A program made the translations under genes and the position numbers. A DNA stretch of 64,000 nucleotides, taken from the NCBI RefSeq assembly GCF_009914755.1, contig NC_060928.1. One strand, 5' to 3'. The DNA is from the human T2T-CHM13v2.0 reference genome, Homo sapiens. How positions within the stretch are numbered: the stretch's first letter is position 1; the number at the start of each line of letters is the position of its first letter. Below, one piece after another: positions 1 through 64,000 of this stretch. The notes below the pieces were generated by a model, which made no database searches, had not been told where the DNA came from, and worked only from the letters and a program-made list of their open reading frames with translations.

Positions 1-510
1 ACAGGTTATGTATGAGCTACAATAATTGTGCAAATTCTGAGCAAATTCAATGAGCTAGCCTTTTTAGGAAACAAAAATAAGAATCTAATCCCCTAAAAAA
101 GATTATTAATTTTGTTATTTTCATCTGTTTTTGATGACCAGCTTGTCAGAAGATTGAAGGTCACTAATGTAACATTATCTTTACTGAAAGTTAATGTAAT
201 ACATTCAAAAGAGGAAAAAAAAAGATCCTGGTGACAAAAACAAAGGGATGATTACAGAACAAAATTTTAGCCCTGCTTATATTTATATATTCATTCCAAA
301 TGTGTCACTCTATTCTTTACTACTCTCCTAGTCAGGGCTGGGAGGAAACTAGCTTGTGACCTTACAAGGTATGAACTGTATATGATTGGTGGGAACTTCA
401 CTAAATCGTACGCATGTGGAGAATTAAATTAAAAATCTGTGTTAGTACTAAGAGGCTCACGAAGTCCAAGTGATAAAGCTAAAGTAAAAGATAAATATAA
501 AGCAAATATC

Positions 511-821
<311 letters not shown>

Positions 822-1549
822 AAAGCAAATATCACACATAAATATAAGAAACAAGAACAGTGAAATGAGCTAAGGCGAAGACTTTCTATTATTGTGATCA
901 ATGTTTACAATTATTGGATGTACGGATTAGCCAAATTCTACCTATCCTTTTCAGTCCTTTCATCAGAAAGAAAGCAAAATGAAACACAAATCATTATTTC
1001 TACTTGTTATCAATATAAGTAAAAGGCTAAGTCTTAAGAGGATGAAGAAAATTCTGAATATTAATGCTTTAGGTGTTATCTATAAAGCTCAGATAGCCAC
1101 ATGGATTCTGTTTCCATTATTACTAATAATTGAAAATTGATGATACTAATAAAATATTCCACAGATGCTCTGTCTTCTCTCTCCTACACACCAACAGATC
1201 AAATTCAACATAATGTGGTTCTTTTGAGAAACATAATATGTATTACTTGCATAGAAATTTTAAGAATAATTAAGAACAAAATTAAGTTAATTTTTCAATC
1301 TACTTTACTGGTCTTACTAACTACTATGTCCACATATGAACCTTTCCTCCAGTTAAACTACTCTACGACCTTAACCTGAAATAACTTTGAAAACACATCT
1401 CCACACAGTTGCCTATGCCACAGTCCCCCAATAACCCATCCTCACTGATCTCCACCTTCCAAAAGTATGGGCAACTTTCAAGGCCAAGCTACACCGTCAT
1501 TTTTTTTCTTTCCACTCATGATGGTACATTTGAATTCAAAGGAATGTGA

Positions 1550-1906
<357 letters not shown>

Positions 1907-2409
1907 AGCTTTTTCTTTTCAGTATTTAGAAAACATACCTTGCAATCACTTCACTGATCCTGATATGCTAACATGAATGACCATGGAGAATGAGAACTGC
2001 TAATCTCCACCACTGGAACAGAACACATCCCATTGCCTTGTATTGTAGATTACAAAAGGGATTATGTTTTCTTGTATTCTAACTCAGCCACAAGACTGTA
2101 AATTCCTTATAAGGCATGGATGACATCTAAAATTAATTTGTATTCCTATATACATAGCACAGCATTTCGTATGGTCATGTTTCAAAACATGAACAAAAAG
2201 TCCTTAGTCAACACTTCTTTGCCTTTAAAACTCAGATGACATTTTCACTTTCATTCTGCAAACTTATAACAAAAGCCTTTAACCTTTTAAAAGATGGAAG
2301 CAAAAAAAGATGTAACAAACCCATCTGCCTTTGAATGAAGCCTCTATCAAATATAATGAAACACGGACATTAGAACAATTACTATATATTAGTTCATATT
2401 AATAAGTTG

Positions 2410-2665
2410 TTAATTTTAGGTGATGTATTTTGATTGTGCTTTAAAAAGAGATTCTTCATCTTTTATAATACAAGCTGAAAAATATTTATGAATGGATATC
2501 AAAGAATTTGCCTCATCTAATCCAAGCTGAGAAGGGAATTGGATGGGTGCATGGATAAAATAATACTGGCCATGAATTCATAATTGTTGGAACTGGATGA
2601 TGAATATTTGTGGATTTATTATCCTAGTTTTTTTACTTTTGTATATTTAGATTTTCCATAATAAA
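2410..2665 (+). mobile_element. Old L1ME-type 3'UTR fragment
   Basis: 'ggccatgaattcataattgttggaactggatgatg...ttttccataataaaa' resembles the L1ME 3' end. Confidence 0.6.
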
Positions 2666-2964
2666 ATGGTTTTTTACTTTATTCCAAAATGCACAAACTT
2701 TTCCAATGCCAAGAAAAGTTTGAATTAAACATCTATTCATGAGGAAAAGAGATCAGACTCACAGCAAAACATGAATAATACTACTTTTCCAACAAAGTGT
2801 GACTTTAAAAAAGAAAGAATGGAACTGCATTATAAAGTGCAAGGAGGCATATCTCAGCAATCTCCCAAGCAACTCTCCAGATCCTCACAGGGTGACTGTT
2901 GAAGATACTGTAAATTCCTAGATCAGAACTATTCTCAGTTAGAGCAAAGCATCAGAAATGTGTT

Positions 2965-3100
2965 TACTTGCTTATTAGCTATCTTCTCAACTAGAATGTA
3001 AGTGTCACTAGGTCAACATCTTTACTTTGTTCTCCAGTATCTCTCCAGCAAAAAGCAGTGCATCCAGCCCAGATAGCAGGTACTCAATATATATTTGTCA
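2965..3100 (+). mobile_element. L2 3'-end fragment
   Basis: 'ctagaatgtaag...caggtactcaatatatatttg' matches the L2 terminal motif. Confidence 0.6.
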
Positions 3101-4493
3101 ATTATTTCTATGTATAAAATATGCCCTCTCCTGCCTACTACAAAAAGGTCATAAAGTATTATGAATGTTAAGCTATTAGAATAAAAATTCATTTCAAAGT
3201 TTCCAATTTTAATTATGTATATTCCTTTCTGAAAATAGCTTATCATTAACTTATCTATTTTGCATATTAAAAATTTACAAATAACACCTGCATGCCTCTT
3301 CTCATCTTAGCCTTATGTCCACTGAGAGGTAGATAAAAACGAGAATTACCTCTCCAGTCCCAGAAAAGCAAAAAACTGAAACTCAGAATATATTGATAAT
3401 CTGATGAGATTCTAACTCTGTTTTTTGACTCATAGTTCATTATTCTATAAATTATAGAAATACCTGTATATTTCTTTAAATTGGGGCTCATCAATTAATC
3501 AAGCATTTCCAGTATCATTATTTCTAGTAATAGAGGAAATAGATGTGAGAGATTGAACTCAGCCTCACAGAATAAGAGATTTTAAAAATCAAATGCATTA
3601 CACCAACTTTTAGGTATAATATTAAGAAATATCATTTAAAAATCTTAAAACACGTAGAGTTCTATGTTTACTTTAGACATAGAATGTCATAAAAAAAGAT
3701 CTTTCCCACTATAACAATGAGAACGAACCAGACAGTCTACAAAATAATGATTTCGTTTTTCAGCTAGAGTGCTATGGTCACAAGGCAGTCTGATGATCTG
3801 CAATGCAAAGTTGACAAACTCCTCCACAGAGATGGAACACAATACTATAATACCTTGGGCAGACCAAAGAGGAAGAGATGGCCACCACAGAAGCAGGCAA
3901 GAAGAAAACAGATAAAATTTTAATTAATCTTTAAAGGCCAATTGTGACCCAATTTGAGAGTACAGAATCCTCAGAAGCCCTGGACAAAAGGGGTGTCTGC
4001 ACTGACTCTCCTACTCTTACGTAGGGCTTCCACTGACTGGCAACAAGAAAGACTGGTGGCAGGAGAGGAGACCTAAGAGAGACCTCCTCCATGATAGACG
4101 TGTGTGGATCCTCTTTTGATTTGGAAGTGGAGCAGAAGAACCCAGAGAAGTCTATCTCCAATCCAAACACTGCATAAATGCTGCTGAGAAGGACCAGAAA
4201 AGCCACACATGCCCCACCTCTACACTGATAGCAGGCAATTATTTTTTTAAATATTTTTTATTTTTAAATCTTGCCTAAGATTTAAAAATAAGGCAGGAGG
4301 TCTATAATCACTGCTTCTATTCAGCATTGTGCTAGAGTTTCTAGTCGGTTAAATAAAATAAGAAAATGATAAGTAGACACAAAATTGGGGAGCAGGGAGT
4401 AAAGCTGTTTTTATTAACAGATGATATGACCAAGTATGTAGAAATCCTGATAAATCCGAAAGAAAACTAGCAGAACTAGAAAGTGAATTTAGC

Positions 4494-4809
<316 letters not shown>

Positions 4810-6529
4810 AGAAAGTGAATTTAGCAATGTTACAGTATACAAAGTAAATTAAAAATTAATTGTAATCTACATAGTAACTGAAACAATTAGAAAAATGTAA
4901 AATCAACATTAATTATAATAGTTTCAAGACTTTGAGTATTAAGGGTAAATTTAATAAATAGCATGTAAGAACTGTACACTCAAACTATAGAACATTGCTG
5001 AGAGATTAAAGAAGGCCTAAATTAATAAAGAGATACACTATGCTCATGGATTGAAGACTTAATTTTAAGATTGTTATTCCATGTCCCTTCAATTCATATA
5101 TAGATTCAAAGTAATCCCTATTAAAATCACAGCAGGATTTTTCTGAAAATTGACAAGATAATTTAAAATTTTACCTGGACAGGCAAAAGAAACAAGAATA
5201 GCTAAAACAATCTTAAAAAGAAACAAAACTGGAAGGCATACATGACATGACTTCAAGACTTAATATAAAGCTACAGTATTAAGATAATACGGTATTAGCA
5301 AGAGGATATACAAACAGACCAATGGAACAGAACAGAGAGTACCTAAATCGACCTGCATATATAATATCAAAGACAAAGGTACCAAAGCAATTCAATGGAG
5401 AAGGAAAACTCTCCTCAACAAATGGTACTATCTTAAACCACACACACAAATCAGTTTGAGGTGGCTCATAGGTCAAAATATGTAAGCTAAAACAACAAAG
5501 CTACCGAAGAATAACTATAGAAAATATTCACAACCCTGGAACAGACAAAACAAAATCACACTATTTTAAAAATGGAAAAATTGGACTTAATCAAAAATAA
5601 AAACTGCTCATAAGAAAAGGCAAGAAAAAAGTAGGCAAGCTACAGACTGTGAGTAAATATTCACAACACATGACAAAGGACTTAAATTCAGAATATATAC
5701 AGAGTTCTGCAATTCAATAATAAAAAGACAACTCGATTTTTAAAATGGGCAAAGGACACAGATTATTCACAATAGAAAATAGACAAATAAAAAATATGCA
5801 TGTGAGAAAGTGCCTAGCATCATTAGTCATCAGGCAAGGATGTGTAAAATAAAACCCCAATGGGTAAACCCACTAACATGATTAAAATGAGATTGACAAC
5901 ATAAAATGTAGAAGAGGATGTGGAGCAACTGAAACACTCATAGATGGCTGATGAGAGTGTAAAATGGTATGTGGGAAAACTCTTTTGTTTCTTAAGTAAA
6001 CATACATCTATGCTATGATCCAGCAATTGCACAGCCAGGTATTAAAAAAATGAATACATATGCCCACACAAATATGAGTAAACAAATGCTGGTAGAAGCT
6101 TTATACTAGATAAAACCTGGAAATAAGATAGATGTTCAACAATATAATGAATTGATACACTGTGGTATAGTCAAACAATGGACTACTACTCGTTAATAAA
6201 AAGAATGAATTACTGATATATGCAAAAACATGGATAAATCTAAAAATATTATGCTAATTAAAAGCAGCAAGGCAAGAAAATATACGTACTGTAGGATTTC
6301 ATATATCAGCTATTGACTAATTCCAATCAGTGAATTAGCTTAGCCTAGGTAGATCCAATTAGCCAGTTATCTAAATAGCAACTGCTGATTCATCAAGGCT
6401 GTTCCAAAATAGTGGATGTGAGCAGCACATGCATACACCAAGAAGGAGAGCAGGGCCCTGAAATACTAACCTGGACAGAAAGCATCACGTGGCTTTACCA
6501 TCAGCTTAAACTCTCCACTATCAGGGTTT

Positions 6530-6599
6530 AGTTTTGCCTGCTTCTAAGTCCTAAACTGGCAAAAAGTTTTGCCTGCTTCTAAGTCCTAAACTGGCAAAA
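6530..6599. repeat. Perfect 35-bp tandem duplication
   Basis: agttttgcctgcttctaagtcctaaactggcaaaa x2. Confidence 0.95.
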
Positions 6600-6776
6600 C
6601 TAAACTCAGATCAGCATTTACTTCTAGAGGTAGAGAGTGGAGCAAGGGTAAATTGAGAAGGAGCCAAAGGGAACTTTCTAACGTGACGTCTACTTGCCAA
6701 AACTGACTGAAAGGCACGTTTGAGATCTGGTCATTCACTGAATATAAATTATATTTCAATCAAAAAATGAAGACAG

Positions 6777-7103
6777 GGATTGGGGCAGGGGCTCACGCCT
6801 ATAATACCAGCACTTTGGGAGGCCAAGACAGGAGGATCGCTTGAGCCCACTGGTTTGTGACCAGCCTGGGCAACACAGGGAGACCTGTCTCTACAAAAAA
6901 TTTAAAAATTAGCTGCACATGGTGGCACGCAGCTGTGGTCCCATCTACTCAGGAGGCTGAGGTGGGAGGATTACTTGAGCCCGGGAGATCGAGGCTGCAG
7001 TGAGCTATGATCGTGCCGCTGCACTCCAGCCTGGAAAACAGAGTGAGATCCTGTCTTAAAAAAAAAAAAAAAAGAAGAAGAAGAAGAAGGAGAAGGAGAA
7101 GAA
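6777..7103 (+). mobile_element. AluJ with (GAA)n/(GGAGAA) tail
   Basis: 'ggaggatcgcttgagccc', 'gaggctgcagtgagctatgatc' are J-type diagnostics; the tail has become a GAA microsatellite. Confidence 0.9.
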
Positions 7104-7270
7104 GAAGACAAGTTAAATATTCTTATCTTATCTTCTATTAGTACCTCCACATAAGCAATTTATATTATTCATGTTATGGTGCCAAATCAAATTTGAGTCA
7201 TATTCCTGAAAGGTTAAAAGCTCCTACCAAGTATTTTAAAGATACTTTCTTAATTTAAAGTTCATCTTTA

Positions 7271-7570
7271 GGCCAGGTGCAGTGGCTCATGCCTATAATC
7301 CCAGCACTTTGGGAGGCTGAGGTGGGTAGAACACTTGATCCCAGGAGTTTGAGACCAGCCTGGGAAATATGGCAAAACTCTAGCTCTACAAAAAAATTAA
7401 AAATAAAAAAATTAGCCAGGCATAGTGGCATGCATCTGTAGTCCCAGCTACTTGGAAGGCTGAAGTGGGAGGATCCCTCGAGACAGCGAGGTGGAGGTTG
7501 CATTGAGCCAGACCACACCACTGCACTCCAGCCTAGGTGACAGAATGAGACAACTACATCTTTAAAATAA
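7271..7570 (+). mobile_element. AluJ-type element
   Basis: Diverged dimeric Alu with 'cccaggagtttgagaccagcctggg'. Confidence 0.88.
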
Positions 7571-7774
7571 AATATTTGCAAAATAAATGAGAGCATTTCA
7601 AAATCTAAAGTAGCCAACTCAATTTTCTGAAATTAAGCTCTTTTTCTTTCACTAGCACATGCAATAAGTTTAAAAATTATTTCTTGAATGTTGCCTTCAG
7701 GTGGATTTCAAAGTATACTGAGAATCAAAATTCTTGTGGTTATTTTAAATTGGCTTTAGAATTTTAGAAAATTG

Positions 7775-7975
7775 TTTTAATTTAAAAAATGTGTGGGTAC
7801 ATAGTAGGCATATATATTTATGGAGTGCTTGAGATATTTTGGTATAGGCATGTAACACATAATAATCACATCATGGAAAATTGGATATTAATCCCCTCAA
7901 GCATGTATCCTTTGTGTTACAAACAATCCAGTTATACTCTATTAGTTACTTTAAAATGCAGAACAATATTGTATT
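7775..7975 (-). mobile_element. L1MA 3'-end fragment
   Basis: 'gtgggtacatagtaggcatatatatttatgg...ttacaaacaatccagttatactc' is the reverse complement of an L1MA 3'UTR. Confidence 0.75.
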
Positions 7976-8477
7976 AAATTATTCAAAAATTCAAGTATTA
8001 ACACTTTATTCTAAACACAGTAATCAATAAAGTTTAATGCTTCACAATTTATAAATTAACCTCTACATATACAATCTCACCTGGTCCTCATATTCACCAT
8101 GAGAAGTAGATGAAAGTGGTTTCCTCTACCATTTTAGAAAAAGGCAAAGCTATCATCTTCTCTTCTCTTAATATTCTTCCTTATCTTGCTTGAAAATTAT
8201 CTTTTCTTTAAAACTGTCTTCCTTCTGGACTGCTTAAATTCTAACCACATTTTGCATTTCTATATCATCTTTAAGGCTTTTCCCATAGTTAACATCTTCA
8301 GTTTTTCTAAAGAAGTTATCCTTTTTATCCAACGTTGTGTTTGTGTGATTTTTTTTCTCTTATTTTGAGGCCAATCTTTTGATACAAAGACAATTTAATG
8401 GAGTCGAGAATATATTAAAAGTTTTTTAACAACCGGATAACATCCCTGATCCACCTTTCAGAAAATGTCCACCTTTC

Positions 8478-8768
8478 AGCCAGGCGCAGTGGCTCACATC
8501 TATATAATCCCAGCACTTTAGGGGGCCGAGGCCAGTGGATCATCTAAGGTCAGGAGTTCAAGACCAGTCTGGTCAACATGGTAAAACCCTGTCCACACCA
8601 AAAATACAAAAATTAGCCGAGCGTGGTGTTGCACACCTGTAGTCCCAGATACTCAGGAGGCTGAGGCAGGAGAATCACTTGAACCAAGGAGGAAGAGGTT
8701 GCAGTGAGCTATCATGCCACTGCACTCCAGCCTGGGTGACAGAGTGAGACTCTTGTTTCAAAAAAAAG
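8478..8768 (+). mobile_element. AluS
   Basis: Dimeric Alu, 'ggtcaggagttcaagaccag', 'gcaggagaatcacttgaacc', short A-tail. Confidence 0.92.
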
Positions 8769-10844
8769 TGTTCTCATTTTAATTGATGCTCAAATATTAA
8801 ACTAACTATGAGAAAACAAAACAACAGAAAAATAGAAAAGAATTATAACAAAAAGGTAAAACAATTATGTTATTTAGCCAGTTTATTTAATGTTTTTCTC
8901 TACATCTATTTATTAATTCTGATTGAAATTACTTTTAAAAGACCCAGGATATTACAATCACCCACAAAATCCTTCCCTATATTTAATTATGTACTTTCAG
9001 AAACACTGAAAATGAAGAAAAATTATAAATACCATTTTAAAAATTAATGTCCTACAAATTAATTGAAGAAAAACACTTTCATTCATATACAATTAGATGA
9101 AAATGATTTGGGGCAATTAAAGATCATGAAAAACATAAGCAAAAATATTTTTTAAAGTTTGTGTGTTTTCTCTTTTTGTAAATGGGATGTAAATGTTCTC
9201 ATTTTTTAAACACAATAAAAGAAAAATGCATCAGTCACTTAAATGTTTTTTCAATATATTTCCCAACCATATTTTCCTCTACAGAGGATTTCAACAAAAT
9301 ATTATTATATCAGAAAATGAAAAATTTAGAACATTAAAATTATCCTTATTTCCATGGTTTGGTTTCTTTCCTATTCCTTAAGTCAGATAAAGCTTACAAC
9401 GTGTTATATAGCATGACTGTAATTTACTAGGGTCATCAATTATTAACTCCAATTTTTAAAACATATGCCAGAGAAACTACCTTGGGGATAAAAAAAGATC
9501 ATTAATCTGTTTGGGAAATTGCCTTTTTAAAAAGGCAAATTAAGGGGTAAGATCTTGATTTTGTATTCTAAAAATTAGTTCAACAATTTCACTGTAGATA
9601 AATTAACCAACATTAATACCTTGTCTATCTGTGGACAAAGTTAAATCCTCAGTGTGTATACTCAAGAAGAAATAGTCCAGACAGTGAACGAGGGGGAAAA
9701 GAATCAGAAAATGCTTGCACGGAGAGTTGCTTTATAGGGCTGATAGTTTAACTAATTAATATGACATTTAATAAATGGCACTTTGAAGAACTGCTAAGCT
9801 TCAGTAAACTTTCAAGCCAAACCAACTTTGCTTATTATTTTAAAACAATAGAATTATAGTATATTTTGCCAGCATAATTTTACTACCTCATGTTTAAAAG
9901 ATTCATATATATGAAATGCTTGAAAGAAACATTGCATATATATAGCCACTGTATTTCCCAGTGGACACAGCTTAGCACAAACTGATAAAAATGAGAGGTC
10001 GTAAAATAAATCTATTTTCATACCCATTGGTGTGTAATTGAATAGATTCTTCGAATAGTTGCTATAAATTAATTCCAACTTTAAGGCAATGAAATATTTT
10101 ACCTCTTGCAAAGTAACCAGGAATGACAAAAAGTATTTTCCTCCTTCAGCAAATAAGAGATATTCTGTGATCCCAACTGTTATTGCCTTCATATATCTAA
10201 ACTATAAACTCATCTATGGACTACACAGGAAAATTTGGAGCTCCTTCAAAGCTCAGCCATCCAAAGACAACAGAGATCCTCATTGGTTTAAAGTACGTTT
10301 TAGAACACTAGAATACTGTTCCAGTACATTAAATTTGAGAATGACTTTCGTTTCGCTATGAGTTAGAACATAATAATGAATAATTCTCCTTAGATTTGGG
10401 ATAGATTCAAAATTATATTTAGGGACACAAACAAGTCTACTGGTTCATAAAATTTGTATCACTCTTTGCCATATGTATTCTAGAGAGAAAACGTACATTA
10501 CTTTTTTTAAAAAAATTGTAATAACTGGTGGTTACTTAGCAGAACTCATACACAATATAGTACCTGCCCTAGAGTGGTTTACATTCTAAGACATTTATAT
10601 TCAATAAGAATCAGTAGCCTACAGATCAGTACTGACCTTTTTTAAATTTTTTAAATTTTTTCCTTTTTTTAACTTAAAAAAAAATCAAAACATTATTTAC
10701 CGCAGTTACATTCAACCAAACAAGCAATACTTAACCAGACATAGGAACAACAACATAGCATGGTTTTCTTTGGGCCAAACTAATTGTAACGCCTAGTATT
10801 TCAGTTTAACACATGGAGTTATTGTCTACAACCTCAGCAGGTAT

Positions 10845-11150
10845 TTATTTCATATTTATTAGATGCAGATAAACACTGAATACCTACTTTGTGTCAGGCA
10901 TGTACCAAGTGTTGACAATGCAAGATGAACAAGAAGAAGCCCCAGGCTTTAAAAAGTATACCATCTAATGGGGAAAAGTAAATTTTAAAAATTCACTATC
11001 ACTTTGTGCTAAGTGTTATCATAGATGTATGTTATGGAGGCTTGCTCAAAGACAAAGCAACTCTACCAGAGGAAGTCTAGGGATAGCTCCACAGGTGATA
11101 AGACATTTAAGCTGGACATTAAAGGTTGGTGAGTAGGTCCACCAGGGAGT
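10845..11150 (-). mobile_element. L2 fragment
   Basis: 'aaacactgaatacctactttgtgtcaggca...acatttaagctggac' typical of reverse L2. Confidence 0.6.
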
Positions 11151-11622
11151 GAAAGAGATTCTGTTTCTCAGAATACAGCAACAATAAAAATGAGATCAGG
11201 CTCTGAGACTTATGTTATCAGGGTACTCAAATCCTTTTTAGAGATCTCTATGGCTTAAGTACCGAGCACTGTTTATCCAAACAGGAGGGTGTAAGTGAGA
11301 AAACCCAGTCAAAACCCAGAAGTTGCCAATGGTATCCAGAGAGGCTTGTCAGTCAGGACAAGCCTTGGCAGTTAGGAGCTTGTAAAAAACAAGTAATTGT
11401 TTAATACTGTGGCCTTTTCCTAGATGCTATAACTAGAAACTTCAAATAAATCTCTCCAGTGGGTTACACTTTAGATTCTTGCTTTAATTCCTGGGTTTAC
11501 AGACTCCGCCTTCTTACTCTTAATGTATTTCTGATCATAATTTTATATTAACTGATGAAATATCAAGGCCTTACTCTTCACATTTAATGGACTTTTTAGT
11601 GATAAAGTGGTCTAAATGGATA

Positions 11623-11732
11623 CATGGTGACCAAACATCCAGTTTGCCCAAGACTGCCTTGGTATTAGCATTGAAAATCATGCTCCAAGAAACAGCTCGG
11701 TTTAAGGCAAACTGGGCCAGTTGGTCACCCTA
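11623..11732. mobile_element. MER81-like hAT-Blackjack MITE
   Basis: ~110 bp with terminal inverted repeats ggtgacca ... tggtcacccta. Confidence 0.75.
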
Positions 11733-11799
11733 AAATTTCCTATTCCCAAAGCGTCTAGCAAAATAGATGCTCAGCACCTCCTTTTCTAGTAAATTAGGT

Positions 11800-13330
11800 T
11801 TTTTTAAAATCTACTATTGTAAAATATAACACAGAGAAAAGCATTTAAATATATACCTACAGCTTTTGATAGTGGGCCACTTAGCAGAAACAATATAGAT
11901 GCTACCACCCTAGAATCCTTCCTTCCCAAAGTACTTTTCCTCCCCCAAGAGCTAACGACTTTCCTAACTTTTCTTGTAAATATTTGCCTTCTTAAAAGAA
12001 ATAAACTTGCCAATGGTGTTAAACTATAAATCTTAGCTTTAACTTTTTATTTGAATTTGATCTACCAAAATACTTTTATGTTTTGCTTTTATTGATAAAC
12101 ATTGTTTATAAAACTGATTCCTGTTGTTGCATGCAAATGTAGATTGTCTACTTTCTTGTTATATACTCTTATCTTGAATGCATTTTCCGCAATTTATATA
12201 TCTATTGAACTGTTGGTGACATTTGAATTGTTACCAGTTTGAGGTTATTACAGAGTATGCTGCTGTGAACATTCCTGTATGTTCATCCTGGGGTACAAAT
12301 GCAAGAGGTTCTCTAGGGCTGTGTTAGTGTGGTCCACGGATTAGCAGAACCTTCAACATGTGGGAGCTTGATAGAAATGCAGATGCTCAGGCCTCATTCC
12401 AGACCTACTGAATAAGAATTTCCATTTTAACAACACTCATTTGCATGTTAAAGTCTGTGTGAATAGTACGCAGAGAGAAATAAGAGAAGCACTTCTCCAG
12501 AATATAACCTAAAGAGTGCAATCACTGGAATTAAATTTTACTTGGCACCAGAAGTATACCAGCCTTCTGTATCCTCACCTACACTTTGCACTGCCAGTCT
12601 TTTAGATCTATAACTATCTGGTGGTTATAGACTGGACTCTCCTAGATTTGCTTTGCATATTCTTAATCACTGATGAGTTCGAGCATCTTTCTATAAGTTT
12701 ATAAAGGATTTGGATTTCTTCATTTTAAAACTCCTTTTCTAGTCCTCAGTCCAGTTTTCTGTTGGGTTCCTCCTCATTTACTCTTTAGTTTCCAGAAATG
12801 TCTTATACATGTAGGTTTTTAAAAATTGTTGGTTATATGTATTACAATTTTTTGCAAGCCAGAGTAGCTATGATTTCACTCCTTTATTTGATGAACAGAA
12901 GTTCTTAATTTTAATGTAACTTAATCAGTTTTTTAATTGATGTTGTGATTATGCATCTTCTTTAAGAAATCCTGTCCTACTGCAAAATCAGTGTATTTTC
13001 CTATATTGTCTGCAGAAGTTAAAAGATTCACATTTTTAACTTTTTAATTGAAATTTCATGCAGAAAATTGAACATAAGAATTCAACTTAATGAATTTTCA
13101 CAATGTCTTGGTTAATAGTGCTTAGATTAAGAACCAGAACATTTCAAGCAATCCAGGAGCCCCTCTGATGCTCCCCTTAAATCAGTACTACCCAAGAGTA
13201 AGGTGATGTGAGACAGCTGTCCAATTTCACCTTTTTCTATGATGATAATTTCTCTATCGTGTATTGAAAAATCCCTTCTTTTTCCATTCATATGTAGCAC
13301 TGCCTTTTTAGTATATCAAATGTGCATATG
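11800..13330 (-). mobile_element. Old L1ME fragments
   Basis: Reverse L1 3'UTR/ORF2 motifs ('tgctgctgtgaacattcctgta', 'gatgaacagaagttcttaattttaatg'). Confidence 0.7.
12318..12495. mobile_element. MER5A hAT-Charlie MITE
   Basis: 'tgggagcttgatagaaatgcagatgctcaggcctcattccagacctactgaa...ttttaacaa'. Confidence 0.8.
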
Positions 13331-13334
13331 GGGT

Positions 13335-13908
13335 GTAGATCCCTTGGCAAACTCATAGCCCCAGACTGACCTGGAGATTACTTTCCCAAGGCCCTTGCAG
13401 TAAAGACATCACACTCCAGACCTCCTGCCAACAGTGGCACCCAACTCCCTCTCCTCACCTATCCCCTCCCAGAGGTTTGTCTTCCATTACCCTCCTGATG
13501 TGGACACCAGGCATTCCAGGCCTCCCACCCACAGTAGCATCCCTACTTCCTCTGCACACCTGCATGCCTGTGTACCTGCCCCTGGCTGAGACCTGCTTGC
13601 AACCCAGAGGAATACTTCCTGCTTATACAGTGCCTGTGGATTGGCTCAGGCACACAGTGAACTTTTCTGCCATCCAGTGGTCTGCAACTATACCTTCTCT
13701 AATGAAGTCTGAATCCCAGCCTTGGGGGAGAAGGGGTCTAAGTTTTCCCATCCCTAGGTACTCTCTGTCAGCCTTAGGGAACCCTGTAGAGTTCTCTTAA
13801 ATCTAATAGTTATTCTTTTATCGAGGCTTAATAATTCTTTATATTATACTTCCCCTTAATTAAATCACTCTATTGTTTATGTCTCTTGATTAGACCTAGA
13901 TTAATATG
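13335..13908 (+). mobile_element. ERV solo-LTR-like element, family not determined
   Basis: ~570-bp GC-richer island starting with TG and ending in an LTR-like '...gtctcttgattagacctagattaata' tail. Confidence 0.45.
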
Positions 13909-14332
13909 AATCTTTTCTATTTCTGAAATATAAACTTTTAATATCCTCTGAAATATGAGATTAGAGTTATTTATTCTTTGAATGCATCATGGATTCTTGA
14001 GGTTTTTTTTTAAGTCAGTTGGGTACAGCATATTTTTCCAGAATATTTTTATTATGTCTAAATTTTCAAAAGTATTGGTATAACATCTCTCTCTTTTCTG
14101 TTAGTCTATTATATCTATAATATCACCTTTTACATTCTTAATATTGATAAAAGGACAAAAAAGATATGTAAGCAGTAATCAAAAGAAAGTTGACAAACTT
14201 TTTACTTCAACTTTTCTATATCCTATGTTTTAAACATGTCTTTTATATTTGATCATTGATTTCCATACGCTGAAGTTCTTTGACTTTCAACTGGTATATT
14301 TCGTTCATTTATGTTCAATTAATAACTTTTTT

Positions 14333-14635
14333 AGGCCAGGTGCAGTGGCTCACGCCTGTAATCCCAGCGCTTTGGGAGGCTGAGGCAGGCAGATCACCTG
14401 AGGTCAGCAGTTCAAGACCAGTTTGGCCAACATGGTGAAACCCCATCTCTACCAAAAATACAAAAATTAGCTGGGTGTGGTGGCAGGCGCCTGTAATCTC
14501 AGCTACTCAGGAGGCTGAGGCAGGAGAATCTGTTGAACCTAGGGGGTAGAGGTTGCAGTGAGCTGGGATAGCACAACTGCACTCCAACCTGGGTGACAAG
14601 AGTGAAACTCCATCTCCAAAAATAATAATAATAAT
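14333..14635 (+). mobile_element. AluSq/Sp-like
   Basis: Dimeric Alu with 'gacaagagtgaaactcc' and an (AAT)n tail. Confidence 0.92.
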
Positions 14636-14639
14636 TTTT

Positions 14640-15930
14640 TGTGTGTGTTCACCTTCTAATTTGTCTTTTCTCTTTTGCCACTTGTTCCTTTTCTCCCCCT
14701 TCTTGTCCCTATTTGCATTACTTTTTATTATGTTGTTTGAAACCCGCTGCTAGTCTGAAAGTTGTACAGTTTTAAAAGTGATATTGTAGATACTAAAAAA
14801 TGCATACATAAAAATTTTACCCACTTTTTGGATAAACAACTCAACTGCTCTTTAATACCTTAACTTATATGTTAATGCATAGATAATTGATTATATTTAC
14901 TATTTTTGGCTTTTTAAATCTTTAAAGGAAAATTTTATTTTCCCTTATATTTCAGGTCTCCCTTCTAAGAACATTTTTTTTTTATTCTAAAGTACAGTTT
15001 TACTATTTCCTTCATGAAAGTTTGTTGGTCATAAACACATTGTTTTTATTTATCTACTTTGTCTTTATTTATCAAGCATCCTGAAAGATGCTTGCGGAAT
15101 TTTAGATTGGAAGTTGTGTTTCTTAAACATAGTAAGGTTATTATTCCACTATCTTCAGGCTTTCATTATCACTGTTGAGAAATCAGTTATTTTACTGTTC
15201 TTCCTTTGGAAATAATTTTTCTCTATTTTTCTTATCCTTTTTCTTTTACTTCTTTTGCTTTTCTTTTTTTCTTCTCTTTTTGCTGGCTTTTAAAAATTGT
15301 TTCTCTTTTTATTTGGTTTTCTTCATCTTCACTATGATTTCAAAGTGTATATTTCTTTGTATTAATCAAATTTAGGATTAATTGGGTCTCTTGAACCTAA
15401 GAATTAATGTCTCTCATCATTTCTGAAACATTCTGAGCCATTGTCCCTACAGATGTGGCCTTTGCCATATCCACAAGAGAAAATATTCTCTTCTTTTTGG
15501 ACTCTGATTATAGGAATGTAAGATCTTGGCAGTTTTTTATAGTGTCATTCTTACCTACTCTTTTGTATTTCTTTCTCATTGCTCTGTGTTGCATTCTGGA
15601 TAATTCATTCCACTAGTTACCTCTTCTCTACTGCATCCAATATGCTAACAAATATGTTCATTGACAATATATTTTTTCTAGAATTTCTGCTGTTCTATTT
15701 CAAATTTATGTTCCTTTTTATAATTTCCTATTTTCTGCAGATATTTTCATCTTCTCATTTATTTATTTAAACACATGGAATATAATTGCTTTAGTATCTA
15801 ATCTTATCATTCCAATATCTGAATCTGATTGAAGCTGTTATAATTGTCTATTTTTTCCATTGGTTTTTGTACCTTTTGCATTGTTTCCTTATGTACTTAG
15901 CTATTATTGACTCCTTATTTGTCATTGTCT
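14640..15930 (-). mobile_element. Old L1M ORF1-region fragments
   Basis: 'ctgaaagatgcttgcggaattttagattggaag', 'ggcttttcattatcactgttgagaaatcag'-like reverse L1M ORF1 motifs. Confidence 0.6.
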
Positions 15931-15947
15931 TTAAAAAACAATTTGTG

Positions 15948-16567
15948 GTAGTTTGCTGAGAATGATGGTTTCCAGCTTCATCCATGTCCCTACAAAGGAC
16001 ATGAACTCATCATTTTTTATGGCTGCATAGTATTCCATGGTGTATATGTGCCACATTTTCTTAATCCAGTCTATCGTTGGACATTTGGGTTGGTTCCAAG
16101 TCTTTGTTATTGTGAAAAGTGCCGTAATAAACATATATGTGCATGTGTCTTTATAGCAGCATGATTTATAATCCTTTGGGTGTATACCCAGTAATGGGAT
16201 GGCTGGGTCAAATGGTATTTCTAGTTCTAGATCCCTGAGGAATCGCCACACTGACTTCCACAATGGTTGAACTGCAAGGACAAAAAACCAAACACCGCAT
16301 GTTCTCACTCATAGGTGGGAATTGAACAATGAGAACACATGGACACAGGAAGAGGAACATCACACACTGGGGCCTGTTGTGGGGTGGGGGGAGAAGGGAG
16401 GGATAGCATTAGCAGATATACCTAATGTAAATGACGAGTTAATGGATGCAGCACACCAACATGGCACACATATACATATGTAACAAACCTGCACGTTGTG
16501 CACATGTACCCTAAAACTTAAAGTATAATAAAAAAAAGAAAAAAAAGAATACAAAAATTAAAAAAAG
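15948..16567 (+). mobile_element. Short L1PA4/5-like insertion with 5' inversion
   Basis: 15948-16273 is ORF2 C-terminus on the minus strand; 16274-16567 is the plus-strand ORF2 end, 3'UTR and A-tail; TSD aaaaaa(c/t)aatttg(t/c)g at 15933-15947 and 16568-16582. Confidence 0.93.
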
Positions 16568-17685
16568 AAAAAATAATTTGCGTAAATTACCTTTATTCAA
16601 TATGGTTCACATTTCCTTATGCCAGCATCTCGGGCATTGCCAGTTGGAAATCATCTTAAACTACATTATAACTTGAGATCACCTGACCAAGCTAGGCTAT
16701 GCATACACAAGGTGTAAATTCATGCAAGATTGTATGTGGCCACAACTTCTAAAGGATTTTTGTCATTGTTCTCTTTTTTTCCTCAGCAACAAAGAATCCT
16801 CCCACCCCACCTGTTCAGAAAAGGACCCCTCCTTTTCTTAAGGAGGGGTCCTTTCCTTAACAGTTCCCATCATCTGCTGGGTGATGGAATGGGTTCCATT
16901 CTAGTTTGCTCTCACCCTGGCTTAATGCAGCGAGGGTCTTTTATGAAGATCTCCAACATGGATAGACCCTAGGCCCTGACTGTTTCCCTTACCTGCATGC
17001 TTGATTTTCCTAAGTGTGCAGTGTCAACAATGCCTTCATGGCATAAACAGGTGTGGCACTCCAATATTTCACTTCCTATTCTGGATATAGTTGGTCAAAC
17101 AAAAATTGATCTGTGGGGTTCCCCTACTATTTTTTAAGTTCTATGGTGACTTTTTAAAGATAATTTTAAAAAATAGTTTATTTTTTATTATTTCAAAAAG
17201 GATGATTTATTCAAATAATATTACCACCTACCCATTAACTGAAATAATTACCTCATTCAAATTGTCAAATTACAAAAGCCAGAGCTTAATAGGTTTCATT
17301 TACCCACAAACTAAAACAAAGCACTATTCCAAGGCCTCCATTTCTTTGACTGCATGGTAACAACTTTTAAAGACTTACTAAGTATTCATCTGTCCATAAA
17401 ATAGATAGCTAGGAAATGCTGGATTGTATTTAAATCTCTTGATATAATAATCACTGTCAGGTCTCCAAACATCTTTTACCCAACTTTAAAAATATACAAA
17501 TATAGACACAGTATTAAAACAAGGAAATCCACGTCTCAATGGTTTGATATAGTTATCATAAAGAGAACAATGTTTGTGTTTTTTAAAGATCGTTTCACAA
17601 GCCTTGCTTATCTATTAAAAAATAAACTATGAATGAGTTAAAACAATCAGCTAATCCAGTATCTACCAAAAGATAGTAGGCCCCA

Positions 17686-18390
<705 letters not shown>

Positions 18391-19395
18391 ACCCTAGTTT
18401 TACATCTTTTGCGGAAGTTTTAATACTACCATTTAACATAAAAGTACAGATTGGCAATAAGTTTTGTGTTAAATATTTGTGTATGAACTGTAATTGTTTC
18501 AAGGAAGCTTGCTTCTTGGCATTTGCTTTAGTTCCTCAAAAGGTTGTTACACACCTTCTTATTTGTAAATTGCGGAGGAAAAATACAGTCTTTGCCCCTT
18601 TTTTCTTCTTGGAAATAATCCAAAACCATTAATAAAAGTGAAAAATCAGGAATTCACATTCCTTACATTAAATCAGAAGACATCCATAACCCTAAAGCAT
18701 ATTGCATGAGAACAAACTTCCTAATATAAATGAAAGTTAAATTGGAAGTGAAAGAAGAGGAAGTTAAAGACACCCACAGTTGCAGATCTGAGACAACAGA
18801 AAATTGCTCTCTAAAATAAGTGGTCACATCCTGAGGAGCAAATCCATTTGAGAAAAAGGGAGATAAAGTGCTTATTCTGACAGCAGAAGCACCCTGGACC
18901 ACATTTTCCCAAGGTCTCAAGAAACTGGAAGGTGGAAATAGATGAGGAATCTCACAGATAATTCATATTTTTAGGACTCGACCTCCAGTTGAAGCAGGGG
19001 TAAGAAGAGCTACTCAACAAAGTGAGTTGCCCTTCAGTGTGGAAATAACCTGGCTAGGAGAAATAAAGGCTAAAAGAATTCATGCACATACACAAATTTG
19101 TGTCATTACAAGTGTTTCCCATTCACCTGGAACACTGCTCTGGCTACTGTCACACACAAACTTCCTTACAAATGGCTGGTCTGGGAAGAATTCACCACAT
19201 TAAAAGTGAAAAAAAAATTTTAAATGAACTAACATACAAGGTGTACAAAACTACTGCAGTAACAAAATGGAAAAGGTATAAAAAGATATGACTGATGAAT
19301 GACAAAAGAAAAATGTTGCTGAGGAAAAAAAATGTTGACACTAACACTATTAATATTTTGACTAAACATATGGCCTAAGAAGATTTTGGGGTCAA

Positions 19396-20131
19396 TCACT
19401 TAGAATGGCTGTCCTTAAAAAGTCAGGAAACAACAGATGCTGGTGAGGATGTGAAGAAATAGAAATGCTTTTACACTGTTGGTGGGAGTGTAAATTAGTT
19501 CAACCATTATGGAAGACAGTGTGGCGATTTCTCGAGGATTTAGAAAAAGAAATACCATTTGACCCAGCAATCCCATTATTGGGTATATACCCAAAGGATG
19601 ATAAATCATTCTACTGTAAAGACACATGCACACATATGTTTATTGCAGCACTATTCACAATAGCAAAGACTTGGAACCAACCCAAATGTCCATCAATAAT
19701 AGACTGGATAAAGAAAATGTGGTACATATACACCATGGAATACTACACAGCCAGGAAAAAGAATGAGTTCATGTCCTCTGTAGGGACATGGATGAAGCTC
19801 AAAACCATCAACTGCAGCAAATTAACACAGGAACAGCAAACACTTCATGTTCTCACTCATAAGTAGGAGCTGAACAATGAGAACACATGGACACACGGAG
19901 GGAAACTTCACATGCCAGGGCCTGTTGAGGGGTGGAGGGAAGGGGAGGGAGAGCATTAGGACAAATACCTAATGCATGCGGGGCTTAAAACCCAGATGAC
20001 GGGATGATAGGTGCAGCAAACCACCATAGCACATGTATACCTATGTAACAAACCTGCACATTCAGCACATGTATCCCAGAACTTAAAGTAAAATTAAAAG
20101 AAAAAAAACAAACCATAGCATAAAAACCAAA
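19396..20131 (+). mobile_element. 5'-truncated L1PA7/8-like element
   Basis: ORF2 C-terminus (LLHCWWEC...), 3'UTR 'gcatgcggggcttaaaac', A-tail; TSD aagattttgggg(t/g)caa at 19380-19395 and 20132-20147. Confidence 0.92.
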
Positions 20132-20149
20132 AAGATTTTGGGGGCAAAA

Positions 20150-20790
20150 AGGTATCTCCTCTATTAAAAGAACAAACCAACAAAAAGGATATAAAAGCTG
20201 AGGAGAGATAATGGTGAGACAATAGAAAGTACGACTTGAGCCAACAGTTCAATAAAGTAGCAAAGAAAAAAAAACATCATTTCCAGAAATGAAGAGAGAA
20301 GATGGAACATTGAAAATAGGATTGATAGATGTGAACAACATGAAACAAAATAAAGGAAGAGCTTAAAAGGAGTAAAAGAAAAATGATAGACATGGTAAAC
20401 AGAAAAAGAAGAAAGGAAACAAAATAATAGAAAACATGTTAAAGACATAGTTTAATAAAAAGTTACTGAAGTTAAATGAGATTAAAATCTTGAAACTGAA
20501 GGACATATCTTATCTCAGAGGAAAAGAATTGCCACAGTAGGATGCTCACCAAAACACACCTCATAAATTTTACTAGAATACAGAAATAATCTTTTGAATA
20601 GCTAGGCAAAAAGAACAATCTGCCTATAAAAAGCAAAGCTGCAGACTAGAAGGCAGTGAAAAATGTTGACAAAATATTCAAGGAAAATAAGTGTAACATG
20701 AGATTTTTTTTATCCTAGCCTAAGTTATAAAATCAATAAAGATCTTAACTAACCAAAATTTTGAGAGGGAAAAGAAGTTGGTAAATGGTG
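20150..20790 (+). mobile_element. Very old L1M/HAL1-like ORF1 fragment (probably continues 18680-19380)
   Basis: A-rich coiled-coil-like decay with 'agactagaaggcagtg...gattttttttatcctagcctaagtta', similar to the L1 ORF1 C-terminus. Confidence 0.45.
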
Positions 20791-21069
20791 TATCATTTAA
20801 AATTAATAACATGAACCAGGGAGCAGGTGGTCAAGAGTCTTCCCTGGGAGATGGAGAAGATGGCAGCAGGTGTGGCCAATTGAAAGCCAAGGCTCCAAAC
20901 CTCCATTGCACGTTTCCTTATCCCATCAGACTCTCTTACCAAACACAGATTTAAAGACAAAGCCACTAAGAATTTCAAGACAGCAGCTACACAGCATTAA
21001 ACTCTTCTAAAGGCAAGGTCCTGTGTGATTGCAGGGTCTCATGCCTATGAAGCCAACCTCTCTTTCTTT

Positions 21070-21180
21070 CTATGTATATATCTATATAACATATATGTGT
21101 GTGTGTGCACATTTTATATATATATATATATCCTGCACACTTCTTCAGGCTTTTTATATTGTATGTGTGTATGTATGAGC
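21070..21180. repeat. (TA)n/(TG)n microsatellite region
   Basis: Direct inspection. Confidence 0.85.
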
Positions 21181-21870
21181 ATGAGTGTAGAAAAGAACAG
21201 ATCATGCCCCTATTTTCTTCTGCAATTCCCTGAGCCATGGATCAGGTGAGAGCAGAAGGAAATTGAAAAGATTTGAGGTGACTGTGACATTAAATTTTTA
21301 AATCGGATATCAAGCTGACACATTTACCAAAATGGTCATACATCGAAATGTGGACCTGTACATTTAGAGGCTGTTTTATAAATTATTTATAATTAAGATC
21401 ATGGGCAATTAATTCCACAGCATGCTAAGCAATTTAATATAATTGTCCTTGGTTATAATCTTGATGCCAAGAAACTCCTACTTTCTGATTTTTAGTTTCT
21501 TCCTTTCTACTCAATTGTAACTGGGAAAAAAATGTACTATATTTGGTGGGGCAATTTATAAAATCTAATAAAAGTGGATACACATATATTAAATCATCTA
21601 ATATATAACTTAATTAAGACTACAGAAAGGAAAAGGATGGAAGGAAACAAAGGAGGTGCTTTACATATGTTACATTTATTTGATTCTTACACAATGTTTC
21701 TGAAAAGCGGATACGAATATCCTCATTCCTACAAAGAACACAAGTTAGGGAAGATAATTTAGTAACAAAGGCCATCAGCTAGTAAGTGGATATGTAGCTC
21801 TATCTACTACAAAGTTCTATTACCTTTCTTTTCCTTTCTCACTGTCTTCCTTTCTTAAATATCTACTGTA

Positions 21871-22288
21871 TGATATGGTTTGGATCTGTGTCCCCACCAA
21901 ATCTTATGTTGAAATGTGATCCCCATTGTTGGAGATGGGGTGTGGTAGGAGGTGTTTGGGCCATGGGGGTGGATCCCTCATGACTCAGTGCTCTCCTCAC
22001 CATAGTGAGTGGGTTCTTGGTAGATGTGGTTGTTTAAGTGTGTGGCACCAACTCCCTCATCTCCTCATGCCCCCACCACTCTCTGTTGCCCCTGCTTTTA
22101 CCATGCAACATGCAAGCTCCTGCTTCACCTTCCGCCATGAGTAAAAGCTTCCTGAGGCCTCCCCAGAAGCAGATGTCTGCACTAGGCTTGTACAGCCTGC
22201 AGAACCATAAGCCAATTAAACTATTTTTCCTTATAAATTACCCAGTCTCAGGTACTTCTTTATAGCAATGCAAGAACAGCATAATACA
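21871..22288 (+). mobile_element. MSTA/MSTB (MaLR) solo LTR
   Basis: Starts 'tgatatggtttggatctgtgtccccacc', ends 'aataca'; perfect 5-bp TSD ctgta on both sides. Confidence 0.95.
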
Positions 22289-22374
22289 CTGTACATTTAC
22301 TAAGTGTCAAGCATTATGAGAGGTAGTACAAATATAGAAATGAGTGACCAAAGTCCTTTGGAGCACAACATCCA

Positions 22375-22690
22375 AGCCTGAACTGTCAATATGGTAACTA
22401 CAAGCTATGTACATCTATGAGCACTTGAAATGTGGCCAGTATGATTTAAGATATGCTGTAAATTAAATAATACATTATATTTAGAAGACTTGGTAAAAAG
22501 TATGCAAAACATATAACATAATTTTTTATATTGATTGCCTATAGAAATAATTAATTTTGGATATGAGGTTAAATAAAACGTATGTTTAAAATTTCTTTTA
22601 ACAATTTCTCCTTACATCTTAAATGTGACTACCAGAAAATTTTAAGTTATAAGTGTGTCTCACATTTCATTTCTATTATACACCACTGGT
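22375..22690. mobile_element. MER33-like hAT-Charlie element
   Basis: 'gagcacttgaaatgtggccagt...aaatgtgactaccagaaaattttaagtta', ~315 bp. Confidence 0.75.
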
Positions 22691-25600
22691 CTAAAGATGC
22701 CATCTCAATCTTGCTTTAGGATATATACATGAATGACCTACCTGTAATTTTTAAATGTTATATTTCAAGATTATTTCAAATAAGAAATACCTGTAATCCA
22801 CTTTCTGCCACCATCAATACTTATTGACTGTATATTCAGTCTCTCTTGAAATTTTAGAAGTCAAATTAAAATTAGCTAAATCCTGTTGGTTTTTATTTTC
22901 CTGACAGAGTACACAATGAGCAGGAGATACCTCAATTTCAGACATAAAAATTCTTGTAATGGATTTAAAACTCTTTTCTTACATCCCACAAGTCTCTCTT
23001 AGAGATTTGCTGAACACTTTTAATAACATAGCATGCATTTCTGCCAGCATGAAAAATTTTGTTTAGAATTTGATACATTAAAAGTATTTTTCATGTTTTC
23101 CTAAAGAAGATCAGGCAAGATGTGTTTTCAGATAATAAAACATTTGTCTTTATGAAATATCTATTAATGTGAACAGTGGGGAATCATACAAAATGGTATA
23201 TTTTCTATAATATTGTTACGTACCGATAGAGCAATATAAATTTATAATTCAACATAAAGCCTAACATTCGAAAGTTGTGTAAGAGACAGTAACTATATTG
23301 ATAAACTTGTAAGAATGATTGAAAATGCAATTCCAAAAAATATGTAAAATAGTGAGAAACACCAAATTTTAACTGAGTGCATGGACCAAAACTGTCAAAA
23401 AAAATCACACAACTTTATACTATGCTTTAGTTCATAACTAAACTAAACTGGTATTTTATGTACCACAAAATGCTCACTTTATAAGCCCCTCCTACACTGA
23501 ATCACTTTGTTTTGCCTTTTGATAAAACTGAAATGGTTTGATAAAACTGAAATATTCCAATTTTATCATCAAAAACAAAATTGTCATAAATACACATAAG
23601 ACAGTATGAGCATACACAAAGCAACATTATAAAATGGAACATACAAAGGCATGGAATCACAAGCCAGATACTTGTGAGGCTCCAGGTAGTCACAAACTTT
23701 CTGATTTTAATTCCCTCATCTGAAAAACAGGAAAACTAAGGCTGGCCATGCCTGGGGAGCCTGTGAAACTCAAAGGAGAGCATACATAAAAGAAATGTAT
23801 TACCAGTAATGTGTGACACAAATTATGCTATCATTATATTAAAAATGAGTTTATTCTATTATTTTATTATAAACATCTACACTTCAATTAATGTTTTGAA
23901 TAGTTATTGTAACAAAAATAAAAATATTTTAAATATATTAAATTTCAGCATTTTCAAATCATTTTGGAATCATCTTGGTATAAATTACTAAAATCACACC
24001 AATAAATAAAAATATTTATGAAAAGATACTTGATGATGACAATCGAATTTTGGGAGATAGCTGACCATAGAATTAAAAGGGCAAGCAGCAACTGCCTGAA
24101 TGTAAATAGGCAAGCATCATCTACCTCCCACTGTACCTGTTGTGATACAGTGGATTCCTGCATGAAATTGAATCTATATAGAATGTTTAAATTTTATTAT
24201 TTTAAAAAATCTATTTTCCACTTCCAAAATGGATTGAGAATACCTCCTTCCTTTCCTTACTTCCTTCAGCTGCCTTCACAAAGTATCAGAAGACCGGGAA
24301 AAACAACATGGCCTTTGCTCTGATACTGAGCAATCCGTGGTGGGGCAGGCAGGTGGGAAGCCTGGAGAGTTGATGCACTGGTACGTAGGGCGGAATTCTC
24401 TTACAAGCCTTGAGAGAAAATGAACTGGACATTTTTTTTCCAGTTGTGGAAATGAAATAATTATATTAAACTTAACTACAAAAAAGTTCAAATTTGTATA
24501 GCCAGTGTGTTTTAAGGAGAAGCAAAGAGAACAAAATCAGAAGGAAATAAACTAAGTTGTTAATCATGGCTGAGAGACGGTGGTGGCATTAACAAAAGTT
24601 TTTTCCATTTCTCCAAATGCTCTTCAACATTTATGGCATACAAGAACATTCAAAATCCTCTCTTCTAGCTATTTTGTAATATACAATACCTTACTGTTAA
24701 CCATCATCACCCTACTGTGCAACAGAACACCAGAACTTAACTCCTCCTATCTCATTGTAACTTTGTACCAGTTGACTAACTTCTTTCCATCCTCCTCCAC
24801 CTCCCGCCTACCCAATTTCTAGTAACCACTGTTCTACTATCTGCTTCTGTGATATCGATATTTTTTTAAGATACCACATATGACTGAGATCACATGGTAT
24901 TTGTCTTTTTGGGTCTGGCTTGTTTCACTAAATATGATGTCCTTGAGTTTCATTCATATTGTCACAAATGACGGGATTCATTCTTTTTATAGCTGAATAG
25001 TATTTTATTCTGTATATGTACCACATTTTGTCTACCATTCATCCATTGTTAAACACTTAGGTTGATTCTATTTCTTGGATATTGTGAACAGTGCTGCAAA
25101 AACATTGGAGTACAGATATCTCAACAGACAGAATTCATCTCCTGTGGATACAGACCCAGTAGTTTGATTGCTGGATCATGTCAGGTCTATTTTTAACATT
25201 TTGAGAAACCTCCATACTGTTTTCCATGATCGCTTACTAATTTACCATCCTACTAGCAGTATATAAGTGTTTCCTTTTCTCTATATCTTCGTTAATACTT
25301 GTTTTCTTCTGTCTTTTTGATAATTGCCATTCTAACTCAAATGAGATGGTATCTCATTATGGTTTTGATTTATGTTTTCTTGACGATTAGTCACGAGCAT
25401 TTTTTCATGTATGTGTTGCTCATTTGTATGTCTTCTTTTGAGAAATGCCTATTAAGGTCTCTTGCCCATTTGTTACTTGGGCTACTAGATTTTTTTGCTG
25501 TTAAATTTCTTATATATTCTGGATACTAACTCCTTGTCAGATATATAGTTTGCAAATACTTTCTCCCATTCTGTAGGTTGTCTCTTTATGCTATTATTTT

Positions 25601-26677
25601 GTTTGTTTTGGATTTTTTGTTTTGTTTTGCTGTGGAAAAGCTTTTCAATTTGATGTAATCATATTTGGTTTTTTTTTGCTTTTGTTCCCTGTGCATTTGA
25701 GTCTCATCCTTGCCCAGCTCAATGCTGTGAAGCATTTTCCTTATGTTATCTTCTAGTACTTTGATAGTTTTGGATTTAAGTCATTAGTCCATTTTGAGTT
25801 TACTGTTGTACGTTAAGAGGTAGGGGTCTAGTCTCATTCTTTTTCATGTAGATATCCAATTTCCCACCACTGTGTATGGAAGAGACTATCTTTTCCCCAA
25901 TGTGTGTTCTTGGTGGCACTTTTGTTGAAAATCAGTTGGCTGTAGATGTCAGAATTTATTTCTGGGCTCTCTGTTTTGTTCCCTTGGTCTATGTGTTTGG
26001 TTTTTATGCCAGTACAATGCTGTTTTGGTTACTAAAGCTTTGTAATATATTTTTAAGTCATGTTGTGTAATGCCTCAAGCTTTGTACCTTTTACTCAAGA
26101 CTGTCTTGGCTTTTGGGGTCTCTCGTGGTTCCATAAGAATTTTAAGATATTTTTTCTATTTATGTGAAGAATATTGATATTTTCATAGGGTTGCTTCAGG
26201 TAGTATAGCCACTTTAACAATGTTAATTCTTCCAATTCATGAACATGGGATATCTTTCCATTTATTTGTGCCTTCCTCAATTTCTTTAATAAGTGTTTTG
26301 AAGTCTTCAATGAAGACATCTTTCACAACTTTGGTTTAGTTTATTTCTAGGTATCTTAATTTTTTTATAGCTATCATGGAATTGTTTCCTTGAGTTCTTT
26401 TTCAGACAGTTCACTATAATCATATAGAAATGCTACTGATTTTTGTATGTTGATTTTGTATTGTGAAACTTTACTGAATTCATTTATTAGTTCTAATATT
26501 TTTTGGTGGAGTTGTTAGAGTTTTCTATATATAAGATCATGTTGTCTTCAAACAGGAACACTTTGACCTTCTCCTTTCCAATTTGGATGCATCTTGTTTC
26601 TTTCTCTTGCTTAATTGCTTGGATGAAGACTTCTAGTATTATGTTAAAAAGAAGTGGTTAAAAAAAAGGGTATCTTT

Positions 26678-28665
<1,988 letters not shown>

Positions 28666-31153
28666 AATGGGTATCTTTGTCTTGTTTCCAATCTGAGAGG
28701 AACAGTTTGGTGTTAGCGGTGTGTTTGTCATAGATGGCCTTTATTGAGTTGAGGTACATATCTTCTATACTTAATTTGTTGAGAGTTTTTATCAGGAAAT
28801 GATGTTGAATTTTGTCAAATGCTTTTCCTAAAAATTTTGAAATTATCATACAGTTTTTGTTTTCCTTTCTGTTAATGTGGTATATCACATTTATTGATTT
28901 GCATATGTTGAACTATCCTTGCATGCCTGGGATAAATCCCACTTGATCCTACTGAATGATCTTTTTAATGTGCTGTTGGATTTAGTTTGCTAGTATATTG
29001 TTGAGAATGTTTGCATCTATGTTCGTCAAGGATATTGAATTGTAGTTTTGTTGTTGTTGTGTCCTTGTCTGTTTTGGAATCAGTAAATTGCTGGCCTCAC
29101 AAAATGAGCTTGAAAGTATTCTCTCCTCGAGTTTATAGAAGAGTTGAAGGAGCATTGGTTTTAGTTCTTTTTTAAATATTTTGCAGATTTCAGCAGTGAA
29201 GTCATCAGGTCCTGAGCTTTTCTTTGATGGAAGATTTTTTGTTACTGATTCAATTTCCTCACTCACCCTTGGTCTGTTTAGATTTTCTATATCTTCATAA
29301 TTTAAACTTGGTAGGTTGTAAATGTCTAGGAATTTATATGTTTCTTCTATATTATCAAATTTGTTGAGGTATAGTTGTTCACAGTAGTCTCTTTTGAACC
29401 TTTGTATTTCTGTGGTATCAAGTTGTAATGTCTCCTTTTTTATTTCAAATTTTATTTAGTTGAGTCTTCTCTGTCTTAGTCTGGCTAATGATTTGTCAAT
29501 ATTGGTTATGTTTCTTAAAAAAGTTCTTTGTTTCATTGATCTTTTGAATGGTTTTCAGTCTGTATTTTGTTTATTTTTGCTCTGAGATTTATTATTTCCT
29601 CCCTTCTACCAATTTTAGGTTTAGTTTTTCTTGGTGTTTTTAGGTCCTTGCAGTGCATTATCATGTTGTTTATTAAAAATCTTTCTTCCTTTTTGATGTA
29701 GGCATTTATTGCTATAAATAACTCTGATATAACTGCTTTTGCTATGTCCCGTGGGTTTTGGTATGATGTGTTTTCATTCTTGTTTGTCACAAGGTATTTT
29801 TATATTTCCCTTTTAATTTCCTCATTGATCCACTGGTTATTTAGGAGCGTGTTGACTAATGTCCATGTTTTTGTTATGTTTCTGAAGATTTTCTTGTTGA
29901 TTTCTAGCTTTCTACCACTGTGATCAGAAAAGATACTTGATGTAATTCCTATCTTCTTAAATTTGTTGAAACTTGTTTTGTAGCTTAACATATGATCTAT
30001 CCTGAAGAATGTTCCATGTGCAGATGTTGGATGGCATGTTCCATAAATGTCTTTTAGGTCCATTTGGTCTATAGTGCAGTTTAAGTCCAATGTTTCTTTA
30101 TTTTTTTATCTTAATGATCTGTCCATTGTTGAAAGTTGGGTGTTAAAGTGCTCTACTAATTTTATATTGCAGTCTATCTTTCACTTTAGATGTAATAATA
30201 TTTATATATTTAGGAGCTTTGGTGCTGGGTGAATATATATTTACAATTGTTACATCCTCTTGTTGAGTTAATCCCTTTATCATTATATAACCTTCTCTGT
30301 TTCTTTCTATAATTTTTTAATTAAAGCCTATTTTTTTACATAAGCATGGCTACTCCTGCTCAGTTTTGTTTTCCATTTTCAAAGAATATCTTTTTCTATT
30401 CCTTCACTTTCAGTCTATGTTTGTCTTTAAAAGCAAAGTGAGTACCTTATTGGCAGCATACAGTTGGGTCTTGTTTTTATGTCCATTCACTCACTCTGTA
30501 TCTTTTAATTAGGGGATTTAACCCATTTACATTCTACATTATTATTGATAGATAAGAACTTACTCCTGCAACTTTGTTCCTTGTTTTCTGATTGTTTTTT
30601 AGGCCCTCTGTTCCTCTTTTGTTGTTTACCTCTCTAGATTGGTGGTTTTTTTGTGATGCTAGGCTTTGTTTCCTTTCTCTTTCTCTTTTGTGTATTTACT
30701 ATAATTTCTTTCTTTGTGGTTACTATGGAACTAACATAAAGAGTCTTGTAGTTATAATAGCTAATTTTAAGCTGATAACATTCTTAGTTTAGTGAACATA
30801 AAAGTACTCTAGATATTTTCCCTCCATCCTACAATTTATTTTTTTTCCCTAATTTATATCTTTATGTAGTATGTGTTCCTCTGCCACTAATGGTATCTGT
30901 TGCTTTTTTTTTAACCATTTTTACTTTAAACTTTTATACTAGAACAACGAAAGATTTAGATTGCACCATTAGAGCACTGGGGTATTCTGAGCTTGATTAT
31001 GTATTTACCTCTCCTGGAGGTTTTATGCTTTCATGTGTATTCATGATAGTAATTATCATCCTCTTGTTTACAGCTGTAATATTCCCTTAAGCATTTCTTG
31101 TAAGGCTAGGCTAGTGATGAATTCCCTCAGCTTTTGCTTGTCTGGGAAGATCT

Positions 31154-31237
31154 TTATTTCTCCTTTATTTCTGAAGGAAACCTTTGATAGGTATATTATT
31201 TCTCCTTTATTTCTAAAGGAAACCTTTGCTAGGTATA
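31154..31237. repeat. 42-bp tandem duplication within L1MA
   Basis: ttatttctcctttatttct(g/a)aaggaaacctttg(a/c)taggtata x2. Confidence 0.92.
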
Positions 31238-33393
31238 GTATTCTTTACTGACAGTTGGTTTTCTTTTTTTTAGTATGTTGAATATACCATTCTCTTCTAG
31301 CCTGGATGGTTTTGGCTGAAACATCTGCTGATAATCTAGCAGGAATTTCAGTTTCTGTAACTTGATGTTTCTCTCATGCAGCTTTTAGAATTCTCTGTGT
31401 TTGACATTTGACAGTTTGATTATAAAGTACATCAGAGAAGATTTTTGCAGGTTGAATATAATTTAGAATTTTTGAAATTCCAGGATCTTGATGATCATGT
31501 CTTTCCCTAGACTTGGGAAGGTTTCAGTAATTATTTAAGAGGTTTTATGTACCCTTCTCCATTTCTTCCCCCAGCATCCCTATAATGCAAATATTAGTTC
31601 ACTTAATGATGTTCCCTAAGTCCCATAGGCTTTCTTCATTGTTTGATTCTTTTTCCTCTGGATTATTTTGAAAGCAAGTTTATAAATTTTTCTGCTTGAT
31701 TAGTCTGTTGTTGAAGCCCTCAATGGTATTTTTACTTCATTCATTGAATTCTTCAGCTCTAAGATTTCTGTGTGGTTCTTTTCCATAATATCTATCTGTT
31801 TATTGGATTTCTTGTTCAGATAATAAACTTTTTTCCTAATTTTATTGAATTCTTTGTCTATATTTTTTGTATCTCCCTGAGCTTCCTTAAGATCATTATT
31901 CTGAATTCCTTTCAGACATTTCATAAGTATCCTTTTCTTTGGGGTCTGTTACTATAGACTTATTTGTTGCATTGAGGGTGTCATATGTCCCTGCTTTTTC
32001 ATGTTTCTTAAGTCCCCACATTGATATCTGTGCATCCAATGGAGCCGTCACTTTTTCTAACTTTATGGAGTAGCTTTTGTAGGGAGAGACTTTTTCCTGC
32101 AGATGGTCAGAGTGTCAGTTGGCTATGGTGCATTGGCTTTGGTTCTGTGAGGACTCAGTAGCATCATCTCTGTGCAATTTCTTTAATTATAATCCTCCTC
32201 ATTATGTCTGTGATTGTCTCAATGGCTAAGATGTGAGAGTTTGTGATGGCAATGCCACAGTTTTGTTGGGGACACGGGCACTGGGCTGATTGTCAGGCCA
32301 AGCATGTTTACTCATAACGGATCAACAGTTTGTGCAATGGACTTTCTAAGGGTGCAGGGCTGCTGCCAGACTGACTGTCTGGAAAGGCAACAGGTGGGGT
32401 TACAAGCAAGTTCTGCAAGTCAGGTGGCTGTGGGTTGGTCTCTCCAGAGAGGCAGGGACACCACTGTTCTGGTTTTCAAGCTGGACATAGGCATACACAG
32501 CCTCAGTGGGCCAGCTGGCTATGCTATGCCAGTGTGCACAGGCGCAGCAGGTCAGCTAGCTATTAGGCAGCTTCCTTACTCTGCAGGTCTTTTCATTCCC
32601 TAGAAAGAGGTTAGGCACATGGAATTTGAAACCAAATTATCAACTGTTTTGTTGGACCTAGGCTCTGGGCAGTCAGAATTGCAGTGCTGCAGAAACCCAT
32701 GTGAATGTGGTGGAACAACTGTAGGGCCTCACAAATGGAAAGAGTCAGTGGCTACTGGCCCCTGGGGTAGGACACACTCTGGTAGTAGGTCCAGCTTCAG
32801 GATGGTGCCATTCCATAGCAACTTAAATCATAGGAAAGGAAGGTACTAAACATGGGCCCCTACCCCAAGACAATTCAGCAGCACAAACTCCTAGCAATTC
32901 TCCAAATTGGCTTCAGGTCCTGTGAGGACTGAAGGACCCTCCTGTAGTAAACTACTGGCATCTAAGGCAGTAATGAGGACCACTGAGTGGTCTCCACCTT
33001 ACTTTTTCCTTGCAAGAAGAAGTCTTCCTTGACTCTGAGCCTGTCCTAGCAGGGAAGACAGTGTATCAGAGGCAGGGTGACTCACTCACCTTTCTATGGT
33101 GCTGTCCTATACATCCATGCTCCACAGATTTTGCTGCTCCTCTGGTGCTATCCAGCAAACTTCCTCAGTCACTCCAGATGAAATATACTTGTTTATTTGT
33201 TGTTTCGGTCTCTCTTTGTGGGGAGACAAATGCCAAGCAACTCCAGTTGGCCATGCTATCACTTGCCTACGAGCTCATTTTAGAGAGAGATTGCTATCCT
33301 AACAACTCTCATTCACCTTATTGAGAGAAGGTTCCATCACACTAATTGGACAATAATTTCATATGGAACTGTATTTAGACAATGTTAATTATT

Positions 33394-33765
33394 GGCAGAC
33401 CCACCCTCAATCTGGGTAGGCACCGTCTAATCAGCTGCCAGTGTGGCCAGGATAAAAGCAGGTGGAGAAAGGTGGAAGGACTCGACTGGCTAAGTCTTCC
33501 GGCCACCACATTTCTCCCACGCTGGACACTTCCTGCCCTCAAACATCAGACTCAAAGATCTGATGTTTGTGGACTCTGGGACCTACATCAGTGATTTGCC
33601 AGGGTCTCTCAGGCCTTTGGCCACAGACAGAAGGCCGCACTGTTGGCTTCCTTATTTTTGAGGTTTTGGGACTCAGACTGGCTTCTTTGGTCCTCAGCTT
33701 ACAGATGGCCTATTGTGGGACTTCACCTTGTGTGAGTCAATACTCCTTAATAAACTCCCCTTCAT
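33394..33765 (+). mobile_element. MLT2A (probably MLT2A2) ERVL LTR fragment lacking both termini
   Basis: 'ggcagacccaccctcaatctgggtaggcacc...ataaaagcagg...tactccttaataaactcccc' matches MLT2A; the 5' TG start and the 3' 'ctaataca' end are absent. Confidence 0.9.
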
Positions 33766-36299
33766 TCCTGGGTAAGATGGCCAAATAGGAACAGCTCCAG
33801 TCTGCAGCTCCCTGTGAGACCAATGCAGAAGGTGGGTGATTTTTCCAACTGAGGTACCTGGTTCATCTCATTGGGACTGGCTACACAGTGGGTGGAGCCC
33901 AGGGAGGGCAAGCAGAAGCAGGGTAGGATGTTGCCTCACCCAGGAAGAACAAGGGGTCAGGGAACTCCCTTCCCTAGCAAAGGGAAGCCATGAGAAACTG
34001 TGCTGTGAGGGATGATGCTATCTGGCCCAGATACTATGCTTTTCCCATGGTCTTTGCAATCCACAGACCAGGAGATTCCCTTGGGTGCCTGCACCACCAG
34101 GGCCCTGGGTTTCAAGCACAAAACTGGGCGGCCATTTGGGCAGACACCGAGCTAGCTGCAGGAGTTTTTGTTCATACCCCAGTAGTGCCTGGAACATCAG
34201 CAAGACAGAACCGTTTACTCCCCTGGAAAGGGGGCTGAAGCCAGGGAGCCAAGTGGTCTTGCTCAGTGGATCCTACCCCTACAGAGCCCAACAAGCTAAG
34301 ATACACTGGCTTGAAATTCTCGCTGTCAGCACAGCACGCTGAAGTTGACCTGGGATACTAGAGCTTGGTGGGGGGAGGGGTGTCTGCCATTACTGAGGCT
34401 TGAGTAGGCATTTTCCCCTCACAGTGTAAACAAAGCTGCCCAGAAATTCAGATTGGGTGGAGGCCACCACAGCACCACAAAGCCACTGTAGCCAGACTGC
34501 CTCTCTATATTCCTCCTCCCTGGGCAGGGCATCTCTGAAAGAAAGGCAGCAGCACCAGTCAGGGTCTTAAAGATAAAATTCCCATCTCCCTGGGACAGAG
34601 CACCTGGGGGAAGGGACAGCTGTGGGCACAGCTTCAGCAGACTTAAACGTCCCTGCCTGCCAGCTCTGAAAAGAACAGCAGATCTCCCAGCACAGCACTT
34701 GAGCTCTGCTAAGGGGACAGACTGCCTCCTCAAGTGAGTCCCTGACCCCCATGCCTCCTGTCTGGGAGACACCTCCCAGTAGGGGTCAACAGACAACTCA
34801 TACAGGAGAGCTCTGACTGGCATCTGGCATGTGCCCCTCTGGGACGGAGCTTCCAGAGGAAGGAGCAGGCAGCAATCTTAGCTGTTCTGCAGCCTCTGCT
34901 GGTGATACCCAGGCAAACAGGGCCAGGAGTGGACCTCCAGCAAACTCCAGCAGGCCTGCAGAAGAGGGGCCTGACTGTTAAAAGGAAAACTAACAAACAG
35001 AAAGGAAGAGCATCAACATCGACAAAAAGGACAACCACACAAAAACCCTATCTGAAGGTCACCAACAGCAAAGAGGAAAGGTAGATAAATCCATGAAGAT
35101 GAGAAAACCAGCACAAAAAGTCTAAAAATTCCAAAAACCAGAACACCTCTTCTCCTCCAAAGGATCACAACTCCTCCCCAGCAAGGGAACAAAACTGGAC
35201 AGAGAATGAATTTAACAAATTGACAGAAGTAGGCTTCAGAAGGCGGGTAATAACAAACTCCTTGGAGCTAAAGGAGCATGTTCTAACCCAATGCAAGGAA
35301 GCTAAGAACCTTGATAAAAGGTTACAGGAATTGCTAACTAGTATAACCAGTTTAGAGAAGAACATAAATGACCTGATGGAGCTGAAAAACACAGCACAAG
35401 AACTTCGTGAAGCATACACAAGTATCAGTAGCCGAATTAATCAAGCAGAAGAAAGGACATCAGAGATTGAAGATCAATTTAATGAAATAAAGCATGAAGA
35501 CAAGATTAGAGAAGAATGAAAAGGAACAAAAAAAGCTTCCAAGAAATATGGCACTATGTGAAAAGACCAAAACTACATTTGTTTGGTGCACCTGAAAGTG
35601 ACAGGAAGAATGGAATCAAGTTGGAAAACACTCTTCAGGATATTATCCAGGAGAACTTCCCCAACCTAGCAAGACAGGCCAACATTCAAAATCAGGAAAT
35701 ACAGAGAACACCACAAAGATATTTCTCGAGAAGAGCAATCCCAAGACACATAATTGTCAGATTCACCAAAGTTGAAATGAAGGAAAAAATGTTAAGGGCA
35801 GCCAGAGAGAAAGGTCGGGTTACCTACAAAGGGAAGCCCATCAGACTAACAGCAGATCTCTCTGCAGAAACCCTACGAGCCAGAAGAGAGTGGGGGCCAA
35901 TATTCAACGTTCTTAAATAAAATAATTTTCAACCCAGAATTTCATATCCAGCCAAACCGTGCTTCATAAGTGAAGGAGAAATAAAACCCTTTACAGACAA
36001 GCAAATGTTGAGAGATTTTGTCACCACCAGGCCTGCCTTACAAGAGCTCCTGAAGGAAGCACTAAATATGGAAAGGAAAACTGGTACCAGCCACTGCAAA
36101 CACATACCACAATGTAAAGACCATCAACATTGCCTCTCAGGGCAGCGGGGGGCAAGGGGAGGGATAACGTTAGGGGAAATACCTAATGTAGATGATGGGT
36201 TGATGGGTGCAGCAAACCACCATGGCACATGTATACATATATAACAAACCTGCACATTCTGCACGTTTCCCAGAACTTAAAGTATAATAATTAAATAAA
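33765..36299 (+). mobile_element. L1PA7-like element: full 5'UTR, disrupted ORF1, ORF2 deleted, 3'UTR end and A-tail
   Basis: 5' end 'aagatggccaaataggaacagctcc'; ORF1 fragments at 35220-36115; at ~36131 it jumps to the G-rich 3'UTR 'ggggcaaggggagggata...cctaatgtagatga'. Confidence 0.93.
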
Positions 36300-36319
36300 A
36301 GAAAATGTGAATTATTATA

Positions 36320-36685
36320 AGTAAATGCTGAAGTAAAATTAAATAACAAATATTAGGACTTCAAAGAAAGTGTTTGGTCAGAGCTGATCAACGTGAAGAG
36401 CAGGAAGAAATACCAGTACATAGCAATGTGATATAGAGAAAATCAGCAAAACTAAAAGTTGGCTTTTAAAAGAAGAAGAAAATAAAGTTGAGAGTACTTC
36501 AGCAAAATTCTCCAAAGAGAAAGAGGAGAAAGGGGTGAAAAGTGAGAGAGATAGAGAGCAAGTACCTAAATAATCAATATCAAGAATAAAGAGATATCAC
36601 TACAGATGTTATTATTAACAACTTTATAGCAATACTTTTGACAATTTAAACATATCTTTATAAACACTTACTCAACTGATAGAAG
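36320..36685 (+). mobile_element. Very old L1M ORF2 fragment
   Basis: 'gagaaaatcagcaaaactaaaagttggctttt', 'gatatcactacagat' resemble KINxxKSWFFE / DITTD coding sequence. Confidence 0.6.
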
Positions 36686-36686
36686 A

Positions 36687-41486
<4,800 letters not shown>

Positions 41487-41934
41487 AAGGCTAAGTTTTT
41501 TGTTGTTGTTTTTATTCCTAGGAGAGTTCTAGGCCACCAGAAATACGTATGAGCCATGAAAGCAAACTCTAAAGAACTTTAAACCCCTGTGTAATATAGC
41601 TTTCTTTTATTTTCTGAATTTAATTATTTACACTTTCTTGCCAGTTTGGTCAGGTTTTAAAAATTATTTTTTCATATTTAAGCAGCATTATTAAGTATTC
41701 TGTACTCAGAAGTCTTTCTTTGCAGAGTTGTTCACCATATTCTCAGAAAAAGATACAATGAAACAAAAACACACTGATGATTTTTTCCGGTGTATTTTTT
41801 ATTAAAAATGAAAACAGCATACTTGAGCTCCTTAGAGCCAGATGAAAATATTTATTCTAATAAATTAGGTAACTTTCCTCATTAAGTAGAAAAAATATGA
41901 TAATTGGTACAACACTTTTACAAAATAAAATGCC

Positions 41935-43170
41935 AGTATCTTAGTTAATCCAACAAAATATAGTAAGCCCTTTTTATGTGCCAGACATTATTCTAAAGGA
42001 TTTAGTATGAACAAATCAGTCAATGCTAACTGCCTTTATGGAGATTATATTCTAGCAGGAGGAGGCAAACAATACCAGATAAGTAAAATAGGCAGTATAT
42101 CTTGATATCGTAAATGCTAGAAATCAAAGAAAGAGAAGTAGATAGGTCTGGAGGATGTGGCTATGCCTATGACAGAGTAGTCAGGGATGGCCTTACTGTT
42201 AGAGAGGCCTTTGGGCGAAGCATGAAAAGAGTGATGGATTGATGCCTATAATCTCCAAAGAAAAAAACCTTTCCAGGCAGAGAGAACAACACATACACAG
42301 TTCCTGAGTTTGACATGTTAGGTTGGAAATGCCTATTAAAAATTAAAAATCCAGGTGGAAACCTTAATTAAGCAGTTGAACATGAGCTGGAGTTTTGGAG
42401 AATAACCAGTCTGGAGATAAACTTGTGGAATCATCAGCCTATTAACGGTACTTAAAGCCATGATCTGGATAAAATTACAAGAGAGTGTTGTTTAGCTAGA
42501 GAAGAAATTAAAAACTTGATATCTGGGCCTACTGTAACCACCGGGAGCCTCAGGCTCCCAGTAGGAATTTTAAAAATTGTCAGCATATAGGTGGTCTGGT
42601 TAAACAGTAGTGCTCTTCAAAGTGAGATTTTGGAAGTATTACAAAGATTGTTGTAATTTGGAAGTATTTCTAGACCATAACTATTGGAGAATGTATGTAT
42701 TATGATGGAGGGCAAAATCATGGGAGGAAAAGAGCTCAAGGAGTAGAAAAGTGAATGGATTAAAATATGATATCTATCCAAGATAAATATCACCAAAAAC
42801 TATGAAAAGATTAGTGTTACAGAAATTGACAAGGATCCAGGGTCTACATTTCTTTAAAGATATGCAAGAATAGATACAAATCAATAGATTACTATAAGGA
42901 GAGGATATAGTTTGATGACATGAGATTCAAAGCTGAGCATGCTAGGGAAGACAAAGGGAGAATGGTTTGGAAACAGCAATGAGGAGCAAGGAGGAAACCA
43001 CCCCACCACCAGTCTCAGAGGTATGAGACATGGGAGGAAAAAAAACCAGCACCACCTGAAAGGGTGGCAGGGGAAGAAATGTCTTCAGGGCACAGGTTTC
43101 AGTTAGGCCAGGAAGGGGAAGGAAACATTCAGATGAGGTTAAGGATTCTGAGTTTTTGCTGGCTATGAAT
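41935..43170 (-). mobile_element. L2 fragments
   Basis: 'tatgtgccagacattattcta', 'tgagtttgacatgttaggttggaaatgcctatta', 'ggtacttaaagccatga'. Confidence 0.7.
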
Positions 43171-44094
43171 TCAGGGAGCATAATGGATGAATTTCAGGAG
43201 TGGGAGGTTTGAGGGGTGACATCAGAAAAGAAGATATACAAAATTATATAGAGTGGGGTTTTAGTGATCGCAGGTACCCTGGAAGTCCTAGGTGTCTTGT
43301 GGAGACTGAGGTAGACACAGCTTAAATACATAATGAGATCCGTCTTAAGAGTCTGAAGGCTGTCAACTTGGCAAGTAGAGAGAAATAAAGAATCTTGCCA
43401 GGAGCTGACTTTAGGGGATCCCTCCTCTCTCCTGCCAATGACTATGTAGAGATGTTTTTAATATCTGAGAAGCAGCCATCCAGAAAGAGGAAATTTTCTA
43501 ACTTTTTATCTCTTTGAGGGCCATTTCATTCTTTCCTTGAGGATTACAGATGATGAAACTAAGCCCAGAGCTTTGAAGAGGTTTGCGCCAGGCCACACAG
43601 AGAGTTGGTTATTATGTAGAGCATTATTAGCTTTTTTTCTTTTGAAAAAGTCTCTTAAAGTGTTTCTCTTAACAAAAGAGTTTCTGTTTCTGCCATGGGT
43701 CTGTTTCCTTACAAAAGCTTTACAATGATCAGTAAAATGAACACTTGAGGAATATCAATTTAAGAGTGACCTACCAAATGTATCAAAATAGAAGAGCAAA
43801 AGGCAGAGTCAAGGTCTCTAGCAGGATAACAGTGACAATAGCAAAAATAGCAGACTCCACGAAGGGCTACAGTTATTGTATTTACACAAGACCATAAACC
43901 TCACTTCCACTTCCTGAATTCACAATGTGATAGCGAAAGTCAGTCAATGTTGTGATGGGGTATGTCTTGTGATTACAGTAATATGTCCTTTAGGACAGGA
44001 CCAAAGCTAAGTAATCAAACAACATGTTTTTTAGTATATTATGCATTAAAATTTATATGAATGTAGGAAGTTGCGACTAATTATGGTAGCTCAA

Positions 44095-44320
44095 TTTTAT
44101 TAAGCACCAGGAGGTACACTATGCACTTGACAAGCATTATCTAAACACTTTGAGGTTGGAATTGGTATTATCCCCCCTCTACCCAATGAAGAAATTGAGT
44201 CACAGTGCAATTAAGTAACTTGGATAAGATTTGACGCTAGAAACTGGCAAAGCCAGAATTCTAACCTAATTAGAGTAACTTCAGTGCTGTCACTATTAAT
44301 CACTATACCATACTGCTTTA
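44095..44320 (-). mobile_element. MIR
   Basis: 'attatccccctctacccaatgaagaaattgag...ttaagtaacttgg' MIR core. Confidence 0.75.
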
Positions 44321-44463
44321 AAAGGCAAGGCTTCAAAAGGAAATAGATAGATAATTTTTTAAGCAAACGGATAGAAATCATAACTTGCCTTATATCTTAT
44401 GTTCTAATATCCTTTTCTTTTTCCTTTAATAAGAATAATTCTTTATTCTAAAGAAGAATTGAG

Positions 44464-47300
44464 GACCTCCAGTTCCAAAATGGCAGCAGAGAAGCAAGCT
44501 AGCATAACCCCCTAGAAAACCATAAACAAATATACAGTGCCAAGATTATTACCAGAAATATACCAGAATTCAAACACAAAAATTATGAACACAAGTCAGT
44601 TCTTGGGGCCACAAAAAAGTGAAAAAACTTCATGTAGGCAGTAAGAAAATTGGCACATCCACAATGCCTCACTCCACATTCTTCCTGGCACCAAGTATGC
44701 AAAAAATACTCCCCAAAATCACTGTTTTGACACTGGAAAAGTGAGATCAAAGTGAACGAAGAGCTTATTCACCATCTTGGGTTCTCTGACAGGAGATCTG
44801 TCCCTCCCCTGGCCCATAAGAAGCATCATTAGTGCCTGAAAGGAGAAATATCCCTGAGGACAGGTAGAGACAAAGTAGGGATGCAGGACTACTATCTCCA
44901 GCTCTGGAAACTGCTCTACAACTTGGCCAAAGGCCAAATAAGAGTGGCTTTTAAGCAGCATCACACTCCAGGAGCATGGGCACAAACCTTTGCCAGCCTA
45001 TCCCACTGCTGAGGTATCCCCATTGGGACTTCCTGCACTTGGGAAGAGTAGCACTCCAAACACTTGCTAGAGCTGAGACAAATCTGGGCTTAAGGTGCCA
45101 TCTAGAACTGAAAAGGAGGCAGTTGCCTGACAGTAAAGAACCTATAAGCAAATATATCCAATAAAAAAATAAAAGAAGCAAGACAGAGAAGACAACAATA
45201 AATAAAATAATAATTAAATAAGACCAAATTAATCTTACAATGCAAAGACATAGATGTACATCCACAAGTAACAACCACAAACAGGGAACCATGATTTCCC
45301 CAAGCATACAAAGCAAAGATTTAGCAACTGACCCTAATGAAACAGCAATTGGTGAGCTCTTCGACCAAGAACCAAAAATAGTAGTTTTAAAGAAACTTGG
45401 TGATCTCCCAGATAACACAAGAAAACAATCCAGAAAACTTATTAGAGAAATTTAACAAAGAGATTGAAATAATTTTTTTAAATTAAACAGAAATCTAGAA
45501 ACTGATAAATATATTTGCTGAACTGAAAAATTCATTAGAAGCTCTCAACAGAAAGGATCAAGAAGAGCAAAGAATTAGTGAGCTCAAATACAGACTATTT
45601 GAAAATACATGGAGAAGAAAAAGAAAAAAGAATGAAAAGCAAGAAAGATCACCTAAAAGATATAGAAAATTACCTCAAAAGACCAAATCTAAGAATTATT
45701 GGTGCTTAAGAGGGAGGTCAGCAAGAGCAAAGGGTAGAAAGCTTATTCAAGGAAATAACAGAAAACTTTCCAAAACTTGATTAAAGATAAATATCCAGGT
45801 AAGGGAAGGTCCGAGAACCCCAAACAGATTTGACTCAAATAAGACTACTCCATGGCATATGATAATCAGACCCTCAAAGGTCAAGGATAAAGAAAGAATC
45901 CTAAAAGCAACAAGAGAAAAAAAGCAAATAACATAAAAAAGCTCCATTTAATCTGGCAACAGACTTCTCAATGGAAATCATACATGCCAGGAGAAAATAG
46001 AATAACATTTTCAAAGTGCTGAAACAGAAAATCTATTGCCAGCTAAGAATACTGTATTCAACAAACTACAGTTCTAATATAAAAAACTGATAAATTCTTT
46101 CCCAGACAAGCAAAAGTGGAGGTAATTCACTACCACAATACCCATCTTACAATACATTCTAAAGGAAGTTCTTCAATCCAAAAGAAAGAGACACTAATGT
46201 GTTTTTAAAAAATGGAAGTTATAAAACCCACTGGTAAAATTAAGTACAAGGACAAACCCAGAATACTATAATAATATAATTGTTGTATGCAATCCACTAA
46301 TAAATAAATCTAGTATGAAGTCCTAAAGACAAATCTAGCAACAACAATAATAGCTAGATTGACCTGTTAAGAGATTGACAATGTTTCAAAAAAAGACATA
46401 CGAATGGCCAATAGGCATATGAAAAATGCTCAATGGAGACATGTGAATCAAAACTACAATGAAGTATGATATTACCCCAGTTAAAAATGGCTTCTATCAA
46501 AAAGACAGGCAATAAAAGATGCTGATGATATGAAGAAAGAGAAACCTTAAACACTGTTAGTGGGCATGGAAATTAGTACAGACATTATTCAGAACAGTAT
46601 GAAGTTTCCTTACAATTGCTAAAACTAGAACTACCGTATGATCCAGAAATTCTGCTATTGGGTATATATCTTTTAAAAAGGAAATGAATGTATCAAAAAG
46701 ACATCTGCATTCCCATGTTTATTGTAGCACTATTCACAACAGACAAAATATGGAATCAACATATGTGCCCATCAACAGATGAGTAAAGAAAATGTGACAC
46801 ATATTATGCACAATGAAATATGATTCTGCCATAAAAAAGAATGAAATCCTGTCATTTGTGACAACATGGAGGGAACTAGAGGTTGTTAAGTGAAGTAAGC
46901 CAAGCACAGAAAGATAAATATTGTGTGTTCTCGTTCATATGTGAAAGCAAAAAAAAAGTTAATCTCAAAGACAAAGAGTAGATTTGTGGTTATCAGAGGC
47001 CATGAAGGGCAGGGAGGAGAAAAGATGAAAATAAGATGTAAATATATGGGTTGCCAGAAGAAATAAGACCTAGTGTTAGATAGATCAGCAGGGTAACTAC
47101 AGTTTACAATAATCTATTGCATGTTTCAAAATAGCTAGAAGAGAAGAATGGAAATGGTTCTGTCATAAAGAGAAGACAAATATTTATGGTGATGGACATC
47201 CCAAGAACTGATTTGATCTTTACAAATTACATGAATGTATTAAATAATCATGTGTATCACCAAACTATGTACATGTGTTATGCATGAATTGTAAAAAAAA
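44464..47300 (+). mobile_element. L1MA-type element with 5'UTR, ORF1 and 3' end but most of ORF2 deleted
   Basis: 5' 'ttccaaaatggcagc'; degenerate ORF1 ~45290-46200; jumps at ~46380 to the ORF2 C-terminus; L1MA 3'UTR and A-tail; TSD aagaattg(a/g)g at 44454-44463 and 47301-47310. Confidence 0.85.
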
Positions 47301-49749
47301 AAGAATTGGGTGATAATTTGAGTCCAGTAGGTTACCATATACCCCAGGGAAAACTGCTATATCTACATTTTTTACTATTTATATATTATCTTGTTAAATA
47401 GACCTCAATGATTATGTCAGATATTCATTGAAGCTATAAATTATTATGTAGAGTTATAATAATGATGTGGAGAATAAGCTTTTTTGTGCAGACTTTTTAG
47501 ACTATAGCCTTAACATGAACAAAAAAATTAACAACCATAAAAAGTATTCATTATTTTTCACGAAAGACACAAAGTGTGGACCACTCTTAAATTATTCCAA
47601 AAAAATGAACATTTTTCACATTTTACTAATAGCTTACACAAAATAAGTTGGTGGCCATAATCTTTCAGATATTTCTAGCCTTACTTTAAAAATATGTAAT
47701 TATAAAAGAATGTTGTGGCTGAAAATAAAATAAAAACTTCCTAAATAACAAATCAGTGAAAATCCCTATTCTTATCTGATTAAAGATACATTTCATTTTA
47801 AAGGAAAAAAGAACACCTACTCTATAGCATTTGGAAAGAATGATTTTAATTGTAAAACTTTTTACTTTTTCAGCATATTCAACCTTCCAATTCTCCATGA
47901 AGTTATATGAGTATTGAGATACTTATAATATCATAAAACTAATAATCTCAACAATTTGTTTTTAAAGCATATAAACTAAACTGCATAACATTTTGTTTAT
48001 TTTGATTGGTATCTCTGCAGTCTATGTATAATCAGTTTTTAAAAAGAACTGTAAAAAATAGTATCTAGTATTTTATTTTCTCAATTTCTTTTTTTCTTTA
48101 ACAGTTATTGAGTTTTAGCCTAATGTGCAGAGACAGGTGCACAGATAATACTGAAGTATACTTCAATTGGGTGGTTTTTCCTTTTTAATTTACATTTGTT
48201 CATTCATTTAACATATGGTTATTAGCACCTACTATGTATGTGTCATGCACTGGAATAAGTATAAGGAGTCTTTTAGCTTCTATGAAGTTATGGTTCAATT
48301 AATAAACATTTCACAATTCAGCAGAACATTTCTGCATGGGTAGAACCTTTAGCAAATTTCAAAACTTATCACATGGGTGACTACCAATTCTGCCAGCCTT
48401 TTCCATTCACAATTTCATAATAATCTGTAGCTAATAACCAGGATTCTCTAAAATATTTTAGAAAAGTTTTCTACTCTTGTTTAGCATTAAATAAACTATG
48501 GTCTAGCTCCTGTATATAAGCTCCATAAATACAGAAAAATAAGACTTAAATGAATTTCAACATCCAAACTAAAGCTATGAGAATTGCCAAGTCCTTCAAA
48601 GAGCTAAAAAGTTCCTCTGCAAGATGATGACACAACTGACCCATGTGAGGTGAATGATACTTGAAGACTGAGGCGTTCATAAACCTTTTGATCATCCTGA
48701 ATAAATTCTAAATGTCACAGAATTAGTAGAACTTTAACTGATGGTAAAGAGCTATAGAACACAGCTTTCAAGGAGATCAGATTTCAAGAGTATTATTTAT
48801 TACACCCATTAGACCCTAGCCTTGTATAAATATTTGCCTACATTTACTTCCACACATGTATATTCAATTTTAGAATCAGTTGAGACCCATACATTATTGT
48901 ATTGCCCTGGGACCTCAAATTATCTAATAAAGCCTTAAAAGAATTTAAGCTCTGAACCAATGTAACAATCAAAATTGTAAAATACATCTATTGCATATCT
49001 TCAACATTTTGACAGCATATTCACAAATTTTAGTTTTGGTGAATATTGATTGGAATCATGAAAACATGATTCATAGAATTTGTTTGGAAGTGAGCTTCCA
49101 CTTAATGCTTCAGTTCCTTCTATAATAATCCAAACAAAAGGTGGTAAAATTATAAAGGATATTATATGCAAAAGTGCCTTGAGAACCCAAGGAAGAGTTT
49201 ATTCAGCAAATTTTTAAAAATTTCTTCTGAAATCAATAAAAGTCCTACTTTACAAGAAGAGTTTTACCTTAATGACAGCCTGAAGCTCATGAGGAACAAG
49301 TTAAAAAGCGGGAAAACTAAAAAATAGTTGCTTTGAATCAATAGCCCCCTAGGTCTTTAAGCAGTTCAAGTTCCAGAGAGTTCCTCGATCACATTTAAGG
49401 GACTTTAAAGAATCATCTATATTCTCTTTTAAAGAATTGTATGTATTTTTTAAAAACAACAATAACTCAACTGTAAATAAACTTTTAAAATTACAAATTT
49501 TGTCTTTATAATTTACTACAACCTGCAATATTCATATTTTTAAAAATCCAGTCTCTCAATTTCAGATAAAGGCATGGAAAACTAGTTATTAGTAGTTGTT
49601 TCCAAAATCTGCTTATCTTTGATACAGTGTTTGAAATGAAAATAAAGGAAATAACTCTGTTCAATACTAGCTCTTTGTTTTTGCATTTAAATGAATGCAA
49701 AATAATGAAAATCAATGTGCTGCTACCAACATTTATGTATAAGACTCAC

Positions 49750-49838
49750 CAGGTTCTTTCAGAAGTTCCAAGTTAGAGGTCCCAGGTTGTAAGTAAAGAT
49801 GGACAGGAAAGGGATAGAGTAATTCCAACATTCTGTTT
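49750..49838 (-). CDS. IQCM: Internal coding exon (89 nt, phase 2 to 1), IQ motif-containing protein M
   Basis: Acceptor 'cttaatgtttcag', donor 'CTG/gtgagt'; reads (R)NRMLELLYPFPVHLYLQPGTSNLELLKEP in frame with the 54010-54100 exon. Gene identity is from recalled protein sequence, not a search. Confidence 0.88.
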
Positions 49839-50334
49839 CTGAAACATTAAGTTGGATCTTTAAGTAATTTGATAGTCCCTATTTTGTAATACAAATCTTC
49901 AACACTAAAGTTATGGACTAAATGCTAATCATAGAAAACCACTTGTCTCTGGTCAACAGGACTACACCTGTTGTTCCCTCAGTGCCTTGCAGAGTAAATA
50001 TTATTAAACAAAGACAAAATACTACGAAATTTTGCTGGTTCTGAGACGAATAACAAATAGGAACATTTGCTTTCCAAATGAGCCCAAACTAGCAAAAATC
50101 AGGAAAATGAACAAGCATCATATCTATCTATTTCTTCAGTGTTTTGCAAGAGATTTTTGAGTAGCATGTTTTCCTAACATGATTGAGAGAGCTTCAATCT
50201 CAACAGCTGAATAAAGTCAAGTATCACATAGAAACTTTGGAAAATGTGAGTAAGAAAAAAAGAAAGAAAATAAAAATCTCCCCTAATCTTATTACCCTGA
50301 TATTTTAGTAATAATTGCAAACCCTTCAATGCTT

Positions 50335-50560
50335 CCTATAGGCCAGCATTTAGGGCACTATTCTAATCCTTTTTATATGTTTTACCTGATTTATTCTTCA
50401 AAACAAGCATGTAGGTACTTACTATTATGATGCTCATTGTATAAATGAAGAAACTAAGACATTTAGGGGTTCAGCAGTATACAGTTCAGATTATTCCAGC
50501 TAGAAATGGGTGGGGTCAGGACTCAAATTCAGTCAGTGGGACTTCAGGAACCATATTACT
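50335..50560 (-). mobile_element. MIR
   Basis: 'cattgtataaatgaagaaactaagac' core, 'ggactcaaattcag'. Confidence 0.65.
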
Positions 50561-50717
50561 ATTTTATACTGATTCCATTCGACATGATTAGCATATGGAA
50601 TATATTTCATTCCTTTTCTCTGTTTAAGTGTACATAAATGCACGCAAAATTTTATACTATTATTTTGCACTAATATATCACAGAGATCTTTCTTTATAAA
50701 TGTACAAAGGTGCACAT

Positions 50718-50777
50718 TGTTATTTTGACCCATTACATAGATTTCCATGTTATTTTGGCCCATTACATAGAAATTCA
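50718..50777. repeat. 30-bp tandem duplication
   Basis: tgttattttg(a/g)cccattacataga... x2. Confidence 0.88.
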
Positions 50778-53700
50778 TTGTATAGATTTTAACATACTGA
50801 TCGCTTATTTACCAGTGTTCTTCTGTGGGATATATTTGTTGGTTTTGCTTTTTTGTTGTTTATAAACAAGGATGAAAATCTTTGAACATTTATATTTGTG
50901 CACCTGTATTTCCTTGTGTTACTATAAATGCCTAGAAATTAAAATGTTGGTTTGAAAATTATATAAATCTTACATAAATTTCTAGAATTTTAAAACATTT
51001 GCCTAGAAAGCAGCATGGTCTATGAAAGAGGGGACTCTTCAGAGATTCACATTTGGCACATAGTAGGCACTCAATAGATAGTAAAGAAATAACTAATGAT
51101 ACGATCTATTAATTTGACTGTCACTCATGTGGTCATGCCCACAGAGTTGGCCAAAGGACTGAGGTATCCCTTAAGTTGTATCAAGAGAAAATAGAGAGAC
51201 GTGAGTATGCAGTCAGTTTTATAAAATTCCATTTGAAATTCTATAACGTTTTTATATATCACCAAGAATGGGGTCAAATTTCATTGATCAGGCATAATTT
51301 CCTTTGCTTTCTAATATCTAGTCAATGGATAAGTGTTATTTAATCTCCAAGTTAGAACTAATTATGTATTTTCAATTGTTCCTGACTAATGAAAGATTCT
51401 AATGGAAGTAGACCATTCAACCACTGAAGCAAAATATTTTACAGACATTAAGATGAAATGGCAGTTGCTTCACACAAATGTGAAATGCCAGGAGGGATTC
51501 TATCATTATTTTATAATATCCTCATTCTGTTATGAAATTGATCAGAACAACCTAAACATGAATTGTCATGTAACACAGGAAACTCACTGATCACAAAACT
51601 GGGCAAAGAAATCCAGGCTCACTTGCCTAAATTACAGAATGCATTTACTGAAATGCAGTTGTCATAACTTCAAATGCACCAAATAATATCAACTAAAAAT
51701 TAGCACTAGTAAATAAGTGATTAATAAATGCATTTTGTTGATGGGAAATTAAAATTTAGGATGAACCCATATCTATCATCATCATAAAGAGTATTTTAAT
51801 GTAGGGAAATCTTTGAATTTAGAATTCAAAGGTACACTGAAGAACTTTACCTTCTTAAACTTATATTGAAATTGTAACAGTATTCAATTGTGTTTTCCCA
51901 CCACAGGTCAAAAATAGACAAGTTTAGAAAAGGGAAGAAATCATATATTTAAAAGATTTGATCATATTCATGTTTTGCTCAAGGAAATTTCTTTTGTTGG
52001 GCCAATATTTCAATAGTCATCCCAAAAGTATTAGAGTCATCTTAACAATCAGCATTTTTCAAGGCATCTTCAGGATAATTATAAGTTGTTTATATACAAC
52101 TTTTCTCACAGGGGTCTAATTAACTTGAACAAAAACCTTTTGGGAGTTTCATAAAGAGTTGGGTCATTCATACTAATTAGTCCTAGAGCCTGTCCCTGCA
52201 TTGTTAACAATCTCATATCTAATTTCCCAACTGATTATATTATCTTTTCTTCTGCTTATATTCTCATTGCTGTTTCCTTATCTTCATTATGTGGTGAACT
52301 CGATTTCAAAAAAAATTTTTGCCTAATGACATTCTATTTGTCTAGTTAAGCACAGGTTTCCAAAAATCCTTAGTCACCACGTCCCAAAGCACTTATTTGT
52401 CTTTCCCCCTGCATTCCCATCACACTTTTAACATTAATGAAATGAAGCTAACTGTTAAAGTAGGAAACAAGTTACCACCATCAACTAGCTATAAATAAAG
52501 ACAAGGCAGCCCAGGTGTATTGAAGCTCAGGCTTTACATGCCCTGAGCTGTCACTGGAAGTACATGCACTTGCTCTTAATTTCAAAGGATGTTGATCTTC
52601 CTCATTAAGCAGGATATGTTTTCATTAAAAACAGGAAGTTAGGGTGTCAAGGGACCTTTATCTTCTACCAGTTGCAGAAGAAACAATTCTTCGGAAAATA
52701 GTCAACTCTCTTAAGAAAGACATTATACTGAAAGATATTATACCTGATCAGATTTATTAATAAGTGCTTCACTTGTCCCTAAAACATTATTATTCTGCCA
52801 TGGCTTACCAGCCTCATCTAAAGATACTGAAAATGATTTTCAAATCAGTTAACCTTTTCAGTTAGTAAAAGCTGACTTGAAATTCTAAACAATTTGGCTA
52901 AATTGCTATATTAACTACTCTTTTAGGAGCTACCAATTTGCTAGACCAATTTGGATCTTGAGTTAAAATGGGTAACTCAAAGGCAGAGAAGAAATTTATA
53001 AAAACTAGTAAATTTCCAATATAATAATTTCTTTTCCTTTGTAATTAATATCTTCCCTTATCATGGGTATAACCAAACCTTTAGTATTAAGGCTGTGTAT
53101 ATATTTCACTCTTTCAAATCTGAGTATTGTATGACACTTAAGCCAAGAAAGTGGTTACCCTGAGCATGGATCTTCTAGTGTTAAGCACATAGCTCACAAC
53201 TTAAACGTTGGAAGACCCATAAAGTTCTTCATAGCCTTGCCAGCATTTCCTCAACTAACTTGTAGCTGTGCCAATTACCCCAAATTTCTGACCATGTTAT
53301 AATATCAATGAATTATTGTAAAACAAGCTACTGAAAAATATATTTTAGCAGAGAAGTATTTACTGTCTGTAAGTATAAATGTTCTTACCAAATATGTGCT
53401 GAAGGGCTTAGAGGTTCTATCTATAGCTTCAGCACCAACTATTGTGTATGTAATTTTAAAGTTGTCTTGAAGATGGTGATGCTATTTCATGCAATAATTC
53501 AGAAAAGGAACTGACCCATCTCCAGACACTTTTGGAAAGCAGAGGCAATGCTCAGAATTCCTGTGTTCAAACTATGTTCTGTAGAACCAGTGTCACCTTC
53601 TGTTAGAAAGACTAACCTTTAATTATTAGATTTAGAAAGGAAAATTATAACTTACTCTGCTCCATAATTGCTGCAGATGAGTTATTAAAATTCTAAACTT

Positions 53701-54009
53701 ATGTAATATTATCATAAAATATGGCATTTTTTTCCCCAGGAAAGCCACAAATTGGATTCAAGCTTATGCACTGTAAAACCCAGATGGTTTACTTAACTAC
53801 TCAGACATCCTCCAGTTCAAAAGTTAATTGAACTGAAAACAAAAATTTTGATAATTGATATGCTTTGAGGAACTCAAGCGGAACAATAAATTAGCTTCAT
53901 GTATGGGGTGTTAATAGAAAAACTTGAGAGACCATGACAATTGGTCAGGGAATATTGGCAAAGTAGAAGAAAATATATATTTTCTATAGGTTAGCTAATT
54001 ATACATTAC

Positions 54010-54100
54010 CTGGACTCCTCAAAGTGCTGTTGCTTTGCTGTCTCCATTTTTTTACTCACTGGTTCAATAATAGTCATGATTTTATCCAATTTAACTTGTC
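54010..54100 (-). CDS. IQCM: Internal coding exon (91 nt, phase 1 to 2), IQ motif-containing protein M
   Basis: Acceptor 'aaaatttcag', donor 'CAG/gtaatg'; reads (G)QVKLDKIMTIIEPVSKKMETAKQQHFEES(R); phase-compatible with the next exon; lies in unique sequence. Confidence 0.88.
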
Positions 54101-55162
54101 CTGAAATTTTGTTAAAGTTTTAATTGCATACTATTAGTTTTCAAGTTGTAAGTGCATTTTTCAAATTCAATTGCAAATCACAGATTTTTAATAACAAGAG
54201 CTATAATCTTTTAAAATGTTACTAACACAGAGATACTAAAAATCACAGCTGAGTAGTTTTCTTCACTCCATGCTACTCAGATGCTTTGCAATTACTAAAC
54301 TTTAGGACTGAAAATTATAGTGCAAATGAACTACATATATCAGAAAGGAGATTGCTCTCAGAGAAATGGCTGCAACAGCATAGCATATACCGATGAATAC
54401 AAACAGCCTCATTTATACATATCAGTATTATTATAATCATTATCATCACAAAGCTTAGTTCTTACAGAAGGGGCTGCTATTTTAAAATAATTTGGCAAAT
54501 CTCTAGTTCCTATAAATAGGAACACAAAGTGCTCCAGAAATCTCATTATTTGATAGAGTAAGACTAAAGTTCACAAAAGGCAAAGGTTCTACTTTTTAAA
54601 AAATCTACTTCTTCAAGTCTAAAGAGAAATTTACATAAGTATTTTTAAAATACTCATTACTTTCTATTGTCCACAGATAATGGGACCAATATATAGTTTG
54701 AAATATTATAACAAAAATATTATCAGGTAACTATTGAGCACCTTCTAGCTACTAGCTCAGATATATTATTAATAAAAGATACAGAACACATGAGACGAAA
54801 CCCTCTGCTTTAGAAAATTACAGGCTAGATGGATCTCAATGTCATCAAAAAGAAGAGCGTATTAGACTGAATTATGTAACGTATATTCAAAATGTACGTT
54901 CAGAGAACATAACATTTTTGTAGAAATGGAAAACAGAATATCAATATTGATTAACTACAGTCGGCCTTCGGTGTCCTTGGGTTCTGCATCTGCAGATTCA
55001 ACCAACCACAGATTGACAATATTCAGAAAAAAAAAATTTAAAAATACAATACAATAAAAATAATATAAATTTAAAAACAATATAGTAGGAAAGCTATTTG
55101 CATAGAGTTTGCATAGCATTTTGTATTATAAGTAATCTAGAGATGATTTAAAGTACAGGAGA

Positions 55163-58100
55163 AGAAATTGATGCCAATCATTCTGACACTACTCCACAAA
55201 ATAGAGAAAGAGTGAACCCTAATTCATTCTATGAAGCCAGCATCACCCTACTAACAAAACCAGGAAAGGACATAACTAAAAAGAAAACTACAGACCAATA
55301 TCCCTGATGAACATAGATGCTAACATCCTTAACAAAATACTAGCTAACTGAGTCCAACAACATATCTAAAAGATAAGCCACCATGATCAAGTGGGTTTCA
55401 TACCAGGGATGCAGGGATGGTTTAACATATGCAAGTCAATAAATGTGATACACCACATACACAGAATTAAAAACAAAAATCACATGATCATCTCAATAGA
55501 TGCAGAAAAAGCATTTGACAAAATCCAGCACCGCTTTATGATTAAAACTCCCAGCAAAATCAGCATACAAGGGACATACCTCAATGTAATAAAAGCCATC
55601 TATGACAAACCCACAGCCGACATAATACTGAATAGGGAAAAGTTGAAAGCATTCCTTCTGAGAACTGAAACAAGACAAGAATGCCCACTCTTACCATTCC
55701 TCTTCAATGTAATACTGGAAGTCCTAGCCAGAGCAATCAGACAAGAGAAAGAAATAAAGGGCATCCAAATCTCTAAAGAGGAAGTCAAACTGTCACTGTT
55801 TGCTGAAGATATGATCATTTACCTTGAAAACTCTAAAGACTCCTCCAGAAAGTTCCTAGAACTGATAAAAAAATTTCAGCAAAGTTTCCAGATACAAGAT
55901 TAATGTACACAAATCAGTAGCTCTTCCATACACCAACAGTGCCCAAGCAGAAAATCAAATCAAAAACTCAACCCCTTTTACAATAGCTGCAAACAAAAAA
56001 TAAAATACTTAAGAATATACCTAACCAAGGAGGCAAAAGACCTCTACAAGGAAAACTAAAAAACACTGCTGAAAGAAATCATACATGACACAAAAAATGG
56101 AAACACATGCCATGCTCATGGATGGGTAGAATCAATATTGTGAAAATGACCATACTGCCAAAAGCAATCTACAAATTCAACACAATCCCCATCAAAATAC
56201 CACCATCATTCTTCACAGAATTTTTTAAAAAACAATTCTAAAATTTATATGGAACCAAAAAGAGCCTGCATAACCGAAGCAAGACTAAGCAAAAAGAACA
56301 AATCTGGAGGCATCAGACTACCTGATTTCAAACTATACTATAAGGCCATAGTCACCAAAACGGCATGGTACTGGTATAAAAATAGGCATATAAACCAATG
56401 GAACAGAAGAGAGAACCCAGAAATAAACCCTAATATTTACAGCCATCTGATCTTCAACAAAGCAAACAAAAACAAAGTGGGGAAAGGACACCCTTTTCAA
56501 CAAATGGTGCTGGGATAATTGGCTAGCCACATTTAGGAGAAAAAAACTGGATCCTCATCTTTCACCTTATACAAAAATCAACTCAAGGTGGATTAAGGGC
56601 TTAAATCTAAGACCTGAAACTATAAAAATTCTAGAAGATAACAGTGGAAAAATCCTTCTAGACATTGGCTTAGGCAAGGATTTCATAACCAAGAACCCAA
56701 AAGCAAATGCAATAAAAACAAAGATAAGGACACATGCACACCTATGTTTATTATGGCACTGTTCACAATAGCAAAGACTTGGAACCAACCCAAATGCCCA
56801 TCAGTGATAGACTGGATAAAGAATGTGTGGTACATATACACCATGGAATACTATGCAGCCAGAAAAAGGAATAAGTCCATGTCCTTTGTAGGGACATGGA
56901 TGAAGCTGGAAATCATCATCTGCACCAAATTAACACAGGAACAGAAAACCAAACACTGCATGTTCTCACTCATAAGTGGGAGTTGAACAATAAGAACACA
57001 TGGACACAGAGAGGGGAACATCACACTATGGGGCCTGTGGGGGATGGGAGAACATTAGGAGAAATACTTAATGTAGATGACGGGTTGACAGGTGCAGCAA
57101 ACCACCATGGCACATGTATACCTATGTAACAAACCTGCACATTCTGCACATGTACCCCAGAACTTAAAGTATAATAATAAAAAATAAAAATTTTAAAAAG
57201 ATAAATATTTGGGACTTAATTAACTAAAGAACTTTTGCACAGCAAAAGGAACAGTCAGCAGAGTAAACAGACAACCCACAGAGTGGGAGAAAATCTTCAC
57301 AATCTATGCATCTGACAAAGGACTAATATCCAGAATCTGCAACAAACTCAAACAAATCAATAAGAAAAAAATACAAAATCCCATCAAAAAGTGGGCTAAG
57401 GACCTGAATAGACAATTCTCAAAAGAAGATATACAAATGCCCAACAAACATATGAAAAAATGCTCAACATCACTAATGATCAGGGAAATGCAAATCAAAA
57501 CCACAATGTGAAAGAACAGCCATAATCAAAAAATTAAAAACAGCAGATGTTGGCATGGATGCAGTGATCAGGGAACACTTCTACACTGCTGGTGGGAATG
57601 TAAACTAATACAGCCAGTATGGAAAACAGTGTGGGGATTCCTTAAAGAACTAAAAGTAGAACTACCATTTGATCCAGTAATCTCACTACTGGGTATCTAC
57701 CCAAAGGAAAAGAAGTCATCATACGAAAAAGATACTTGCACATGCATGTTTATAGCAGCACAATTCACAATTGCAAAGACATAGAACCAACTCAAATGCC
57801 CATCAATCAATGAGCGGATAAAGAAACTGGTGTATGCATGTATATACACACACACAATGGAATATTACTCAGCCATAAAAAGAAATGAATTAATGGCATT
57901 TGCAGCAACCTGGATGAGATTGGAGACTATTATTCTAAGTGAAGTAACTCAGGAATGGAAAACCAAACATCATATGTTCTCACTGAAATGTGAGAGCTAA
58001 GACATGTGGATGCAAAGGCATAAGAATGATACAATGGACTTTGGGGACTTGGGGGGAAAGGTGGGAGGGGGATGAGGGATAAAAGACTACAAATAGGGTG

Positions 58101-58230
58101 CAGCATGTACTGCTTGGGTGATGGGTGCACCAAAATCTCACAAATTACCACTAAAGAACTTAACTTGTAGCCAAATACCACCAATACCCCAATAACATAT
58201 AGAAAAAGTAAATACATTTTAAGAAATAAA
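55163..58230 (+). mobile_element. 5'-truncated L1PB-type element inside MER2
   Basis: ORF2 RT motifs ([31 protein letters not shown]) and 3'UTR 'gggataaaagactacaaatagggtgcag'. Confidence 0.9.
56728..57196 (+). mobile_element. Short L1PA7-like 3' fragment nested in the L1PB
   Basis: ORF2 end, 3'UTR and A-tail interrupt the host ORF2 at 'aaaaacaaagataa|atatttgggactt'; TSD aaagataa at 56720-56727 and 57197-57204. Confidence 0.9.
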
Positions 58231-58744
58231 ACATATGGGAAAATGTGCATAGATTATGTGCAAATACATACTACACATTTTATCAGGAACTTGGGCATTC
58301 TCGGATCTTGGAATGATGGAGGTAGGGTAAGTCCTGGAACCAGTTCCCCAAGGATACCGAGCAAAGGCTGTATTTATAAGGTATTGGTTAGCATTCCTTG
58401 TGAATTATCTCATGTAAGCTTCAACAGTTTTGTTCTGTTTTTGTTTTTGTAAAGTACTGTGATTAGTCTGTTTACTCGGAGAAGCAACTTTCCCAAGATC
58501 CTTTAACCTGGAAGGTACAGAGCCAGGACTCCATTATTTTTTACTGTGCTCTACACTGCCCCCTGGAACTTCAGGGGATTCATCAGTAAAAGTGGGTAAT
58601 TTCTGCCTTGTTTACTTCAGAAGGTAACTATAAAGCTCAGAGGACACACTTTATATAAAGACACGTGGTATGTTAAGTGATATCATATTAAGGTAAAGGA
58701 GAATTTTTAAGTTTGAGTCTTAAAAATAGAAACATTAAAATATT

Positions 58745-58968
58745 TGCCATATGCCAAATGTGCTAATTGCTATATATGGATTATCATGTTTTATTCTTAG
58801 AGACATCCCATAGATTAAGTACTATTACTATCTCCATTTTACAGATGAGGAAATGAAAGCAGAGGTGTGATTATTTTCCCCAAGATTAGACCATTAGCAA
58901 TAGGTAGAGATGATATTCAAACCCAGGCAGATAGCCCCTGGAACCTGAATTCTTAATCACTCTGCTGC
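58745..58968 (-). mobile_element. MIR
   Basis: 'ctccattttacagatgaggaaatgaaagc...attcaaacccaggcag'. Confidence 0.85.
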
Positions 58969-59629
58969 TCAATATTCCTGTTTGTTTACTGTACTTATTT
59001 ATAGAGTATCTACTTAGTAAAAATTGCTATGCTAACTCCTGGGAGGGGAGCAGTGTAGAGTATAATGGTTAATAAAGCACTATTGCTACCTTCAATGGAC
59101 AGCATAACAGTGAAAATCACTGCAGAAAAGTGAAGGAGGAAAAGGATGGGGCAAAGGTGATGGGAGGGGCAATCTGGAGATATAAAGAGTGAAATTTTAC
59201 AGCAATGGTAAAGAAGTTAACCTTGCAATGAAAGAAAGACAATCACAGAAGCTAAAGAAAGCATTAGGATTTAGTGAAATTTTTGTTGTTGTTTTATTTT
59301 TCAAGGCAGGAGGTTTTCAAGTCAGATAGGAAAGGAGCCAATATAGATCAAGAGATTACAGATACTCACATCTGAATACACTTGGAATTGAATACATGAG
59401 CAGGGAACAGGTTCACTACATACCTAGGAAGGATATGATGAAGTTCACAAGTGAAGGTATTATTTAAGGATAATATTATTTTGAAAGCAACATTATGAAA
59501 CTAAATTTTCACTAATGAGGAATTCACGTTTGTAAAAATACACATCTATGCTTAAAACATACAACATATATGTGTATCTTGGTTTATTTATTTGCAAATG
59601 CACAGGAAAGATATGGAAGAATGTACACT

Positions 59630-59970
59630 ACAGCAGAGACAATTAGTACTCACCAAATTATCCATGTGCTCCCCTATATTTTCCATACCCCTTTAAAATT
59701 ACTTTGAGGACATGTAATTAGACTCTAACCAATGAGATGTGAGTACATGAGGTGTGAGCCACTACCAGACATGGGCTGAAGTCCACTCTTCCCCTGCCAC
59801 AGTGCCCCAGGGAGCCTGTGCACCAAATGGTGGAGCTATAAGGTAAACTGTCTATCACACTGTGATTGATGTAGGGGGAAAATAAGTCTTTATGAAACAT
59901 GAAGTGACAGAGAATCTAGGGTTCATTTGTTACTCAACAGAGCGCAACCTTTCTTGTCTAATATTACACC
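59630..59970 (+). mobile_element. Old MLT1 (MaLR) LTR
   Basis: 'ctctaaccaatgagatgtgagtaca', 'gaagtgacagagaatctagggttcatttgttac'. Confidence 0.6.
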
Positions 59971-60829
59971 AAACTAAGACCATCAACAGTATCTATCTTT
60001 GGAAGGAAGTGGAAAATGTAGTATTGTTAGGACTTTCCCTTTCAATCCTATATATGTATGTATTTTTTAAATCTTTATAATGAGCTTGTGTTAATACAAT
60101 AATTAAGAAAAAGATATGTCTATTTTAGAGAAAAAAAACTGTTAAATACTTTGGGTATAATCCTTTTAAGTGCTAAACTAAAAGCCCTCTATAGACCATT
60201 GAGCTAAGTCATATTAGGACTGCATCCAACATACAAAATAAATGCAGATATACTTTTTAAAAAGTAGTATATAGAGTTAAAGGAGATCTCTAAAAAGGCA
60301 ATTAAAACATATGAAAATCTAACATTGCTGCAGATAAACCTTTAGATGGCAACTGAGACTTAGTGTGTGACTTTAGGCCAATTATAACATCTCTGAATTT
60401 CTAACTATTGCTTATGTAAAATCTAGTAGCTAAACCAATTCCACCAAACTAGAATTTCAGTTCTGAAATATAAATTATAAATAACCTCTGATTAGAATAC
60501 TCATTCAAAGAGAGACCAAAAGGGAGACCAGGGCAAAAAAACAGAGGTAAAGTGATGAATTCTTAGAGGTTTTACAATGAAGTTAAGCAAAAGGAATGTA
60601 AGGCATTAAAACTGCCAACTTAGGTATGAGCTGACAGGCAAAAAAGAAAAACAACAACAAAAACTCCCAACCAAAAGACTCTAGTCTCTAGCACTACTTA
60701 CTATGTGCTCCTCAGAGTCCAGCTGGAATTATTCATTCACCTGAGCTCAATCATTTGTTCATCTGAAATCAATCATCCATTCAATTTCATTCACTTCTGA
60801 CAATTTTGCCTTTCTCCTTCATGGGCTCA

Positions 60830-61270
60830 TTTTGCTTTGACCACCTCCAGCTATTGTGTGTTCCCCAAAGCTATTTCTTTCCTTGGCTACCTTCTAACCC
60901 TTTACTTGAATGATATGGTCCATGACCTTGGCTATATTTAGCACTTCAATGTGCACAAATCCATATATCTTGCTTAGACCACTCTTGAGATCCAAATTTG
61001 AATAGCCGACTATCTCTGTCTCAATCAACATGTCCCTCTCACACATAACGACACTACTGTCCATCCATAAGCCCGAAAGTCATCTCCACTATTCACTCTC
61101 CCTCAATCCCCTAATAGAGTCATTAAATCCCTTCCATCCTTTCCCACTCATACTCTCTCAATTCAGACCTTTATCATCTTTCATCTGGTACATTAGCAGC
61201 TTCTCCACTTGGATTCCTGAATCCAACCATGAAACTCTAACCCATCCTCCATACTTTCCATAAATAATCT
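60830..61270 (+). mobile_element. L2 fragment
   Basis: Pyrimidine-rich L2-like text ('ttcactctccctcaatcccctaat', 'cagacctttatcatctttcatctgg'). Confidence 0.55.
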
Positions 61271-61781
61271 TTCATTTCCAAATTATGGAATTTTAAATTA
61301 TCATTGTGTTATTGTTTTCTAATTTAACATCACAGTAGTCAGAGAACAGGTTTTGTATAATTCTAATTGTTTGAAATTTGTTGACTCCTATTTTATATAC
61401 CATTGTGTAGTCAGTTTTCATAATGCTCCATATTTGTCTGAAAATAGTGTATATTATTTAATTCTTAGGAGCAATGTCTTATATCCACCTGATAAATCAA
61501 CTTGTTAATTTAATTGTTCCCCATTTTGCTAGTCATTTCAAGACTCAGCACAAGGGATATTCTCTAATCTATCTTAACATTGAAACAATTTGCAGCACTC
61601 ATTGTTTGGTTGGCCCACCATCCCTTTACTAATCTGTAAACTCTCTGATCATGTGGACTGGGACTTATTTCCCTTGAATCCTCAGCACTTCCTTATAATA
61701 CCCAGCACATTCAACAAACATTTGTTATAAGAATCAATCAATAAATAATTTGTTATAAGAATCAATAAATAAGACATTTAA

Positions 61782-62100
<319 letters not shown>

Positions 62101-62759
62101 TAATATATACATACTTCCACTAATTCCCACTGTTCTCCTGACCTTCATAAAGAATCCCTATTTCTCCCCCTCCTTCCACACACACACACACAAAAAACAG
62201 CATCTCTATTTCAGATTGTAAAAATCGTCTATGTTAAATAGTTAAACTGAACCAATGTATTACTGGAAACTAGTTTTCTATAATTTAAAGCTCAAGCAAA
62301 CTGGAAATTCAGTGTCAGAAAAGGGAGTGTGTTCCTCATCACAGATATCTGTTAGCAGAAAATTTCAGAAGAACACTGTAGAGGGGATTTTATGTTGTGA
62401 AAATAGTTGGGCTTGAAGAGCTTTAAGGTCTCTTCTACACAAAACTTACTACTGTGAAAGTGCTTCAGGCTGGTAAAATCGTTTTCATTCGAACAATGAG
62501 AGATTTTATATTTTGTACACTGAATAATCATAAAATGGTTTTCTCACCTTTCTCTCTTTTTAAGACCCACTATTTAAATTTTATTTAATTTCATATGAAT
62601 TATAATGAAACTTAAAAATTTTAAAGTTTCAAATTTATAGACAGATTCATTAGTCAAGAATGACAGATTGCAATTTACTGACATTTCACATTCTAGTGTG
62701 TGGGCTGGGTAGATGTCATATAATTTTCTACTGTTGGAATTTCAAGCACATGTGTGTTA

Positions 62760-63990
62760 TATAGAATGCCAATTCCTCACTAGACTGTGAACTCTGACGG
62801 TTTCTTGAGGACAGACATTGTGTTTTTATGCATCCATCCATTTATTCAATCATTCATTCAACAAATATTTACTGAATACCTACAATGTGACAGGCAGTCT
62901 GCTAGGCACTAGAAATGCAAAAAAGAACCCAGAGATTATGAAGTTAACATTCTTAGGAATGAAATTAACTACAAATAATTACATAATTCCAAATACAGCG
63001 CTATGAAACTTTATTTTCATTATCTCATGAATTTAAAACGAGGAATGAAATGTACCCTTCAGCTTTTGTAATTGGGAGGTCATTGGACAATTTAATGGAA
63101 GTAGAAGCAAGATTTCTTTGGGTTGAAGGAATAATGTTATTGAGGTAATAAATGCAGACTCCCTTTTCAAGAGTTATGTGGTTTGAAGAAACAGACAGCA
63201 ATGAAATGATCACCACAGAAACACAAGTTTGAGAAAGTAAATTATAGTGTCAATATATTTTTAATATGAGAGAAACTTTAGTATGCTTATAGGTTATAGG
63301 AAAGGAGAGATGGAGACATAAGAGAGGGCAAATAATACATAATAGATGAGATAGGTTCCTGGCAGAAAACAGAAAGAATGGGATAGAATTCATACCTGAA
63401 GAGGCATCTTCTAAAACCATAGACAAGATTTTGGGTGGCTATTAATAAGTTTCCAGTGAGTTCGCCATGAAGACCTTTATTTTCTCTATGAAGTAGGAGG
63501 TAAGGTCATTTACTGAGGGAAGCGGGCTGAGATTTGTTAATGGTTGTGAAGGTTTGGGCTAAATAGTAAGTGAGATGGGTAAAAGAATTGCAAAAAGTCA
63601 AATGAAAGATTTTTAACTTAGATTACTACTTAATGCAGTCATAATCATAGCTAGCACTTGAAACGCAAACTTTCTCTTCCTATTGTTCAGTTTCTCCACA
63701 CTTCATAACAAAATGTTTAGACTGGTTGTCTGCATATATTGTTTGCTCTTTCTCACCCCATTTTTTCGTCGCTACACTCCCAATCTACCTTGTACAGTGG
63801 TTGCTCTGTGGAAACTGCTCTCATCAAAGATACAATGACTTCCATGGTAGCACACCCAATGAACAAGTATTTGTCAGCTTTTTGCTGAACCTTTACTGCA
63901 GCATTCAATGATAATGATTTTCTTTTATGAAAAGATTCCAAAAATTTCTCCTAGATTTCCTCCTATGATGCTGCTTCTCCTTGTCAATTG
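62760..63990. mobile_element. L2 fragments in both orientations
   Basis: 'cactagactgtgaactc', 'cattcattcaacaaatatttactgaatacctacaatgtgacaggca', 'ggaaactgctctcatcaaagatacaatgac'. Confidence 0.65.
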
Positions 63991-64000
63991 TCAATCTCTT

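What the first reader, a model, noticed from the sequence alone, without database searches (positions are those of the whole stretch)
33377..36316. ERVL LTR (MLT2A)-L1 chimera inserted as a single TSD-flanked unit
Seen: agacaatgttaattatt (33377-33393) lies immediately before the MLT2A fragment and agaaaatgtgaattatt (36300-36316) immediately after the L1 A-tail (15/17 identical), at a TTT/AG site resembling the L1 endonuclease consensus. The LTR lacks both of its own ends, and its missing 3' part does not reappear after the L1, so the L1 does not look like an in-situ insertion into an LTR. Inference: one RNA containing ~370 nt of MLT2A followed by an L1PA7-like element was retrotransposed here, i.e. 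a 5' transduction from a source L1 sitting in an MLT2A LTR. Established: MLT2A LTRs act as promoters in early human embryos. Caveat: the fragment begins ~55 nt upstream of the LTR TATA-like 'ataaaa', so it did not start at the canonical LTR TSS and an upstream start with 5' truncation is implied. A new copy would therefore carry an LTR core promoter in front of the L1 promoter. If there are sibling copies, this is an unannotated composite retroelement family.
Basis: partly seen in the sequence, partly recalled or inferred. Interest (0 to 1): 0.85.

Follow-up and report, generated by a model that had tools for sequence, protein, structure and literature searches.

The report
LTR fragment fused to ORF2-less L1
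One old L1-driven insertion in an intron of human IQCM carries a 370-base piece of an ERV-L-type LTR fused to the very start of an L1 that lacks its second gene; it is a single dead copy of an already described kind of chimeric insertion, not a new element family.

Summary
The 17-mers at 33377-33393 and 36300-36316 match 15/17. One lies exactly where LTR homology starts; the other directly follows the L1 A-rich tail. The target reads TATTT|AGA(A/C)AA.

The LTR piece (33394-33765) is internal. It lacks about 119 nt at its 5' end and about 52 nt at its 3' end, and neither missing part occurs elsewhere in the 64 kb. The L1 begins at 33764, about 2-3 nt short of the terminus seen in other copies, and shares an 'AT' with the LTR piece.

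After ORF1, at 36119-36131, it jumps to the last ~170 nt of the 3'UTR.

One target-primed insertion of a chimeric template is therefore well supported. How the two parts were joined is open:
- 5' transduction from a lost source L1 nested in such an LTR (about 0.45)
- RNA recombination or template switching (about 0.40)

T2T-CHM13 shows no sibling, source locus or shared deletion junction, so the composite-family idea is not supported. L1 5' transductions and L1 chimeras are both in print. This is a new member of a known kind, of low to moderate interest. The primate empty-site test could not be run here.

The parts
33372..33376 (+). TATTT just before the 5' repeat. With the repeat's AGA(A/C)AA it gives a TT|AGAA-type target, resembling the L1 endonuclease nick site (bottom strand TTCT/AAAT).
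   Evidence: Sequence read. The resemblance to the endonuclease consensus is recalled knowledge, not a tool result.
33377..33393 (.). 5' copy of the 17-bp target site duplication (AGACAATGTTAATTATT).
   Evidence: (D11), 15, 16: 15/17 match to 36300-36316. It abuts the first base of LTR homology.
33394..33765 (+). It covers about positions 120-491 of ~543-nt full copies. It holds TCTAATCA (33427-33434), ATAAAA (33452-33457) and AATAAA (33749-33754), and ends at ...CCCCTTCAT.
   Evidence: 83-86% identity to 29 full genomic copies by BLAST. Homology limits are 33394-33396 and 33765 in 29/29. Full copies run on 119 nt upstream and 52 nt downstream.
33537..33572 (+). Hairpin inside the LTR fragment: 14-nt arms, 13/14 complementary, 8-nt loop. 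It was created by a cluster of about 6 changes (33558-33572) that the 32 other copies lack, except one change shared with L032.
   Evidence: I7; alignment block.
33764..33765 (+). Two bases (AT) that could belong to either partner. The LTR copies read ...TTCAT and the L1 copies read G-G-ATTCC...
33764..35092 (+). L1 5'UTR. It starts ATTCCTGGGT, about 2-3 nt (the terminal Gs) short of the terminus seen in other copies. The AAGATGGCC word is at 33774-33782.
   Evidence: 14 of 29 other copies read GATTCC... preceded by unrelated flanks; colinear with two full-length copies from their first bases.
35093..36118 (+). Decayed L1 ORF1, with 17 stops in the frame read from 35093. The RRM-like domain is at about 35564-35857 and the C-terminal dsRBD-like domain runs to about 36058. 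The stop-codon region is at 36115-36117.
   Evidence: translation. Pfam PF02994 E 5.6e-57; PF17490 E 1.6e-26.
36119..36131 (+). Internal deletion junction. About 3.9 kb is missing (the inter-ORF spacer from about 12 nt after ORF1, all of ORF2 and most of the 3'UTR). The breakpoints lie in an imperfect ~12-nt repeat (GACCATTGACAC versus GACTATCACACAC in full copies).
   Evidence: unique in T2T-CHM13, none of the 39 other scored hits crosses it.
36132..36299 (+). Last ~160 nt of the L1 3'UTR, ending in a short A-rich tail remnant (36290-36299, 7 of 10 bases are A).
   Evidence: 87-90% identity to the 3' ends of two full-length copies.
36300..36316 (.). 3' copy of the 17-bp target site duplication (AGAAAATGTGAATTATT).

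Best explanation
A single L1 target-primed reverse transcription event, probably some tens of millions of years ago, inserted one continuous cDNA into an intron of IQCM, antisense to the gene. The cDNA consisted of 370 nt of the interior of an ERV-L-type LTR followed directly by an L1 that starts at its natural 5' end.

Shown:
- one 17-bp duplication encloses the pair;
- the target looks like an L1 endonuclease site;
- there is one A-rich tail;
- both parts lie in the same orientation;
- the LTR piece is internal and its missing ends are absent from the window.

Inferred, as the most likely way the parts were joined: 5' transduction. A source L1 had inserted into such an LTR just after ...CCCCTTCAT. 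That point is 17 nt downstream of the LTR's TT|AATAAA, the spacing expected if AATAAACTCCCCTTCAT was the source's own target duplication. A transcript that began upstream of the L1 (not at the LTR's presumed TATA-directed start, which lies about 85 nt inside the fragment) ran through the L1 to its polyadenylation site. Reverse transcription stopped 370 nt into the LTR.

The copy lacks ORF2, either from an internal template jump during the same reverse transcription or from a later deletion between two similar 12-mers. It left no descendants. The source locus was lost or never fixed.
For: - Single-event insertion. The 17-mers match 15/17 at the two outer boundaries. The chance rate for such a match is 6 in 2,000,000 random 17-mer pairs from this window.
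- LTR boundaries. LTR homology starts at 33394-33396 in 29/29 copies. The LTR ends are missing and found nowhere else in 64 kb.
- Age consistency. Two mismatches in 17 (12%) fit the 13% pairwise divergence of the L1 from two other copies, so the repeat is about as old as the L1.
- 5' completeness. L1 homology begins at 33763/33764, at the ATTCC that follows the terminal Gs in 14 of 29 other full-length copies. 5' transduction predicts this by definition.
- Source-site geometry. The LTR breakpoint lies 17 nt after TT|AATAAA.
- Precedent. Genuine L1 5' transductions with identified source loci exist in human populations, and one source at 8q21.11 gave 20, all of them 5' (1000 Genomes long-read preprint, passages seen).
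Against: - No locus in T2T-CHM13 joins this LTR to an L1 at this point. BLAST-type searches across the junction gave only hits to one half or the other (40-41 matches listed each time, from 3471-7278 first-look candidates of which 40 were scored).
- A 34-mer with up to 3 mismatches hit only itself. A 24-mer with up to 3 mismatches gave 5 other hits; BLAST against the element showed only the short pattern match for two and nothing for three. A gapped pattern gave 6 other hits, none a junction (one checked by BLAST, five judged from the matched strings).
- After about 13% divergence a source could escape the pattern searches, though hardly the BLAST searches.
- The fragment starts 58 nt upstream of the ATAAAA word, so the LTR's own presumed start was not used.
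- There is no microhomology at the 5' end of the fragment, which is unusual if reverse transcription simply stopped short.
- A second discontinuity in the same element (the ORF2 deletion) and the 2-nt overlap at the junction fit template switching at least as well.
- The orthologous empty site was not examined.
Confidence: 0.45

Rival explanations
1. Same single insertion event, but the two parts came from two separate RNAs. The L1 reverse transcriptase, on reaching the 5' end of the L1 RNA, jumped onto an LTR-containing RNA. Alternatively, the two RNAs were ligated or trans-spliced beforehand. This is how U6/L1 and mRNA/L1 chimeras are thought to arise. The ORF2 gap would be a first jump in the same jump-prone reverse transcription.
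For: - No source locus with the junction is in T2T-CHM13.
- Law & Burns found 17 chimeras with mRNA or lncRNA pieces 5' of mostly near-full-length L1s, some joined within the first ten L1 bases. Their highlighted donor gene (MAP3K13) holds no full-length L1 of that subfamily, and they propose RNA recombination (preprint section 24).
- There are two discontinuities in one element, both at short homologies: AT at 33764-33765, and an imperfect 12-mer at 36119-36131.
- The LTR piece ends at a CA 9-10 nt after AATAAA, where the LTR's own cleavage site could lie (the placement of the site is inference).
- The nearest LTR copy (L032, chromosome 2) has no L1 in it.
Against: - Classic template-switch chimeras involve abundant small RNAs and strongly 5'-truncated L1s (preprint section 20).
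- No A-run lies between the LTR piece and the L1, so a polyadenylated donor is excluded.
- L032 is not a convincing donor: SH-aLRT is 85, and it shares 4 rare variants where unrelated pairs share 4-5.
- A search for retrocopies ending at that presumed cleavage site gave 2 uninformative hits.
- The absence of a 30-40-Myr-old, possibly never-fixed source is weak evidence.
Confidence: 0.4
2. Nesting in place. An old, already truncated LTR sat here; an L1 inserted into it and deleted the LTR's 3' part. The 17-mer repeat is a coincidence.
For: L1 insertions with target-site deletions are known (recalled). The orthologous site was not examined.
Against: - A 15/17 match occurs in 6 of 2,000,000 random 17-mer pairs from this window. 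Here both copies sit exactly at the outer boundaries.
- There is no duplication at the L1's own 5' end.
- The LTR's 5' truncation would have to coincide by chance with the repeat.
- The repeat's divergence matches the age of the L1.
Confidence: 0.03
3. Two successive retro-insertions. First came a retrocopy of an RNA that ended at the LTR's polyadenylation site. Then an L1 inserted into that retrocopy's A-tail.
For: The LTR piece ends about 10 nt after AATAAA. L1 endonuclease favours A-tails (recalled).
Against: - No A-run lies between the LTR piece and the L1; the sequence reads CCCCTTCATTCCTGGG.
- Only one tail and one pair of repeats are present.
- An insertion into an A-tail would leave A-rich duplications on both sides of the L1.
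Confidence: 0.03

Closest known systems
L1 5' transduction, as in polymorphic human insertions traced to source loci (for example the 8q21.11 source in the 1000 Genomes long-read study)
   Same: Extra non-L1 sequence lies between the 5' target duplication and a 5'-complete L1. Both are in the same orientation, with one tail and one duplication.
   Different: No source locus can be shown here. The carried piece is itself a repeat (an LTR interior), so it cannot be mapped to a unique origin. The L1 lacks ORF2.
mRNA/lncRNA-L1 5' chimeras and other L1 chimeras catalogued by Law & Burns (bioRxiv 10.1101/2025.02.02.635956; Cell Genomics 2026, PMC13174262)
   Same: The architecture is the same: a 14-17-bp duplication, an endonuclease motif, a tail, a sense-oriented 5' piece, and an L1 joined within its first ten bases. 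The source gene highlighted there (MAP3K13) lacks a full-length L1 of that subfamily.
   Different: Their 5' pieces are first exons ending at splice donors. Here the piece is an LTR interior that ends 10 nt after a polyadenylation signal and starts upstream of the presumed LTR start site. Their four readable supplementary tables hold no MLT2A or ERVL entry; a few rows list LTR-internal scraps as extra parts.
U6/L1 and other small-RNA/L1 chimeric retrogenes (Buzdin and colleagues; recalled, and summarised in Law & Burns section 20)
   Same: Two unrelated RNA copies are fused head to tail inside one duplication with one tail.
   Different: In those the L1 part is strongly 5'-truncated and the partner is an abundant small RNA, usually full length.
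SVA subfamily carrying MAST2 exon 1 (a family founded by 5' transduction; recalled, no paper seen here)
   Different: That family has many copies. Here no second copy was found.

Membership tests
Endonuclease-dependent L1 (TPRT) insertion | Target site duplication of about 7-20 bp flanking the whole insert | tested here: met
   The duplication is 17 bp and matches 15/17 at both outer boundaries. The chance rate is 6 in 2,000,000 pairs.
Endonuclease-dependent L1 (TPRT) insertion | Insertion at a TT|AAAA-like site, with an L1 3' end plus A-tail next to the 3' duplication | tested here: met
   The target reads TATTT|AGA(A/C)AA. L1 3'UTR homology runs to about 36289, followed by an A-rich 10-mer. 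The endonuclease consensus itself is recalled.
L1 5' transduction | Non-L1 sequence between the 5' duplication and an L1 that reaches its natural 5' end, colinear and in sense | tested here: met
   LTR piece 33394-33765. The L1 starts at 33764 at ATTCC, 2-3 nt short of the terminus seen in 14 of 29 other copies.
L1 5' transduction | A source locus where the same L1 lineage adjoins the same flanking sequence | tested here: not met
   No junction-spanning match in T2T-CHM13. Only the best 40 candidates are scored per BLAST-type search. Other primates and other human haplotypes were not searched.
L1 5' transduction | An empty orthologous site lacking both parts | not testable with these tools
   No primate genomes or multi-species alignments are available. 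The immediate flanks are unique, so there is no paralogous empty site either.
Template-switch or RNA-ligation chimeric retrogene (U6/L1 type) | Two unrelated RNA-derived parts in one duplication with one tail | tested here: met
Template-switch or RNA-ligation chimeric retrogene (U6/L1 type) | The 5' partner is a copy of a discrete RNA with defined ends, and the donor locus is separate from any L1 | tested here: inconclusive
   The 3' end lies 9-10 nt after AATAAA at a CA. The 5' end is not at a known start site. The nearest LTR copy, L032, has no L1 but is not a significant sister. The retrocopy pattern search was uninformative.
Template-switch or RNA-ligation chimeric retrogene (U6/L1 type) | The L1 part is 5'-truncated at an arbitrary internal point | tested here: not met
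   The L1 is complete to within 2-3 nt of its 5' end. The mRNA/L1 class of Law & Burns shares this departure.
   Only the window's own copy was found. The ORF2 deletion junction is also unique.
   No Dfam or RepeatMasker library is available. What is shown is this. The fragment belongs to a repeat with 4920 first-look candidates whose full copies are ~543-nt units with AATAAA near the 3' end. The L1 carries Pfam L1 ORF1 domains and is 86-87% identical to two full-length copies.

The most novel reading that the evidence does not exclude
The LTR piece is a copy of a discrete LTR-derived RNA whose 3' end is the LTR's own cleavage site (a CA 9-10 nt after AATAAA, with no A-tail). It was picked up by an end-to-end template jump when the L1 reverse transcriptase ran off the 5' end of an L1 RNA. 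The same jump-prone reverse transcription had already skipped ORF2 at a 12-nt homology. That would make it an LTR counterpart of the U6/L1 and free-exon/L1 chimeras. It would also be a fossil of the route by which L1 could sample foreign promoter-bearing sequence in front of its own 5'UTR.
Probability: 0.15. Interest if true: 0.55.

Novelty: new member of a known kind. Interest (0 to 1): 0.25.

Why it matters
L1 lineages have repeatedly replaced their 5'UTRs, and chimeric insertions are the proposed route (Law & Burns, preprint section 34).

This locus shows that an LTR segment can be placed directly in front of an intact L1 5' end in one event. The segment carries the family's TATA-like word and a TCTAATCA word. 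The LTR family is one that DUX4 opens in 4-8-cell embryos (PMC6341076, passages seen).

It is an illustration rather than a discovery. The copy had no ORF2, left no offspring, and belongs to classes already in print. Its practical value is as a test case for pipelines that look for repeat-derived 5' partners of L1. The published tables I could read do not list this LTR family by name.

Tried and rejected
- Sibling or source search in the window's own assembly. Three BLAST-type queries across the junction, two exact-stretch patterns with up to 3 mismatches (the 5 extra hits showed no homology to the element beyond the short pattern match) and one gapped pattern (6 extra hits, one checked, five judged by eye) found only the window's own locus.
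- Siblings sharing the ORF2 deletion: none among the 39 other scored hits.
- Donor LTR by tree and rare-variant sharing. The tree of the fragment plus 32 copies is star-like. The chromosome 2 copy L032 is nearest (SH-aLRT 85, 4 shared rare columns), but other unrelated pairs share 4-5, so no donor can be named. These 32 are the best-matching copies the searches returned, out of 4920 first-look candidates.
- Paralogous empty site. The flanks 33255-33393 and 36300-36430 are unique. 33130-33254 is an old repeat that ends before the site.
- Retrocopies ending at the presumed LTR cleavage site: 2 hits, neither informative, against 5 hits for the control.
- Published catalogue. There is no MLT2A, MLT2, ERVL or IQCM entry in the four readable supplementary tables of PMC13174262. 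No row starts with the digits I guessed for the hg38 position, but that position is a rough recollection, so this is weak. The PDF supplements and the preprint's supplements could not be read.
- Full-text search for MLT2A + LINE-1 + 'chimeric insertion': 0 papers.
- Considered and rejected: nesting in place with a chance repeat; two successive retro-insertions (no A-run at the junction); twin priming (both parts are in sense); and the idea that the neighbouring inverted L1 ORF2 segment at 36687-39534 is this element's missing ORF2. That segment is joined to its own inverted piece at 39594-41486, which overlaps this L1 in element coordinates, and it lies outside the duplication.


Full report
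**What is there.** The window is human T2T-CHM13 chromosome 4, in an intron of IQCM (hub annotation; one search gives the place). Read left to right, the stretch is:
- TATTT;
- a 17-mer, AGACAATGTTAATTATT (33377-33393);
- 372 bases of an LTR-type repeat (33394-33765);
- an L1 that starts ATTCCTGGGTAAGATGGCC at 33764 and ends in a short A-rich run at 36290-36299;
- a second 17-mer, AGAAAATGTGAATTATT (36300-36316).

**The repeat is real and well placed.** The two 17-mers match at 15 of 17 positions.
- On the + strand they are the only two places in the 64 kb within 2 mismatches of the 3' copy. Only 6 of 2,000,000 random pairs of 17-mers from this window match as well.
- With up to 3 mismatches on both strands there are 3 matches, against 1.2 expected. 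The force of the observation therefore lies in the exact placement, not in the genome-wide rarity of the word.
- Two mismatches in 17 (12%) agree with the 13% divergence of the L1 from two other copies. The repeat is about as old as the L1.

**The LTR piece.**
- A search of the whole assembly with 33394-33790 gave 4920 first-look candidates, of which 40 were scored. I fetched 29 of them with flanks.
- In 29 of 29, homology to the window starts at 33394-33396 and ends at 33765, although the query offered 144 more bases upstream.
- The same copies resemble each other for a further ~119 nt upstream and ~52 nt downstream. Full units are therefore about 543 nt, and the window holds only about positions 120-491.
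- Running these 29 full units against the whole window gives one HSP each, always at 33394-33765. The missing ends are nowhere in the 64 kb.
- The piece carries TCTAATCA (33427-33434; present in 23 of 32 other copies), ATAAAA (33452-33457) and AATAAA (33749-33754).
- I did not test the name MLT2A, because no repeat library is available.

**The L1.**
- Thirty loci were fetched with a junction query. One is the window itself. Of the 29 others, 14 read GATTCC(T/C)... directly preceded by unrelated sequence, which marks the element's 5' terminus.
- The window's L1 starts at the A of ATTCC, so it lacks only the 2-3 terminal Gs. The two bases AT (33764-33765) fit both partners.
- Against two full-length copies, the L1 is colinear from its first bases to 36124-36129 and then resumes in the last ~160-170 nt of the 3'UTR.
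- Pfam finds the L1 ORF1 RRM-like and C-terminal domains up to about 36058. The frame read from 35093 has 17 stops.
- All of ORF2 is therefore missing, about 3.9 kb. The breakpoints lie within an imperfect 12-nt repeat that full copies carry just after ORF1 and in the 3'UTR.
No other L1 in the assembly shares it: none of the 39 other scored hits crosses it.

**One event or two.** The outer boundaries of the pair carry the duplication. The L1's own 5' end has none. There is one tail, both parts are in sense, and the LTR's missing 3' part does not follow the L1.
- Nesting in place would need a 15/17 coincidence at two exact boundaries plus a target deletion. I put it at about 3%.
- A retrocopy of an LTR-terminated RNA, later hit by an L1 in its A-tail, would leave A-runs at the LTR/L1 junction. 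The sequence there is CCCCTTCATTCCTGGG. I put this at about 3%.

**How the parts were joined.** Two readings remain, and I cannot separate them.
- *5' transduction.* It explains the natural L1 5' end by definition. The LTR breakpoint is 17 nt after the LTR's TT|AATAAA, so a source L1 with an ordinary 17-bp duplication would sit exactly there. 5' transductions with known sources are documented in human populations.
- *Against it.* No source or sibling is in T2T-CHM13. The fragment begins 58 nt upstream of the ATAAAA word, so the LTR's presumed start site was not used.
- *RNA recombination or template switching.* It needs no source. It is what Law & Burns propose for structurally similar chimeras whose highlighted donor gene holds no matching L1. 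It would tie together the two discontinuities in this element, both at short homologies. It also gives meaning to the LTR piece ending at a CA 9-10 nt after AATAAA.
- *Against it.* No A-tail lies at the junction. No convincing donor LTR exists: the tree is star-like, the nearest copy L032 has SH-aLRT 85, and it shares 4 rare variants where unrelated pairs share 4-5. The classic chimeras also behave differently, with truncated L1s and small-RNA partners.
- *My odds.* 0.45 for transduction and 0.40 for recombination.

**No family.** Every junction search returned only the window's own locus. With ORF2 absent and ORF1 decayed, this copy could not have propagated itself.

**Known or new.** Chimeric L1 insertions and L1 5' transductions are described and catalogued.
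- Law & Burns: I read the preprint outline and sections 8, 9, 20, 21, 24 and 34. For the PMC version I saw passages and searched four supplementary tables.
- 1000 Genomes long-read preprint: passages only.
- The readable tables have no MLT2A or ERVL row. A full-text search for MLT2A, LINE-1 and 'chimeric insertion' together found no paper. This partner type may therefore be unlisted, but the architecture is not new.
- That the LTR family is opened by DUX4 at the 4-8-cell stage is in print for MLT2A1 (PMC6341076, passages).
- The following are recalled, not seen here: the endonuclease consensus; twin priming; the age estimate of tens of millions of years, which rests on recalled substitution rates and L1 subfamily ages; the MAST2-SVA family; U6/L1 ligation; and short template-switch mutations.

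**Left open.** The primate empty-site test, the subfamily names and the timing of the ORF2 deletion all need data that are not available here.

Noticed in passing
window 33537-33572: Inside the LTR piece, about 6 changes clustered in 33558-33572 are absent from the 32 other copies, except one shared with L032. They turn the stretch into the reverse complement of 33537-33550, giving a hairpin with 14-nt arms (13/14 paired). This looks like a short templated (snap-back) mutation cluster. It also accounts for part of the fragment's long branch (0.11 against a median of 0.07).
   Followed up: partly
window 36687-39534 (-) and 39594-41486 (+): A second L1, about 370 nt beyond the 3' duplication. 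An ORF2 segment on the minus strand is joined to an inverted 5' piece at adjacent element coordinates (3318/3326 of the reference copy), as in twin priming. It lacks its last ~565 nt and its tail. It is not the missing ORF2 of the studied element.
   Followed up: partly
window 26675-28653: Another L1 3' part (26808-28653, +) with a small inverted piece (26675-26809, -) at its 5' side. This is again a twin-priming-like arrangement.
   Followed up: no
window 33130-33254: An old interspersed repeat (22 other genomic matches at 75-82% identity) that ends about 120 nt before the insertion site. The sequence from 33255 to the duplication is unique in the assembly.
   Followed up: no
window 33381-33389 versus the absent upstream part of the LTR: The duplication holds AATGTTAAT. 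This is the reverse complement of ATTAACATT, which full LTR copies carry about 22-30 nt upstream of the point where the window's fragment begins. It is probably chance.
   Followed up: no
window 28713-30550 (-): A much older L1 ORF2 remnant (66% identity to the reference copy), lying between the younger L1s. The intron is a dense L1 landing zone.
   Followed up: no
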